This document shows positions 1-64,000 of a stretch of 64,000 nucleotides of DNA, piece by piece. How positions within the stretch are numbered: the first letter of the stretch is position 1; every line of letters begins with the position of its first letter. The stretch comes from Gammaproteobacteria bacterium UBA5078. Lineage in GTDB: Bacteria; Pseudomonadota; Gammaproteobacteria; Pseudomonadales; Pseudohongiellaceae. The position numbers and the translations under genes were made by a program. Below the pieces are notes generated by a model, which was given only the letters and a program-made list of their open reading frames with translations, had not been told where the DNA came from and ran no database searches. The stretch is taken from positions 253,649-317,648 of the forward strand of contig DIAM01000004.1 in NCBI GenBank assembly GCA_002416505.1, written 5' to 3'.

Positions 1-1
1 G

Positions 2-829
2 AATCAAGCGATGTGGGCGAATGTGGCGACGCAAGAGAATCTTGGCGTGCTCGCCGCGCGCGGAGTAAAAGTCTTAGGCCCAGCCTCCGGGGAACAAGCC
101 TGCGGCGACGTCGGCCTTGGTCGCATGCTGGAGCCGCCCGAGATCGCCACTCTCTGCGCTGCCATGTTTGGCGCTGGGCTACTGGCCGGGTTGCGAGTCA
201 CCATTACTGCCGGCCCTACCCAAGAAGCGATCGACCCTGTTCGCTATATCAGCAATCGCAGCTCTGGAAAGATGGCCTATGCCCTGGCCACCGAAGCCGC
301 AGCGGCGGGCGCTCAGGTCACGCTTATTAGCGGTCCCGTGGCGCTCGCTACGCCAGAGCGCGTCAAACGCATCGATGTCATTAGCGCGCAGCAGATGTTG
401 GCCGCCAGCCTAGAGGCGGCGGCGCAATGCGACATTTTCATCGGCGTGGCCGCAGTCGCCGACTATCGCCCTGAGCAGATCGCGACACAGAAGATTAAGA
501 AAGGCGCCGCGACGATGACTCTCGAATTAGTGAAAAATCCCGATATCATCAGCACCATCGCGGCACTGGACAGGCGCCCCTTTACGGTGGGTTTTGCTGC
601 CGAGACCATCGATGTGGAGCGTCACGGCGCAGAGAAATTGCAACGCAAGAGCCTAGACCTATTGTTCGCCAATGATGCCAACGCGACACTGGGCAGCGAC
701 AACATCAGCGCCACGGCGCTTTGGCCACAAGGCTCCATGGCACTGGGCCCGGCCTCGAAACGACGCGTCGCCGTCCAGATGTTGGAGCTGCTGCGCCAAC
801 AGTACGACCTCAAACACAGCCAAGCCTAA
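2..829 (+). CDS. coaBC: CoaBC (phosphopantothenoylcysteine decarboxylase / phosphopantothenate-cysteine ligase), C-terminal CoaB part; the 5' end lies outside the window
   Basis: The frame is open to the window edge. ATQENLGVLAARGVKVLGPASGEQACGDVGLGRM and ITAGPTQEAIDPVRYISNRSSGKM...AAVADYRP are typical of Dfp/CoaBC. Synteny with algC-argB supports the call. Confidence 0.85.
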   Translation, partial: NQAMWANVATQENLGVLAARGVKVLGPASGEQACGDVGLGRMLEPPEIATLCAAMFGAGLLAGLRVTITAGPTQEAIDPVRYISNRSSGKMAYALATEAAAAGAQVTLISGPVALATPERVKRIDVISAQQMLAASLEAAAQCDIFIGVAAVADYRPEQIATQKIKKGAATMTLELVKNPDIISTIAALDRRPFTVGFAAETIDVERHGAEKLQRKSLDLLFANDANATLGSDNISATALWPQGSMALGPASKRRVAVQMLELLRQQYDLKHSQA

Positions 830-936
830 GTTATCGCGCTTGCCCGGCTGGGGACGCCGCCAAAATTTAGGCATAGCCAAGAGCGGGGCTTGTGTTGGAT
901 ACTCTTAACGCATCGAAATATGGCAGAAGCTGCGCA

Positions 937-2349
937 ATGAAACCTCAGGTTAATAATAATATTAATTGCCGCCCCATGGCGCTAGAGCCCAGCATCTTCA
1001 GGGCCTATGATATCCGCGGCATCGTCGATGAACAGCTCGATGAACAGCGTATCGAGCTCATCGGCAAGGCGCTCGCCAGCCTAGCCTTAGAGGCCGGCGA
1101 GCATACCGTCTTATTCGGCAGTGATGCCCGCCTATCGAGTCCGAAATTGCGCACCCCCCTATTGCGCGGCATGCTCTCAACCGGCATGAACGTCGTCGAT
1201 ATGGGCACTATCCCCACGCCATTATTGTACTTCGCAACCTACAACTCGCAGTGGCAATCGGGGCTTATGCTCACCGCCAGCCACAATCCCGCCGTCTATA
1301 ACGGCATCAAGATCGTCCGCCAACGCACCTGTCTTACACCGGAACAGATTCAACAGATTCGCGTACGTGCGGAGCTTGGCGAGTTCCGTCAGGGTGCCGG
1401 CAGCTTGGTGCAAGAGGACTTTCGCAACGCCTATCTGGCGCGGCTACAACACGATATTACGCTAGCGCGGCCCTTGAAAGTCGTAGTCGACTGCGCCAAC
1501 GCCGTGCCCGCGCTATTCGCTCCCGCCCTGTTCGAGCGCCTGGGCTGCACCGTCATCCCCTTATTCTGCGAGCTGGACGGGAGTTTCCCTCACCATCCGC
1601 CAGACCCGACCATTGCCAAGAATTTGCAGGCTCTCATTGCCCAGGTGCGCAGCAGCGCAGCGGATCTAGGCATCGCCTTCGACGGCGATGGCGATCGCGT
1701 GGTAGTCGTCACGAACGCGGGCAATATTATCGACACCGATCGCCTGTTGATGCTCTTCATCAAAGACATCCTACCCCGTTACGAACAGCCCAACGTCGTG
1801 TTCGACGTCAAATGCAGCGCCCTGTTAAGCCAAATAATCACTGATTTCGGTGGCAAGCCGATCATGAGCCGTAGCGGCCACTCCTTCATGAAAGAGGCCA
1901 TGCAGCGCAGCGAGGCCGTTGTGGGCGCCGAACTCTCTGCCCATATCTTTATCAAGGATCGTTGGTATGGCTATGACGACGGCATCTATGCCGCGGCGCG
2001 CTTCTTGGAGCTGCTAAGCAAGCAGCCGATGAGCGCTGAGGACCTGCTCCAGGGTCTGCCCGAGAGCGTGGTGACGCCTGAGCTGCGCATCGATGTCGAG
2101 GACGAGCGCAAGTTCCAGCTCATCGAGCGCATCAAGACACTGGCGCGCTTCCCTCAGGGCAAGATCAATATTTTGGACGGCATACGGGTTGACTTCCCCG
2201 ATGGCTGGGGGCTGATTCGTGCATCCAACACCACCCCCGCGCTGCTATTGCGCTTCGAGGCGAACAGCCGTAAGTCTTTGCGGATTATTCAGTCGCTATT
2301 TAGCGAACTCCTATTAGAAGTAGACAAACGCCTTGTCTTCGACTTTTAG
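937..2349 (+). CDS. algC: Phosphomannomutase/phosphoglucomutase (alpha-D-phosphohexomutase family)
   Basis: ORF 892..2349. It has the TASHNP phosphoserine loop, the FDGDGDR Mg site and the SGHSF sugar loop. Start uncertain: ATG 937 was chosen, and ATG 976 (MALEPSIFRAYDIRG) is equally possible. Confidence 0.85.
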   Translation: MKPQVNNNINCRPMALEPSIFRAYDIRGIVDEQLDEQRIELIGKALASLALEAGEHTVLFGSDARLSSPKLRTPLLRGMLSTGMNVVDMGTIPTPLLYFATYNSQWQSGLMLTASHNPAVYNGIKIVRQRTCLTPEQIQQIRVRAELGEFRQGAGSLVQEDFRNAYLARLQHDITLARPLKVVVDCANAVPALFAPALFERLGCTVIPLFCELDGSFPHHPPDPTIAKNLQALIAQVRSSAADLGIAFDGDGDRVVVVTNAGNIIDTDRLLMLFIKDILPRYEQPNVVFDVKCSALLSQIITDFGGKPIMSRSGHSFMKEAMQRSEAVVGAELSAHIFIKDRWYGYDDGIYAAARFLELLSKQPMSAEDLLQGLPESVVTPELRIDVEDERKFQLIERIKTLARFPQGKINILDGIRVDFPDGWGLIRASNTTPALLLRFEANSRKSLRIIQSLFSELLLEVDKRLVFDF

Positions 2350-3381
<1,032 letters not shown>

Positions 3382-3412
3382 CATCAAGCATTTAGAAAAG
3401 GAAGACTGCAGC

Positions 3413-4024
3413 ATGCCGTCAGAAGCAAAAATTTCCCGTAAAGAACACATCCTTCAATGTCTAGCACGCATGCTCGAGACTGGCCCTGGAGAGCGCATCA
3501 CGACCGCCGCACTCGCCAAGGAAGTGGGCGTATCCGAGGCCGCGCTGTACAGACACTTTCCTAGCAAGGCGAAGATGTTCGAGGGGCTTATCGTGTTCAT
3601 CGAAGAGACGCTATTCTCGCGCATTACCCGCATCCTCGATGACGAGCCATCCGCACACAAACGCTGCGAGAAGATCCTCACCCTAGTGCTGACCTTCGCG
3701 GAGAAAAACCCCGGCATGACGCGCCTTATGACCGGAGATGCACTCGCCGGGGAGACCGAACGACTGCGCGTGCGCATCAGTCAACTCTTCGACCGCTTGG
3801 AGGCGCAACTGAAACAGATACTGCGTGAGGCACAGATTCGCGAGAATCTGCGTTGCGTGGTGTCACCCAGCATCTTGTCTAATCTGTTGATGGCTAGCGC
3901 AGAAGGAAGATTGATGCAGTTTGTGCGTAGCGAGTTTAAGAAACTGCCCACCGCACATTGGGAGGAACAGTGGCAGTATCTGTCGCGGGATATGCTCGTA
4001 CCATTCGGTCAGGAACCCCTCTGA
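3413..4024 (+). CDS. slmA: Nucleoid occlusion factor SlmA (TetR-family HTH)
   Basis: TetR-type [35 protein letters not shown]. The position next to pyrE-rph matches enteric and Pseudomonas genomes. An AAGGAAG SD lies upstream of ATG 3413. Confidence 0.75.
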
Positions 4025-4052
4025 TCGAGCTAGGGAATTGCGTGAGCCGGCG

Positions 4053-4709
4053 TTAGTCTGCGCTAACGCCGTATTCATCACGATAGCGCTTGACCGCTTC
4101 CAGATTCGACGCCAAGGCGGGGTCGTCTTGGCGACCTAAGTACTCGATGATCTGCGCCAGCGAGATAATGCTTAGCACCGGTATCTTATACTCCTCTTCG
4201 ATCTCTTGTATGGCCGATTTACTGCCAGTTCCGCGCTCCTGTCTATCCAATGCCACGATGATGCCCGCAGGCTGCGTGCCAGTGCGCTCGAACAAATCCA
4301 TGACCTCGCGCACTGCCGTACCGGCAGTGATCACATCGTCCACGATAAGTGCGCGCCCCTGCAGAGGTGCGCCGACCGTTAGCCCACCCTCGCCATGGTC
4401 CTTAGCCTCCTTGCGATTGAAACAATAAGGCTTGTTGATGCCATGGCGGTTGCTCAGCGCGGCCGCCGTCACAGAGACCAAGGGGATGCCCTTATAGGCG
4501 GGACCGAACAGTAAGTCGTAGTCGAAATCCGCCTGCGCCAACGCGGCAGCATAGGTACTGCCGATGAAGTCCAGAGCAGCCCCGGTATTGAACAGACCTG
4601 CGTTGAAAAAGTAGGGGCTGGTACGACCCGATTTCAGCGTAAAACTTCCAAAGCGCAAGATCTCTTGTTCGATAACAAACTCGATAAACGCCTGCTGAAA
4701 CTTCTGCAT
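4053..4709 (-). CDS. pyrE: Orotate phosphoribosyltransferase
   Basis: [11 protein letters not shown]...[24 protein letters not shown] and the PRPP loop [15 protein letters not shown] 4709 is preceded by a GAAGGGGA SD. Confidence 0.9.
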
Positions 4710-4752
4710 AACACTCCCCTTCAAGATAGTCCGTAACGATAGTCCGTGAGAT

Positions 4753-5481
4753 TTAGATCCCTAGCGCCTGCTTCTGTTTCTCGAGAAGTTCCGCGATGCC
4801 TTTCTGTGCCAGTGCGATCATCGATTGCAACTCGGTGTTATCGAAGTCGTTCTCCTCGCCAGTGCCTTGCAGCTCGATGAAACGCAGCTTCTCAGTCATC
4901 ACCACGTTCATGTCGGTCTCCGCTTTGGAATCCTCGGCATAGTCGAGGTCGAGAACTGGCACGCCCTTGTAGATGCCAACCGACACAGAGGCGATAAGTT
5001 GCTTCATCGGATTCTTCTTCACTCGGCCGCTCTTGAGCAGCACACCGATCGCGTCGTGGAGTGCCACACAGGCACCGGTAACCGATGCCGTGCGCGTGCC
5101 TCCGTCGGCCTGGATAACGTCGCAGTCGATCTTGATCGTGTTCTCACCTAGCAGCTTCATATCTAAAGCCGCACGCAGAGAACGGCCGATCAGGCGCGAA
5201 ATTTCCATGGTGCGTCCACCCTGCTTGCCACGCACCGACTCACGATCCATGCGCGACCCAGTGGAGCGCGGCAGCATGCCGTACTCTGCGGTGACCCAAC
5301 CGTTACCCGAACCCTTCAGAAAGCGTGGCACAGAGTCCTCGACACTCGCGGTGCAGATCACTTTCGTATCGCCAAACTCTACCAACACGGAGCCTTCGGC
5401 GTGTTTAGTGTAGTGACGGGTGATGCGAATATCGCGCAGTTGATCGTTCTCGCGCTTACTGGGTCGGATGGTGTCTTGCAT
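4753..5481 (-). CDS. rph: Ribonuclease PH
   Basis: Near-colinear with E. coli RNase PH: [49 protein letters not shown]. Confidence 0.95.
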
Positions 5482-5641
5482 ACTGCCTCACTTAGTGTTG
5501 CTGATAATTGACTCGCGATTATCCTTGATCTGTTCTTTGATGGCGAGTAAGAAGGACGATATTGGAGTAAGATACGGATTCGAGCTAACAGCTTAGAAGT
5601 GAAGCTGTTGAAATTCTTGACGTTTCCAAGCAGAGCACACT

Positions 5642-6508
5642 ATGGTCTTAAGCATGACTGCTTTCGCAAGAAAGCAAAGTAGTATCGGACAAACTCTCCT
5701 CGTCTGGGAGATCCGCTCCGTCAACCACCGCTACCTAGAAACCGGTTTTCGCTTTCCCGAAGCGCTACGCTCGCTTGAGCCCGCGGTTCGCGATGCGCTG
5801 CGCAAAACGCTCGCCCGCGGCAAAGTAGACTGCCAGCTGCGCATCGAAACCGAGGGTGCACAAGACAATAACTTGCAGATCGACGAGGCGCTGGTCGTCA
5901 AACTCAATAACGCGAGCGGCGAGGTCTTGCATCTGACCGGCGGCGGTAACGCCCTTTCGGTCCATGAGATCCTCAAATGGCCAGGCGTGCTGCTAGAGAG
6001 CCAGGCCCTGCCCGAGGATTTGGAGACACATGCCCTCGCCCTCTTCAAACAGACGCTTACAGAGCTTATCGACACTCGCAAACGCGAGGGCGAGGAGCTG
6101 TACGGCTTTGTGAGCAAGCGTCTCGCCGCCATCCGCGAGATAGTGGCCTCTATTGGGGCCCGCATGCCCGAGATCATCGCCGCCCAGCAGCAGTCACTGC
6201 GCGACCGCCTCGAGGCGCTCAAAGTCGAGCTGGACGGCCCACGCCTAGAGCAAGAGATCGTGATGTATGCGCAGAAATGGGATATCGACGAAGAGCTAGA
6301 CCGCCTAGAGGCACATCTGAACGAAGTAGAGCGAGTACTGGAATTGAAGGAGCCCTCTGGGCGTCGCCTCGACTTCCTGATGCAGGAGCTCAACCGCGAG
6401 GCCAATACACTCTCCTCCAAGTCCATCGTGTCCGAAACCACCCACAATGCGGTAGACCTGAAGGTGTTGATCGAACAGATGCGGGAGCAGATTCAGAACA
6501 TCGAGTGA
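5642..6508 (+). CDS. yicC: YicC-family stress-induced protein
   Basis: The N-terminus SMTAFARK...WEIRSVNHRYLETGFRFPEALRSLEP and the C-terminus EANTLSSKS match the YicC N/C domains. It is divergent from rph, as in E. coli. Confidence 0.85.
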   Translation: MVLSMTAFARKQSSIGQTLLVWEIRSVNHRYLETGFRFPEALRSLEPAVRDALRKTLARGKVDCQLRIETEGAQDNNLQIDEALVVKLNNASGEVLHLTGGGNALSVHEILKWPGVLLESQALPEDLETHALALFKQTLTELIDTRKREGEELYGFVSKRLAAIREIVASIGARMPEIIAAQQQSLRDRLEALKVELDGPRLEQEIVMYAQKWDIDEELDRLEAHLNEVERVLELKEPSGRRLDFLMQELNREANTLSSKSIVSETTHNAVDLKVLIEQMREQIQNIE

Positions 6509-6768
6509 TTGTTTTGCTATTCGCTCTCCGCCTCGTTTAGCACGGTATGTTTTAATTGATCAACCGCATCGCAAAGGCGCCGCGAGATATCGCATGCCTA
6601 GAGCACGAGGAGACTATGCTCACTCTTGTTAGAGCGCCTAGGCTTTACCTTCCCCTCTCCCCGTTCAGCTGACAGTAAGCTGTACTAGGCTAAATTACCC
6701 TCAAACACACTCTGTGCGTGGCTACATGCCACCATCCCTTTTCTCAGAGTGTGCACAGAGGATGCACC

Positions 6769-7485
6769 ATGATCGGGAATCAAAGGTTCAGCGCGCTTGT
6801 GCTGGGTTTATCTCTTATCGTCGGCTTGTCAGGCCTAGGCTATCTGCTGGGTAGCTATGCAATCGCCGTCAAAGAGTATGAGCGCACAGTCACCGTGCGC
6901 GGTCTGGCAGAACATGAAGTAGACGCCGACATAGTAATCTGGCCGATTCAATTCACCTTAGCTGGGAACGAGCTCGAAGCCTTGTATAGCCTCATCGATA
7001 GTAGCAACAATAAGATTTTTACATTTCTACAGGCCAACGGAATCGAGGCGGCGGCAGTCACTCTAGCTCCTCCGGCCATCACGGATAGACTCGCGCAGCT
7101 CTATGGCAATAGCGCCCCGGTTGAGCTGCGCTATAGCGCTCAACAAAATCTGACGGTGTACTCTTCCGACATCGCAGGGGTGAGAGAGTTGATGAGTTCT
7201 ATGTCTGAACTCGGCAGGGAGGGCATTGTGTTCTCAGGTAGCGAGTACAATTTGCAGCCGGAGTATATTTTCAATCGCCTCAATGATATTAAGCCCGCCA
7301 TGATCGAGGAGGCAACGCGCGAGGCTCGCGCGGCCGCGCAAAAATTTGCGTTAGACTCACAGAGTGAGTTGGGCAATATTCGCAAGGCCTCTCAGGGCCA
7401 GTTTAGTATTAGCGATCGTGATCGCAACAATCCCCATATCAAGAATGTCCGTGTAGTCGTAACGGTAGAGTACTATCTGAAATAG
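6769..7485 (+). CDS. SIMPL (DUF541)-domain periplasmic/membrane-anchored protein
   Basis: N-terminal hydrophobic anchor (FSALVLGLSLIVGLSGLGYLL), then YERTVTVRGLAE... and the C-terminal pattern EARAAAQKFALDSQSELGNIRKASQGQFSI typical of SIMPL/YggE-like proteins. ATG 6769 has an AGAGGA SD. Confidence 0.6.
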   Translation: MIGNQRFSALVLGLSLIVGLSGLGYLLGSYAIAVKEYERTVTVRGLAEHEVDADIVIWPIQFTLAGNELEALYSLIDSSNNKIFTFLQANGIEAAAVTLAPPAITDRLAQLYGNSAPVELRYSAQQNLTVYSSDIAGVRELMSSMSELGREGIVFSGSEYNLQPEYIFNRLNDIKPAMIEEATREARAAAQKFALDSQSELGNIRKASQGQFSISDRDRNNPHIKNVRVVVTVEYYLK

Positions 7486-7527
7486 AGGGGCCAGAGTAAT
7501 ACTCATGGCCCCTGTTAAAGGTTGTGC

Positions 7528-8160
7528 TTAACCCACTTTCTTGTTCATCAACGCGTCATCGAGCTCGTTGGCCCGCTTAGCTGCGGGCCGGGCCTCGCAG
7601 CGGTTCACGTATTCCATGAACACAGGCTTTGCTTCAAAGGTCTTCTGGAACATTGCCCATCCAAGAGTACTAGCGAGTAGTATGTCGGCCGCCGTGAATT
7701 GCTCACCGCAAATATAGGGTCCTTTCCGAAGAGCAGACTCCAAAACGTTTATGGTGTCTGCAATATTGCCACACCCCAGCGACATCGCATTATCTTGGTC
7801 GACCTTCCAATTATTGCTTATAGCGCTCATCGCCATCTCTAGCGGGCCTGCGCAGAAGAACAGCCAGCGATAGTAATCGCCACGTAGTGGATCATTGCGG
7901 CCGGGGGCGAGATTCTCTTCAGGAAATTGATCTGCTAGGTAGGCACAGATCGCTGCCACTTCGGTCACAATCGTATCGCGATGCTTAATCGCCGGAACTT
8001 TCCCCATAGGATTGATCGCCAGAAACTGCGCAGACTTAATGTGCTCGCCGAACTCCATGACTTCAATCTCGTAATCCACGCCGATCTCTTCAAGCATCCA
8101 ACGTACTATTCGACCGCGTGACTGAGGGTTCGAATACAAAGTTAGTGTTCTCATGTTCAT
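7528..8160 (-). CDS. Glutathione S-transferase family protein
   Basis: Thioredoxin-like N-domain LTLYSNPQSRGRIVRWMLEEIGVDYE...INPMGKVPAI...VTEVAAICAYLADQF. I used the internal ATG 8160 (MNMRTL). Confidence 0.75.
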   Translation of the reverse strand: MNMRTLTLYSNPQSRGRIVRWMLEEIGVDYEIEVMEFGEHIKSAQFLAINPMGKVPAIKHRDTIVTEVAAICAYLADQFPEENLAPGRNDPLRGDYYRWLFFCAGPLEMAMSAISNNWKVDQDNAMSLGCGNIADTINVLESALRKGPYICGEQFTAADILLASTLGWAMFQKTFEAKPVFMEYVNRCEARPAAKRANELDDALMNKKVG

Positions 8161-8307
8161 ATCCTTTGCTCTTTTTTTGGTATTAGTGGTGTGTTTTTGT
8201 CGACGCAGGCACAATACAAAATATATAGGACATTTTATGTCCTGTTTGCTTTGTAGCATCACATTTTTGCTCGCCTATACGCTATCAAGAGCCACTAGGA
8301 CCTCATC

Positions 8308-9261
8308 ATGTCGAAACCACTTACTCGTGTACTGTCGCTGCTTGAATTGCTGCAGACACATGGACTGTTGTCCGGCGCACAGATCGCTACGCGATTGGAC
8401 GTAGACATTCGCACCGTGCGTCGTTATATCGCCGCTCTAGAGGAGCTAGGGATTCCAGTGCTCACAGAACAAGGGCGCTATGGAGGCTATCGCTTAGTGG
8501 CTGGTTTTAAGCTGCCACCGATGATGTTTACCGAAGAGGAAACGTTGGCCATATCACTCGGTCTCCTTGCCGCTAATCAACTTGGCCTTGCCGAAACCAC
8601 GCCCTCCATTACAAGCGTCCAGGCGAAGCTTGAGCGCGTAATGCCGAAGAATCTGAAGCGCCGCGTTCGGGCGATTAGCCAGAGCGCAAGCCTCATATTG
8701 CCTAAGGCTCATGGCGCAGAGAATAAGGAGGATCTACTATTGCTGACCGATGCCGCCCATGGGCAGCAACGCGTGCGCTTCGTATATGAAGCAGAGAACA
8801 ATGTTGCTCAGGTTCGCGATGTCGACCCCTATGGGATCGTGTTCCGGCGTGGTCATTGGTATTTGGTGGGGCATTGTCACCTACGCGATGCGCTGCGCAC
8901 CTTCCGCTTAGATCGGCTCTGCAAGGTAGAGCTTTTAATGCACAGCTTCTTGCGACCAGCACAGTTCGATGCAGCGAGCTATCTCAATAGGAGTATGCAG
9001 AATGTGCCACGTCAACATCCCGTCAGCGTCTTATTGCATACCGATATGGCGTCGGCTTCATATTATCTTCATGGCTTAGAGGGGATATTGCGCGAATGCG
9101 ATGAGGGTTTACTCATGGAAACGAGTACGGATAGTTTAGATTGGTTCGCGCGCTGGCTAGTACAAATGCCAATTGCGGTGACCGTAATTAAACCCACTTC
9201 CCTGTGGGACGCTATCTGCGAGCATGTGCAACATGTGCAGGGCAATTTTAAACTCGTGTAA
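8308..9261 (+). CDS. YafY-family transcriptional regulator (wHTH + WYL domain)
   Basis: N-terminal HTH RVLSLLELLQTHGLLSGAQIATRLDVDIRTVRRYIAALEELGIPV. A literal WYL motif is present (FRRGHWYLVGHCHLR). Confidence 0.75.
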   Translation: MSKPLTRVLSLLELLQTHGLLSGAQIATRLDVDIRTVRRYIAALEELGIPVLTEQGRYGGYRLVAGFKLPPMMFTEEETLAISLGLLAANQLGLAETTPSITSVQAKLERVMPKNLKRRVRAISQSASLILPKAHGAENKEDLLLLTDAAHGQQRVRFVYEAENNVAQVRDVDPYGIVFRRGHWYLVGHCHLRDALRTFRLDRLCKVELLMHSFLRPAQFDAASYLNRSMQNVPRQHPVSVLLHTDMASASYYLHGLEGILRECDEGLLMETSTDSLDWFARWLVQMPIAVTVIKPTSLWDAICEHVQHVQGNFKLV

Positions 9262-9447
9262 ACAAAGTTTTGGCTGCACTTTTCTTATGTCTTCCATGAG
9301 GCACTAACGCTAATGCCACATGGAGAACTTTTATATGCTGCGCCGCTCTTAGAAAGAGTAACGTAAATCCTAAAGAAACTGCACAGCGAAATCATTTCGA
9401 CTTTTTTTCGAAGATGAGCAGAGCCATAGCCTGAAGGGAATTGATGG

Positions 9448-9474
9448 ACACGAGGCGCGCAGCGCGCCTCGTGT
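9448..9474 (-). terminator. Perfect 13-bp inverted repeat (ACACGAGGCGCGC a GCGCGCCTCGTGT) immediately 3' of the DUF2959 gene
   Basis: Read directly from the sequence. It lies 10 nt downstream of the stop at 9484 and has no U-tract, so it may be a Rho-independent-like stabiliser or a protein-binding palindrome. Confidence 0.35.
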
Positions 9475-9483
9475 AGAGGTGAG

Positions 9484-10125
9484 TTACTGTTGCTGCATCT
9501 CCGCGATGAAACGATCGGATTCCGCGATCGCTATTTCCATTGCGTCAATCAAGCGATCGACATCGGTATTGATGGTATCGAGTTCGCCACGCAGTGAGGC
9601 GACGGCCCGCGCGTTGAGATTATGTTTCAAATACAATACATTGTCGCGCAGGCTATTCAGGACGGGGTCGAGCGTGGCCTCGGCGCGTTGCATGGCGCCA
9701 ATGAGTCGCGTGTAACGCGTGCGAGTATCACGCAGCTGCTGTTCACTGTCCCGACGCAATGCCTGATTGGTGTATAGGTCTAGCTCGTCTGACCATTCGT
9801 CGAACAGCGCGTCGGCCACAGACTCCACGGCTTTTATGCGATCCCGTATCCGCTCTGCCGATTCTTCTGTGTCCTCGAATTCCGCATTCAGGCGATCATA
9901 GACTTGTTGCAGTTCACCGCCATCGAAGTTCACCACACTGCGAAACTGTTCTAAGGCATCGCGAAACTGTTCCTGGCCTTCCTGCTGCGCGCTTTGCGCC
10001 TCGCCGATGCGATCGACGAGAATCTCGCGCTTGTGTACGCCAAGTTGTTCCATCGTGCCGTAGTAGGCCGATTCACACGCGGTGAGCAGAAAAATAGCGG
10101 CCGCAGAAAATAGGACTTGTCTCAT
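9484..10125 (-). CDS. DUF2959-family lipoprotein
   Basis: Lipobox LLTAC. YYGTMEQLGVHKREILVDRIGEAQSAQQEGQEQFRDALEQFR resembles the DUF2959 family. The body is coiled-coil rich. Confidence 0.65.
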   Translation of the reverse strand: MRQVLFSAAAIFLLTACESAYYGTMEQLGVHKREILVDRIGEAQSAQQEGQEQFRDALEQFRSVVNFDGGELQQVYDRLNAEFEDTEESAERIRDRIKAVESVADALFDEWSDELDLYTNQALRRDSEQQLRDTRTRYTRLIGAMQRAEATLDPVLNSLRDNVLYLKHNLNARAVASLRGELDTINTDVDRLIDAMEIAIAESDRFIAEMQQQ

Positions 10126-10322
10126 TTGCTATTCCTTTTTATGGCGTCCACTACGCGATCGGTACGCTTGTCCGCGAGATGACTGTTCACAACTAAAAGC
10201 GCATGAATAACACCTGGCACCCAAAAGCAGAGTGTTAGCAGAATATTGATCAAGGCTTGAAACGGTTTTCCACACAAGAACACGGCCAAGGGTGGCAGAA
10301 AAATCGCAATGATATAACGCAC
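10122..10322 (-). CDS. YqaE/Pmp3-family small membrane proteolipid
   Basis: IFLPPLAVFL...INILLTLCFWVPGVIHAL is the Pmp3/UPF0057 signature. Its stop overlaps the downstream start (ATGA at 10122-10125). Confidence 0.8.
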   Translation of the reverse strand: MRYIIAIFLPPLAVFLCGKPFQALINILLTLCFWVPGVIHALLVVNSHLADKRTDRVVDAIKRNSK

Positions 10323-10453
10323 AAGATATCTCCAATTATCAGTAAGGCGAGTCCTAATTGACGAAATTAGTAGGCAGCCACGATTCTTTTGCTTACTTTA
10401 AGCGCTTTTGCCACCATTGCAAAACCTAATATCGCTACTTTCGAGTACCTCTC

Positions 10454-12928
10454 TTGGCTGTACTAACATCTTCATCTGCGAATTCATTGCCCATAGACAA
10501 GCTTCTATCCGAACTTATCGATGCGGTCGAATCACAGAATCGCGTATTGCTTATAGCCCAACCCGGTGCCGGCAAGACCACACGAGCTCCGCTTGCGCTA
10601 CTTGAGCATTTCCCTATTCGGGCGGGCCGCTGGTTGCTATTAGAACCGCGGCGAGTCGCCGCGCGCTTAGCCTCCGCCTATATGGCGCAATCACTTGGGG
10701 AAGCCTTAGGCCACACCGTCGGCTATCGAGTGCGCGGAGAATCCAAAATAGGCCCAAACACGCGTCTCGAAGTAGTAACCCAAGGTATATTGACAAGGAT
10801 GTTGCAGGACGATCCTGCCTTGGAAGGCGTCGCAGGCATCATATTCGACGAATTTCACGAGCGTAGCCTCGATGCCGATCTCGGCCTCGCGTTCGCCCTC
10901 GATGCGCAGAAGGGGCTGCGCGAGGACTTGCGCATCCTAGTGATGTCCGCGACCCTCGACGTCGAGGCACTGCTCGGAGTATTGGGGTCAGACACTCCGG
11001 TGATCGACTGCCTAGGCCGGGCATGGCCGGTGCAAACTTATTATCGCAGCGCGCCACTGCGCGAGCGAGTGGAACGCCATCAAGCCAGCGTTATCCGTGA
11101 GGCGCTCTTGGCCCACGAAGGCAATCTACTAGCCTTCCTACCCGGCCAAGGCGAGATCCGTCGCCTGCATGGGATTTTGCAGGATGTGCTGCCCAGCGAC
11201 ATCGAGATTTGCGATCTACATGGACAGCTACCCCTAGCGCAGCAACAGGCAGTGCTGAGGATGCCCGAACATCGACAGCGTCGAGTGATACTCGCGACCT
11301 CTATCGCCGAGTCCAGCATCACCGTACCGGGGGTGCGTATCGTCGTGGATGCGGGGCTCGAGCGCACGCCGATATTCCAGGCGCGTACCGGCATGAGCAG
11401 CCTCGAAACGCGACGCCTCAATCGCGCCAGCGCCGACCAGCGCCGCGGGCGCGCGGGGCGTGAGGCGGCAGGGTTTTGCTATCGACTATGGCCCCAGGAG
11501 CAGATGCTGGCTGCCCACCGCGAGCCGGAGATCCTGCAATCGGACTTAGCGGCACTCGCCTTCGAACTACTGCGCTGGGGTGTTAAGGATCCGGGCCAAC
11601 TTAGCTGGGTGACACCCCCACCCGCCCCGGCTTTCGCGGCGGGTGTAGCGCTACTGCAGCGCCTAGGCATCGTAGAAGAAACGGGCGCGCTAACCGACTT
11701 AGGACGGCGCTGTGTGCGCTGGCCCACCCACCCTCGCTTTGCCGCTCTTTTGGCCCGAGCAGTGCAAGATGGATCGCAGTCACTAGCCTGCTGGTGCTTA
11801 GCATGGCTAGAGGAGGCGACTCAAGATGCCGAGGTCGATATCGCCAGAGTTTTCAGCAAGCGCCCCCACCGCGCCGATAAGACTCAGGGCCGATGGTGGC
11901 AAGGCGCGCAGCAATGGGCGAAACGGCTAGGGGTGGACCTCGAGCCCGTGGATCTAGAGCAGCTCCCAACGCTTATCGTGACAGCCTTCCCAGACCGAAT
12001 CGCGCAGAACCTAAGACTCGCCAATGACCGCAGCCAGGCGCGCTTCAAACTACCCAGCGGCGGCCAAGCACTACTCGCGACGCAGGAGGCCCTCAGTCAA
12101 AAAGACTTCCTCGTTGCCGTCGAACTGGACGGAGCTAGCGCTGGGGCGAGAATCTACAAGGCGCTTGCGATTAGCCAGGAGCAAATAGAGAGACTTTTCA
12201 GCGAGGCAAGGCTATGGCGCCAAGAGATTCGCTGGGTCGAGGCAACGGGACGGCTCGCCGGAGAGGAGACCCGCGTCCTAGGTGCGGTAGTGTTGGAGAG
12301 GCGGCCGATGGCGAAGTTGCCAACCGAGGCGATTCGCAGCGGGATTTTAGCGGGCCTGCGTCAGCGTGGTTTCCGCTGGACCGATGAGGACCAGCAGACA
12401 CTGGGCAGATTACGCCTGCTACGGCGCTGCCTCGGCGAGCCATGGCCCCAAATAAGTGACTCTGTGCTACTGGATACGCTCGAACATTGGTTAGTCGCGA
12501 GGCTGGATGGCATCAGCAGACTCGAGCAGTTAGACCGCCTTGCCTTGGGCCAAATCTTTGTCGAATCGCTGGATTGGACGCTGCAACAATCTTTATCGAA
12601 GTTGGCGCCCACTCACTTGGATGTCCCTAGCGGCAGTAGAATTCGGCTTGACTACAGCGGAGAAGAACCGGTGCTGGCCGTGAAGCTACAAGAACTCTTC
12701 GGGCAGACCCACACCCCTACGGTGGCAGATGGCAAGATTCCAGTGCTACTCCATCTGCTCTCTCCTGCGCGGCGCCCAGTGCAGGTGACTCGCGACCTCG
12801 CCGGTTTCTGGCAAGGCTCTTATTTCGAAGTGCGCAAGGACCTTAAGGGTCGCTACCCGCGCCACCCCTGGCCCGATGATCCACTCAATGCCCCAGCCAG
12901 CGCGAAGGCGAAGAAAAAAGGCACCTAG
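10454..12928 (+). CDS. hrpB: ATP-dependent RNA helicase HrpB (DEAH-box)
   Basis: Walker A AQPGAGKTT, DEFHER box, SATL, TSIAESSITVPGV, QRRGRAGR, and the HrpB-specific C-terminal domain. The start is the TTG from the ORF track, so it is uncertain by a few codons. Confidence 0.9.
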   Translation: MAVLTSSSANSLPIDKLLSELIDAVESQNRVLLIAQPGAGKTTRAPLALLEHFPIRAGRWLLLEPRRVAARLASAYMAQSLGEALGHTVGYRVRGESKIGPNTRLEVVTQGILTRMLQDDPALEGVAGIIFDEFHERSLDADLGLAFALDAQKGLREDLRILVMSATLDVEALLGVLGSDTPVIDCLGRAWPVQTYYRSAPLRERVERHQASVIREALLAHEGNLLAFLPGQGEIRRLHGILQDVLPSDIEICDLHGQLPLAQQQAVLRMPEHRQRRVILATSIAESSITVPGVRIVVDAGLERTPIFQARTGMSSLETRRLNRASADQRRGRAGREAAGFCYRLWPQEQMLAAHREPEILQSDLAALAFELLRWGVKDPGQLSWVTPPPAPAFAAGVALLQRLGIVEETGALTDLGRRCVRWPTHPRFAALLARAVQDGSQSLACWCLAWLEEATQDAEVDIARVFSKRPHRADKTQGRWWQGAQQWAKRLGVDLEPVDLEQLPTLIVTAFPDRIAQNLRLANDRSQARFKLPSGGQALLATQEALSQKDFLVAVELDGASAGARIYKALAISQEQIERLFSEARLWRQEIRWVEATGRLAGEETRVLGAVVLERRPMAKLPTEAIRSGILAGLRQRGFRWTDEDQQTLGRLRLLRRCLGEPWPQISDSVLLDTLEHWLVARLDGISRLEQLDRLALGQIFVESLDWTLQQSLSKLAPTHLDVPSGSRIRLDYSGEEPVLAVKLQELFGQTHTPTVADGKIPVLLHLLSPARRPVQVTRDLAGFWQGSYFEVRKDLKGRYPRHPWPDDPLNAPASAKAKKKGT

Positions 12929-12999
12929 CTCATAGCCTCGGGCAGCGTAGAGGCGAGCGTTGATGATATAGTAAGTACGGTTTTCGACTAGGGATTTGA

Positions 13000-13629
<630 letters not shown>

Positions 13630-13747
13630 AAAAGACTAAAAATGCCCATAAATAAAGGCTTAGGCGAGAATAAATTAGGCATTGCGGCGCGTATTTAGTA
13701 GAATCGCCGGTCTCCTCAACAGTACAGCTTTATAAACAGGTGTTTTT

Positions 13748-14047
13748 ATGGCCCGAATTACCGTCGAAGATTGTCTAGACAAGGTAGACAATCGCTTCCA
13801 GTTGGTGATGATCTCCAGCAAGCGTGCTCGCCAAATACAAACTGGCGGCAAAGACCCATTGGTCCCTGCTGACAACGACAAACCCACTGTAATCGCCTTG
13901 CGTGAAATCGCCGCTGGCCTAGTGGATTCCAGCATTCTCACAGCCCGCAGCGCTAACCCAGTGGTGATGCTGTCCCGTGACGAACTGAAGACGCCGCCTC
14001 CCGCAAATCAAGGGGATGACGACGAATCTTTCGGCGAAGACCTCTAG
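13748..14047 (+). CDS. rpoZ: DNA-directed RNA polymerase omega subunit
   Basis: [29 protein letters not shown]. gmk-rpoZ-spoT synteny supports the call. Confidence 0.9.
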
Positions 14048-14066
14048 CAGAGGGAGGAGTCGGCTT

Positions 14067-16220
14067 GTGCCTACAATCGACTCTCTAGCCACCAGCCTTT
14101 CAAGCTACTTGGAAGGCGAGCAGATCAATCTCGTTCGACGCGCCTACTACTACGCGGAACAGGCCCATGACGGCCAGTTCCGTCGCAGTGGCGACCCCTA
14201 TGTGACACACCCCCTCGCCGTTGCGGGCATACTGAGCGAAATGCATATGGACCCCCAGTCTCTGGTGGCCGCCATGTTGCATGACGTGATCGAAGACACC
14301 GGCATCAGCAAGGCCGCAGTGAAGAGCCAGTTCGGTGATGCGATCGCCGAGATGGTGGACGGGGTGAGCAAGCTCAACAAGATCACCTTCAGCAGCCACG
14401 CCGAAGCCCAGGCCGAGAATTTCCAGAAGATGGCCCTGGCCATGGCCAAAGACATCCGCGTGATCCTCGTGAAGCTCGCGGACCGGCTGCACAATATGCG
14501 CACGCTGGACGTGTTGAGCCCCGAGAAGCGCCGCCGCGTCGCCCGTGAAACCCTCGATATCTATGCCCCCATCGCCAATCGTCTGGGCATGAACGCTATC
14601 CGCATCGAATTCGAAGAGCTGGGGTTCGACGCGCTATATCCGATGCGCGCGCGCCGCATCAACGCGGCAGTAAAGAGCATCCGCGGCAATCGCAAAGAGA
14701 TCGTCAAGCAGATTCAAGGCTCCCTCGAGGCCTGCCTACAACGCGAGGGCATGCCCGGCCGCATCTTCGGCCGCGAGAAACACTTATTCAGCATCTACGA
14801 GAAGATGCGCGCCAAGCGTAGATCCTTCTCCGAGATCATGGACGTATACGCCTTCCGCATCGTAGTCGACAAGGTCGACACCTGTTACCGCGTTTTAGGC
14901 GCAGTTCACAATCTTTACAAGCCTGTTCCCGGCCGTTTCAAAGACTATATCGCCATCCCCAAGGCCAACGGCTATCAGTCGCTGCACACCACCCTATTCG
15001 GCATGCACGGCGTCCCCATCGAGATTCAGATTCGCACCGAAGAGATGGAAGCCATGGCCAACAACGGCATCGCCGCCCACTGGCTGTATAAGTCTCACGA
15101 CGATACCCCGAGCAACGCTCACATCCGCGCACGGCAGTGGGTCAACGGCCTACTGGAGATGCAGCAGCATGCCGGCAACTCTTTAGAGTTCATCGAGAAC
15201 GTGAAGATCGATCTGTTCCCGGACGAGATCTATGTATTCACGCCCAAGGGCACCATCATGGAGCTGCCGGCGGGATCGACCGCGGTGGACTTCGCCTATG
15301 CCGTGCATACAGACGTGGGCAACTCCTGCGTGGCCTGCCGAATTAGCCGCCGCCTAGCGCCATTGAGCGAGACCTTGGAGAGCGGGCAGACCGTCGAGAT
15401 CATCACCGCCCCCGGCACTCAACCCAACCCGGCCTGGCTCAGCTTCGCAGTCACCGGCAAGGCGCGCAGCAATATTCGTCACTTCCTCAAGAATCAGCGC
15501 CATTCGGAATCCGTGGCTCTCGGCCGTCGCCTGCTCAATAAGGTGCTGGGTAGCTTCGGCACACAGCTGGAAAAAATTTCACCAGAACAGATTCAACTGA
15601 CCTTGCAGCACCTGAATAGCCCGGAGCTAGACAATGTGTTGGAGGATATCGGCCTGGGCAATCGCATGTCCCACGTTGTGGCGCGCCTGATGATGCCCGG
15701 GCAGGACGATGCGGACCTATTGCCCGAAGTGGGCAAGGAGAGCAAGGGCTCGCCGCTGGCGATTCGCGGCTCCGAGGGCATGGTCATGAATTTTGCCCGT
15801 TGCTGCCACCCGATACCCGGCGATCCTATCATCGGCCATATCAGCAGTGGCCGTGGCATGGTTATCCATACTGAGAGCTGCAATAACATTGCCGAGATTC
15901 GAGACAACCCCGATAAGTGCATCTCGGTGCGTTGGGATCCTAACGTCGAGGGTGAATTCTCCGTCGAGATCCGCGTAGAGTTGGAGAACGAGCGCGGCAT
16001 TATCGCCAAGCTTGCGACCACCATTACCGGTGCGGAAGCCAATATCGAGAAGATCAGCACCGTGGAGCGCGACGCCCGTTTCAGCATCGTCAACCTCTCT
16101 CTCAACGTGCGCAATCGCATACATTTGGCTAGAGTAATGAAGCGCATTAGGCTTATAAAGCCGGTAAGCAAGGTAACCCGCGTGAAGAGCCGCAAGATCG
16201 TCAAAACGCTCAAAGTATAA
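14067..16220 (+). CDS. spoT: Bifunctional (p)ppGpp synthetase/hydrolase SpoT
   Basis: HD domain (HPLAVAGIL...HDVIEDT), RelA/SpoT synthetase (RFKDYIAIPKANGYQSLHT), TGS and ACT regions. GTG 14067 is preferred because it lies 7 nt after an AGGGAGGAG SD. The ORF-track ATG 14016 would overlap rpoZ. Confidence 0.9.
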   Translation: MPTIDSLATSLSSYLEGEQINLVRRAYYYAEQAHDGQFRRSGDPYVTHPLAVAGILSEMHMDPQSLVAAMLHDVIEDTGISKAAVKSQFGDAIAEMVDGVSKLNKITFSSHAEAQAENFQKMALAMAKDIRVILVKLADRLHNMRTLDVLSPEKRRRVARETLDIYAPIANRLGMNAIRIEFEELGFDALYPMRARRINAAVKSIRGNRKEIVKQIQGSLEACLQREGMPGRIFGREKHLFSIYEKMRAKRRSFSEIMDVYAFRIVVDKVDTCYRVLGAVHNLYKPVPGRFKDYIAIPKANGYQSLHTTLFGMHGVPIEIQIRTEEMEAMANNGIAAHWLYKSHDDTPSNAHIRARQWVNGLLEMQQHAGNSLEFIENVKIDLFPDEIYVFTPKGTIMELPAGSTAVDFAYAVHTDVGNSCVACRISRRLAPLSETLESGQTVEIITAPGTQPNPAWLSFAVTGKARSNIRHFLKNQRHSESVALGRRLLNKVLGSFGTQLEKISPEQIQLTLQHLNSPELDNVLEDIGLGNRMSHVVARLMMPGQDDADLLPEVGKESKGSPLAIRGSEGMVMNFARCCHPIPGDPIIGHISSGRGMVIHTESCNNIAEIRDNPDKCISVRWDPNVEGEFSVEIRVELENERGIIAKLATTITGAEANIEKISTVERDARFSIVNLSLNVRNRIHLARVMKRIRLIKPVSKVTRVKSRKIVKTLKV

Positions 16221-16284
16221 AATCAAATTAACGAACTGCACCGGCTAGCTCAGCGCTGGGCCAGCGCAGCATGAGGATGTCTTT

Positions 16285-16680
16285 GTGACTAATAAGAAGA
16301 TTATCAGCACCGCCAAAGCCCCAGCCGCTATCGGCCCCTACTCGCAAGCAGTTAAGACCGGCAACCTCGTGTTTTGCTCGGGCCAAATCCCTCTGGATCC
16401 CGCAAGCATGGAGATCGTGAGCGGAGGCATAGAGGCACAAGCCGTGCGGGTGTTGGAGAATATGCGCGCGGTCGCGACCGCCGCGGGTGCGCAACTCCAA
16501 GACGCCGTGAAGTTGACAATCTTCCTGACGGATCTGGCGGATTTCGGCATCGTGAACGAGACCATGAAGCGCTATTTCGACGCCCCCTATCCCGCGCGCT
16601 CCACAGTGCAGGTGTCCGCTCTACCTAAGGGTGCGAATATCGAGATTGAGGCGATACTAGCGCTTCCTCCCCAAGCCTGA
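16285..16680 (+). CDS. ridA: RidA-family reactive enamine/imine deaminase
   Basis: STAKAPAAIGPYSQAVKTGNLVFCSGQIPLDP, ARSTVQVSALPKGANIEIEAI. Confidence 0.85.
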   Translation: MTNKKIISTAKAPAAIGPYSQAVKTGNLVFCSGQIPLDPASMEIVSGGIEAQAVRVLENMRAVATAAGAQLQDAVKLTIFLTDLADFGIVNETMKRYFDAPYPARSTVQVSALPKGANIEIEAILALPPQA

Positions 16681-16688
16681 GTCAGCCA

Positions 16689-18779
16689 ATGCTGCCCGAG
16701 CAAACCCCACTGACGGTGCTCAAAGGCGTTGGCCCAAGTGTCGCTGCGCGTCTAGCTTCGATGCAGCTAAACAGCGTCCAAGACCTATTGTTTCACCTGC
16801 CACTGCGTTATCAGGACCGGACTCGCATAAGCCCCATTGCCGCATGCCGCATCGGCGCAGAGTTGCAGATCGAAGGCGAAGTGTTGGCAACCGAGGTGGC
16901 ATTCGGTCGACGCCGCAGCCTCATTTGCCGCCTCAAAGATTCAAGCGGCATCATCAGTCTGCGTTTCTTTCATTTTAGTGCTGCACAGAAGAACGCCCTA
17001 CAAGCAGGCACACTACTACGCTGCTATGGTGAGGTGCGTGGGGGCAAGACTGGCCTCGAGCTCTATCACCCCGAGTATCAGTTCCTTAATACGGCACAGC
17101 CCCAGGCGCTCGCCGCCACGCTCACGCCCATCTACCCGAGTACCGAGGGCATGCAGCAGACGCGACTTAGAGCCCTGATTGCCCAGGCCTTAGAACTACT
17201 CGACACGCAGGTGCTGCTCACCGACTGGCTACCCGAATCGATGCGCAATGCCCTCGGCTTCCGCCCCCTTTCCGAGTCGATTCGCTACCTGCACCGCCCG
17301 CCCGTCGGCGAGGCCTTGTACAGCAACCTGCAGGCCCTTGCCCTCGGTCAACACCCTAGCCAGCGCCGCCTAGCCTTCGAGGAATTGCTCAGTCACCGCC
17401 TCTGCCTGCGACGCCTGCGGGCACAAGCGGAACAAATGCAGGCTCCAGCGCTGCGCCCCACGGGCAAGCTGCGCTCGGCATTTCTCAACGAACTCCCCTT
17501 TCAGTTAACCGCAGCGCAGGCTCGTGTTAGTCAGGAGATCGCTAAGGACTTAGCACAGGCATCGCCGATGCTGCGCCTACTGCAGGGCGACGTTGGTTCT
17601 GGCAAGACCATCGTCGCGGCGCTAGCGGCGCTGCAGGCGGTGGAGAACGGATTCCAGGCAGCGGTTATGGCGCCGACCGAGATCCTTGCCGAGCAGCATT
17701 TCTTGAATTTTACTCGGTGGCTAGAGCCCCTAGGCCTGCGCGTGGGCTGGCTCAGCGGCAAGGTCAAAGGCAAGAAGCGCGAGGCCCAGTTGCAGACCAT
17801 CCTCGACGGCAGCGCGCAGATCATCGTGGGCACTCACGCGCTCTTCCAGGAGGGGGTCAACTTCTCCAGGCTCGGCCTCATCGTGATCGACGAGCAGCAC
17901 CGCTTCGGCGTCCATCAACGCCTCGCGCTGCGCGAGAAAGGCGCTACGGCCGCGCATATCCCTCATCAACTCGTTATGACAGCCACACCGATCCCACGCA
18001 CGCTCGCGATGAGCGCCTATGCCGACCTAGACTGCAGCATCATCGACGAGCTGCCCCCCGGACGCACCGCCGTCAGCACCATTATCGTCTCCAACAGTAG
18101 GCGCGCGGATGTGATCGAGCGTATTCATCTTGCCTGCAATAAGGGCAGCCAGGCCTATTGGGTATGCACGCTGATAGAAGAGTCCGAGGCCTTGCAGGCT
18201 CAGGCTGCGCAGGTAAGCGCCGAGGCCTTGCGCGCGCAGTTGCCGGATCTTGCCATAGGCCTGATTCATGGCCGTATGAAGGCCGTGGAAAAGTCACAGG
18301 TGATGGACGCGTTCAAGCGCGGCGAGCTACAGCTACTAGTGGCCACCACGGTAATCGAGGTGGGAGTCGATGTGCCCAACGCAAGTCTTATGGTCATCGA
18401 GAACCCGGAGCGCCTTGGCCTGGCCCAGCTTCACCAATTAAGGGGCCGGGTCGGCAGAGGCGCTGTTGCCAGCCATTGCGTGCTGCTCTATCAAGGACCG
18501 CTTACGAAAGTAGCGCAAGAGCGCCTCGGCATCATGCGCGATAGTAACGATGGCTTCTTCATTGCGGAGAAAGACCTCGCCATTCGCGGGCCCGGACAAG
18601 TACTGGGTACGGAGCAAACGGGGCTAATGAGTTTTCGAATCGCCGATATCAGTCGAGATGCGGGCATGCTCGATCAGGTTAAGGAGCAAGCGGAGCTGAT
18701 TCAGTTACGCTACCCGACGCACATAGACCCCCTCATTCGACGGTGGTTGGGTGAGCGCGAACTCTATGGCAATGTTTAG
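16689..18779 (+). CDS. recG: ATP-dependent DNA helicase RecG
   Basis: Wedge domain, GDVGSGKT, DEQHRFG, TATPIPRT, QLRGRVGRG. Confidence 0.95.
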   Translation: MLPEQTPLTVLKGVGPSVAARLASMQLNSVQDLLFHLPLRYQDRTRISPIAACRIGAELQIEGEVLATEVAFGRRRSLICRLKDSSGIISLRFFHFSAAQKNALQAGTLLRCYGEVRGGKTGLELYHPEYQFLNTAQPQALAATLTPIYPSTEGMQQTRLRALIAQALELLDTQVLLTDWLPESMRNALGFRPLSESIRYLHRPPVGEALYSNLQALALGQHPSQRRLAFEELLSHRLCLRRLRAQAEQMQAPALRPTGKLRSAFLNELPFQLTAAQARVSQEIAKDLAQASPMLRLLQGDVGSGKTIVAALAALQAVENGFQAAVMAPTEILAEQHFLNFTRWLEPLGLRVGWLSGKVKGKKREAQLQTILDGSAQIIVGTHALFQEGVNFSRLGLIVIDEQHRFGVHQRLALREKGATAAHIPHQLVMTATPIPRTLAMSAYADLDCSIIDELPPGRTAVSTIIVSNSRRADVIERIHLACNKGSQAYWVCTLIEESEALQAQAAQVSAEALRAQLPDLAIGLIHGRMKAVEKSQVMDAFKRGELQLLVATTVIEVGVDVPNASLMVIENPERLGLAQLHQLRGRVGRGAVASHCVLLYQGPLTKVAQERLGIMRDSNDGFFIAEKDLAIRGPGQVLGTEQTGLMSFRIADISRDAGMLDQVKEQAELIQLRYPTHIDPLIRRWLGERELYGNV

Positions 18780-18866
18780 CGGTTAGGCTGCCCATATGGG
18801 AGATAGTCCCACCGAGCAACAACCGATATACTACGACCCATCGATTCGACTTATTCAAATATAGTC

Positions 18867-20240
18867 ATGCGCACGCAAATGGTGCATAACTGCAGGGATA
18901 TTATGCAAAGTGTAGGCTCAGGACAAATAGCAGCGGGAATAGAAAATCTGGTAAGGGTGGTACTCTTGCAAGATGGCAAAGGCAAAGGGCAGATACTCCT
19001 TGCCAATGATTCCTTGTTAGATTTGAAAGCCCTCAACTCTCTTGTAGAACGCAATCTTACCGCGATCTCACAATTGGAGATCGCCGATCTCACTGCCAAA
19101 GATTCACTAGTGCAGATCGAGTCCGCGCCCGCTTTGTTCTTGCTGCCGACTATCATCGACGAGAACATCGCGTCTGCAACGTATTGCCATATCGAGATTC
19201 TCGGTGTCGATGGCATGGAGCTTGAGAAGATCGACTTGACACAAATGCGTGTGAGTTTGCGCGAGGCTAACTTCCGCGTTCGCGCTATACACTGCACAAT
19301 CCCTGCCGAAAAGCTTTATCAAGGCTCTCCGAACGATAGCGCAGACCTAGATCTAATTTTCAATTCCATTCGCAATTTCACTACACTGCGAATTAAGCAA
19401 AGACTGGAAGAGACATTAGAGATTCCACCTCTGCCGCAAACAGCTCAGAAAATTTTGGCGTTACGCTCTAACCCAAACGCCAATATCGGCGACCTTGCAG
19501 GGATTGTCGAGATGGATGCGAGTCTCGCCGCGCAGATAGTAAGCTGGGCCTCTTCACCCTATTACGCAGCGCCTGCCAAGATACGCTCCGTGAACGATGC
19601 CATTTCACGAGTGTTAGGCTTTGAGTTAGTGAGCAATTTGGCTGTGGGCATGGCGCTGGGCAATACCTTGTCCCTGCCTAAAGATTTTCCGGACGGCTTT
19701 ACACCCTATTGGCTACAGTCCGTGTACTGCTCCACTGTCATCGAGGCTATCGTTAAGTTGATTCCCGCAGAGAAGAGGCCGAGCCAAGGCTTAGCGTGTC
19801 TAGCTGGCCTGCTGCATAACTTTGGCTACTTGGTGCTTGCTCACATATTCCCGCCTCACTTCTCGGCCATCTGCCGCCACGTTGAGGCGAATCCTGCAAT
19901 CAGCCACGTGGCTATCGACCATCATCTTCTCGGCGTAACGCGCGAGCAGATCAGCGCCTGGCTCTTACAGCTGTGGAATATGCCCAAGGAAGTCTGTGTC
20001 GGCATTCGTTTTCAACACGAGTCCGATTACCAGGGTGAGCACTGCGTCTATGCGAACTTGATTCTCATAGCGATGCGTCAACTACGCCAGCACGGCATCG
20101 GCGATGCGCCGCCCGTGGAGGTGCCAATCGAGATTTACCAACGCTTCGATCTTGATCCTCTTGAAGTTTCAGAGGTGGTGCAAAATATCGTCGCCTCCGA
20201 TGAAGAGCTAAAACAGATAGCCGCTAACTTCAAAACTTGA
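18867..20240 (+). CDS. HDOD-domain signalling protein with an uncharacterised ~190-aa N-terminal domain
   Basis: HDOD core: [48 protein letters not shown]...[15 protein letters not shown]. Start ambiguous (ATG 18867, 18879 or 18903). Confidence 0.7.
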
Positions 20241-20247
20241 GGTCGCC

Positions 20248-21168
20248 TTGAAACGTCTGCACTACATCACTAACAAGTGCGAAAACTGGTTGCGTGTGTA
20301 TACACCCAGACTGCATCAACGCGCGCCCGCCTTTGTGCAACTGACAAGGCTCGACAAACCGATCGGGGTTTTCTTACTACTGTGGCCAACGCTCGGTGCT
20401 TTGTGGATCGCGGCGCAGGGCATTCCCGATCTTAAACTACTAGCGATTTTCCTATTAGGCACTTGGCTGATGCGCTCTGCGGGATGCGCAATTAACGACT
20501 ATGCCGATGCAGATTTCGATGGCGATGTGCTGCGGACGCATGCTCGGCCCATCGTCACCGGCAGAGTCTCGCGTAAGGAGGCCTTGCTCACCTTCGCATT
20601 GCTCAGTGCCCTGGGCTTCGTTTTACTCTTGTTCACGAACCTGCTTACCATACAGATGTCGTTCTTCGCTGTTTTCGTAGCGGCGCTTTATCCCTTTATG
20701 AAACGCTACACGCATCTTCCGCAACTGGTGTTGGGCATCGCGTTCTCTTGTGGGATTTTGATGGCATTCACGGCAGCGCGTGGCGAGTTACCCGCGCAGG
20801 CATGGTTGCTGTTCGTCGCCAACTGTCTGTGGACCGTTGCCTACGACACTCAGTATGCAATGGTGGATCGCGAGTATGATTTGAAAATTGGGGTCAAGTC
20901 GACCGCAATATTATTTGGCAGCGCTGACCGCGTTATTATCGCGACACTACAGGGGATGTATCTGCTCGCCATGGCGCTGGCGGCGGCGCAGTTTGAGCTA
21001 GGGTTATGGGTTTATCTGGGACTAGCGCTTGCGCTCGGTCTTTTCGTTTGGCAATGGCGACTGACCGAGACCCGCAGCCCCGAAGATTGTTTTAAAGCCT
21101 TTCTCAACAATCATCGGGTTGGTGCTGCGGTGTTTGCCGGCATCTTCATGCACTATCTAACGGCCTAA
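20248..21168 (+). CDS. ubiA: 4-hydroxybenzoate polyprenyltransferase
   Basis: [30 protein letters not shown] (NDxxDxxxD), [13 protein letters not shown]. The start is TTG 20248 from the ORF track, and GTG ~20293 is possible. Confidence 0.9.
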
Positions 21169-22356
21169 TCAGCTGAACGCTTGAATGCCAGTTTGCGCGC
21201 GTCCGAGAATCAATGCGTGGATGTCCTGCGTACCCTCATAGGTGTTCACCACCTCTAGATTCTGCAAGTGTCGCATCACCGGATATTCATCGGAGATGCC
21301 ATTGCCCCCCAACATATCTCGTGCCTCGCGTGCAGTATCCAGAGCCTTGAGACAGGAGTTGCGCTTGAGCAAGGAGATCAATGGTGGCGCCAACTTGTTC
21401 TCGTCGCGTAGGCGCGAGCCTTGCAAGCAACCGAGCAGACCGATCGAAATATCCGTCTGCATGATCGCCAGTTTCTTCTGAATAATCTGATTCGCGGCTA
21501 GGGGGCGACCAAACTGCTTGCGCTCCATGGTGTAGTTCAATGCCGCCTTCCAGCAAGTTTCCGCTGCCCCAAGGGCGCCCCAGGCTATGCCTAGGCGCGC
21601 GGAGTTTAGGCAGCTGAACGGCCCCTTTAGGCCTTGCACATGCGGCAGCATGTTCTCTGCTGGTACGAATACCTCTTCCATCACTATCTCGCCCGTGATC
21701 GAGGCGCGTAGGGCTAGCTTGCCTTCTATCTTCGGAGCACTAAGGCCTTTCATGCCTTTCTCCAGAATGAAGCCGCGAATCAATCCCTCGTCGTCCTTGC
21801 CCCAAACGACGAATACGTCCGCGATTGGCGAATTACTGATCCAGTTCTTCGCGCCGCTAACGCTGAAGCCACCCTCAACGGAGCGCGCACGCGTCAACAT
21901 GCCACCTGGGTCTGAGCCATGGTCCGGCTCGGTGAGCCCGAAACACCCAATCCACTCACCAGTGGCGAGCTTGGGCAAATATTTCTGTCGCTGTTCTTCC
22001 GAACCGAATGCGTAGATGGGGTGCATCACCAGACTAGACTGCACGCTCATCATGGAGCGATAGCCTGAGTCTACGGCCTCCACCTCGCGCGCAGCCAATC
22101 CATAGCAGACATAGTTCACGCCCGCGCAACCGTAGCCGTCGATAGTGGAGCCCAGCAGGCCGAGTGCACCCATCTCCCGAAAAATTTCTGGATCGGTGTA
22201 TTCGCGGCGATAGGCATCACGCACTCGCGGCAGGAGTTTCTCTTGCGCGTACTGTCGTGCTGTGTCGCGCACGAGGCGCTCTTCTTCGCTCAACATATCA
22301 TTCATGAGGAACGGGTCCTGCCAACTGAATTTGGCAGCGTCTGAACTTGCAGACAT
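21169..22356 (-). CDS. gcdH: Glutaryl-CoA dehydrogenase-like acyl-CoA dehydrogenase
   Basis: [65 protein letters not shown]. The overall pattern is GcdH. Confidence 0.8.
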
Positions 22357-22535
22357 AGGGTACTCCTTGGGTTTTCGGCTGTGGACTCTATGTGCTCAAT
22401 TGCCATCACACGAGTTGTGGCGGGGCTGTCATAGAGCGATCGTTCAGTATGTCGCCTCATCTTATCAACATGCCGTGTTTTTAAAAAGCGACGATTATGA
22501 TTATCCGCTTTGGCATTCGCGCGGATTTAGGGGTG

Positions 22536-22555
22536 TACTGGTTATTTATTCAGGC
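22536..22555 (+). promoter_or_regulatory. Candidate LexA (SOS) box upstream of uvrD, next to a TAGAAT -10-like hexamer (22556-22561)
   Basis: TACTGgttatttattCAGgc has the CTG-N10-CAG core and an AT-rich spacer. It deviates from CTGT-N8-ACAG at the inner T/A positions. uvrD is an SOS gene in E. coli. Confidence 0.3.
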
Positions 22556-22569
22556 TAGAATACCGCGCC

Positions 22570-24762
22570 ATGGACGTCTCTTATCTTCTCGATTCTCTCA
22601 ATGAGCCACAACGGCAAGCGGTTGCGGCACCTGCCAACAATGTTCTCGTGCTCGCCGGTGCCGGCAGCGGCAAGACGCGTGTGCTGGTGCATCGTATCGC
22701 CTGGCTTATGCAGTGTGAAGGCGCATCGCCATTTAGCATCCTCGCCGTGACCTTTACCAACAAGGCCGCCCGTGAGATGCGTCATCGCATCGAAGACCTA
22801 CTGGGTCAGGCCATCGGCGGCATGTGGGTTGGCACCTTTCACGGCCTCGCACACCGCCTGCTGCGCACCCATTGGCGCGAGGCGAACCTGCCAGAGAACT
22901 TCCACATCCTCGACAGCGACGACCAACTGCGCCTAATCAAACGCCTGTGCAAGAACATGGGCCTCGATGATGAACGCTGGCCGCCCAGACAGTGCCAGTG
23001 GTATATCAACTCCCAGAAGGACGAGGGTCTGCGTGCCGCCAATATCGAGCATTTCGGAGACGAATATACTCGCAATATGGTCAGCCTCTACACCGCCTAT
23101 GAAGATGCCTGCAACAGAGGCGGTATGGTCGACTTCGGTGAGATATTGCTGCGTGCACACGAGCTTTGGCTCAACAATCCGCAGATTCTCGACCACTACC
23201 AACGCCGTTTCCAGCACATCTTAGTCGACGAGTTTCAAGACACCAACACCGTGCAATACGCCTGGTTGCAGGTCTTGGCCGGAGCCAATAGCCACCTCAT
23301 GGTAGTGGGCGACGACGATCAGTCTATCTACGGTTGGCGCGGCGCGAAGATCGAGAATATCCAACGCTTCAACCAAGACTTCCCCGGTGCCGACATGGTG
23401 AAGCTGGAGCAAAATTATCGCTCCACCTCGACCATCTTGAAGGCCGCCAATAAGTTAATCGCAAACAATCAGGGCCGGCTTGGCAAAGAGTTATGGACCC
23501 AGGACAGCGAGGGCGAGGCCATCTCCCTCTACGAGGCCTTCAATGAACAGGACGAGGCGCGCTTCATCGTCGAACGCCTACAGAGCTGGCTCAACACCGG
23601 CAACCGCCTGAGCGATTCGGCGATCCTGTATCGCTCTAATGCCCAATCCCGCGAGATGGAAGACGCCCTTTTGCGTGTCGGGCTGCCCTACCGCATCTAT
23701 GGTGGGCACCGTTTCTACGAGCGCCTCGAGATCAAGAATGCACTGGCCTATCTGCGCCTGATGCTCAACCGCAACGACGACACCGCGGTAGAGCGCATTG
23801 TGAATGTGCCAACCCGCGGGATAGGGGATCAGACCCTCGAGATCTTGCGTGGCGTTGCCCGCGCCGAGGAGATCTCCCTATGGGCCGCCGCACAGAAATG
23901 CCTGTCTCACGGCCTCATGGCCGCGAGGGCCGCCACAGCGGTGTCGCGCTTCGTCGAGCTCATAGACGCCTTGGACGAGGGCTGCGAGGCCCTGGCTCTG
24001 GCCAAGAAAGTGGAACACATCATTACCCATAGCGGCCTCGTGCCCCATCACGAGAAAGAGGGCGGCGAGAAGGCGGCGGCGCGCATCGAGAACCTTCAGG
24101 AGCTCGTCAATGCTGCTGGCAGTTTCGATGAGCTAGACCCAGACGCAGAGGCCATGGATGTGGAGTCGCGTGAATTCCTCGCTGCCTTCTTAGATCAGGC
24201 ATCCCTGGATGCGGGTGAAGGGCAGGCCAGCGAATCCGATGACGCCGTGCAATTGATGACACTGCATTCCGCTAAGGGCTTGGAGTTCAAACAGGTGTTC
24301 CTCGCCGGTATGGAGGAAGGGCTCTTCCCGCACAAGATGTCAATGGACGGACTGGCTGGTCTGGAGGAGGAGCGCAGGCTTTGCTATGTCGGCATTACCC
24401 GTGCCATGTCTAAACTGTATCTTACCCACGCCGAATCACGTCGCCTGCACGGCGAGGTCAATATTACGCGGCCATCCAGATTCATTCGCGAGATCCCCGC
24501 CGAGCTCATAGAGCACGTCCGCATCAAGTCGAGCATTTCACGCCCTAGCGCCTATTATGGGCGCCCCTCGGCGAACCTCGTGCAGGAAGACATTCCCGAT
24601 ACCAATATCGCCCTCGGTTCACGAGTGCGTCACGGCAAGTTTGGCGAAGGAGTCGTTCTCAATTGTGAGGGACATGGCGCTAATGCAAGGGTGCAGGTCA
24701 ACTTCTACGACTGTGGCAGTAAGTGGCTAGTACTCTCCTATGCTAAGCTCGAAGTGTTATAA
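22570..24762 (+). CDS. uvrD: DNA helicase II UvrD
   Basis: The N-terminus MDVSYLLDSLNEPQRQAVAAP...LAGAGSGKTRV is nearly identical to E. coli UvrD. VDEFQDTN, YRSN and TLHSAKGLEF are present. Confidence 0.92.
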   Translation: MDVSYLLDSLNEPQRQAVAAPANNVLVLAGAGSGKTRVLVHRIAWLMQCEGASPFSILAVTFTNKAAREMRHRIEDLLGQAIGGMWVGTFHGLAHRLLRTHWREANLPENFHILDSDDQLRLIKRLCKNMGLDDERWPPRQCQWYINSQKDEGLRAANIEHFGDEYTRNMVSLYTAYEDACNRGGMVDFGEILLRAHELWLNNPQILDHYQRRFQHILVDEFQDTNTVQYAWLQVLAGANSHLMVVGDDDQSIYGWRGAKIENIQRFNQDFPGADMVKLEQNYRSTSTILKAANKLIANNQGRLGKELWTQDSEGEAISLYEAFNEQDEARFIVERLQSWLNTGNRLSDSAILYRSNAQSREMEDALLRVGLPYRIYGGHRFYERLEIKNALAYLRLMLNRNDDTAVERIVNVPTRGIGDQTLEILRGVARAEEISLWAAAQKCLSHGLMAARAATAVSRFVELIDALDEGCEALALAKKVEHIITHSGLVPHHEKEGGEKAAARIENLQELVNAAGSFDELDPDAEAMDVESREFLAAFLDQASLDAGEGQASESDDAVQLMTLHSAKGLEFKQVFLAGMEEGLFPHKMSMDGLAGLEEERRLCYVGITRAMSKLYLTHAESRRLHGEVNITRPSRFIREIPAELIEHVRIKSSISRPSAYYGRPSANLVQEDIPDTNIALGSRVRHGKFGEGVVLNCEGHGANARVQVNFYDCGSKWLVLSYAKLEVL

Positions 24763-24819
24763 GCAAGCAGCCCCACGAAATCACAACCCTAATTGCGGCG
24801 TGTATGGGAGGAAGCGATT

Positions 24820-25236
24820 GTGTTAAAAATATCTCTAAATGTTTCCATCCCCGATGAAGAGATAGAGCTAAGCGCGATCAGAGCTCAAGGTGCGGGTGGG
24901 CAGAATGTCAACAAAGTGTCCTCGGCCATCCACTTACGCTTCGATATCAACGCGTCGTCCCTGCCGTACTTCTATAAACATAGCCTCTTAAATCTGAAAG
25001 ACTCCCGCATCACGAAAGAGGGCGTAATCGTTATTAAGGCGCAGCAGTTTAGGCATCAAGAACAGAACCGCGATGATGCACTAAAACGCTTGCAGGAGAT
25101 GATTAGCGCCGCTGCGGTGGTGCCCAAAGCGCGCCGGCCTACGAAACCGAGTATCTCTGCGAAAAGAAAAAGAGTAGAGAAAAAAGTACAGCGTGGCCGC
25201 ACCAAGGCGCTACGCAGTTCGGTTCGAGACGAGTAA
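24820..25236 (+). CDS. arfB: Alternative ribosome-rescue factor ArfB (YaeJ, peptidyl-tRNA hydrolase)
   Basis: IRAQGAGGQNVNKVSSAIHLRFDI (GGQ motif) and a basic C-terminal tail. GTG 24820 lies 5 nt after a GGGAGGAAG SD. Confidence 0.85.
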   Translation: MLKISLNVSIPDEEIELSAIRAQGAGGQNVNKVSSAIHLRFDINASSLPYFYKHSLLNLKDSRITKEGVIVIKAQQFRHQEQNRDDALKRLQEMISAAAVVPKARRPTKPSISAKRKRVEKKVQRGRTKALRSSVRDE

Positions 25237-25252
25237 GGTCAATAGTGCAGAT

Positions 25253-25287
25253 AAAAAAAGGGACCGACGAGTCAGGACGCCGGCCCC
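25253..25287 (-). terminator. Rho-independent terminator of the Mrp-like operon
   Basis: On the minus-strand RNA: GGGGCCGGCG-ucctgact-CGUCGGUCCC, a 10-bp stem with two G-U pairs, followed by U7. It lies 23 nt after the stop at 25310. On the plus strand the same stem has A-C mismatches and no U-tract. Confidence 0.6.
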
Positions 25288-25309
25288 CAAAAGGCACATA
25301 CCACTAAAG

Positions 25310-27001
25310 CTAAACGAAGCTAAGCACTAAATACAATGCAAGTAATACCGTAACAGTTTTAACCATCGCACCGACTGGATGAGTACTGGCAAAAATTCCC
25401 TCCGCACTAAATTGACGTGCCACTAGCGGCGACAGAGTACTGAGCTTAGCAGCAAGGGTCTTATTCAACTCTGTGATCACATTTAGTCGAGCAAAGAGCC
25501 TCTGCAGCGCGGTTGGTACGAGGCGGCGATAAACCCAATCGACGTCCAAGTTAGTTGAGCGCAACTCTGGCGGATACAACCCGCGTCGATTCAACCACAC
25601 GAATGCGAGAGCAGAGAAGAATAGCAATTGCGTCTGCGCTAGCACATGGGTAGCGTCGTAAGGGCTATAGCCAGTGTCATAGGGTAGCAATGCATAAAGA
25701 ATTGATGGGTTTACACCGATCGTGACACAAAGTACTGCCGCTATGAACATTGCGAGTTGCATATTCAAAGGGGGATCGCTGACGCGTATTCCCGAATCGT
25801 GAGCAAAGAAGGCGAAATAGGGAATCTTAATTCCTGCATGATGGAATACCCCAGCAGAGGCGAACAGCAGCATTAACCAGATCCAGCCATAGCCTTCCTC
25901 GATTGCCGCACTCATCACCATAGACTTACTGACAAAACCGCTGAAGAGCGGGAAGGCGGAGATAGAGGCAGCCCCGACGATACACAAAATGGTCGTACGC
26001 GGCATGGTCTTATAAAGACCGCCTAGATCGGATCCGTTGATCCGCCCTGTCATATGCAGCACTGCGCCCATGGACATGAATAACAAGCCCTTGAAGATGA
26101 TGTCGTTGAACGCGTGTGACACGGCGCCATTGATAGACAGGGCAGTACCTATCCCGATCCCTACCACCATGAAACCAACCTGATTGATTAAGCTATAGGC
26201 CAACACCCTACGCAAATCATTTTCGATCACCGCGAAAAAGATTGGGAAACAGGCCATCGCCGCCCCCACGTAGATCAATAACTCGGTCCCCGGATAGCTC
26301 CTGGCAAGCGCATAAACTGCTACCTTTGTTGTAAAGGCACTTAAGAATACGGTTCCAGTAGGAGTTGCCTCAGGGTAGGCATCCGTTAACCAATTGTGTA
26401 GAAATGGGAACGCGCACTTCACTCCAAAAGCAAACAGAATCAACCATCCCGCTAGACTCCCTATGCCAATCTCAGCGAAAGCCAGTGAGCCCGTCTCGGA
26501 GGCATGAAAGAGTATGCCGACGAGTAGCACCACACCCGACAGGACTTGGACGATCAAATAGCGAATGCCTGCAAAGAAGGAACGCGTCGATCTACGCGCC
26601 CAGATTAGGAATACTGAGCTTAGGGCGAGCAGTTCCCAGAACACAAAAAGCGTTAAGAGGTCGCCTGCGAACACAGCCCCTAGAGCACTGCCCGCATAGA
26701 GGATGCCCGCGAGCTGTTGCACCGTATCCTTAATATGCAAGGCATAGAGGATTGCGATGAATGCAGCAATATGGAATGCAAAGCCAAATATTAGACTCAG
26801 TTTGTCAACTCGATATGGCGTAAGTTCATAGTCAAGGAAACTCATCTGCAGGTGAATCCCTTCTGGCACAGCCAGTAGGTGCAAACCGCCCAGAACCGGC
26901 GCGGCTAACATAATCACGTTGCGCAGTTGTCCCCGCGTCACCAGCGCCAGTGCTGCCGCGACAAAGAATGGCACAAAAGGAGGCAACTCAATCGCCCACA
27001 T
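25310..27001 (-). CDS. Mrp-like antiporter, third MrpD/NuoN-type proton-pumping subunit (long form, C-terminal extension)
   Basis: Multi-TM with the NuoL/M/N signature regions (LTLFVFWELLALSSVFLI, AFPFHNWLTDAYPEATPTGTVFLSA). ATG 27001 lies 7 nt after an AAGGAG SD. Confidence 0.75.
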   Translation of the reverse strand: MWAIELPPFVPFFVAAALALVTRGQLRNVIMLAAPVLGGLHLLAVPEGIHLQMSFLDYELTPYRVDKLSLIFGFAFHIAAFIAILYALHIKDTVQQLAGILYAGSALGAVFAGDLLTLFVFWELLALSSVFLIWARRSTRSFFAGIRYLIVQVLSGVVLLVGILFHASETGSLAFAEIGIGSLAGWLILFAFGVKCAFPFLHNWLTDAYPEATPTGTVFLSAFTTKVAVYALARSYPGTELLIYVGAAMACFPIFFAVIENDLRRVLAYSLINQVGFMVVGIGIGTALSINGAVSHAFNDIIFKGLLFMSMGAVLHMTGRINGSDLGGLYKTMPRTTILCIVGAASISAFPLFSGFVSKSMVMSAAIEEGYGWIWLMLLFASAGVFHHAGIKIPYFAFFAHDSGIRVSDPPLNMQLAMFIAAVLCVTIGVNPSILYALLPYDTGYSPYDATHVLAQTQLLFFSALAFVWLNRRGLYPPELRSTNLDVDWVYRRLVPTALQRLFARLNVITELNKTLAAKLSTLSPLVARQFSAEGIFASTHPVGAMVKTVTVLLALYLVLSFV

Positions 27002-27299
27002 GATCACTCTCCTTTTCCATCTGCATCAGTGCCAATTTTTTTTCTTCCTCCACGTCGTAATAGTCCTCGTCGCGCATCAGGAACAGGCGCATCCATTTAG
27101 CGATAATTACCAACACTACGCAGCCTATGAATCCATAAATAGGATAGAAACCCCAGATACTCTCCAATGGATGATAGGTGTAACGGTCAATCACAAAATC
27201 TAGCACTACTAGCAGTGCGCAACAGCCATAGAATATTCTCAGCATCAAGCTGACATTCTCTGCCTTGTCGAAGAAATCGGGCTTGTCTATCTTCTTCAT
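26988..27299 (-). CDS. Small two-TM membrane protein embedded in the Mrp-like operon (acidic C-terminus)
   Basis: GGAGAG SD before ATG 27299. Two hydrophobic helices, and a 14-nt overlap with the downstream D-type gene. No family recognised. Confidence 0.5.
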   Translation of the reverse strand: MKKIDKPDFFDKAENVSLMLRIFYGCCALLVVLDFVIDRYTYHPLESIWGFYPIYGFIGCVVLVIIAKWMRLFLMRDEDYYDVEEEKKLALMQMEKESDHVGD

Positions 27300-27312
27300 A
27301 TTCTCTCTCCGA

Positions 27313-28788
27313 TCAGTTCACTATCGCTGCAGCTAGCTCAAAGAGTGGCTGTGGATATAGGAACAACACAATGCTCATCAATGCAGTGAATGTCAGAGCC
27401 AGTAGCGATGGCCATGGCGCTTCGTGCAATGGGGGTTTGACCTCCCCCTGTTTCGCAACCGGTAAGAACGCTAGGACAGGAATAGGCATCAGATACGCAA
27501 TGTTCAGGAGTGAGCTAATCATTAGCACTCCCATAATGGCGATGTGATCTGCCTCGAGCGCCCCCGTGAGCAAGTACCACTTGCTCCATGTTCCCCCCCC
27601 CGGAGGTAATCCGATAATGCTTATCGTGCCTATCAAAAATGCCAGCATCGTTATTGGCATCTGCCATCCGATTCCACGTAGCTCACTGACGCGAGTCTTG
27701 TGAAGGGCGACAAGAATCGCGCCCGCACAGAAGAATAAGGTTATCTTGCCAAAGGCATGCATGGCGATGTGCATGGCGCCACCGATGACACCTGCCTCAG
27801 TCGCTAGTAGCACGCCCGCCGTTATATAACTCAACTGACTTACAGTGGAGTAGGCCAAACGCTTCTTGAGATTGTCTTGTCGCATCGCGATCAAGGAGGC
27901 GATTAACACCGAGGCGCCAGCCAGATACAAGAGAATATCGGTAGTCGCTAGCGTGCTCATGAAATCCAAACCAAAAATGTAGACACCGATTTTGAGCAAT
28001 GTGAAAACACCTGCCTTTACGACGGCGACGGCATGGAGAAGAGCGCTTACCGGGGTCGGCGCAACCATCGCGGCTGGCAACCAGCGATGAAACGGCATGA
28101 TCGCGGCTTTACCCACGCCAAATACAAACAGGAGCAATAGAAGCGATGGAATTGCGGTGGGTGTCCCTTCGGGGAAGATGCCACCGGCTTTAAAATCTAG
28201 GCTACCCGCAATGACCGCCGTGCCGATGATGGCGAACAGGAAAAACACGATCGAAGTGCCTAACAGTATTCCCAAGTAGGTGCGCCCGCCACGCTTAGCC
28301 TCTGCCGTTCCCGCGTGTGTAACCAGTGGATAGGTTGATAAGGTCAACACCTCATAGAACACGAATAGAGTAAATAGATTCGCGGAATAGGCGATGCCAA
28401 GGACACTCCCGATGGCTATCGCAAAGCAGGCGTAGAACCGTGTTTGATTCTCTTCGTGGTGTGAACGCATATAGCCAATTGCGTAGACGATGGTGACTAA
28501 CCAAAGCCCCGCGGCCACCAGCGCAAACAACATGCCTAAAGCTTCTAGCTTAAAGGCAATCGCGAAGCCTGGCAGAATCTCGAATAGGCTAAGCTCGACA
28601 GCGACGCCGGCCTTGAATTGACGATAGAGGTTAAACACCAGGACTATCACAATAATGCTGGTGCCAATGGATACCGCTTCGCGAAGATTGGGGCGACGGT
28701 CTAGGACGATAATTCCGATCACTGCCAGCAAAGGCAGAAGCATACTAATCAGCAACGAATGCGTAGGAGCGAATAGAATATCCATCAC
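27313..28788 (-). CDS. Mrp-like antiporter, second MrpD/NuoM-type subunit
   Basis: LFTLFVFYEVLTLSTYPLV, MPFHRWLPAAMVAPTPVSALLHAVAVVKAGVF. 4-nt ATGA overlap with the upstream gene. Confidence 0.8.
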   Translation of the reverse strand: MMDILFAPTHSLLISMLLPLLAVIGIIVLDRRPNLREAVSIGTSIIVIVLVFNLYRQFKAGVAVELSLFEILPGFAIAFKLEALGMLFALVAAGLWLVTIVYAIGYMRSHHEENQTRFYACFAIAIGSVLGIAYSANLFTLFVFYEVLTLSTYPLVTHAGTAEAKRGGRTYLGILLGTSIVFFLFAIIGTAVIAGSLDFKAGGIFPEGTPTAIPSLLLLLFVFGVGKAAIMPFHRWLPAAMVAPTPVSALLHAVAVVKAGVFTLLKIGVYIFGLDFMSTLATTDILLYLAGASVLIASLIAMRQDNLKKRLAYSTVSQLSYITAGVLLATEAGVIGGAMHIAMHAFGKITLFFCAGAILVALHKTRVSELRGIGWQMPITMLAFLIGTISIIGLPPGGGTWSKWYLLTGALEADHIAIMGVLMISSLLNIAYLMPIPVLAFLPVAKQGEVKPPLHEAPWPSLLALTFTALMSIVLFLYPQPLFELAAAIVN

Positions 28789-30260
28789 AGCCCCCCAAAA
28801 ATGCTGACGGCGGCCATTCGGGTGATACCCACTGTTAGCTCGGTATTAATGCCAAAATAGAGGTTTGCGGCAACTAACACCCAAGTAGGAGCCAGAATCG
28901 AAAGAGGCGCCTCGCGAACCTCGGCGGTGCGCTCGTTCGCCGCCTTGAAGTACACAACCTCGACTACTTTCCATACATAGATCACGGAGACAACGGAGCC
29001 AAGCAGTATGAGGCCAGCCACTGGCCACCAGTCATGTTCGAGTGCGGCAGTAACCAAGTACCACTTACTCACGAAGCCGACCGTCAAAGGTACCCCTATA
29101 AGACTCAAACCCCCTATTAGGAAGGCCGCCATCGTCCACGGCATACGTGACGCCAAACCATGCATCTCGCTTAGCTTAGCTTCACCCAGGCGATATACGA
29201 TAGCCGCTAAGGCAAGGAACAATGCACCTTTCATCAATCCATGATTGAGCATGTGCAACAGTGTCGCCATTAATCCCGTTTCGTTAGCGAGACCGAGCCC
29301 CACGATTAAATAACCGATCTGGGCAACGCTTGAATACGCCAATAATTTCTTGAGATTGTCCTGAAAAATTGCCGCTATAGACGCTACGAAAATCCCTGCC
29401 AACCCTAGTGTTAGGAAAATGCTCTGCAAAGGCAAGCTGCTGAAGGCGAAGTCGAAACCAAATATCCCATACTTGAAGCGTATGAGGATATACACGGCCA
29501 CCTTTGTTGCGGTTGCCGCGAGAAACGCCGTTACTACCGAAGGTGCGTATGCGTAAGCGTTTGGCAACCACACATGTAAAGGGAACAATGCCAACTTTAA
29601 GCAAACTCCCACAATAAAGAATGCGAAGGCCGTAAACACGGTTCTAGAGGAAGACACCTCGGGTAAACGCTCCGACAGATCTGCCATATTTAGCGTTCCC
29701 GTCATCATGTACATCAAGCCAATTCCGATCAGGATAAATGTCGCGCCAATAGTGCCCGCGATTAGGTACTGATAGGAGGCCCACAATGCTTTGCGGTTCT
29801 TACCAAGGGCTATCAATGTGTAAGCCGATAGAGAAGAAATCTCTAGAAAGACAAATACATTGAAGGCATCGCCAGTGGCCAGTATGCCGAGCAAACCTGC
29901 CATACACAGCAGCCACGCGATATAGAATAATGCGTGTCTATCTTTCGGGATCTCGGCCTCTATGCTTTTTCTCGCCGCAAAGAGCGCCACAGCACTGATA
30001 CCAGAGACCAACAGCAACAAAGGGGCATTGAGTAGGTCAATTCTATATTCGATTCCCCAAGGAGCCTCCCATCCACCGAACTCATAACTAATCGGTCCGC
30101 TCTCAAGTACTTGCAATAGCAAGCCAATTGACACGGCGAAGCTCATTAGGGTTGCGGCTAGTGCCACAAACCAAACTAGATCACGGCGACGCAGAATCAG
30201 GCAGGCCGGTGCCGCCATCATCGGAATGATGACATGAAGGACAGGAAGGTGTGCTAGCAT
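28785..30260 (-). CDS. mrpD: Mrp-like antiporter, first MrpD/NuoN-type subunit
   Basis: FNVFVFLEISSLSAYTLI, LFPLHVWLPNAYAYAPSVVTAFLAATATKVAVY. Confidence 0.8.
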   Translation of the reverse strand: MLAHLPVLHVIIPMMAAPACLILRRRDLVWFVALAATLMSFAVSIGLLLQVLESGPISYEFGGWEAPWGIEYRIDLLNAPLLLLVSGISAVALFAARKSIEAEIPKDRHALFYIAWLLCMAGLLGILATGDAFNVFVFLEISSLSAYTLIALGKNRKALWASYQYLIAGTIGATFILIGIGLMYMMTGTLNMADLSERLPEVSSSRTVFTAFAFFIVGVCLKLALFPLHVWLPNAYAYAPSVVTAFLAATATKVAVYILIRFKYGIFGFDFAFSSLPLQSIFLTLGLAGIFVASIAAIFQDNLKKLLAYSSVAQIGYLIVGLGLANETGLMATLLHMLNHGLMKGALFLALAAIVYRLGEAKLSEMHGLASRMPWTMAAFLIGGLSLIGVPLTVGFVSKWYLVTAALEHDWWPVAGLILLGSVVSVIYVWKVVEVVYFKAANERTAEVREAPLSILAPTWVLVAANLYFGINTELTVGITRMAAVSIFGGL

Positions 30261-30607
30261 TCTTGGTCCTTCCTATTAATTTCATCTTCCTCGATTGAAT
30301 CATAGCTCTCCTTGATGCGGACAACTAAAGCGAGCCCTAGTGCCGTCGTAGCAATGCCTACGACGATCGCGGTTAGAATCAAAACGTGTGGCAAAGGATT
30401 TGAGTAAAGAGCCTCCCCTTCGACCAATATGGGTGCTGTGGCGCCCTCTATTTTTCCCATAGTGATATACATTATAAAAACTGAGGTCTGAAACAAGGTT
30501 AAGCCAACAAGTTTCTTTACGAGATTGCCCTGCGCGATGACGATATAGAAACCAATCATCATCAAGACCATCACGATCCAATAATTAAACAAGCCTACAA
30601 AATTCAT
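30254..30607 (-). CDS. mrpC: Mrp antiporter subunit C (NuoK-like)
   Basis: NLVKKLVGLTLFQTSVFIMY...PLPHVLILTAIVVGIATTALGLALV. TAATG overlap with mrpB. Confidence 0.8.
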   Translation of the reverse strand: MNFVGLFNYWIVMVLMMIGFYIVIAQGNLVKKLVGLTLFQTSVFIMYITMGKIEGATAPILVEGEALYSNPLPHVLILTAIVVGIATTALGLALVVRIKESYDSIEEDEINRKDQEC

Positions 30608-31599
30608 TAGTCCCGCTCCCCTTCAACCTGGCTTCGCCCGGAAAACGTGAAAAAGATAATGATCATCACGGTCGCGACAGTTAGACCCACGCCAAGCTCA
30701 ATAAACAATATTCCTAGGTGCTGGGCATGAACGGGATCTTCTGAAAACACGCTGTAGTCGAGAAAATTCTTACCGCTAAGCATCGCGACGACACCGGTGG
30801 TGCCGTAGATCAATACACCCAGTGCCGCCAGTACCTGCACCAAACTACTGTCAATTACTTTTCTAGCTGCGTTCATTCCATAAAGCATTGCATATAGGAA
30901 GAAAGCCGATGCGAAGATGACACCGGCCTGAAAGCCACCCCCTGGACCATATTCGCCATGAAACTGTACGTATAATCCGAACAGGAGAATCAGGGGAATC
31001 AACATTTTTGCAACGATGCGAAGTACCATATGCTCTTCCATGGAGGCCGTATTTTTAACGCTGCTAATAGGCGGAAGATCTGTGCGCATCAATAGCGCCA
31101 ACACGCCCACGCCGGCAGTGAAGATAACAATGACTTCACCGAAGGTATCGAATGCGCGATAGCTTGCGAGCACCGAAGTCACGACATTCGGAATACCTAT
31201 CTCCTGCGCAGAGTCATTAAGATAACGGGGCGCAACATGCTCTTGCACTGGCGAATCGGCCGCGCCGAAAGACGGCATGTCCAAAGTCCCGTAAATCAAT
31301 AGAGCACCGGTTAACAACACCAATGGCAATGCAAATCGCGTTCTACTTTTCTTATCTGCTTTCTCAAAGCGGCCAGTAATCGCTAGAGTCGTAAGCATTA
31401 AAAGCGTGGAAATGCCTGCTCCCACAGAAGCCTCTGTAAATGCAACATCAACTGCGTCCATCATGACAAAGAAGCTCGCGGAGATAAGCCCATAGATTCC
31501 GGCGAGCATTGCGACAGCAAAGAGATCCTTAATCCTTACGATCGCAATAGCAGTCATGGCCAGCATGCTCAGTAGCCCCATGTTTATGATCAACTCCAT
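30607..31599 (-). CDS. mrpB: Mrp antiporter subunit B fused to a DUF4040 (MrpA C-terminal-like) domain
   Basis: I used the internal ATG 31599 (MELIINMGLLSM...), which has a GGGAG SD. The upstream 104 codons of ORF 30607..31911 overlap mrpG in another frame. The DUF4040-like N-half (AMLAGIYGLISASFFVMMDAVDVAFTEASVGAGIST) is followed by an MnhB-like C-half. Confidence 0.75.
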   Translation of the reverse strand: MELIINMGLLSMLAMTAIAIVRIKDLFAVAMLAGIYGLISASFFVMMDAVDVAFTEASVGAGISTLLMLTTLAITGRFEKADKKSRTRFALPLVLLTGALLIYGTLDMPSFGAADSPVQEHVAPRYLNDSAQEIGIPNVVTSVLASYRAFDTFGEVIVIFTAGVGVLALLMRTDLPPISSVKNTASMEEHMVLRIVAKMLIPLILLFGLYVQFHGEYGPGGGFQAGVIFASAFFLYAMLYGMNAARKVIDSSLVQVLAALGVLIYGTTGVVAMLSGKNFLDYSVFSEDPVHAQHLGILFIELGVGLTVATVMIIIFFTFSGRSQVEGERD

Positions 31600-31601
31600 G
31601 A

Positions 31602-31940
31602 TTATCTCCCTGCCTCCACTGACGCTTGTTTCTGCTTTGGTAGCACCGGTTCTAAACCTGCATGTAAGGCTGCCATAACCAACGCATGCCCAGCAGTTGG
31701 ACTGGTAAGTAATACAAAGAGCAAAACCATCACCAACTTTACCTGTACTAACCACGACTCGGCCTGAATAAATAGACCTATCAAGATCATGGCGGTAGCA
31801 AGAGTGTCGGTCACGCTTGCCGCATGCATCCGAGTGAAGAAGTCTGGAAAACGCAACAAACCTACTGCACCTGAGATACAGAGAAAGCCGCCAAAGACGA
31901 GCAAAAACCAACTAACGATATTCAAGATCCCTTCCATCAC
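31602..31940 (-). CDS. mrpG: Mrp antiporter subunit G
   Basis: GAVGLLRFPDFFTRMHAASVTDTLA is the MnhG signature. Confidence 0.75.
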   Translation of the reverse strand: MMEGILNIVSWFLLVFGGFLCISGAVGLLRFPDFFTRMHAASVTDTLATAMILIGLFIQAESWLVQVKLVMVLLFVLLTSPTAGHALVMAALHAGLEPVLPKQKQASVEAGR

Positions 31941-32209
31941 TCCTCCCGCACCTCGACATTCTTTGCCGTATATTCAAAGAACCTCAGAATCCCGATTACC
32001 GAAATAAAGTTCATTAATGCGTATACCATTACGATGTCGAGGAAGTCGGGCCTCCCCATCATGAAGCCCACAACCGCGATCAAGAGAACCGTTTTAGTTC
32101 CAAAAACATTGACTGCGAGAATGCGGTCGTAAAGTGTTGGCCCTGCGAAGGCTCTAAAGAGGGCCAACAGCATAGCGACCAACACTGCAAAAGCAGCTGC
32201 TGTATACAT
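31937..32209 (-). CDS. mrpF: Mrp antiporter subunit F
   Basis: FAGPTLYDRILAVNVFGTKTVLLI...DIVMVYALMNFISVIGILRFFE. ATGA overlap with mrpG. Confidence 0.7.
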   Translation of the reverse strand: MYTAAAFAVLVAMLLALFRAFAGPTLYDRILAVNVFGTKTVLLIAVVGFMMGRPDFLDIVMVYALMNFISVIGILRFFEYTAKNVEVREE

Positions 32210-32682
32210 CAGCGTGTAAGCCTCCTGATCCGAGCACCCATATCGCCATTTTTCAACGCTGCGATACTGCTGCGATCCAACGCATGAACCGTGATGCTTT
32301 CGGCTGTGATTGAGGTGGTGATAGTGCCTGGCGTCAAGGAGATAGAGTTCGCCAAGATTACACGCCCCATATCACTATCCTGGGTGATATCGATGCTTTC
32401 AATAGCTGGATTAAGCTTGAGGCCAAATTGCCAAATTCGTCTAACGACTTGGTAGTTTGAAATCACCAGCTCTTTAAGCAACCACAAATAGTAGGCTGGC
32501 AGTTCCCGGGAAAGGTGAAACGGAATTGACTCCTCGTCTACTACATTCATTCGTCTCGCAACGAGGACAACAAGCCCTATAGACGCCACACCTAGCCCTA
32601 GAATAAGGGGGGTGTAATGTCCAGAGTTCACTAGCCAAAAGATGACTAATAATATTACGAGCCCGAGAGTTTGAGTTTTCAC
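32209..32682 (-). CDS. mrpE: Mrp antiporter subunit E
   Basis: Two N-terminal TM helices, and ANSISLTPGTITTSI...ITVHALD is the MnhE pattern. GTG start at 32682. Confidence 0.7.
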   Translation of the reverse strand: MKTQTLGLVILLVIFWLVNSGHYTPLILGLGVASIGLVVLVARRMNVVDEESIPFHLSRELPAYYLWLLKELVISNYQVVRRIWQFGLKLNPAIESIDITQDSDMGRVILANSISLTPGTITTSITAESITVHALDRSSIAALKNGDMGARIRRLTR

Positions 32683-32697
32683 AATTATTCCTGCACA

Positions 32698-32718
32698 TTC
32701 AGTTTCAAAAAAACTGAA
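32698..32718 (-). promoter_or_regulatory. 8-bp hairpin (TTCAGTTT caaaa AAACTGAA) 16 nt upstream of mrpE
   Basis: Read directly. It sits between the small secreted-protein gene and mrpE. Its function is unknown (5'-UTR structure or weak attenuator). Confidence 0.3.
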
Positions 32719-32811
32719 ATCCTAAGTAGATTTGTTGAATTATTATAACGCGATATGTAAGAAGTTCTTTTATTCACGCGCTCATGATAGAGCCTGTGTA
32801 AAAAAGTGTTG

Positions 32812-33072
32812 CTACTGAGGTTCCGGGTCAGCCCGTTCGGCTAACTCAGGGGCGCGAGTTCTTACAGCCCGCTCAACGATAGTTTCTGCTGACTCTGTCA
32901 CCTCGTCGCGGCTGATGTCTGTATTGAGGCGAGTGCGTGCGGCGCGGTCAACGAAAGTTTCGTCTACCGACTCTGTAGCACTGTTTTCTGGACCGCCCGG
33001 CTCGCTAAAGACTACGAGCAGAAGTGCAAGCGCAGCCATGAGCGTCATAGCGATTAACACTTTTGTCTTCAT
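32812..33072 (-). CDS. Small secreted protein with an internal tandem repeat
   Basis: Signal-like N-terminus MKTKVLIAMTLMAALALLLVVF. Repeat pair: TESVDETFVDRAARTR / TESAETIVERAVRTR. No family recognised. Confidence 0.4.
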   Translation of the reverse strand: MKTKVLIAMTLMAALALLLVVFSEPGGPENSATESVDETFVDRAARTRLNTDISRDEVTESAETIVERAVRTRAPELAERADPEPQ

Positions 33073-33233
33073 TGAAACCTCCTCATTCTCGAGACCACAA
33101 TATTGTCACCAATGTTGAGGAGAAGTTTGTCAAAAGTGTAAATAAGTGTGGAATTGGCTAGAGCCTCTACTTGTTAAATGTGGACTATGCTATGTTCCAA
33201 GTCGCACATCTGCGTTGTTGTAGAGGAAAGGTA

Positions 33234-33953
33234 ATGACGACGAGTTCTAGCATTCTGATAGTAGATGACGATAAAGATATTCGGGATCTGCTACAAAAAT
33301 TACTGAGCGCGGAGGGTTATCACTGCCGTGTGGCTAGGGATGGCGATGATATGTTTATGAAGCTAAAGCAGAACCTTAGCGATCTGATTCTATTAGATGT
33401 CATGATGCCGGGGCGCGACGGGTTTGAGCTATGCCGTATGCTACAGGCAGATCCCACTATGCCCCCCGTCATCATGTTAACGGCCAAGGACGATGAAATC
33501 GATCGAGTGGTCGGTTTGGAGCTCGGCGCTGATGACTATATAGTCAAGCCGTTCGGCAAGCGGGAATTGATTGCACGAATCAAGGTCGTTTTGAGGCGCA
33601 TGCATGGGGGGCGGCGTCGTGTACCCGGCAACAAGGGTAATTATTTGTTTGCAGACTGGTGCTTCAAACCAGCACAAATGGAATTGGTCGATGGCACCGC
33701 CACAGTAACCCCTCTGTCCTCCAGCGAGTCGGAATTACTATTAGCATTTGTACAAAATCCTCAAGTACCCTTGTCTCGTGATCGCTTACTAGATATGACG
33801 AAAGGCCGCAATAGCGCACCGTTCGATCGAAGCGTCGACTCTCATATCAGCAGGCTACGCCGCAAATTAGGGGACGACGCCAAGAGCCCTGAGATCATCA
33901 AGACCTCTTGGGGAAAAGGCTATGTGTTCACCTATCCCGTGGAGTCAGTCTAG
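33234..33953 (+). CDS. OmpR-family response regulator
   Basis: Receiver (ILIVDDDKDIRDLL...LILLDVMMPGRDG...MLTAKDD) plus winged helix (HISRLRRKLG...IKTSWGKGYVF). ATG 33234 follows a GAGGAAAG SD. Confidence 0.85.
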   Translation: MTTSSSILIVDDDKDIRDLLQKLLSAEGYHCRVARDGDDMFMKLKQNLSDLILLDVMMPGRDGFELCRMLQADPTMPPVIMLTAKDDEIDRVVGLELGADDYIVKPFGKRELIARIKVVLRRMHGGRRRVPGNKGNYLFADWCFKPAQMELVDGTATVTPLSSSESELLLAFVQNPQVPLSRDRLLDMTKGRNSAPFDRSVDSHISRLRRKLGDDAKSPEIIKTSWGKGYVFTYPVESV

Positions 33954-35320
33954 TGACACCGTGGCTGGCGAATTTCGTGCCCACTCTGAGAGCGAGGGCC
34001 CTACTCGTATTAACTTCCCTGTTTATTTTTTCACAAGTCTTGAGCCTCATAATCTACGAAGAAAATCGTCACGAAACAGTCATCCTAACAGAAGCTACCG
34101 ACTTGGCAGATCGAATTATCGGTATTGTAGATTTGGCAGAACAGTTTCCGGATGCAGACCGCGCGCAGATATTAGCTGCCGCACAGACCCAGTTTCTATC
34201 CATGTATCGCGGCATAGAGATCCCCGCGCAACAACAGTGCGCACAGAATGAGTTCTCTGAGCGCATCAGTTCTCGTCTAAACGAGTGGTTTAGGGAAATC
34301 AATGACCTAAGTGCATCGGTCTGTGTTCGTGATATGCACGACTCGCCTATTGGCTCGCCAAGTGCCAACGCGCAAGGTTTTGAAGCACTGGTAGCGATTA
34401 CCTTTCTTGATGGCGGGCAGGCCATCTTTCAGGCCCGATTACCCGATGCGCCCTCCTTGTTTCTCGATTCGGCAATTGTCTATATTCTCGTTGTCGGTTT
34501 GTTCTCCTTGTTTATCGCTTGGTATCTAATCAGTCGAGTTCTCACGCCCTTAGGGCAACTGGCCATAGCCGCGGATGAAATTGGGACTAATCTCGACTCC
34601 CCAGCGCTTTCCGAAAAGGGCCCTGCGGAGGTGACTAGCGCTGCGCGTGCGTTCAATCGTATGCAATCGCGACTGCGGCGACTCGTGCACGGGCAAACGG
34701 AAATGCTTGCGGCGATATCACATGACCTAAGGTCTACTGCTACAAGACTACAATTGCGATCGGAGCTTTTGGAGAACGAACAAGAAAGGGAGGGAATGTT
34801 ACGGGTAGTAAGTGATATGCGATCGATGATCGAGTCGGTGTTGGATTTCGTTCGAGGCGTAGAACCGAATGAAAAACCCCGCAAAACAAACCTTATAGCG
34901 CTACTCGAGAGCCTTTGTGAAGACTTGAAAGAGGAGGGTTATCCCATTGAGTATGAGTTCGCGGCTTTCAACGCCAATCTTCAATGCCATCCGGCGGCGC
35001 TGCGCCGTTGCTTCCAAAACATTATCGACAATGCTATAAAATATGGCGTCAATACGCACATTCGCTGTTATTTAACCGAGAGGCACATTGTCGTACGCTT
35101 CGATGATGAAGGCCCAGGGGTAGCGGAGGAGGAGTTGCCAAATCTTACCCAACCCTTCTATCGCCTAGAACATTCAAGAAATCGAGATAATGGCGGCGTG
35201 GGTCTAGGCCTTGCTATTGCCCAAAATATCGCACAGAGCCACGGTGGCACACTACAAATCAGTAATCGCAAACCGAATGGCTTGCGGGTCGAAATATTGC
35301 TACCTAAGGCTGTCGACTAA
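33953..35320 (+). CDS. EnvZ-like sensor histidine kinase (2 TM, HAMP, HisKA, HATPase_c)
   Basis: H-box MLAAISHDLRS, N-box IIDNAIKYG, G1 DDEGPGV, G2 GGVGLGLAI. A likely GTG start at 33953 overlaps the regulator stop (TAGTG). Confidence 0.85.
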   Translation: MTPWLANFVPTLRARALLVLTSLFIFSQVLSLIIYEENRHETVILTEATDLADRIIGIVDLAEQFPDADRAQILAAAQTQFLSMYRGIEIPAQQQCAQNEFSERISSRLNEWFREINDLSASVCVRDMHDSPIGSPSANAQGFEALVAITFLDGGQAIFQARLPDAPSLFLDSAIVYILVVGLFSLFIAWYLISRVLTPLGQLAIAADEIGTNLDSPALSEKGPAEVTSAARAFNRMQSRLRRLVHGQTEMLAAISHDLRSTATRLQLRSELLENEQEREGMLRVVSDMRSMIESVLDFVRGVEPNEKPRKTNLIALLESLCEDLKEEGYPIEYEFAAFNANLQCHPAALRRCFQNIIDNAIKYGVNTHIRCYLTERHIVVRFDDEGPGVAEEELPNLTQPFYRLEHSRNRDNGGVGLGLAIAQNIAQSHGGTLQISNRKPNGLRVEILLPKAVD

Positions 35321-35324
35321 GGAC

Positions 35325-35738
35325 TTACGCCTGTAAATCGATTCTTCTGGTACGGCCATTTTCGTCTATCGCGACGAAGACGAAGTGCCCCTCGGCAACC
35401 TTGCGTTGACCATGCTGGGTTATTGAGTTCGAGATCCACACCTCGATATTAATATGCATGGAACTACGGCCAATCTCTACGATGTCTGCATAGCAGCTGA
35501 CGATGGAGCCTACGCTTACGGGAAAAAGGAAAGAGACGTTCTTTATGGCGACAGTAGCGCTACGCCCACGTGTCACTTGCTTGGTTGCGATGCCCGCTGC
35601 AAGGTCCATCTGTGAGACTAGCCAGCCACCAAAGATATCGCCATTGGCATTGGTATCGCGCGGCATCGCAAGGGTTTGCAGTGCCAGCTCACCCACCGGT
35701 TGTGGCTCGAGATCTACGTCGTCCTTCTTCAATGCCAT
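35325..35738 (-). CDS. YciA-type acyl-CoA thioesterase (hotdog fold)
   Basis: LQTLAMPRDTNANGDIFGGWLVSQMDLAAGI. Confidence 0.75.
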   Translation of the reverse strand: MALKKDDVDLEPQPVGELALQTLAMPRDTNANGDIFGGWLVSQMDLAAGIATKQVTRGRSATVAIKNVSFLFPVSVGSIVSCYADIVEIGRSSMHINIEVWISNSITQHGQRKVAEGHFVFVAIDENGRTRRIDLQA

Positions 35739-35806
35739 TTACACAGTCCTCTCTAAAATCCCGCGCTTAAACTCACCAACGCACAGACTAGCACAGTTGC
35801 CTGAAA

Positions 35807-36172
35807 TCAATACATCATTCGCCATGCACTGGACAGTTGCCAGCTCGTCAGTAGTAGAAAGCCGGTGGCGATGACAAACAGGACTAAGAAACAATAGTAG
35901 GGGAATCGCGACAGGCGTGTCCTAATCCTCAGCGCAAACTTCATCTCGTTTTGCACTCGCGCAGGTACATGGGCGAACAGGTTAATGAACGAGTGCGCCA
36001 TCGTGGCCCATGTAAAGAGGATTAGCGCCGGAATGAGACCCAGGTCTTCGGCCTGTGAGCTCGAGGCGAGTAAGACATAGATTCCATAGCCCAACGCCAG
36101 TGTCGCCAGGATAAGAAACACTGGGCTAAGAGGCCTTAAGAGCTTAGCGATTCTTTGAAGTTTATCTAACAT
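35807..36172 (-). CDS. Hypothetical membrane protein (3-4 TM)
   Basis: Hydrophobic segments only. No family recognised. Confidence 0.4.
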   Translation of the reverse strand: MLDKLQRIAKLLRPLSPVFLILATLALGYGIYVLLASSSQAEDLGLIPALILFTWATMAHSFINLFAHVPARVQNEMKFALRIRTRLSRFPYYCFLVLFVIATGFLLLTSWQLSSAWRMMY

Positions 36173-36245
36173 AGGTATTCTGCGTTTCGCATTGCGCCGC
36201 GCTGCGGGTTAAAATACTCGGACTAAAAGCCGACTGGAAACACGC

Positions 36246-36812
36246 ATGAGCATGCCCCCTTTCGAAAATTCTCACGCTAGTAATCACGATAGCGTTGCAC
36301 CGACCCTCCACATCCCTCTGATCGCGGGCTATCGGCCAGATGGCGAGGGCATCGTCGAGCAAGTCGCAGTTACCCCACTTGGCGACGACGACAAGTCGCA
36401 GTCAACGAAATCCGTCGCCGCACAGTATCGTCTCCTGCGCTCACCCGCTTTTGTGCGCGGCCTGGCAGCTGGCGATAAAATCAGCTTCCCAGCCGATACT
36501 GCAGAGGGCTATGAGCTGCTCCAACGCAGCGGAAACCTGTGCCTGCGCGTGTTGAGTAAGAGTAACATAGACGAGGTATTACTGGCTCTGACGCCGGAGA
36601 TAGAACTTCTCGACGGCGTCCTCGACATAGAGACCCCGCGTTTGCTGGTCTACAGCATCCACGTCTCCATCGGATTTCAGGCGATAGAGATATTACTCGA
36701 TCGGATCAGCGGGCAATTCGCCGGTACGCTCTGGTACTATGGCAACGTATACGACCCCGCCGATGGCGTCACTCCCTTAGACTGGTGGCAAGCGTTTCTC
36801 GCCCCGGTGTGA
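36246..36812 (+). CDS. Hypothetical cytoplasmic protein
   Basis: Intact ORF in a gap not otherwise explained. No motif I can name with confidence. Confidence 0.4.
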   Translation: MSMPPFENSHASNHDSVAPTLHIPLIAGYRPDGEGIVEQVAVTPLGDDDKSQSTKSVAAQYRLLRSPAFVRGLAAGDKISFPADTAEGYELLQRSGNLCLRVLSKSNIDEVLLALTPEIELLDGVLDIETPRLLVYSIHVSIGFQAIEILLDRISGQFAGTLWYYGNVYDPADGVTPLDWWQAFLAPV

Positions 36813-36845
36813 ATACACGAAATTGAATCTCTTTGAGGCAAGACC

Positions 36846-37619
36846 ATGTTAGTGGTGATATCTCCAGCCAAGTCTCTGGACTATGAGACGCCCGTAAAAA
36901 TTCGCAAGTTCACACAAGCAGACTTTCTCGATGACTCTGCACAATTGATATCCCAACTCAAAGGCTTATCGCCCGCGCAAGTGTCCTCGTTAATGTCCAT
37001 TAGCCCAAAGCTCGGCGAGCTCAATCGAGAGCGCTTCGCGCAATGGCATACGCCTTTTACTAAGGACAATGCGCGTCAGGCGCTGTTCGCATTCAAGGGG
37101 GATGTCTATATCGGCCTAGATGCCTATGCGCTCTCCAGTGCCGACATAAGTTTCGCACAGAATCATCTGCGCATTTTATCGGGTTTATACGGCTTGCTGC
37201 GCCCACTCGATCTAGTACAGCCCTACCGCCTCGAGATGGGAACATCGCTTAAGAACGACAATGGATCCTCCCTGTACCAATTTTGGGGCAGCAAGATTAC
37301 GGACGCATTGAATCAGGAGATGGGCGGACAGAAAAACCCAATACTTGTGAACCTAGCATCGAACGAATACTTTAAGGCAGTAAAGCCAGCGCAGCTACGC
37401 GCGCAGATTGTCTCCCCCGTATTCAAAGATTATAGTAATGGGCAGTACAAAATAGTCAGCTTCTTTGCCAAGAAAGCCAGAGGCTTGATGAGCGCTTACA
37501 TCATTAAGAATCGACTAAAGAGGACAGAGGACCTACTCGGCTTCGATGTGGACGGTTATCGCTATAGCGAGAAAGACTCCAAACCCCATGCACCAGTATT
37601 CTTACGTAAGGAGGCCTGA
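36846..37619 (+). CDS. yaaA: Peroxide stress protein YaaA (UPF0246)
   Basis: MLVVISPAKSLDYETP..., FKGDVYIGLDA, RILSGLYGLLRPLD. Confidence 0.9.
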   Translation: MLVVISPAKSLDYETPVKIRKFTQADFLDDSAQLISQLKGLSPAQVSSLMSISPKLGELNRERFAQWHTPFTKDNARQALFAFKGDVYIGLDAYALSSADISFAQNHLRILSGLYGLLRPLDLVQPYRLEMGTSLKNDNGSSLYQFWGSKITDALNQEMGGQKNPILVNLASNEYFKAVKPAQLRAQIVSPVFKDYSNGQYKIVSFFAKKARGLMSAYIIKNRLKRTEDLLGFDVDGYRYSEKDSKPHAPVFLRKEA

Positions 37620-37622
37620 GCG

Positions 37623-38219
37623 ATGTCGTTGCCTTTCAGCCAGTCATGCGAAAATAACAAAGACTATATTCTGGCGCAGCTACGCAGGCACTTCACCAAG
37701 CCCTTCGGTAGAGTATTAGAGATAGCCGGAGGCACCGGGCAACACGCTGAATATTTCGCCCAACACATGCCTCATTTGCATTGGCAGAGCACGGACGTGC
37801 CTGAGAATGTCGAGATGCTCAACCTGCGCTTGGAGGCGGCCACTCTGCCTAATCTGCCAAGCGCGCGCCCCTTCGACGTTACGCAAGACAAGCTCGCCCA
37901 CAGCCCCTTGGACTATATTTTCAGTGCTAACAGCCTGCATATTATGCCTGCCGAGGCCGTGACCCATTTCTTCCGACACATGCGCTACCTACTCGCTAAC
38001 TCCGGCGTGCTCTGTGTGTATGGACCATTCAAATACGAGGGCGAATACACAACTTCAAGCAATGCCGAGTTTGATAACTGGTTAAAGGGAAGAAACTCTG
38101 CCAGTGGAATACGAGATTTTGAAACAGTGCAGTTACTGGCCGAAGAGGCAGGCTTGAGTTTGCTGGAAGACAATGCGATGCCCGCGAACAATCGACTCTT
38201 GGTTTGGACTAAGTCCTAG
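37623..38219 (+). CDS. DUF938-family class I SAM-dependent methyltransferase
   Basis: SCENNKDYILAQLRRHF...VLEIAGGTGQHAEYFAQHMPHLHWQSTD. It starts 3 nt after the yaaA stop. Confidence 0.7.
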   Translation: MSLPFSQSCENNKDYILAQLRRHFTKPFGRVLEIAGGTGQHAEYFAQHMPHLHWQSTDVPENVEMLNLRLEAATLPNLPSARPFDVTQDKLAHSPLDYIFSANSLHIMPAEAVTHFFRHMRYLLANSGVLCVYGPFKYEGEYTTSSNAEFDNWLKGRNSASGIRDFETVQLLAEEAGLSLLEDNAMPANNRLLVWTKS

Positions 38220-38301
38220 TGAGACTATTTTAGGGAACCCACAACTCGATACGCAGTCAAAGCACAACAACTAATAATGCAGACTCGAATCGATGTGAAA
38301 G

Positions 38302-39150
38302 ATGGATGATTTCACCGCAAGCTTAGCAGACGACTCACTACCCCTCGTGGGAGACATGACATTTCCAGAGGAGTCCAGCGAACCGACGCAGGCCTCATCG
38401 CGTCGATACGCGGCTGGCCCGATACTAGTGAGCGCTCTACTACACGCTATCGGACTCTACGCCTTAGTCGAGTTCCCCATAGACGCGCCGAAGCAGACGA
38501 GCACGGAACGTGTCGTGATCACTATGCAGCTTGCGCCGCCGACGCAGGCCCGCGGTTCCGAACCAAGCCCAATGGTCCCGTCCGTAGACGCAGGGGCGCG
38601 GGAGCCCAAAAACTCTGCGCCGCGACCTCCAGAGCCTCGATCCCTTCCCCCGCCTGTTGTCGATCTACCCCAGCAGCCCGAGCCCCTCGTCTCTATCGAC
38701 CCGACTCCCGCGCCATTGCCCGCTCCGGATTCACCCGCCCCTACACGCCTTGCAGTTCGGCAGATGGTGGAGCGATTGCGTAGTGAGCAGGAGCAGCAAG
38801 CCGTCATTCGAGCGTGTACACCCCAGCAGAAACTCAATCCTATGTTGCTCTGCGCCGATGGGGCAGCCACGGCATTCGATAACGCCCTGCCCGACGCAGG
38901 CGATGGCTTTTTCGCCGCCAACCCGAGGCATACGGATTTCGCCGCAAGCCAGGCAAGGAACCGGCGCCTCGCCAATAGTCTGCGCGACTCTGGAATGTCT
39001 CGCAGTGATATAGACCGCTATATCAAGGACTTTGACGTTAACTCCCAGCAGAGGAGTACGTCTGGAGATGCCCGCGCGAACGCGGTGCGAGATCAGATGT
39101 TTCGCAACGATTCGACCTATCAACAGATGAAGCGTGCACTGAATCCCTAG
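38302..39150 (+). CDS. Membrane-anchored proline-rich protein (TonB-like N-terminal architecture, unrelated C-terminus)
   Basis: One TM helix (GPILVSALLHAIGLYALV), then a PxP-rich spacer (PRPPEPRSLPPPVVDLPQQPEP...PTPAPLPAPDSPAP). The C-terminal 130 aa have no TonB-C motif. Confidence 0.45.
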   Translation: MDDFTASLADDSLPLVGDMTFPEESSEPTQASSRRYAAGPILVSALLHAIGLYALVEFPIDAPKQTSTERVVITMQLAPPTQARGSEPSPMVPSVDAGAREPKNSAPRPPEPRSLPPPVVDLPQQPEPLVSIDPTPAPLPAPDSPAPTRLAVRQMVERLRSEQEQQAVIRACTPQQKLNPMLLCADGAATAFDNALPDAGDGFFAANPRHTDFAASQARNRRLANSLRDSGMSRSDIDRYIKDFDVNSQQRSTSGDARANAVRDQMFRNDSTYQQMKRALNP

Positions 39151-39165
39151 TCTCTTGCTAGCACG

Positions 39166-39888
39166 CTAGTGAGTGCCGTGTTCGTATTGCGCCTCATGCT
39201 CCATCAACACTTCTCTGATCGCGGCAGCCCAAATATCGTAGCCCTTCTCGTTCAGATGCAGGTCGTCATCGCGAAAAATATCCCTCATCACCGTGCCATC
39301 GGGCTGCATGAACGGCGTGGCGACATCGATGTAGTGGATCAGGGGGTCCGCTGCGGCTAGCGCTTGATAGCGCTCATTGACTTCGAGCGCCGCAGGCCAA
39401 GTAGCCTCTCTGGCGACACTTGGCTTAACCGCAAGCAGGTAAATACGTGCCTGCGGTAGTTGCGCATGTATGCGCGCGACGATCTGCTCAAGCTGACTGA
39501 TAATCGTCTGAGTTGGAATATTATTGCGGCCGGTATCGTTGTCACCCTCATAGAGCAGAATCGCGCGAGGCTTATAGGCCAGCGCGACGCGATCGAGATA
39601 GTGCAGCACGTCATTCATCACACTACCGCCGAAGCCGCGCGGGATGACCGTGAGTGGCGCGAGGTCTGCGGGCGCATCCTCGTTCCAAAAATAGATGCTG
39701 GAACTACCCGTTAAGACAATAGCATTGGCTGGCGGTGGCGAGATCTTATCTTTCGCCTCGAAGGCCTCGATAGCCTGTTCGAAGCGCGTCGGATCAGGCA
39801 GCTCTTGCGCGACGATTTGCGCACCCAGAGCAGTAAACAGAAACGCCGTAAGAAGGCAGCTAAACAGATGACGAGTAGATAAAGACAT
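39166..39888 (-). CDS. Secreted SGNH/GDSL-type hydrolase
   Basis: Signal peptide. Block I LTGSSSI, block II GFGGS, block III YEGDND, block V DDLHLNEKGY. Confidence 0.6.
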   Translation of the reverse strand: MSLSTRHLFSCLLTAFLFTALGAQIVAQELPDPTRFEQAIEAFEAKDKISPPPANAIVLTGSSSIYFWNEDAPADLAPLTVIPRGFGGSVMNDVLHYLDRVALAYKPRAILLYEGDNDTGRNNIPTQTIISQLEQIVARIHAQLPQARIYLLAVKPSVAREATWPAALEVNERYQALAAADPLIHYIDVATPFMQPDGTVMRDIFRDDDLHLNEKGYDIWAAAIREVLMEHEAQYEHGTH

Positions 39889-39962
39889 GGCGCTTTCCTA
39901 TTTATTATTGTCGAGACTTTGAGCCTAATCTGCCACAGTTGATGAGCTTAGGAAAGCGCTCC

Positions 39963-40796
39963 CTAGCCAAAGCTGCGCCGTAGGCACCTAATGCGCACAT
40001 CGATACTGAGACTGAGGCGCTCCAGCGCGGCGGCATTTTCTCGGCCGGCTTGGCTCGCACGGTAAAGATGCGGTGTCATCGCGAGTAGATCCGCAATCGC
40101 CTCGCGGGATTCCAGGACGATGTTAAAACACAGCGCTCTTTCATCGATTAGGCTAAAGCCCTCGGGCAGCGGCGCCTCGCCTTCGCGTGGCGGTTTCAAG
40201 CTTGGATAAATCACCTCGCGTAATTCGCGTAGATGCTGCTCTCCCGTGTCGACCTGAATTAGCAGGCCATCTGTTTTCATAACCCGTGCGAATTCCGCAT
40301 AGACTGGGAAGCCGAACAGACACAGCACACAGTCGAGCGTGCCAGAGACCACGGGCAGATTGGCGTTGCTGCCCACCACCCAGGTAGATGATTTGTCTGA
40401 CTTCGCAGCGGCCTGCACCGCCCATTTCGATATATCGAGACCGAGGATAGACAATGACATGCCTGTGCTTTGTACCTCGCGCAGGTAGTAGCCCTCACCG
40501 CAGCCCGCGTCTAAGCAACTCAATGGCCCATGGCTATGAGCGCGGAGCGTCTCGGCCAGGGCTTGTGCGATAGGCGCATAGTAGCCCGCGCTCAGGAAGT
40601 GGCGCCGCGCCGCAACCATCTCTTTGCTATCGCCGGGGTCCTTGGAGCGCTTATTCTGCACGGGGAGCAGATGCACATAGCCTTCACGGGCCACGTCATA
40701 GCTATGTCCCGCCTCGCATCTCCAGCTCATGTCGCGACGCGTAAGGGCGCTGCCATCTAGTGGGCAACGCAGTGCTTGGAAGGGAAGGCTCGGCAT
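39963..40796 (-). CDS. rlmA: 23S rRNA (guanine745-N1)-methyltransferase
   Basis: Zn-finger LRCPLDGS...WRCEAGHSYDVAREGYVHLLP, and SAM motif CLDAGCGEGYY. I used the internal ATG 40796, which avoids overlap with the upstream carboxypeptidase gene. Confidence 0.8.
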   Translation of the reverse strand: MPSLPFQALRCPLDGSALTRRDMSWRCEAGHSYDVAREGYVHLLPVQNKRSKDPGDSKEMVAARRHFLSAGYYAPIAQALAETLRAHSHGPLSCLDAGCGEGYYLREVQSTGMSLSILGLDISKWAVQAAAKSDKSSTWVVGSNANLPVVSGTLDCVLCLFGFPVYAEFARVMKTDGLLIQVDTGEQHLRELREVIYPSLKPPREGEAPLPEGFSLIDERALCFNIVLESREAIADLLAMTPHLYRASQAGRENAAALERLSLSIDVRIRCLRRSFG

Positions 40797-40807
40797 AGTG
40801 GCAGACG

Positions 40808-42313
40808 CTATAGAGCGTAGATGGCCCCGTATTTCTCGCGCACATAGTCTACAAACGGTTGCGCGCTTAGGGCGCTGCCTGTGGCGCGCTCGCACAGTGC
40901 CGCCGGATCGAACTTACTGCCGTGTTGATGCACATTCTGATGCAGCCACGCTAGTAGACGCGTGCTATCTCCTCTCGCCAGTTCCGCCTCGATTAGGGAG
41001 TCCTGCTGTTTCGCAGCCGCGACGAATTGTGCGGAATACAGATTGCCGAGTGTGTAGGTTGGGAAATAGCCAAATGCCGCCAGCGACCAATGTACGTCTT
41101 GCAACACACCCTCGGTGTCGGTTTTTGGAGCCACGCCTAGCAGCTCTTGCATCTTCGTGCGCCACGCCTCTGGCAGGTCCGCTACGCGCAGCTCGCCATT
41201 GATCAGCATCTGCTCTAACTCGAAGCGCAGCATGATGTGCATATTATAGGTGAGCTCGTCTGCCTCAACGCGAATGAGAGAGGGCTGGACTTTATTGATG
41301 GCACGGTAAAACTGCTCAACACTAGTGCCGGTGAGCTGATTTGGGAAGTGACGCGCCAGCTCGGGAAAATGCACCTGCCAATAGCCGAGGCTGCGACCCA
41401 CCTGATTCTCGATGAGGCGCGACTGGCTTTCGTGTATACCCGAGGACGTCCCCCTGCCGAGCGGTGTACGGTCCAGGTCCTCTGCGATGCCTTGTTCATA
41501 CATGGCATGGCCGGTTTCATGCAACACGGCAAAAATCGACGAGACTGCATACTCGGGTGCAAAGCGCGTAGTTATACGCACGTCATTGCGACCGAAACTG
41601 GTGCTAAACGGATGATGCACCTCGCCTAGGTGGCCGCGCTTGAAATCATAGCCCACGGACTCCGCGGCGTAATGACACATCGCTCTCTGCGCCGCTATGG
41701 GAAAATCCTGTTTCAACATGCGATCATCGACAGCATCGAGCTTCTCGCCGATGGCCATTACTAAGGGTACTGTCTCACTCTTTAACGTTGCGAAAATACG
41801 GCGCACGTCGGCTGTCTTCATGCCACGCTCGTGCTGGCCTAAGAGCGCGTCATATCTCTCGTCTTCATAGCCATAGATCTCGGCGCTCTCTTGAGCCAAG
41901 GCCACGGCGGCCTCTAGATGGGGCTGAAAACTCGCAAAATCGTTGTCTTGGCGGGCCTTTGCCCACGCCGCCCCAGCTGCGCCCGTGATCGAACTACTGC
42001 GCTTCACGAACTCGGAACTAAAGCGGCGCTGTTCATCATAAGTACGGCGCACGGAACGCAGCATGCTCGCCTTAGTACTATCATAGTCTGCACCGGCCTG
42101 TTCTAGTTCGGAGGCGGCGAGTAAGTCGCCCAGCTCACTACTTGTAGAGAGCTCATGGGCGATGGCGCTCAGCGTCGACACTTGTGCCGTTCGCCCCGCA
42201 TTGCCCTCTATCGGCATATAGGTTTCACGGTCCCAGTGCAATACCGCGATGGACTTCTCCACATCCGCAATGGTGTGAAGTTTCTCTAGAAACTGGGCGT
42301 ATTTTTGACTCAT
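40808..42313 (-). CDS. M32 (Taq-type) metallocarboxypeptidase
   Basis: HETGHAMYEQG (HExxH), GIHESQSRLIEN, IRVEADELTYNMHIMLRFELE. Confidence 0.85.
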   Translation of the reverse strand: MSQKYAQFLEKLHTIADVEKSIAVLHWDRETYMPIEGNAGRTAQVSTLSAIAHELSTSSELGDLLAASELEQAGADYDSTKASMLRSVRRTYDEQRRFSSEFVKRSSSITGAAGAAWAKARQDNDFASFQPHLEAAVALAQESAEIYGYEDERYDALLGQHERGMKTADVRRIFATLKSETVPLVMAIGEKLDAVDDRMLKQDFPIAAQRAMCHYAAESVGYDFKRGHLGEVHHPFSTSFGRNDVRITTRFAPEYAVSSIFAVLHETGHAMYEQGIAEDLDRTPLGRGTSSGIHESQSRLIENQVGRSLGYWQVHFPELARHFPNQLTGTSVEQFYRAINKVQPSLIRVEADELTYNMHIMLRFELEQMLINGELRVADLPEAWRTKMQELLGVAPKTDTEGVLQDVHWSLAAFGYFPTYTLGNLYSAQFVAAAKQQDSLIEAELARGDSTRLLAWLHQNVHQHGSKFDPAALCERATGSALSAQPFVDYVREKYGAIYAL

Positions 42314-42344
42314 AGTTTTTCTCGACTTCAAATGACTGCGGGGG

Positions 42345-42623
42345 CTATTTGCTGCCCCAGATTTTGGCTACCGCGCGGTCGCTGCCTAGGGCTCCAACGA
42401 CAAGACAGAAGACACTGACCAACGCGAAGACAACCGTCGGTATATAGGCACCCGCACCGCCGGCGACGCTACCGAAATACAGGGAGACAATGCACAGGAG
42501 TAAGAACAAAGAACCCACCGCCAGCAAGATATTGCGATGGGATGGTCGATAGTTAAAGGGCTCTTCCCCGCCCTCGAAGAGATTGAGTATTGGGGCGAAT
42601 ATTTTTCTTAGCGTGTCTTTCAT
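42345..42623 (-). CDS. Small two-TM membrane protein
   Basis: Two hydrophobic helices. It is co-directional with and upstream of the M32-rlmA pair. No family recognised. Confidence 0.4.
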   Translation of the reverse strand: MKDTLRKIFAPILNLFEGGEEPFNYRPSHRNILLAVGSLFLLLCIVSLYFGSVAGGAGAYIPTVVFALVSVFCLVVGALGSDRAVAKIWGSK

Positions 42624-42654
42624 ATAGTCTGTCTACTCCACTTTGCGTCGCGAG

Positions 42655-43026
42655 TTAGCGATGTTGATCGACCAATATCTGATTGCCATCGGGGTCCACC
42701 AGCGTGAAAAAATCTGGCCCACTGCCATTCTCGTCGGCCTCCTTTGTCGGGGCCAAGCCTTCGGCCTTGAGCTGACTCTGCAATTGTCGAACATCCGTGA
42801 AGGGGTCCACGTTGTGCCCATCGGCATCCCAGCCCGGATTGAAGGTAAGGATGTTCTGATCGAACATGCCCTGGAACAAACCTATCTTGCAGGAGGCGTT
42901 GCGTAGAACTAACCAATGCTCGTCGATGTTGCCGGCTACGACTACGAAGCCTAATCTCTCGTAGAACTGCTTAGACTTGTGGATATCCTTAACCGTTAAA
43001 CTAATTGAAAAGTTTCCTAGTTGCAT
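42655..43026 (-). CDS. VOC/glyoxalase-family protein
   Basis: Size and pattern (FSISLTVKDIHKSKQFYERLGF...DPDGNQILV) are typical of glyoxalase/bleomycin-resistance fold proteins. Confidence 0.65.
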   Translation of the reverse strand: MQLGNFSISLTVKDIHKSKQFYERLGFVVVAGNIDEHWLVLRNASCKIGLFQGMFDQNILTFNPGWDADGHNVDPFTDVRQLQSQLKAEGLAPTKEADENGSGPDFFTLVDPDGNQILVDQHR

Positions 43027-43043
43027 ATCTGGCTCCTCAATAG

Positions 43044-43592
43044 CTATTTTCTGGGATGTTTAGCGAAATACTCCCCTGCACTAAGTTCATAGTGCTTCAG
43101 GACTCTATTATGACCGCTTAAGGTCACAGTCACATCCCCAATATAATGCAATCCGTTCTTGACGATGACCCGCGCCGACGCCACATTCTCCGGCAAGTGT
43201 CGTGCAAACTGCTTAGTCAGGCCGAGTGTATTGAAGCCGAAGTCGATCAAGGCCGCCGCAGCCTCCGTACAATAGCCGCAACCCCAGTAGGGCACGCCTA
43301 TCCAGTAGCCGAACTCTGCCTCGCTCTGGCGTATCGCAACAAAGCTAATGGCGCCAATGAGTGTCTGTGTCTCTCTCAGGATGATGGCATAGGAGAGCGA
43401 TGTTCTCTCGCTCCATGCCGCGACGTGACCGCCGATCCACTCCTCGGCCATGCCATCGAGGTAGGGGTGGGGCAAGGCCGCCGTCATGTCCGCGATCCGC
43501 TTGTCGCCAGCGAGGCCCTGCACGCGCTTCGCATCACCAAATGTGAAGGGCCGAAGAAGTAGTCGCGGGCTTTTTAGGAGAGGCTGTTCCAT
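43044..43592 (-). CDS. GNAT N-acetyltransferase (RimJ/RimL-like)
   Basis: LKSPRLLLRPFTFGDA..., GYWIGVPYWGCGYCTEAAAALIDFGF. Confidence 0.7.
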   Translation of the reverse strand: MEQPLLKSPRLLLRPFTFGDAKRVQGLAGDKRIADMTAALPHPYLDGMAEEWIGGHVAAWSERTSLSYAIILRETQTLIGAISFVAIRQSEAEFGYWIGVPYWGCGYCTEAAAALIDFGFNTLGLTKQFARHLPENVASARVIVKNGLHYIGDVTVTLSGHNRVLKHYELSAGEYFAKHPRK

Positions 43593-43785
43593 GTAAATCT
43601 CTCAAGGAAGCAGGAGTAGGGTCAAGGCTACAGGAATAAGCTGCTGTGCAATAAACGCCCTGGAGCGAAGGTGAACGAACCTGCGCTCAATAAGCCTCCC
43701 ACATAGAGGCCTATCATATTGCCTTTATGTTGCTTTATATCGCCTCTGCGCGCTGCAAGATAGGCGAATTGCAAATAACTCATTG

Positions 43786-44415
43786 CTAGACCACCTTGAC
43801 GTAGAAAAATAGGTCCGTCGTTTCCGCACTATCTTCTTGAACATAGGTTTTGCGTTCCAGCTCAAGTATTTCGAACCCATTTCGGATTAGAAGATCTTGC
43901 AGAAATTCTTCCCTGTAGAAGTAGGTGTAGACGCGATCCTCTCGGTCTGGTTCTCGGCAGCCAGAATCCGCGTAGTCGCCTGACATAGTACTGAGATAAA
44001 AGATTCCGCCTGCTCGCAACATGGAGCGTGCATCGCTCACAAATTTTTCTACTTCGCCTTTGTCCAAATAGGGCACACAGAAGCCCGCAATAAGCGCGTC
44101 GAAGCACTTGCCAATCGATACTATGTCACGGCTATCGCGAAGCTCGAAAAAACCAGAAGGAACTGCCGCTCGCGCAAGGGACAGCATTGCAGGGGCGAGA
44201 TCTGTGCCATGGACTCGCAGCCTAGGATGACGGCCGAGCAAATAGTGGCTAATGTTTGCTGGGCCACAGGCAACATCAAGAATACTCGCCCTATCTTCGA
44301 TTAGTGCACTTAGTTTCTCGTAGGTCTTTACATAGGGCTCGAAGGCCGCGAATTTTTCTTGATAAGGCTTGGCGTATTTGTCGAAAGTGTTGACAGTCTC
44401 CGTTAGCTTGTTCAT
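43786..44415 (-). CDS. Class I SAM-dependent methyltransferase
   Basis: Motif I ILDVACGPANISHYL, and motif post-I VHGTDLAPAM. Confidence 0.7.
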   Translation of the reverse strand: MNKLTETVNTFDKYAKPYQEKFAAFEPYVKTYEKLSALIEDRASILDVACGPANISHYLLGRHPRLRVHGTDLAPAMLSLARAAVPSGFFELRDSRDIVSIGKCFDALIAGFCVPYLDKGEVEKFVSDARSMLRAGGIFYLSTMSGDYADSGCREPDREDRVYTYFYREEFLQDLLIRNGFEILELERKTYVQEDSAETTDLFFYVKVV

Positions 44416-44439
44416 GGAAGTTTTCTCATCATTGCCGAA

Positions 44440-44585
44440 TCAGGTGTCACTTAGTTGTGCCATTTTTAATATCCTATTCCAGTTACGCACTCCCATAGCC
44501 TCTAGAATGGAGACGAGCTCTTTCATTGCCAGAATATCTTTCCCCCTACGTTGATGCCACGCAACAGCGCTAAGAGTTTATCCAT
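44440..44585 (-). pseudogene. Frameshifted, 3'-truncated remnant of a DUF1697-family gene
   Basis: My own minus-strand translation from ATG 44585 gives MDKLLALLRGINVGGK, then a premature stop. A 1-nt frame change at the G-run (44541-44546) continues as KDILAMKELVSILEAMGV. LLRGINVGG..K..M.EL is the conserved DUF1697 N-terminus. Only ~48 of ~180 expected codons remain before the next gene. Confidence 0.4.
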
Positions 44586-44589
44586 CTTC

Positions 44590-45201
44590 TCATTCGTTCT
44601 TCGTGGGCATTGCCACATAGGATGGGAGCTTCTCTATGTCCCTAAACCAACGCAGGATGTGGGGATAGCCGGCGAGATCGAAGCCACCCTCGTGCGCTAC
44701 CTGTGTATAGGCATAGAGAGCGATATCGGCGATCGTAATGCTCTCTCCGACTAGATAGTCTTGCCGAGATAGCTGTTCGTTCATGATCCCTAAGGCCTTA
44801 TGACCGCCGGCTTGCTTGCCGTGGTACTCCGCCTCGCGCTCCTTTGGCAGACCTAGGTATTTTTTGATGTAACGGGCCGTGGCAATATAGGGTTCGTGGC
44901 TGTACTGCTCGAAGAACATCCATTGCAATACCTTAGCCCTGTCCCATCGCGATTCCGGTAGAAAGGGCGTGCCGTCGGCTAGGTAGTTGAGAATCGCATT
45001 AGACTCCCATAGTGTTTTACCGTCTCCAAAATCTATCACCGGAATGCGCGCGTTCGGATTCAAGCGTTTGAATGACTCGGTATGGGTTTCCTGCGCAAGA
45101 ATATTCACGTGCACCCATTCAAACTCGGTACCCAAGAATTCCAATAGCATTTTAATCTTGTAGCAGTTCCCGGACAGGATATCGCCGTACACCTTGATCA
45201 T
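44590..45201 (-). CDS. Glutathione S-transferase family protein
   Basis: MIKVYGDILSGNCYKIKMLLEFLG...NPNARIPVIDFGDGKTLWESNAILNYL. Confidence 0.75.
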   Translation of the reverse strand: MIKVYGDILSGNCYKIKMLLEFLGTEFEWVHVNILAQETHTESFKRLNPNARIPVIDFGDGKTLWESNAILNYLADGTPFLPESRWDRAKVLQWMFFEQYSHEPYIATARYIKKYLGLPKEREAEYHGKQAGGHKALGIMNEQLSRQDYLVGESITIADIALYAYTQVAHEGGFDLAGYPHILRWFRDIEKLPSYVAMPTKNE

Positions 45202-45254
45202 CTCATCTCTCCACTAATTCTTGCGCGCTCAGTTAAATTTCTAAGTGTACTGAA

Positions 45255-45884
45255 TCATTGCCGGCCCTGGTCGAAGGCGACAAAGGCTCCGAGGCCGATC
45301 ATGATGCTTCCCGCACCTCTATTCATATTGCGGGCCGCCCGCGGACTGTCGTCTAGGAATGGCAGCAGCCGTGTAGTACCGAATACGACAGTGAAGTCTG
45401 CCAGCATATTGAAGAGCACACAGATCAGACCTAGTAATAGAAATTGCGGCATCAACGCTGCGCTCTGATCCACAAACTGCGGGATGAAGGCTAGAAAGAA
45501 CAGCGCCGTCTTCACATTGAAGATCTCCGTTAAGGCTCCCTCCACGAATACTCGTCTGCCCCCCGAGGCCTGGATGGGTAGAGGACGCAAAGAGAACTGC
45601 GCCTGTTGCAATGTGCGCACCCCAAGATAAACAAGATACGCGGCACCTAAATACTTAATCAATGTAAACGCCTCTGCCGAGGCGAACAATATGGCAGAGA
45701 GGCCTATCGCCGATATCGCCACATGCACCAAGCCTCCCGATGCCGCTCCTAGTGTCGAGGCGATGCCATCGATTCTGCCGCCCGCCACAGTACGTGCCAT
45801 GACGTATAGAATACTCGGCCCGGGTGTGAAGGCTAAGACCACGGCGGCGATGAAGAAGGGTATGAGATTAATGGGCTCCGGCAT
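45255..45884 (-). CDS. LysE/RhtB-family amino-acid exporter
   Basis: FFIAAVVLAFTPGPSILYV and six-TM topology. I preferred ATG 45884 over 45902. Confidence 0.75.
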   Translation of the reverse strand: MPEPINLIPFFIAAVVLAFTPGPSILYVMARTVAGGRIDGIASTLGAASGGLVHVAISAIGLSAILFASAEAFTLIKYLGAAYLVYLGVRTLQQAQFSLRPLPIQASGGRRVFVEGALTEIFNVKTALFFLAFIPQFVDQSAALMPQFLLLGLICVLFNMLADFTVVFGTTRLLPFLDDSPRAARNMNRGAGSIMIGLGAFVAFDQGRQ

Positions 45885-45910
45885 GTTTTGCGTCCTTTTC
45901 AACTAGGGGT

Positions 45911-46537
45911 CTATTGTTGCGTGCTTAACAGTTTTATAGCCAGTGCCGCGAACACCGCGCCCGCGACACGGTTTAAGTTGCGTTGGGCTGTTTCCGAGCG
46001 ACTAAACCCCATCCCTATGGTGCCGGCTAGCGCGGCGATAGCGCCAAACACTAGCAGGGTTGCGAGAATAAATAGTGCACCGAGCAGCATTATCTGGATG
46101 GCGATAGAGCCTCTCTCGGGTGAGGCGAATTGCGGGAGAAAGGCTAGAAAAAATATCGAGACTTTAGGATTGCTGATGTTCATGAAAATGCCGCGACGGT
46201 ATAGGGCCCAATGTGAGCGGCTCGTGCTTGTCACGTCGCTTAAAGACTCTGGTGCGGCTCGCCACGCCAGCCAAGCAAGATAGAGCAGATAACCAGCCCC
46301 AAGCAACTTTAAAGCCGTGAAGGCCACTGCCGAGGTCTGAAAGATCACCGCGATGCCCAATGCCACCGCTGCGGTATGAACGAGCAATCCTGTGCACAGG
46401 CCCAAAGTGACCAGCAGACCCGAAACACGTCCGTACAATGCGGACTGGGTAAGCACGAACACATTGTCAGGGCCGGGCGCGAGGCTAAGCAGTACCGCTG
46501 CGATTAAAAAAGTTATCAAGGAATCGGTGGGTATCAT
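45911..46537 (-). CDS. LysE/RhtB-family amino-acid exporter (paralogue)
   Basis: FLIAAVLLSLAPGPDNVFV, NISNPKVSIFFLAFLPQF. Confidence 0.75.
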   Translation of the reverse strand: MIPTDSLITFLIAAVLLSLAPGPDNVFVLTQSALYGRVSGLLVTLGLCTGLLVHTAAVALGIAVIFQTSAVAFTALKLLGAGYLLYLAWLAWRAAPESLSDVTSTSRSHWALYRRGIFMNISNPKVSIFFLAFLPQFASPERGSIAIQIMLLGALFILATLLVFGAIAALAGTIGMGFSRSETAQRNLNRVAGAVFAALAIKLLSTQQ

Positions 46538-46587
46538 AGGGTCGATCTTGTGTATGCAAGCAGATGTTGCGGATTAAATACCGCGGA

Positions 46588-47355
46588 CTAGTCGTTCTCC
46601 ATGTCTCTATTCACTGTCAATGCGCTCCAGGCTTGGCACACCGGCATCACTTCTAGGGTATTTACATTGACGTGGGAAGGTACCGAGTTCACCCAATAAA
46701 TGATGTCGGCGATGTCCTCGGCCGTCAACGGCTTCGTGTCGGCGTAGACCTTATCGGCTCGCTCGGCATCCCCCTTGAAACGCACATTCGAGAAATTGGT
46801 CTGTGCCATGCCAGGCTCGATATTACTCACCCGCACATGCTTACCGAGCAAATCTGCCCGCAGTGCGCGGGAGAAATTCTGCACGAAGGCTTTAGTCGCG
46901 CCATAGGTGTTGCCACCGGGATATGGCCAATTGCCTGCGGTGGAACCGATGTTGATGATGTGGCCCGTGTCGCGCTTAACCATCGCTGGAAGCACGGCAC
47001 GGGTAACTCGCAGCAGGCCGGTGACATTGGTATCGATCATGGTTTCCCAGTTTGCGAAATCGGCCTCGAAGGCTGGCTCTACACCTAGGGCGAGGCCTGC
47101 GCTGTTGACTAGGACATCGATCTGTTGAAACTGCTCGGGGAGTTGCGCGAAGAACGCGGCGACAGAATCTGCACTACTCACATCCATTGCGGCGTAATGC
47201 ACGGGGCATAGTGAGCCGAGCTCCTGTGCCAGATCGCGCAGCTTGTCTAGGCTTCTTGCCGCCAGCACTAGCGCACATTGCTCCTTGGCGAATCTGCGCG
47301 CTGTGGCCTCACCAAAACCAGACGAAGCACCGGTAATCATTACGGTCTTTGCCAT
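46588..47355 (-). CDS. SDR-family NADP-dependent oxidoreductase (YdfG-like)
   Basis: TGASSGFG, NSAG, and the catalytic YGATKAF. Confidence 0.8.
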   Translation of the reverse strand: MAKTVMITGASSGFGEATARRFAKEQCALVLAARSLDKLRDLAQELGSLCPVHYAAMDVSSADSVAAFFAQLPEQFQQIDVLVNSAGLALGVEPAFEADFANWETMIDTNVTGLLRVTRAVLPAMVKRDTGHIINIGSTAGNWPYPGGNTYGATKAFVQNFSRALRADLLGKHVRVSNIEPGMAQTNFSNVRFKGDAERADKVYADTKPLTAEDIADIIYWVNSVPSHVNVNTLEVMPVCQAWSALTVNRDMEND

Positions 47356-47388
47356 TGCTGCCCCTGCCCTGTCGACTAATCTCGTCGC

Positions 47389-47739
47389 CTAGATCTTCGC
47401 GCCGAAATTAACGGTCTTAGTGGGTACCCAACCTAGCTGACCCGCACTGGTCTCGAGTAGATACCATTCGTTTAGCTCGCGAATGACCTTGAGTTTCTGG
47501 CCCATCGTCGTGCTTAGCTCGAAGGCGTTGTAATCCATGTTCGCGACACCGGTATTGCTGCCCTGTTCGCGATCGAAATACTGTACGGGCGCCCAGCCTT
47601 CTTTGCCATCTTTGGCTTTGGCGAGAATCCATCCTGGGTATTCGGTATCCATCTCGCCTAATTCTATGACCTCCCCTTTCTTGAATTTGATTGGGTTAGG
47701 GTAATGGGACGTATAGGGCTCGATCACAATAACGTTCAT
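47389..47739 (-). CDS. Small protein with two SH3-like halves
   Basis: Both halves end in the SH3-type pattern G-W-x-P (KDGKEGWAPVQYF; SAGQLGWVPTKTV). Confidence 0.45.
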   Translation of the reverse strand: MNVIVIEPYTSHYPNPIKFKKGEVIELGEMDTEYPGWILAKAKDGKEGWAPVQYFDREQGSNTGVANMDYNAFELSTTMGQKLKVIRELNEWYLLETSAGQLGWVPTKTVNFGAKI

Positions 47740-47990
47740 GCTTTCCTCTTTCGATTAGATGTTCAGTGTGTGGATGTGTCGCTTTTATTGACACTCAACG
47801 CGCCGTGAACAGACTCGGCCTGCCGGGCAGCTATATGGAAAGCCCTTAAACACAGTGCCAAAGCTGATTCCATGACTGCTCCTTGACTAAGGTCAATCAT
47901 GACACAATCTCGTGCTGCAAGGCCCAATAAGTCGCGCGCATATTGAAAAATTTCTTGCCTAGTTCGTAGTTGCCACAATCCCTTGGCGCT

Positions 47991-48374
47991 TCAAGCGATC
48001 GTTTGTGCGCTAAGCACTAGTACTGGAAGCCACACCAAGCAGGCTAGTGCCACCGAACAGCAAAAGACGAGGAGCGCACCGCTGAGCGTCGCATGACCCA
48101 AATAAACACGTGTCTGGAAAACCGGCAGGCGCGCCAACAACCATAGGACTGCTGCTATATCTTGCCCCATCTGCTGTACGCGCATCCGCAGCGTTAAAAA
48201 CGTGGCTTTCGAGAAGGCAAACACGATTAAAATTAGCGCTTCAAGGCCCGCCAAGTCTGCCAGTATCACGAAATCAATCGCAAAGGGCGCCACATAGGGC
48301 GCGACTAGGATGAGTCCAAGAATGATGGCTAGCTTAGTTGCCGCACTGGGACTTAGCTTCCATTTCATGTGCAT
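47991..48374 (-). CDS. Hypothetical membrane protein (4 TM)
   Basis: Hydrophobicity only. Confidence 0.4.
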   Translation of the reverse strand: MHMKWKLSPSAATKLAIILGLILVAPYVAPFAIDFVILADLAGLEALILIVFAFSKATFLTLRMRVQQMGQDIAAVLWLLARLPVFQTRVYLGHATLSGALLVFCCSVALACLVWLPVLVLSAQTIA

Positions 48375-48401
48375 GCCTCGATAACGATGAGTTCGAGTGG
48401 T

Positions 48402-49553
48402 TCACTGCGAAGGCGCCCTAAAAGGCAGCATCGCACTGGCCTGGTCGCGGTACTGGTGAATATAGTCACGCTCTTCTTCTAAGTAGTTGGCAATCGCCAC
48501 ATCGAACTGCGGGTCCGCTATCCAGTGATTCGAATAGGTCGTGATCGGCTCGAAACCACGCTGTATCTTATGCTCGCCTTGGGCCCCGGAGTCGAAGGAC
48601 TGTAGGCCATGGTCTATGCAATATTCGATGCCCTGATAGTAACAAGTCTCAAAGTGTAGAAACTGATACTCCTGCTGGCAACCCCAATAGCGTCCATAGA
48701 GTTTGTTTTCATCGCGAAGGCTCAGGGCGGCGGCGATGGGCTGCCCATCGCGCAGCGCGAGTACAAGTAGTAATCGCCCCGGCAGCGTTTCCCCTAACTG
48801 TGTGAAGAAAGACAGGTCGAGATAGGCCTGCTGACCACGCACGTGGTAGGTATTTTGGTAAAAGCCGTAGAATACCTTCCACAGTGACGCACTGATTTGC
48901 GCACCCGAATAACGTTCGAACTGGATATTCGCGTCTTGGACGACGCGGCGCTCCTTGCGCAGATTCTTGCGCTTGCGCGAGTTGAAGGACTCTAGATAGT
49001 GCTCGAAGGATGTGTAGCCGCGGTTGAACCAATGGAATTGCGTGGCGATGCGCTGGTGTGCGCCCTGCGTGGCGAGCAGCTCACTCTCGGCTCTAGTCGG
49101 AAATAGGACGTGCCAACTGCTCGCGCCGAGGCGTTTCGCCTCTGCGATCACTGCAAGACTAATCACCTTAGCCATGCCGTCGAAGTCCTCCTCGGCTGCG
49201 ATGAGGAGCCTAGTGGCATAACTTGGTGTAAAGGGCACGGCGCTTAGCAGTTTAGGATAATAACGCCGCCCGTTCTGGCGATAGGCATCGGCCCAAGACC
49301 AGTCGAAGACGTATTCGCCATAGGAGTGTTCCTTGATATAGAGAGGCAGTGCGGCGATAGCCCGATTGCCGCGCAATACCAGTAGATGATGAGGCTGCCA
49401 TCCCGTGTGCGCACTAACGCTGCCGCTGTTCTCCAAGGCTAGTAGAAACTCGTGCTGTAGAAACGGGCTGGCATCGTTCGCCAACCCATTCCAGGTTGCA
49501 CTCGGGATATCGGCTATACGCGGATGGAACTGGAACTCTAAGCTTACTGCCAA
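48402..49553 (-). CDS. DUF482 / FemAB-like GNAT-fold acyltransferase (COG3146 family)
   Basis: IPSATWNGLANDASPFLQHEFLLALENSGSV...GWQPHHLL, and RKNLRKERR are typical of this family. Confidence 0.65.
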   Translation of the reverse strand: MAVSLEFQFHPRIADIPSATWNGLANDASPFLQHEFLLALENSGSVSAHTGWQPHHLLVLRGNRAIAALPLYIKEHSYGEYVFDWSWADAYRQNGRRYYPKLLSAVPFTPSYATRLLIAAEEDFDGMAKVISLAVIAEAKRLGASSWHVLFPTRAESELLATQGAHQRIATQFHWFNRGYTSFEHYLESFNSRKRKNLRKERRVVQDANIQFERYSGAQISASLWKVFYGFYQNTYHVRGQQAYLDLSFFTQLGETLPGRLLLVLALRDGQPIAAALSLRDENKLYGRYWGCQQEYQFLHFETCYYQGIEYCIDHGLQSFDSGAQGEHKIQRGFEPITTYSNHWIADPQFDVAIANYLEEERDYIHQYRDQASAMLPFRAPSQ

Positions 49554-49648
49554 TGCGGTTTCCCTAGCGTCATCTGGACGCGTTCGTGGTAGTTAGATGC
49601 CTGTATTTCCTGCTATATTGCGGGCTGATTCGTGCCAAAGGATATCGC

Positions 49649-50503
49649 GTGGAATCGCTAAACCCAATCAATAAGATCAAGGAACACAGAGACGCTCTGC
49701 GTAAATCCGAGCGCAAGGTTGCCGACTTCATTCTGGACAACAGTGCCGCGTTGATCAATATGCGGATAGTTGATGTGGCCTCGAGTGCCCAGGTCAGTGA
49801 GCCGACCGTACTGCGTTTCTGTCGCGCCCTAGGCTACGACGGCTTCCAATCCTTTAAATTGCAATTGGCCCAACACATAGGCACCAGCAGTAGCTATTCG
49901 CAGTTCTCCGTGGACGATGCCGATACCGCCGCCGATCTGTGCAATAAAGTATTTGATTCCACGATCGGCTCGCTCCTAACGGTGCGCGACCAACTCGATG
50001 CCACGATACTCGAGACTGCGATAAACAAGCTTAGCCATGCCAACCGGGTCGAATTCTATGGCTTCGGGGCATCCGGTTCAGTGGCAGCCGATGCGCAACA
50101 CAAGTTCTTCCGCCTACAAGTCTCCACGGCGGCCTACACCGACCCGCATATTCAGCTGATGTCGGCGATCTCTCTAGGGGAGAAAGACGTAGTGGTCGCG
50201 ATTTCGCAGTCGGGCCGTACCAAGGCCTTGATTCAGAGTGTGAATCTCGCGATGGAGGCTGGGGCAACGGTGATTGGGCTAGCGCCGGCAGACACTCCGC
50301 TGAGCGAGCTATGTAGCATCGCCATCCATGTCAATGTCGAAGAGGATCAACACGAGTTTACCCCGGTTTCTTCTCGAATCGCCCATCTGCTAGTGATCGA
50401 TGTGCTTGCGATGGGAGTAGCGCGCTATCGCAAGGCCCTACTGAAGGATCATCTCAAGCGTATGAATAAGAATTTGCGTACGCTGCGGACCTATAAGAGT
50501 TAG
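49649..50503 (+). CDS. MurR/RpiR-family regulator (HTH + SIS domain; HexR-like)
   Basis: LRKSERKVADFILDN...VASSAQVSEPTVLRFCRALGYDGFQSFK, SIS VVVAISQSGRT. GTG 49649 follows an AAAGGA SD. Confidence 0.75.
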   Translation: MESLNPINKIKEHRDALRKSERKVADFILDNSAALINMRIVDVASSAQVSEPTVLRFCRALGYDGFQSFKLQLAQHIGTSSSYSQFSVDDADTAADLCNKVFDSTIGSLLTVRDQLDATILETAINKLSHANRVEFYGFGASGSVAADAQHKFFRLQVSTAAYTDPHIQLMSAISLGEKDVVVAISQSGRTKALIQSVNLAMEAGATVIGLAPADTPLSELCSIAIHVNVEEDQHEFTPVSSRIAHLLVIDVLAMGVARYRKALLKDHLKRMNKNLRTLRTYKS

Positions 50504-50591
50504 ATTGAGCTGGCCGTGCATAGCCTAAATTCTAATCGTTGTAGAGGCGCCTGGCCTCGCAATGGGGCAAGCGCTCCTACAAAGCAGAAAC

Positions 50592-51605
50592 CTACATATT
50601 CTTCATGCGGTGTTCCCAGCGGCGGCGCGCGAAGCGACGCATATTGGGTATGTCGTCGGTCTCGTCCATAATCGGCTGACCGAGAATCGTCTCGATGATG
50701 TCTTCCATCGTTAACAAGCCTAGCCAAGTGCCATAGTCATCATAGACTAGACTCATATGCTGGTGCTCTTTGAGCAGGCTGGTCAGCACATTCTCGGCGC
50801 TCTCGTTATCCGTTATCACCTTAAGAGGCTTCATTAGTTCACTGACGAGCTGGGTCGGCTCTGCCTCTACTAGGTCGGAGCGGAAAACCACGCCGTGAGG
50901 ATGCCCCTCGTCATCTAGGACTGGATAGCGAGAGAACTGGTCCTTACGCGACTGTTCGATTAGCTCCGCTACGGTCGTGCTGGTCGTGACATATTCACAA
51001 ACGGTACGAGGGGTCATGATGTCCCGCGCCTTGATATCGTGAAGATCGAGGATATTCGCGATTACGCGCTGCTCGTCTTGGTCGAGCTCGTCCAGTTCGC
51101 GCCCAAGGCTCGTCATGGCCTTGATCTCTGCGCGCAGATTCGAGATAGGCTTGCGCTCTCCCATCCATGAGTTGATATGGTCTGAGAGCCAAATGAAGGG
51201 CTTAAGAATCACGATCATGGGATTCAGGATAACGGGCAGGTAGGCTGCGAAATTGCGCCAATATCGCGCGCCAAGTGTCTTGGGGATGATTTCCGAGAAA
51301 ATCAGGATGATCAGAGTCATCACTGCAGAGGCAATGCCGAGATAGCCATCGCCCATAAGCACAGTTACTTGGGAACCTACTCCGGCAGCCCCGCCCGTAT
51401 GGGCGATGGTATTGAGGGTGAGAATCGCCGCTAAGGGCTGGTCAATTCGATCTTTTAATTTCCTAAGGCCCTCGTAGCGATGGGAGCCTTCTTCCTTAAG
51501 GTGAGCGATAAAGCTAGGCGTAATGCTTAGCAATGCAGCCTCTAGCAGGGAACATAGAAAAGAGATCGAGACGGAAATCAGGACAAACGCGATGAGCAAA
51601 CTCAT
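50592..51605 (-). CDS. CNNM/DUF21 + CBS-pair membrane protein (no CorC_HlyC C-domain)
   Basis: N-terminal DUF21 (SLLEAALLSITPS..., EIIPKTLG), followed by a CBS pair (ARDIMTPRTV..., LLTMEDIIETILG). Confidence 0.75.
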   Translation of the reverse strand: MSLLIAFVLISVSISFLCSLLEAALLSITPSFIAHLKEEGSHRYEGLRKLKDRIDQPLAAILTLNTIAHTGGAAGVGSQVTVLMGDGYLGIASAVMTLIILIFSEIIPKTLGARYWRNFAAYLPVILNPMIVILKPFIWLSDHINSWMGERKPISNLRAEIKAMTSLGRELDELDQDEQRVIANILDLHDIKARDIMTPRTVCEYVTTSTTVAELIEQSRKDQFSRYPVLDDEGHPHGVVFRSDLVEAEPTQLVSELMKPLKVITDNESAENVLTSLLKEHQHMSLVYDDYGTWLGLLTMEDIIETILGQPIMDETDDIPNMRRFARRRWEHRMKNM

Positions 51606-51667
51606 ACAGGGGGGTGATGCACTCCAAAATCAGGGAGACCAATACTACACCATCGCCCAGAGCAGCC

Positions 51668-52573
51668 TCAACCGCTTTGACAACTGTCTGCCACTTTAAG
51701 CTGTGGGGCTGTGTCGGCTTGGATGAATGCGACGATACGGTCTAACACTTCGGGTGTACGTAGGATGCGAAAATGGCCCGTTCCCTCAACTTCGACAAAC
51801 TGTGCTTGCGGCCAGTTCGTGTGCACGTTTTTTGACTGATGAATTGGGATAACCCGATCATCTTTGTCGTGCAATATCAGCGCGCTTTCGACGTTGATGG
51901 TCTTAACGAAATCGCTCACATTAAACCCCGCAACGTCTATATTCGCCGCCCGCAGACGCTCGATTAGGCGCTGCTGCACTTTATCCGACACGCCGACCCT
52001 GTCCGCCACGTCGCTAATTCGATCCGCGAAGCGGTCTGGGGTGGTCACCAACACCGCCTTCTTCAGTGACAGCAAGGGGTTCTGAAATAGCGCATAGCTT
52101 ATCGCCACGCCACCGAAAGAGTGGCTAATAATCGATTCCACCTGTAACTCTTCCAATAGCTTCCCAACTAGCTCGGAGAACTCGATTGGATTAGTCGTCC
52201 CCCTACTACTAAAGCCATGCGCCGGGGCATCGAACGCGTGTATGTTAAAACCTTTCGCAATGAGCCGCTCGATCAGGTCCGAAAAATTTCCCGCCTGCCC
52301 CTCCCAGCCATGAATTAGCAGCACCGCTGCGCCCGCTCCTGACCAATGATAGGTGCGGATACGAAAATCACGAAACTCGATATCGGACTGCTTTGCTAGA
52401 TTGAGCACGCCCTGCTCACTCTCGCGCAGCTTGATTAGCTGCGGATTGGTCAGCTTGTCGAAGGCGATGTTCGTGAAGGTCTCTGGGAACAGGTTCGACA
52501 ATATAGAGATCAGCCTGCGCTTGAGTGTAGGCGAAGGATAGAATTTTAGTTTGAAAGTCTTGAAAACCGACAT
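51668..52573 (-). CDS. Alpha/beta-fold hydrolase
   Basis: VLLIHGWEGQAGNF, nucleophile elbow SHSFGG, and C-terminal GTGHFRIL. Confidence 0.7.
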   Translation of the reverse strand: MSVFKTFKLKFYPSPTLKRRLISILSNLFPETFTNIAFDKLTNPQLIKLRESEQGVLNLAKQSDIEFRDFRIRTYHWSGAGAAVLLIHGWEGQAGNFSDLIERLIAKGFNIHAFDAPAHGFSSRGTTNPIEFSELVGKLLEELQVESIISHSFGGVAISYALFQNPLLSLKKAVLVTTPDRFADRISDVADRVGVSDKVQQRLIERLRAANIDVAGFNVSDFVKTINVESALILHDKDDRVIPIHQSKNVHTNWPQAQFVEVEGTGHFRILRTPEVLDRIVAFIQADTAPQLKVADSCQSG

Positions 52574-52587
52574 GACGTGTACCTAGC

Positions 52588-53676
52588 TCAGGAAGCGCGG
52601 GCTCTAAACTCTCGGGGAGTCATACCATGAGTCTCTCTAAAAGCCTTATTGAATGCGGAGAGCGAATTGTAGCCTACATCCATCGCAATTTTCGCAATCG
52701 AATCTTCCGAATCGGCAATCAACTGGGTCGCCTCATTTATTCGATAGTAGTTTAGAAATTGATTGAAATTCCGAAAGCCCATAGCCTGATTGATTGTAGT
52801 GCGCAGCCTCTGTTCCGAGACAGACAGCGTGTCGCTGAGCCTACTAAGAGTTAAGCCGGTTTCTCTATAAGATTTTTGTACGCTCATCAGCTCATCGATT
52901 CTTAGTTTTAGCTTTTCATCCTTGTTAGAAGCCTTTTCGCCAATCTTGTCATTAGAAATGCCGATATCGACGTGAGATGCATTCTCTAGCAATAGCTCCG
53001 GATCTCTGTCGAATCTGAAGATGGCAAAGTTCAGGGATAGGGTCCACATAAATACCGCACCGTAGATCAACGGACTCGCTATTCCAATAACGGAAATATT
53101 GCTGTGCGCAGGCAGCAATGATTGCAACAGAGGAAATAGTGCATCCACGGACAGCGTAAAAACGATGACAAGGCTCATGCTGATTACGAAGGGGAGTCGC
53201 AATCGTCGCCGTTCTTCCAGTAAATCCCCTCGACGTCCTTTAACTCCCAAGTAAATCACATCAAAGCTCAGACCCACCATAATCAGCAATGGGAATAGCT
53301 CGCCTATATAGTAGCCCGTCATTCCGGTATCCAGATTCAGATAGTCCAGTACAAAATAGAGTGTCTGCAGCGTGAAATAGAGCGCTATTAGCCCCAGCCC
53401 ATAGGCGGGGACTCTCTTCTCATCGGTGAAGAAGGTGACCGAGAACAGCCACAGTGCGGCGGGCGTGAGGATAGCTAGGCTCGAGAGCAAGAAGTCGAGC
53501 GGAGCGATTGTGTCGATCACCGGAATGGCGCCAAGCAGGAACGAGGCGAGGCAGATCGTGAAAAATATCAGAAAACGGCCCAGACGCTGGCCTCGTGCCC
53601 GCGAATAGGTGTAACTGCCAAGCAGGAGCAGCTGTGAAATAGCTAGCCCCGATAAAAGGATATTGAGATCATCCAT
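52588..53676 (-). CDS. AraC-family transcriptional regulator with a multi-TM N-terminal membrane domain
   Basis: About 6-7 hydrophobic helices (residues 1-225), then the AraC HTH LSDTLSVSEQRLRTTINQAMGFRNFNQFLNYYRINEA...GYNSLSAFNKAFRETHGMTPREFR. Confidence 0.7.
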   Translation of the reverse strand: MDDLNILLSGLAISQLLLLGSYTYSRARGQRLGRFLIFFTICLASFLLGAIPVIDTIAPLDFLLSSLAILTPAALWLFSVTFFTDEKRVPAYGLGLIALYFTLQTLYFVLDYLNLDTGMTGYYIGELFPLLIMVGLSFDVIYLGVKGRRGDLLEERRRLRLPFVISMSLVIVFTLSVDALFPLLQSLLPAHSNISVIGIASPLIYGAVFMWTLSLNFAIFRFDRDPELLLENASHVDIGISNDKIGEKASNKDEKLKLRIDELMSVQKSYRETGLTLSRLSDTLSVSEQRLRTTINQAMGFRNFNQFLNYYRINEATQLIADSEDSIAKIAMDVGYNSLSAFNKAFRETHGMTPREFRARAS

Positions 53677-53954
53677 AAAAATATTGAAGCCCGTTTACGT
53701 CAATAACGCTATTTGTGAACTGGAGTGAACGGCATATTGCTCCCTGACCTAGGCAATGAGGCGGGTAAACGATTGCTAATCTTTGAAAAAGTGCCAATTC
53801 TCAGAAAACGCTCAGCATTAGCAACTTATCAGGAAGTATTCTTTGTCGAAAAAGGAGTAACCTGACAGCCGAAACACGATTATACAGTTTTCTGTGTGTT
53901 TTACACACTCGGGCTGTAACAACCCCTGCGATAAGAAGATTGAAGGAGAAATAC

Positions 53955-55394
53955 ATGCGAATTTCGTCATTAATAAACAAAGGCTTGCTGCTGGCATTTT
54001 CGGGGCTAGCTTTCTCGCCTCTATTGGCCGCTCAGGAAGTGACATTCCATAAAGATATCGAGCCGATACTACAACGTAGTTGTCAGACTTGTCACCGGGA
54101 CGGCGGCGTTGCCCCAATGCCATTGGTAACCTATGACGAGACGGCTCCATTTGCCGGGCTCATTGAGTATAAAACGAGTCTACGCGACCGCGCCGGCGCT
54201 ATGCCGCCTTTCTATGCAGAGAAGAATATCGGCATTCAACACATCAAGGATGACCCTTCACTGACTGACGCGGAGCTTGCCGCGATCTCCACTTGGGCGC
54301 GTTCAGGCGCACCACAGGGCGATGCTGCCGACGCTCCGGCGCCGCTGGTGTTCGACAATAATGCCAAGTGGAAGCTCGGCGAGCCTGATCAGATTGTGCG
54401 ACTCAAGGATTTCCTCATGGAAGGGGGGCGACCCGACTGGTGGGGCGAGCTTCCTAGTGTGAGCACTGGCATGACGGAAGACCGCTACGTGAAGTCCGTT
54501 GAAATCATTGAAGTAAACGACGTGAATGAAGGTGTGGCCGCGTCCGATACCGTGGGTGGTTTGTATATATTCCACCACATGATCTGGCGTACGGAAGTTG
54601 TAGACGAGAATGGCAAAATCATTCCTGGTCAGTCTGTTTCCTTCCCCGTTCACGAAGTGGGTCGCAATGGCGACGTCTTCGACCCGGAAGCGGGCCCATT
54701 ACTGGCAGCGAACACCGCTTTCTTCACCGATTCGGTGCATATGCACTCCAATGGGCGTGATACGGTTGGTCACTTGGAGATAGGCTTCAGGTTCCACCCG
54801 AGAGGCTATGAGCCCAAGTACAAATCTGCCATTAGTATCCTAGGCAATGGTGTGGATATCAGCGTTGAAGGTGATGCTAAGGATCAGGAATTACATGCCT
54901 ATCAAGTACTAACGCAAAATACCAAAGTCATCACCTTTGAGCCTCACCTGCACGCCCCTGGCGAGCGTATGTGTCTGGAGGCTATCTGGGGTTATTCTGT
55001 GGAGACTATTTCCTGCGTGGGCTATGACCACAACTGGGTGAGAGGATACGGCTTCGAAGATAACTACACGCCACTGCTGCCTAAGGGCACTATTCTTCAC
55101 ATCACTGGCTATTTCGACAACACCAAGGCCAATCCCAATGTGCCGGATCCACGCAACTGGCAGGGTTCGGGTAACCGCTCGGTAACCAATATGTTTATCG
55201 ACTTAGGCATCCGCGTGACCATGACTGACGAGCAGTTCGATGAAGAGATGGAGAAGCGCCGCAACAATCTGAACCTTGGTCCAAACGATCACGTGATTGG
55301 TTGCCCTCTATGTCTAGCACCGCTGGTATGGCCTCTCGAGTCAGATTCAGCCAATGCTAACGAGCAACTGGATGACAAGGTAGCCGGTAACTAA
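53955..55394 (+). CDS. Secreted mono-haem cytochrome c fused to a PHM/DBH-like (copper type II) monooxygenase-like domain
   Basis: GAAGGAGAA SD lies 4 nt before ATG 53955. Signal peptide. CQTCH at 54081-54095, HHM at 54573-54581, HMH at 54738-54746, HLHAPG at 54945-54962. The order and spacing resemble the CuH/CuM ligand sets of peptidylglycine/dopamine monooxygenases. Confidence 0.6.
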   Translation: MRISSLINKGLLLAFSGLAFSPLLAAQEVTFHKDIEPILQRSCQTCHRDGGVAPMPLVTYDETAPFAGLIEYKTSLRDRAGAMPPFYAEKNIGIQHIKDDPSLTDAELAAISTWARSGAPQGDAADAPAPLVFDNNAKWKLGEPDQIVRLKDFLMEGGRPDWWGELPSVSTGMTEDRYVKSVEIIEVNDVNEGVAASDTVGGLYIFHHMIWRTEVVDENGKIIPGQSVSFPVHEVGRNGDVFDPEAGPLLAANTAFFTDSVHMHSNGRDTVGHLEIGFRFHPRGYEPKYKSAISILGNGVDISVEGDAKDQELHAYQVLTQNTKVITFEPHLHAPGERMCLEAIWGYSVETISCVGYDHNWVRGYGFEDNYTPLLPKGTILHITGYFDNTKANPNVPDPRNWQGSGNRSVTNMFIDLGIRVTMTDEQFDEEMEKRRNNLNLGPNDHVIGCPLCLAPLVWPLESDSANANEQLDDKVAGN

Positions 55395-55433
55395 CACAAG
55401 TTGGATTAGCTACCCCTCGTTTATGCAATGTCG

Positions 55434-55461
55434 CAGAGGGGCTCAGAATTGAGCCCCTCTG
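55434..55461 (+). other. Perfect 11-bp hairpin (CAGAGGGGCTC agaatt GAGCCCCTCTG) between the two genes of the pair
   Basis: Read directly. It has no U-tract, so it may be an intercistronic stabiliser or partial terminator. Confidence 0.4.
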
Positions 55462-55515
55462 TGGCCCAAAATATTCACTTATCGGAGATCTTGCTGGAAA
55501 GGCAAGAAACTAGAT

Positions 55516-56532
55516 ATGAAAATTAAGTTCAAAGATTTATCGAAATCAGCACTTGTTATATTGTTCAGTTCACTGGCGCTAACGTCGACCACTGTGTTTG
55601 CACAGCAGGATTACGAGTATGCCAAGAACACATATTTGAGCGGTCAGCATGCAGAAGTGGCTTATGAGGGCTGGGAAGAAAACGAAGACGGCACGATCAC
55701 CATGACCTTTGGCTACTTCAACCACAACTGGGAAGAAGAGCTCGATATACCAATTGGCGAAAACAACCGCTTCACTACAGGCGAGGCAGACCGGGGTCAG
55801 CCTACTCATTTCCTGCCCCGCCGTAACCGCTTCACCTTCGGGGTCATCGTGCCCGGAGATTTCGGAGATAAAGAGCTGGTTTGGGAACTCACTTCTCCGA
55901 ATGGGGTGACTCGCGCAGCCTATGGCACTCTGCGTGCGGACTACAAAATAAACAACATCACCATCATGTCTGAAACCGGTTCTCTGGGTTCAGGCACGTC
56001 AGATGAAGCGACTAGGGCTAATATCCCCCCGTCTTCAGAGTTAATCGGAGACGGGTTTAGAACCGTCAGTGTAGGTGAAACACTCACTTTCCAGACTCAA
56101 TTGAGCGACGATGGTGTGCCAGAGCCCTTCGATCCGATGCGACGCGTTAGACTTCTGGGTGGCGCGGCAGCGGCCTTCACAACGCCTGAAATGGTTCGCG
56201 ACATGATGATGAAGATGCCGCCACCGAAGCCAACGGTAGCCAAAAACAATGGCCTATACCTGTCTTGGAATGTCTACCGTGCGCCAGAAGGCTTAAGCAA
56301 CGTTCAAGAATCCGTGCATTTCTATCCAGCGCAGGTTAAGCCATGGGAAGATACCCGACCATCGGCTAACTCTCCGTGGAGTTGGTTGTGGTTGCCACCG
56401 AAGTTGCCTGAGGATGGGATTATAGAAGTAAGCGTCACTTTCGACGAGCCGGGCACCTATGTGCTCTGGGGACGGGCGGATGATGGCGGCCTCTTCACGG
56501 ATCAGTATCTAACTGTCAACGTAAGAGAATAA
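55516..56532 (+). CDS. Secreted Cys-free protein with a Met-rich motif and an Ig/PKD-like C-terminus; partner of the haem-copper protein
   Basis: Signal peptide ALVILFSSLALTSTTVFAQQ. MVRDMMMKMPPP at 56191-56226. C-terminal GTYVLWGRADDGGLFTDQYLTVNV. No family recognised. Confidence 0.5.
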   Translation: MKIKFKDLSKSALVILFSSLALTSTTVFAQQDYEYAKNTYLSGQHAEVAYEGWEENEDGTITMTFGYFNHNWEEELDIPIGENNRFTTGEADRGQPTHFLPRRNRFTFGVIVPGDFGDKELVWELTSPNGVTRAAYGTLRADYKINNITIMSETGSLGSGTSDEATRANIPPSSELIGDGFRTVSVGETLTFQTQLSDDGVPEPFDPMRRVRLLGGAAAAFTTPEMVRDMMMKMPPPKPTVAKNNGLYLSWNVYRAPEGLSNVQESVHFYPAQVKPWEDTRPSANSPWSWLWLPPKLPEDGIIEVSVTFDEPGTYVLWGRADDGGLFTDQYLTVNVRE

Positions 56533-56557
56533 CGGCTCCTAGGAGCTGGGCTTAAAC

Positions 56558-56597
56558 AAAAAAACCAGAGCAAGGGTTCCCCTTCTCTGGTTTTTTT
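56558..56597 (+). terminator. Strong bidirectional-looking Rho-independent terminator
   Basis: A7-ACCAGAG(c)AAGGG-ttc-CCCTT-CTCTGGT-T7. The stem has 12 bp with one bulge and is flanked by an A-run and a T-run. Confidence 0.8.
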
Positions 56598-56611
56598 GTA
56601 TCCGCAGCAAC

Positions 56612-56808
56612 GCGTAACTAGCAACTACCCACAAGAACTACTGTGCATGTTGGCGGACAATAAAGTTTTAAATTGAAACTCCCTAGAACCCGCATAATAA
56701 ATGCCAACGGACAATATAGTTTTAAAATATGTTAACACATTGCGTAACTAGACAAGGAACTAACTGGACAATAGAGATTTAAAGTAAAGTTTATTATTTA
56801 TAATAAAC
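56612..56808. repeat. Cluster of short direct repeats and a palindrome in an AT-rich non-coding gap
   Basis: GGACAATA[A/T/G]AG[T/A]TTTAAA occurs at 56655, 56709 and 56766 (spacing 54 and 57 bp). GCGTAACTAG occurs at 56612 and 56742. GTTTATTAT-tt-ATAATAAAC lies at 56789-56808. Confidence 0.6.
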
Positions 56809-57013
56809 AAAAGGTTACTGAGAGATCAACATTAGCTAATTTAGTCAACCAGCGTGTAGACTCTAATCCCCCCACTTATAACCGACCTTCTAGATAGAGG
56901 GTTACGCTGCTAGTCGTAATCGTCTTGGAGGCACTACCCAATCGCAGTGCTGGGTCTTTCGTTGATGTATTTCCACTGCTAATTCGTGTTGACTATATAT
57001 CCTTAAAGTGTCT

Positions 57014-57409
57014 ATGACTCTAGGGCCTTACCAACCCCACCAATTCCTTCAAGTTCTACTCGATATAGTCTGCATGAACTACGAACCAGAACCCTTAGGT
57101 ACCACACGGCTCAACTCAAATATTTGCTTTCTATACGACGCAATACCTAACCAACCATTTAAGCTGGTTTACTTATCAATAGTTAGTGAGTCCGGTGAGG
57201 GTTTTGGAAGCTTTGGGAAGAGAGCTATAGAACCCTATGCCAGAACTCTTGGCCATCACCTAAATCGCGCACAGTCGCTGTTCGTCGTTTGCTCAACTGG
57301 AGAAGAACGTTACCTGATAAGCCAGGTAACAGAAACAAATGAAACATTGCACTGTGTGCTAACAGTTGAAGAGTTCTTATCCAACTCAGTCTCTGTAATT
57401 TCTGACTAG
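57014..57409 (+). CDS. Orphan hypothetical ORF in the AT-rich gap (doubtful)
   Basis: The only ORF above 100 aa in 1.4 kb. It has no SD and no recognisable motif. Confidence 0.2.
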   Translation: MTLGPYQPHQFLQVLLDIVCMNYEPEPLGTTRLNSNICFLYDAIPNQPFKLVYLSIVSESGEGFGSFGKRAIEPYARTLGHHLNRAQSLFVVCSTGEERYLISQVTETNETLHCVLTVEEFLSNSVSVISD

Positions 57410-57950
57410 CCAAGTTTAGATAATAGGGAAAATTGCTGCGCGGGGTTTTGTTTGGAGAACGCGTTAAGTAGCAGATTGAGGATTTCACTTTGGGCGTACT
57501 TTCTAATCTAAATTAGCCGTTTCCTATAAAAGACTCAATCAATATTACGAGAAATTTTTACTTATGAGCACCCTGTTTTTAAGGGAGGATTACCCGTTGC
57601 GAGATTTTGCACTATACAGCACAACAATACACAACCAACCCCGCAAAAGTCCCGCAGAGTTTTATTCAAATTAAACACCTATTAGGTAGCGCACCCTCCC
57701 AACAGGTCGATGTAACTGTGTCTTCTTAATTAGCAGGCCCTGACTTTTTACTATACCCATAACAACGGTTAAATCGTTGGCGAGTCTATGTGGTGATCTT
57801 CAATCATTTGCACTGGGTCAGCGCACACGGAAAATACCACCTCAAATGGCTTCCGGCTTCATTAGACCAATACATGACGTGTATATGGCGTAAAGGGGAC
57901 GGACGAATTTAGCGAGATAAACTCCTCCACCCCCTTTAAACGTTACGTCA

Positions 57951-60110
57951 TCAAAAATCGACGGTAAGCCCGACCTTGACAGTGCGCCCCAGCCCCATGG
58001 TGTTGTAACCATTGTAGGTAAATGCCTGGGCACGCGCGGGAAAGTAGGCTTCGTTGAACAGATTTTCAACACCCAGCGACACCTGCCAGTTATCCCGGCG
58101 GTAGCTACCGCTGGCATTGACCACATCGTAGCTCTCCACCGGCGCTTCGGCGCCCGAGTAACGGCCGGTGATCGGATCAATCGGGTCAAAGCGGTCACGG
58201 TTCATCACCTTCAGCCACTGCACACTGGCAACCAGACCATTGCCCAGCCGGTAATCCGCCCATGCCGTGAACTTCGGTGGCGCTATTTTGCGCGCATCCA
58301 GATAAATGCCGGTATCCGGATCCCGTCCTTCAACATAGCTGTAGGTCGTGCCCAGCTCCAGGTGCTCGCTGGCCTGGAGACCCAACGCCACTTCCCAGCC
58401 TTCGATTTTCTGCGGCGCACGCACCGGCACATACAGACCGCTGCCTGGAGGGCTCTCCACCGTCGCTGTGCCCAACTCGGATTCACTCTCATAGACGGCT
58501 AGCTCATAGTTGAACACACCGTAGCGGCCCGACACACCGATTTCGTAATGGTCAATTACTGAGGCTTCGGTCTGCACCTGATCCAAGTTGGGCACCGAGG
58601 CGGCGCGCAGCAACAGGCCCAGATCTGACACATCAAAACCCTGCGAATAACTGATGAACGGGCTGAACGCATCGCTGACGTTGTAACGCACGCCTACATT
58701 GTAGGTCGTGTCACTGTAAGACAGCTTGCCCCCGGCTATCGGGTTGCCACCCCGGCAGACATTGTCGGTACCGCACATGCGCAGCGTCGTGTAATCAGGC
58801 ACATCAATATCCACCTGTTCATCACGCAGCCCCGCTTTGAACACCCAGTCACCGGCCACCCATTTGGACTGCAAGTACAGCGCCTCATTGCTCATGTCCA
58901 TTTCCGGCACCCAGATACGTCCATCGGCCAGTGGTTGCGAAGTGACATCATTGAGCAAGTCTGCCCCGTAGATAAACGTGGCCTCAATGCCGTCAAAATC
59001 GAACACACTTTCCAAGTTCACTCGGACACCGTACTTTTCTGACAGTATCACCGAATTGCCGCCACTAAGGCCGGCCGTCGCATCGGCGAAAAACGATGAA
59101 TAGAAAAAGACGTTTTGAATCTCCTGGGTATACGCATCCACCGTCAGGCTGGTGTTGGCCAGTAGCTGGGCATCGCGATACTGCAACACGACATTTGTGT
59201 TGCCATCCACGCCCTGAGCCTCACCCAGAATCGTCTGCCCGGCAGTCGGTTTCACCGCATAGGTCTTGGTACCATCATTGATACTGCTGGTAACATCAAT
59301 CAGCCGCTCAACCTGCTCAGAATCATAGTAGTTGGCGGTCAAACTCAGCGACTTGTCTACATCAATCTGAAAGCCGAGCTTGCCAAACAGGCTCTGCGCC
59401 CGAACCCCGGACAGGCCGTACAGCGCCTGACCAATGATGTCGCCATCGGCATCGCGCTGCAAGCCATTGTCATCACGGGTGGCATTGAATACGTAATTGA
59501 AGCGATCGAGGGTGCCGTCCACCGTGACGCTGCTGCGCGAACCAGCAGTGTCGTCAGATTCGACCTGGTTGAGGCTGACTTGCTGGTTCAGTTCGACATT
59601 AAACGACTGTTCACCCGCCTCTCGCGTAATGTAGTTGATGATACCGCCGGCGGCACCATTACCATAGATTGACGTGGCACCCTTGACCACTTCAATGCGC
59701 TGCAGAGCTGCCGGATCAATGGTGCGCACATCCAGCGCGCCATTGCGCAGCGGTGTTGACTGCGGCACACCGTCAATCATCACCAACGTGCTGCGCCCGC
59801 GCAGAGTCTGGCCAAAATTGCTGGTGCTGTTGGTGGCCGGCGCCATGCCAGATACCCGAAAGCTCAGGATGTTCTGCAATTCTGCCGTCAACTTCAGGTC
59901 CTGCTGCAGCGCGTCGCTATCAATCACCGTCACTGATGCCGTGACCTCATCTAGCCGCTCCGGGCTGCGGCTGCCGGTGACAATCAACTCCTCAATCTGT
60001 CCGTCCTGCTCGGGCGGAGATTGCCCGACAGTCTGGGCCAATGCCGCGTTGCCCGGTAACACGACAGTGCCAAAACTAGCAATCGCGCTGACCAATAACA
60101 ATTTTTTCAT
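57951..60110 (-). CDS. TonB-dependent outer-membrane receptor (siderophore-type)
   Basis: Signal peptide, plug (EELIVTGSRSPERLDEVTASVTVIDSDAL; RIEVVKGATSIYGNGAAGGIINYIT), a long beta-barrel, and a terminal aromatic residue (...GLTVDF). ATG 60110. Confidence 0.9.
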   Translation of the reverse strand: MKKLLLVSAIASFGTVVLPGNAALAQTVGQSPPEQDGQIEELIVTGSRSPERLDEVTASVTVIDSDALQQDLKLTAELQNILSFRVSGMAPATNSTSNFGQTLRGRSTLVMIDGVPQSTPLRNGALDVRTIDPAALQRIEVVKGATSIYGNGAAGGIINYITREAGEQSFNVELNQQVSLNQVESDDTAGSRSSVTVDGTLDRFNYVFNATRDDNGLQRDADGDIIGQALYGLSGVRAQSLFGKLGFQIDVDKSLSLTANYYDSEQVERLIDVTSSINDGTKTYAVKPTAGQTILGEAQGVDGNTNVVLQYRDAQLLANTSLTVDAYTQEIQNVFFYSSFFADATAGLSGGNSVILSEKYGVRVNLESVFDFDGIEATFIYGADLLNDVTSQPLADGRIWVPEMDMSNEALYLQSKWVAGDWVFKAGLRDEQVDIDVPDYTTLRMCGTDNVCRGGNPIAGGKLSYSDTTYNVGVRYNVSDAFSPFISYSQGFDVSDLGLLLRAASVPNLDQVQTEASVIDHYEIGVSGRYGVFNYELAVYESESELGTATVESPPGSGLYVPVRAPQKIEGWEVALGLQASEHLELGTTYSYVEGRDPDTGIYLDARKIAPPKFTAWADYRLGNGLVASVQWLKVMNRDRFDPIDPITGRYSGAEAPVESYDVVNASGSYRRDNWQVSLGVENLFNEAYFPARAQAFTYNGYNTMGLGRTVKVGLTVDF

Positions 60111-60243
60111 GCTAACCACCTTTCCAAACAGGAATCATTCTTAAGTGGCGAGCATTCTAATGGGAGAAATTAGTGTAATGCAAACGATTCTCATTTATAA
60201 TCGCATTCTATCTTGCTGAGACATATGGGTCTGACCAAAAGCC

Positions 60244-61437
60244 ATGCCACTGCTTCGAAAACTCCACCTGTATTCCGGATTGATTCTGTCACTGGCGCTG
60301 GTGCTGCTCGCGCTCTCCGGCGTCGCACTGCTGTACAAAAACGAATACTGGGCCCTGCGCTACCAGCAGATTGACGAGCAGGATGTGGTGCCCGAAGCTG
60401 CCAATTTGGCCACAGCCATCGAACGAGCCTACCAGCACTACGGTGCACGTTTGGGCAGCCTGAAAATGCCCGAACCTGACCTGGCCGCTTACCATGTCTA
60501 TCTGCCGGATCACGAAGAAGCACTACTGGACATCAACAATCACGGCATCATTGACGAATGGCAGCCCAGCCAGCGACTGATGGGACTACTATTCGATATC
60601 CATGCTCATCTGATGGCCGGCGATCGCGGCGAAATTGTCGTCGGTATCATCGGTCTGATTGCCGGACTCATGGCCATCTCCGGCCTTATTCTGTGGTGGC
60701 CCACACGAAAAACTTTCAGCTGGAAGCGCCTGTGGCCCAAGGATCTGAGCCGTCGCAGCCTGCTGTCCTGGCACCGCGATGCCGGCATGGTGCTCAGCCC
60801 CTTGTTGCTACTATTCATGCTCAGCGGCAGCGCCATGGTCTTTTACACCAGCGTGCAAAAAGGCTTGAACGCGCTGTTTGGCGATCCGGTGCCTCAGATT
60901 GTGCTGCCGTCAGGAACCGCAGTCGACGTCGAGTCGCTGCTGTTGCCGTTATCTACCGGCGCCTCGGCCCAAACTGCTGAACGCACACTCCGGTTTTCTA
61001 CGGCCGCCCTGCCACTGCCTGACGCAGATACCCTGGCACGAGTGCAGCAGGCTCTGCATGGTGCACGGCTGACCTTCTACTACGCCGACGCCCTGCCGCA
61101 AGGATTCCATCGCTTCCGCCTGAAGCGCGACTGCGAGCTGCACCCCAACGGCCTGAGTTTTGTCTACACCGATGCCCACAATGGCGATATTGTTCATGTC
61201 AAGGACGCCTGCGCCATGCCCACCGGTGAGCGCATCACCAATATGATCTACCCGCTGCACGCTGCCAAAACGGGCGGTGAACTCTACCGGGTGCTGGCGT
61301 TGATGACTGCGCTGGTGCTCGCCGGCCTATCAGTGACAGGGGTGGTGACCTATGTGCAACAATTGCGTCGTCAGCGTCAGCGCCAGATCATGCTGGAACA
61401 GAAGTCCCTGGCCGAATCGATTGGCGATCGGAGATAG
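60244..61437 (+). CDS. PepSY-associated TM-helix protein (PiuB/FoxB-like)
   Basis: LRKLHLYSGLILSLALVLLALSGVALLY, FDIHAHLMAGDRGEIVVGIIGL, IYPLHAAKTGG, four TM segments. It is divergent from the TonB-dependent receptor. Confidence 0.8.
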   Translation: MPLLRKLHLYSGLILSLALVLLALSGVALLYKNEYWALRYQQIDEQDVVPEAANLATAIERAYQHYGARLGSLKMPEPDLAAYHVYLPDHEEALLDINNHGIIDEWQPSQRLMGLLFDIHAHLMAGDRGEIVVGIIGLIAGLMAISGLILWWPTRKTFSWKRLWPKDLSRRSLLSWHRDAGMVLSPLLLLFMLSGSAMVFYTSVQKGLNALFGDPVPQIVLPSGTAVDVESLLLPLSTGASAQTAERTLRFSTAALPLPDADTLARVQQALHGARLTFYYADALPQGFHRFRLKRDCELHPNGLSFVYTDAHNGDIVHVKDACAMPTGERITNMIYPLHAAKTGGELYRVLALMTALVLAGLSVTGVVTYVQQLRRQRQRQIMLEQKSLAESIGDRR

Positions 61438-61676
61438 ATAAAGAGTCGGAGATGATCTACGTCAAACATTTAGTGCAAATTAAGAGCAGTGGACTTACCG
61501 AAAGAGAAGCGAGAGGTGGTTCTGGGTCATCGTAACGGCAGTATCCCATTGTCACCTCAGAACCTCCCGAACTGACTCTGACTGTAATACATGTTAACCC
61601 AGTCACTGTGTTTCGCTTTTTGCGGCTGAACGCGAGGTAAGTTCGATGAATTATATAAACAGCGAGAGCGAATAGC

Positions 61677-61697
61677 GGGAATGAAATATCCATTCCC
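61677..61697 (-). terminator. 7-bp hairpin (GGGAATG aaatatc CATTCCC) 33 nt downstream of the PQQ-dehydrogenase stop
   Basis: Read directly. The trailing U-tract is weak. Confidence 0.3.
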
Positions 61698-61729
61698 ACT
61701 TATTTCAGCGTCCCAGAAAGGTTGTAAAA

Positions 61730-63922
61730 TTAAGGCAAAGTCAGCGCTACTAGATGGGCAGAGGTGCCAGGAGCGCTGACGCTCATCACTAGATATTGCT
61801 TACCTTCAAACATATAGGTAATTGGCAGGCCAGTCACGGCACCAGGCATCTCAAGCTTAGCGACTATCTGACCTGTGGCCTTATCGTGTGCCCAAAGCAC
61901 AGCATCTCCGCCCACGCCCTCGCCATCAAACAGCAACGACTTGGTCAGAAGTAAACCGGAACGAGTTGGTTTTCCGGTACGCGGGATATCGACGCCTTTG
62001 AGCAGTGGGTGATTGGTAATGGACGCGGGTGTGTCACCATTTGGGATCATCCAGACGTGATCCGCTGTATCCATATTAATTGCAGTTATACGACCATATG
62101 GTGGTTTGACTAAGGGGATCCCTTCAACGGATGGGGTACGACTGCCACCGTGAATGTAACGTGCGCTGGAGACTTTCTCGTCATGAACCAGTGACAGAAC
62201 GCTTGTGGCAGTTCTGGAGGGCACATAAATCAGACCGGTCTCGGGATCATAGGCAGCCCCCTCCCAATTGGAACCACCAGTAGAGGAGGGTAGGTGCAAT
62301 GTACCCTGCGTTCCGTCCGGGCCTTCAAACAAGGAAGGTGGTGTGAACACAGACGTACTGAAACGGAATTTTGATGCAGCCTCTTTGGCCATAGCAAGAA
62401 TCTGTGGCGTAAAATCAACTAGATCGTCTTCTTGGAAGCCTTGCCGATCATATGGCGCAGGCATAGTCGGATACGGTTGGGTTAATGCTGTCCATTCACC
62501 CGGTACATCAGAGCTTGGCACTTCACGCTCTTCAATCGGAAATAAAGGTTCTCCAGTCGCACGATTGAAAGTGAACAGATGTGACTGCTTCAAAGTCTGA
62601 ATTACCGCGGGTGTGCCATCAGGTAGATCAATAACTAACGGAGCGGCAGGCGTGTCCCAGTCCCACAAATCGTGGTGAGTTGTTTGGAAATGCCAGACTT
62701 TCTTACCGGTTTTATAGTCCAGCGCTACCGTCGAGCTCGAAAACAGATTATTGCCTGGGCGAGCCCCGCCGTAGCGATCTCCGGTCGCGGATTCAACTGG
62801 CAGATAGACTAGACCAAGTTCTTCGTCAGCTGACATGGTCGACCACACACCAGCATTGCCAGTAATATCGGCGCCTGAAAGCCAAGTTTCTGAGCCTTCT
62901 TCGCCTGACTCTGGAATTGTTTTAAATGTCCAAAGCAGATCGCCTGTGGTGGCATCAAATCCCCTAATGTCACCTTTCACATTGCTTGAAGATACAGGTC
63001 GCATACCCACACTGTGGGCGGCACCAGCAATGACCACGCCATCGACAGCTAACGGCATGAATGACATGCCTATGTCGAGATCCTTTCGGTCAGCGGCGCG
63101 TCGCAGGCCCTTCTGTAGATCAACCTTGCCAAAATCACCAAAGGATTCAATTTCACGGCCAGTCGTTGCATCCAAAGCGATAAGAAAATAACCTGGCGTA
63201 ATGAGGTAAATAGTCTCCTGCCCATTGTTATCGTAATAGGTTAGGCCTTTCCCCGAACCTTTTCGCGGCGCATCATCGAATCGCTGTCCCTCATCAGGGC
63301 GCCACATCCATTCGATTTGGCCGCTCGCTGCATTTAATGCCACCACATTGCGGGTCGCTCCAGCAGTAAAAAACACGCGACCATTTATCATTAAGGGGGT
63401 TGTAACACTTATTGACTCGGGTGCTGGACCATATGGACCCATATCAAACTCCCAAGCGATTTTAAGATCATTCACGTTATCGGCATTGATTTGATCCAGT
63501 GGAGCATATCGTGTTCCGTGAAGATCGCCATTGTAACTCGTCCACTCGAACGCCTCTTGAGCAAAAATTGCTTCGTCTTCTGGAACGATAGGCAATGAGG
63601 TCAATGCTTCGACACTGATCGCGCCATTGGCGATAGGAACGTTGCCGGACTTCAGAACAAAGGAAGTTACATCCAAATATTCATCATTGGTCAGAGACCC
63701 GGGAGTCTCAGCAGGCATTGTAGTGCGAATCAAATTGTAGAGGTCCCCGCCAGTACGAGTAAGCCAACGGGCACGTAAACGCGCATCAAATTCGACCGGG
63801 ACGTGACAACGTGCACATTCAGCTTGAAATACGGCTTCACCACGCTCGACGCTGGCATCTTGCGCGCTGGCAGTTGATATGCTCAAAAGGGTGGTTAAGA
63901 CAAGCGCTATATACCTGTTCAT
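61730..63922 (-). CDS. Periplasmic PQQ-dependent dehydrogenase (Gcd/quinate-dehydrogenase clade) with an N-terminal mono-haem cytochrome c domain
   Basis: Signal peptide. CARCH at 63803-63817. Propeller start YNGDLHGTRYAPLDQINADNVNDLKIAWEF. VALDYKTGKKVWHFQTTHHDLWDWD resembles E. coli Gcd HHDLWDMD. ATG 63922 follows an AAGGAAA SD. Confidence 0.8.
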   Translation of the reverse strand: MNRYIALVLTTLLSISTASAQDASVERGEAVFQAECARCHVPVEFDARLRARWLTRTGGDLYNLIRTTMPAETPGSLTNDEYLDVTSFVLKSGNVPIANGAISVEALTSLPIVPEDEAIFAQEAFEWTSYNGDLHGTRYAPLDQINADNVNDLKIAWEFDMGPYGPAPESISVTTPLMINGRVFFTAGATRNVVALNAASGQIEWMWRPDEGQRFDDAPRKGSGKGLTYYDNNGQETIYLITPGYFLIALDATTGREIESFGDFGKVDLQKGLRRAADRKDLDIGMSFMPLAVDGVVIAGAAHSVGMRPVSSSNVKGDIRGFDATTGDLLWTFKTIPESGEEGSETWLSGADITGNAGVWSTMSADEELGLVYLPVESATGDRYGGARPGNNLFSSSTVALDYKTGKKVWHFQTTHHDLWDWDTPAAPLVIDLPDGTPAVIQTLKQSHLFTFNRATGEPLFPIEEREVPSSDVPGEWTALTQPYPTMPAPYDRQGFQEDDLVDFTPQILAMAKEAASKFRFSTSVFTPPSLFEGPDGTQGTLHLPSSTGGSNWEGAAYDPETGLIYVPSRTATSVLSLVHDEKVSSARYIHGGSRTPSVEGIPLVKPPYGRITAINMDTADHVWMIPNGDTPASITNHPLLKGVDIPRTGKPTRSGLLLTKSLLFDGEGVGGDAVLWAHDKATGQIVAKLEMPGAVTGLPITYMFEGKQYLVMSVSAPGTSAHLVALTLP

Positions 63923-64000
63923 ACAAATTTTCCTTACCAATTATTTCTTGAAAATTACAACTTGGCACTTGCGCGTACTGTGCTGTATTCATCGCCTCAC

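Follow-up and report, generated by a model that had tools for sequence, protein, structure and literature searches.

Animal copper enzymes of the PHM/DBH type make amidated hormones and noradrenaline, and their family also includes tyramine beta-monooxygenase and MOXD1. PHM is the catalytic core of PAM (PDB 1PHM, 1SDW), and PDB 4ZEL represents DBH. Haem proteins are paired with copper monooxygenases in the cellobiose dehydrogenase cytochrome with LPMO and in cytochrome b561 plus ascorbate for PHM/DBH, and copper enzymes with a fused cytochrome c include copper nitrite reductases such as NirK of Ralstonia pickettii and, in Wolinella, an N2O reductase extended by a cytochrome c. We analysed a 64,000-nucleotide stretch of contig DIAM01000004.1 from Gammaproteobacteria bacterium UBA5078 (the window). 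At the locus in Table 1, this marine bacterium appears to encode a periplasmic PHM/DBH relative with a built-in haem donor and an obligate partner, from a very large and apparently unstudied family; no characterised bacterial member of the enzyme family was found.

The three open reading frames exist as the initial annotation described them, and its motif coordinates, each compared with the translation, are correct. The fusion gene has an AGGAG 6 nt before its ATG at 53955, and homologues of its product are likewise 479 aa long. DNA homology to L004 (93% identical), the closest relative, covers only the two genes and the terminator and ends at 56597. The perfect hairpin reported between the genes was found, as was the strong terminator after the pair. 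As RNA, the hairpin stem extends to 16 bp; the fold of the intergenic RNA (121 nt) has a z-score of -4.9, and no U-tract follows the hairpin. It sits in a 97-nt insert without counterpart in L004, which has only ~5 nt opposite window positions 55394-55490. The terminator could act bidirectionally, since an A-run and a T-run flank it.

Table 1. Coordinates of features at the locus, numbered from the first nucleotide of the window.
Feature	Position	Strand	Basis or remark
AraC-family regulator gene	52588-53676	-	ORF; divergent to fusion gene
Shared promoter region, 278 bp	53677-53954	.	Between AraC and enzyme genes
8-bp inverted repeat TTGCTAAT/ATTAGCAA	53773-53780 / 53817-53824	.	Chance level
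Cytochrome c-PHM/DBH-like fusion gene	53955-55394	+	ORF, 479 aa, secreted; signal peptide, cytochrome, two-domain copper monooxygenase, in that order
Predicted Sec signal peptide, residues 1-26 (MRISSLINKGLLLAFSGLAFSPLLAA then QE)	53955-54032	+	Read from sequence
Class-I c-type cytochrome domain, ~residues 28-125	54036-54329	+	Pfam, motifs
CxxCH (CQTCH; C43, C46, H47)	54081-54095	+	Translation
M55	54117-54119	+	Earlier axial-ligand candidate
M83, in MPP[WF] motif	54201-54203	+	Invariant motif
N-terminal beta-sandwich domain, CuH-type site	54372-54824	+	H207/H208 (54573-54578), H262 (54738-54740)
HHM (H207-M209)	54573-54581	+	Translation
HMH	54738-54746	+	Translation
C-terminal beta-sandwich domain, CuM-type site	54837-55289	+	H331/H333 (54945-54953), M413 (55191-55193)
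HLHAPG	54945-54962	+	Translation
CPLC pair (C450, C453; in GCPLC)	55302-55313	+	Clade-specific
Intercistronic perfect hairpin CAGAGGGGCTC/GAGCCCCTCTG	55434-55461 (as RNA 55430-55465)	+	Unique in window
Partner gene	55516-56532	+	ORF, 338 aa, secreted, Cys-free
Partner Met cluster MVRDMMMKM	from 56191	+	Residues 226-234
Strong intrinsic terminator	56556-56599	+	Closes two-gene operon; -27.2 kcal/mol, z = -6.1, U-run

The divergent gene encodes a protein with ~6-7 predicted TM helices followed by a C-terminal HTH_18 domain (Pfam, 70 bits). In locus L001 an orthologue that aligns over its full length without gaps (50% identity) occupies the same divergent position. The regulator had been counted as a member of the module, yet a membrane AraC is present in just 13 of 83 loci (~15%) and missing from L004; it is a lineage-restricted accessory rather than a core part. 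Likewise, the 8-bp inverted repeat in the shared promoter region is present, but its reading as an operator was not upheld: when the 278 bp were shuffled 300 times, 59 of the resulting sequences (~20%) had a perfect inverted repeat 8 bp or longer. The same region holds a second 8-bp inverted repeat, and it does not align with loci elsewhere that carry a divergent AraC gene.

Computation places a predicted Sec signal and a mono-haem class-I cytochrome c domain at the start of the enzyme, where the N-terminal helix has low model confidence. Pfam Cytochrome_CBB3 matches residues 35-88 (E=5.8e-4), and the family profile matches PDB 5c2v and 4rlr at their haem c motifs. CxxCH is retained by 73/74 cluster representatives. 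M55 had been proposed as the axial haem ligand; judged by conservation, however, M83 (89/89, compared with 69/77 for M55) is the probable one.

The remainder of the enzyme resembles PHM and DBH in fold. When the AF2 model (pLDDT 84.3, pTM 0.79) was compared with the PDB by Foldseek, ranks 1-31 were all PHM or DBH, with E values from 1e-9 to 1e-6 and TM scores (target) of 0.50-0.59 over ~310 columns. The next match came at E 2.5e-4, some five orders of magnitude behind, and a poorer model gave the same outcome. In hhalign, all six ligands of rat PHMcc (a sequence verified as 100% identical to 4e4z_A) line up with the family profile. At CuH, H207/H208 fall on PHM H107/H108 and H262 on H172; at CuM, H331/H333 fall on H242/H244 and M413 on M314. 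The alignment had E=0.0038 and a probability of only 8.8%, which is low because the template was a single sequence. The window enzyme itself had no direct match to a copper monooxygenase family in Pfam, NCBIfam or PDB sequence searches, and it fails both the Pfam gathering thresholds for copper monooxygenases and the PROSITE signatures. Resemblance to Pfam Cu2_monooxygen, as suggested initially, was thus not borne out directly; only distant relatives approach the models, matching Cu2_monooxygen and Cu2_monoox_C in the correct order, below or near threshold. Homologues form more than 5000 clusters, and databases name the protein only 'cytochrome c' or 'hypothetical'.

Conservation singles out the same residues. 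In 25 relatives (29-67% identity) the invariant positions include C43, C46, H47, M83, H207, H208, H262 and H331, while H333 and M413 are kept in at least 90%; the remaining histidines are not conserved. Cluster representatives, with 74-100 sequences per copper-ligand position, retain H207 (96/99), H208 (96/99) and H262 (91/100) of the CuH set, and H331 (87/93), H333 (88/92) and M413 (64/74, with His in 6) of the CuM set. The His and Met residues listed at the outset are family-conserved and beyond chance. Based on these computations, the enzyme comprises two PHM beta-sandwich domains with complete CuH and CuM ligand sets; that the six ligands converge on two copper sites is inferred from sequence. 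Two cysteine pairs also covary: C340/C354 of the CuM domain (66 both, 19 neither, 5 only one) is a probable disulfide by this pattern, and C450/C453 (21 both, 7 neither, 3 only one) is kept in relatives down to ~45% identity and missing from more distant ones.

The partner gene lies directly downstream of the enzyme gene in ~70 of the 83 loci, an adjacency that spans four phyla by our count (Gammaproteobacteria, Gemmatimonadota, Acidobacteriota and Bacteroidota), and genomes carry several divergent paralogous pairs each. The two proteins are fused in several lineages (P0266, P0272, P0275 and P0279), in both orders and once with a split, on many independent contigs. Computationally, then, the partner is an obligate companion of the enzyme, adjacent or fused, and fusion on either side points to a true subunit. 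Homologues of the partner fill more than 5000 clusters, but Pfam, NCBIfam and the PDB gave no match; the partner's N-terminal domain carries the motif DRGQPTHFLPRRNRFTF, and the C-terminal part is Ig-like (DDGxP ... PGxYxLWGRADDGGL). The absence of cysteine noted originally holds in the translation. 'Met-rich' was an overstatement: the cluster is there, with five methionines within residues 226-234, but the whole protein has only ~10 in 338 aa. A role in handling Cu(I), inferred from that cluster, fails because no Met, His or Cys is conserved family-wide, and fused homologues have lost both the cluster and the two locally invariant histidines.

Fold, ligands and co-occurrence, the computational grounds for refutation named at the outset, all support the proposal of a haem c domain fused to a PHM/DBH-like copper monooxygenase that works with a secreted partner. 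In the reading that we consider fairly probable, the pair specifies a copper monooxygenase of two subunits that acts in the periplasm and belongs to the PHM/DBH superfamily of non-coupled binuclear copper enzymes; there is no biochemical evidence for it (copper, haem, O2 or substrate). For electrons the fused haem c would draw on the periplasmic respiratory pool (soluble cytochromes, bc1 or quinoprotein dehydrogenases), and it would reduce CuH in place of ascorbate. Electrons would then cross the interdomain cleft from CuH to CuM, where bound O2 would allow hydrogen abstraction from a substrate C-H bond to give a hydroxylated product. Since it has no family-wide metal ligands, the partner would most likely build or gate the substrate site, or dock the enzyme, rather than carry copper. 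Copper would probably come from CopC-type chaperones, encoded beside the pair in many genomes though not in the window, and in UBA5078 the operon is probably under the control of the divergent membrane AraC. Some related enzymes have a PAL-like lyase fused to them or as a neighbour, which makes our leading guess for the superfamily hydroxylation beside a heteroatom and then cleavage (oxidative N- or O-dealkylation). In the fusions P0436 and P0438 (PAL-like / cytochrome c / monooxygenase), the PAL-like part keeps all catalytic residues and shares 34% identity with rat PAL (E=1e-45); the monooxygenase part of P0436 matches the window enzyme at 34% identity (E=2e-66).

PHM, the closest characterised relative, uses peptides, and PAL-like lyases with their catalytic residues intact are joined to related enzymes or lie next to them. 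The enzyme might thus modify periplasmic peptides or proteins in a PAM-like manner, at the C-terminus or a side chain, with the partner as possible substrate or scaffold. We regard this as unlikely. PHM R240, N316 and Y318, which bind the peptide carboxylate, correspond to E329, I415 and L417 in hhalign, so that the substrate, as judged from this alignment, is not peptidyl-glycine as bound by PHM. The C-termini of partner homologues are RE, RP or TP and not Gly, their stable fusion on either side suits a subunit better than a turned-over substrate, and the window has no precursor-peptide or PAL-like gene.

CopC is the sole other widely recurrent neighbour besides the partner (24 of 83 loci; the window has no CopC gene), and CopD and SURF1 occur near the pair in some loci. 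These neighbours leave room for a role, alongside CopC and CopD, in copper homeostasis or as an oxidase (the haem and both copper sites forming a periplasmic cuprous oxidase, a copper buffer or a cytochrome-c:O2 oxidoreductase), which we think quite improbable: CopC is equally expected as a cuproenzyme's metallochaperone, the conserved ligands are PHM-type HH/H + HxH/M and not a cupredoxin or multicopper-oxidase set, the divergent paralogous pairs fit substrate diversification better than housekeeping, and the PAL-like lyase fused in sister clades is a catalytic follow-up enzyme.

In another sister clade an AhpC/TSA redoxin is fused to the enzyme. Together with the periplasmic location and the fused electron-donating haem, this could suggest peroxide or reactive-oxygen detoxification, or a peroxygenase, in which cytochrome c electrons reduce H2O2 or O2- at copper, as in bacterial cytochrome c peroxidases. 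We give this very little weight, since the redoxin domains occur in a different clade and might just as well donate reductant, the locus offers no hint of a stress regulon, and the strictly conserved partner is left unexplained. Convergent or fortuitous likeness to PHM, leaving only a cytochrome c and a copper-free beta-sandwich, could draw on the lack of curated HMM matches and the uninformative database names, but is scarcely tenable given the exclusive structural match with its E-value gap, six aligned ligands conserved while neighbouring histidines vary, and the transitive Pfam matches through relatives.

The two-subunit copper monooxygenase that we favour shares with PHM and DBH a two-domain, extracytoplasmic beta-sandwich architecture. 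As in PHM, HH + H precede HxH + M, with spacings of 54, 69 and 80 here and 64, 70 and 70 in PHM; as in DBH, a redox/haem-type domain precedes the CuH domain (cytochrome c here, DOMON in DBH). Unlike either, it is bacterial and periplasmic, has a fused c-type cytochrome instead of soluble ascorbate and an obligate 338-aa partner, shows only 10-13% identity to PHM, and lacks PHM R240, N316 and Y318. The bacterial redoxin / cytochrome c / Cu2_monoox_C and PAL-like NHL propeller / cytochrome c / monooxygenase proteins (for example MEZ6196220.1, which is P0358; P0355; P0436; P0438), of which no characterisation is apparent, have a homologous core (30-34% identity, same ligands), with a redoxin or PAL-like lyase replacing the partner. 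CopC/PmoD-type periplasmic copper proteins are encoded beside copper monooxygenases such as pMMO much as CopC is beside this pair in 24 of 83 loci, although the window has none and the partner is not CopC-like. The cellobiose dehydrogenase-LPMO and b561 systems likewise use a haem protein to reduce a mononuclear copper site that activates O2, but theirs is b-type haem in separate proteins, and LPMO has a histidine brace and not HH/H + HxH/M. In the NirK and N2O reductase fusions, as here, a tethered c-type cytochrome feeds a periplasmic copper active site; those enzymes, however, have cupredoxin or beta-propeller folds and reduce N-oxides, whereas the present enzyme would activate O2 for C-H hydroxylation.

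All three ORFs described in the initial annotation are present as described, and every motif coordinate that it gave maps correctly onto translated residues. Homologues of the enzyme, a secreted fusion of a cytochrome c with a PHM/DBH-like domain, and of its partner, the secreted Cys-free protein encoded directly after it, each form more than 5000 clusters at 90% identity, and no curated model or name covers either protein of the pair. Against a library of 50%-identity representatives the enzyme gave 9533 matches at E≤1e-3 and 303 at E≤1e-30, and the database names of its homologues are all 'hypothetical' or 'cytochrome c'. Its sole match in a Pfam scan was a sub-threshold Cytochrome_CBB3 hit (residues 35–88), nothing was returned by an NCBIfam scan or a PDB sequence search, and a PDB profile search with the enzyme family recovered haem c motifs only. 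The window enzyme had no Pfam match to PF01082 or PF03712 at E≤1, leaving the gathering threshold unmet, while its relatives scored 15.9–27.7 bits against PF03712 (cutoff 23) and 17 bits against PF01082 (cutoff 30). Distant relatives match the Pfam copper-monooxygenase models in the correct order: Cu2_monoox_C is matched by 5 of 26 such sequences, P0422 lies above its threshold, and P0307 matches both Cu2_monooxygen (residues 163–247) and Cu2_monoox_C (282–394). The PROSITE copper-monooxygenase signatures, which we take to be H-H-M-x(2)-F-x-C and H-x-F-x(4)-H-T-H-x(2)-G, are not matched, since HHMIWRTE and ITFEPHLHAPG of the enzyme lack the F, C and H that should flank the metal-binding cores; the cores themselves (HHM, HxHxxG) are present.

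Features of the locus and domain arrangements of enzyme relatives (nucleotide positions are those of the window unless a locus is named; residues are those of the protein)
Feature	Position	Strand	Remarks
AraC gene	52588-53676	-	362 aa; PF12833 (HTH_18) 70.4 bits, cutoff 33.6
Divergent promoter region			278 bp; contains 8-bp inverted repeat
Enzyme ORF	53955-55394	+	479 aa; ATG 6 nt after AGGAG; homologues likewise 479 aa
CQTCH of enzyme	residues 43-47		
HHM of enzyme	residues 207-209		
HMH of enzyme	residues 262-264		
HLHAPG of enzyme	residues 331-336		
GCPLC of enzyme			contains C450 and C453
Intercistronic hairpin	55434-55461		real; single copy in window
Partner ORF	55516-56532	+	338 aa
Met cluster of partner	from residue 226		
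Terminator	56556-56599		strong; -27.2 kcal/mol, z = -6.1
P0275			partner N-terminal to enzyme
P0266, P0279			partner C-terminal to enzyme
P0272	L084:8001-10094		partner N-domain before cytochrome, Ig-like C-domain after monooxygenase
P0358			AhpC/TSA-redoxin domain on same core; 'redoxin domain-containing protein', Planctomycetota MAG
P0355			tandem duplication of redoxin / cytochrome c / monooxygenase
P0318			EF-hands attached to cytochrome c and monooxygenase core
P0436, P0438			signal peptide, PAL-like NHL beta-propeller, cytochrome c, PHM-like monooxygenase, in that order

Structural comparison placed the enzyme with PHM and DBH. A first model, for which only a shallow alignment was used, was of low quality (pLDDT 58), and its top 31 Foldseek hits in the PDB were still all PHM or DBH. 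The second, an AF2 model from 48 diverse sequences, reached a pLDDT of 84.3 and a pTM of 0.79; PHM and DBH exclusively occupied ranks 1–31 of the Foldseek PDB search (E 1e-9 to 1e-6, probability 1.0), with TM (target) values of 0.50–0.59 over ~310 columns, after which came an unrelated jelly-roll at 2.5e-4. As predicted in this model, the enzyme has two consecutive beta-sandwich domains of the PHM catalytic-core fold. We also aligned the enzyme family profile with the rat PHM catalytic core, using a sequence 100% identical to PDB 4e4z_A. The hhalign E value was modest (0.0038) and the probability low (8.8%), because the template was a single sequence. Without supervision, the alignment placed H207 and H208 on PHM H107 and H108, H262 on H172, H331 and H333 on H242 and H244, and M413 on M314. 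The putative ligand set of CuH, one of the two PHM copper sites, is thus present by alignment (H207, H208, H262), with the geometry of the site unmeasured, and that of the second site, CuM (H331, H333, M413), is likewise present as far as alignment can tell, no model coordinates having been inspected. In the same alignment R240, N316 and Y318 of PHM, the residues that bind the carboxylate and backbone of peptidyl-glycine, fall opposite E329, I415 and L417. With these counterparts absent we rejected the idea that the enzyme is PHM proper; the substrate-anchoring residues are replaced, and the substrate is therefore not bound in PHM style as a peptidyl-glycine.

Conservation singles out the same residues. 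When the enzyme was aligned with 25 relatives at 29–67% identity, the invariant positions included C43, C46, H47, M83, H207, H208, H262 and H331, and H333 and M413 were at least 90% conserved; other histidines common to the closer clade (H233, H264, H314, H359, H382, H446) were not conserved in this alignment. Residue tallies given as fractions refer to cluster representatives only. By this count H207 and H208 are each kept in 96/99, H262 in 91/100, H331 in 87/93 and H333 in 88/92, while M413 is kept in 64/74 and replaced by His in 6. Judged from sequence alone, selection preserves one haem site together with the HH / H / HxH / M set. C340 and C354 co-vary among the representatives, which suggests a disulfide between them.

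The enzyme begins with a signal-like sequence, read by eye, and its CxxCH motif (C43-x-x-C46-H47) is kept in 73/74 representatives. M55 had been put forward as the axial haem ligand. It is conserved in 69/77 representatives, compared with 89/89 for M83, which is part of an MPP[FW] motif and lies inside the Cytochrome_CBB3 match, itself weak (20.6 bits against a cutoff of 27). Because the motif is invariant and falls within the Pfam cytochrome match, M83 rather than M55 appears the likelier axial ligand; M55 remains an alternative. Class I c-type cytochromes are expected to have their distal Met some 35–60 residues beyond CxxCH. Our prediction is that the attached haem c takes the place of ascorbate as reductant; the reductant, two Cu per catalytic core and O2-dependent hydroxylation are all inferred.

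The gene neighbourhood was compared across 83 loci from Gammaproteobacteria (Pseudohongiella, Pseudomonadales), Gemmatimonadota, Acidobacteriota and one Bacteroidota contig. The partner directly follows the enzyme gene in about 70 of them, the exceptions being truncated contigs or loci in which it lies within ~5 kb. Unsupervised clustering of neighbouring ORFs found the enzyme in 81 loci, the partner in 73 and CopC in 24, and no other family in 24 or more; the window itself contains no CopC gene. The partner is the enzyme's tightest associate. DNA similarity to L004, the closest related locus (93% amino-acid identity), spans exactly 53931–56597, which corresponds to the two genes and the terminator. 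Many genomes carry several divergent enzyme-partner pairs, and in some loci two pairs, or two partner genes, lie next to each other; these observations come from L007, L009, L012, L029, L035, L038 and three contigs of the MAG CB9_20m.36 (L033, L034, L047). They suggest a multigene family with diversified substrates.

Searches with the partner gave no Pfam, NCBIfam or PDB family match, even by PDB profile search. Its PDB sequence search produced five chance-level matches only (E>0.3), and a Pfam scan of 27 members of its family produced only weak YtkA/Big_7-type matches, with YtkA matched in 5 of the 27 (best E=0.02). The initial annotation had likened its methionine cluster to Cu(I)-handling periplasmic proteins. 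This reading is not supported: the cluster is variable within the close clade and, like H45 and H98, is lost in fused homologues, and of the 36 positions at which the window partner and the fused forms agree none is Met, His or Cys. With no family match and no conserved Met, His or Cys, a Met/His-rich Cu(I) carrier of the CopC, PCuAC or CusF-like kind was rejected. We infer instead a non-metal structural or substrate-gating subunit. Four representative clusters (P0275, P0266, P0279, P0272) are natural enzyme-partner fusions, and such fusions were found on many independent contigs; in BLASTP the window partner matched P0279 at E=2e-35 and P0275 at E=2e-33. Given the split arrangement of P0272, one partner domain may sit on each of two opposite faces of the enzyme.

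The divergent AraC gene, previously counted as part of the module, encodes a protein with a multi-TM N-terminal half and, as in AraC/XylS regulators, a C-terminal double helix-turn-helix domain (HTH_18; PF00165 also matches, at 39 bits against a cutoff of 26.6). L001 has a full-length orthologue in the same divergent position (50% identity, no gaps). An AraC-type gene of this kind occurs in only 13 of the 83 loci, at varying positions, and is missing from L004; it is a regulator confined to certain lineages and lies outside the core of the module. The other window neighbours are an RpiR regulator, a CNNM/CBS protein, an alpha/beta-hydrolase, a TonB-dependent receptor, a PepSY_TM protein and a PQQ dehydrogenase, none of which is conserved with the pair in the clustering of 83 loci. 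AraC and the first five of these were rejected as module members, on the grounds that they cluster in fewer than 24 loci and that L004 synteny stops at the module edges. The TonB-dependent receptor (57951–60119, -) is divergent from the PepSY_TM protein (60244–61437, +), a typical siderophore or metal-uptake pairing. The PQQ-dependent dehydrogenase (61730–63940, -), 5 kb away from the pair, carries an N-terminal cytochrome c; PQQ dehydrogenases occur within 10 kb of the pair in 13 of the 83 loci, and one (L084:5840-7744) is directly upstream of, and on the same strand as, the fused variant P0272. Such dehydrogenases could supply electrons, or they could catalyse a later step in which an alcohol is oxidised. 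Upstream of the pair in Pseudohongiella-type loci are a secreted 290-aa protein without a Pfam match (17 loci), DUF6644 membrane proteins (11 loci) and SURF1 (15 loci); L014:6926-7795 and L038:8319-8825 are examples of these recurrent genes.

Noncoding elements were mixed in their support. The 8-bp inverted repeat noted in the promoter region is there; its proposed significance is not borne out, as one equally good arises in ~20% of shuffles of the region and no alignment of the region with other loci of the same gene arrangement was obtained, and we rejected the repeat as an operator. Lacking a following U-tract, the intercistronic hairpin does not qualify as a canonical terminator, and with one copy only in the window it was rejected as a REP-like repeat. 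The 97-nt segment that bears it (55394–55490) has no counterpart in L004, where the genes are ~30 nt apart. From this comparison the segment looks like a recent insertion, and it may tune the relative expression of enzyme and partner. The terminator after the partner was confirmed as strong, and an Rfam scan of 52000–58200 gave no match. Between this terminator and the TonB-dependent receptor are ~1.35 kb of AT-rich DNA without a convincing gene (56600–57950), including three copies of GGACAATAnAGTTTTAAA at 56655–56677, 56709–56731 and 56766–56788 (spacing 54–57 bp).

Sister clades fuse the same core to a PAL-like lyase. The NHL propeller of P0436 is colinear with the catalytic core of rat PAL, the lyase half of PAM (34% identity over 309 columns, E=1e-45; the rat sequence was checked against 3fvz_A), and keeps the PAL catalytic residues R533, H585, Y654, H690, R706 and H786/D787. 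Its monooxygenase part is 34% identical to the window enzyme (E=2e-66), with all ligands aligned. Separate PAL-like NHL genes lie beside the P0279 fusion (L085:6779-7921, -) and 1–9 kb from the pair in 8 of the 83 loci (L043, L052, L064, L061, L008, L007, L062, L056); none is within the window. These associations hint at an ancestral pattern in the superfamily, hydroxylation with subsequent cleavage by a lyase, which is not shown for this pair. They are a lead for the substrate class, and the substrate of the window pair cannot be inferred from them.

Although no assay data exist, we take as most likely, with moderate confidence, a scheme of O2-driven C–H hydroxylation in which the periplasmic respiratory pool would hand electrons to the fused haem c, and this would pass them to CuH and from there to CuM; O2 would be activated at CuM, a C–H bond of the substrate would be hydroxylated, and the partner would complete the substrate site. 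The linkage to CopC would instead fit a function in copper homeostasis or as an oxidase, a proposal less consistent with the selective conservation of a PHM-type ligand set, the multiple paralogous pairs per genome and the lyase fusions. Peptide or protein modification, peroxide handling and a fortuitous resemblance to PHM are each likewise less consistent with these three observations. Beyond the hydroxylation scheme itself, it is a tentative and on balance doubtful proposal that the enzyme falls in a very large and unstudied prokaryotic branch of PHM/DBH, with a respiratory c-type cytochrome in place of ascorbate, and that with its partner (or, for sister-clade members, with the PAL-like lyase fused to them) it performs periplasmic PAM-type chemistry, by which we mean hydroxylation of a C–H bond next to N or O and then cleavage.

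The pair is found in lineages that are abundant in the sea and in soils (Pseudohongiellaceae, SAR86-related Gammaproteobacteria, Gemmatimonadota, Acidobacteriota), and a single genome often encodes several copies; it may represent an overlooked periplasmic oxidation route. If the proposal is true, marine and soil heterotrophs would have a copper-dependent, respiratory-chain-driven dealkylation or amidation directed at compounds of dissolved organic matter, either small molecules or peptides. PHM and DBH are textbook examples of non-coupled binuclear copper enzymes, and how electrons cross the ~11 Å solvent-filled cleft between their coppers is still debated. A bacterial version with a covalent haem donor would be self-contained and optically triggerable, and should express in E. 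coli.

Both the fold of the catalytic part and its metal sites are those of a known family, whose characterised members are, to our knowledge, all eukaryotic and all ascorbate-dependent. Full-text literature searches turned up no bacterial protein of the cytochrome c / PHM type that has been characterised, and we found no characterised precedent for the combination of a fused c-type cytochrome donor, an obligate partner of unknown fold and a prokaryotic periplasmic setting. The PAL-like fusions of the sister clades bear on the origin of the animal peptide-amidating enzyme; were the proposal correct, the pairing of PHM, the hydroxylase half, with PAL in animals would have a bacterial counterpart or origin. 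P0436 and P0438, together with the neighbouring PAL-like genes at 9 loci, display a PAM-like architecture in bacteria.
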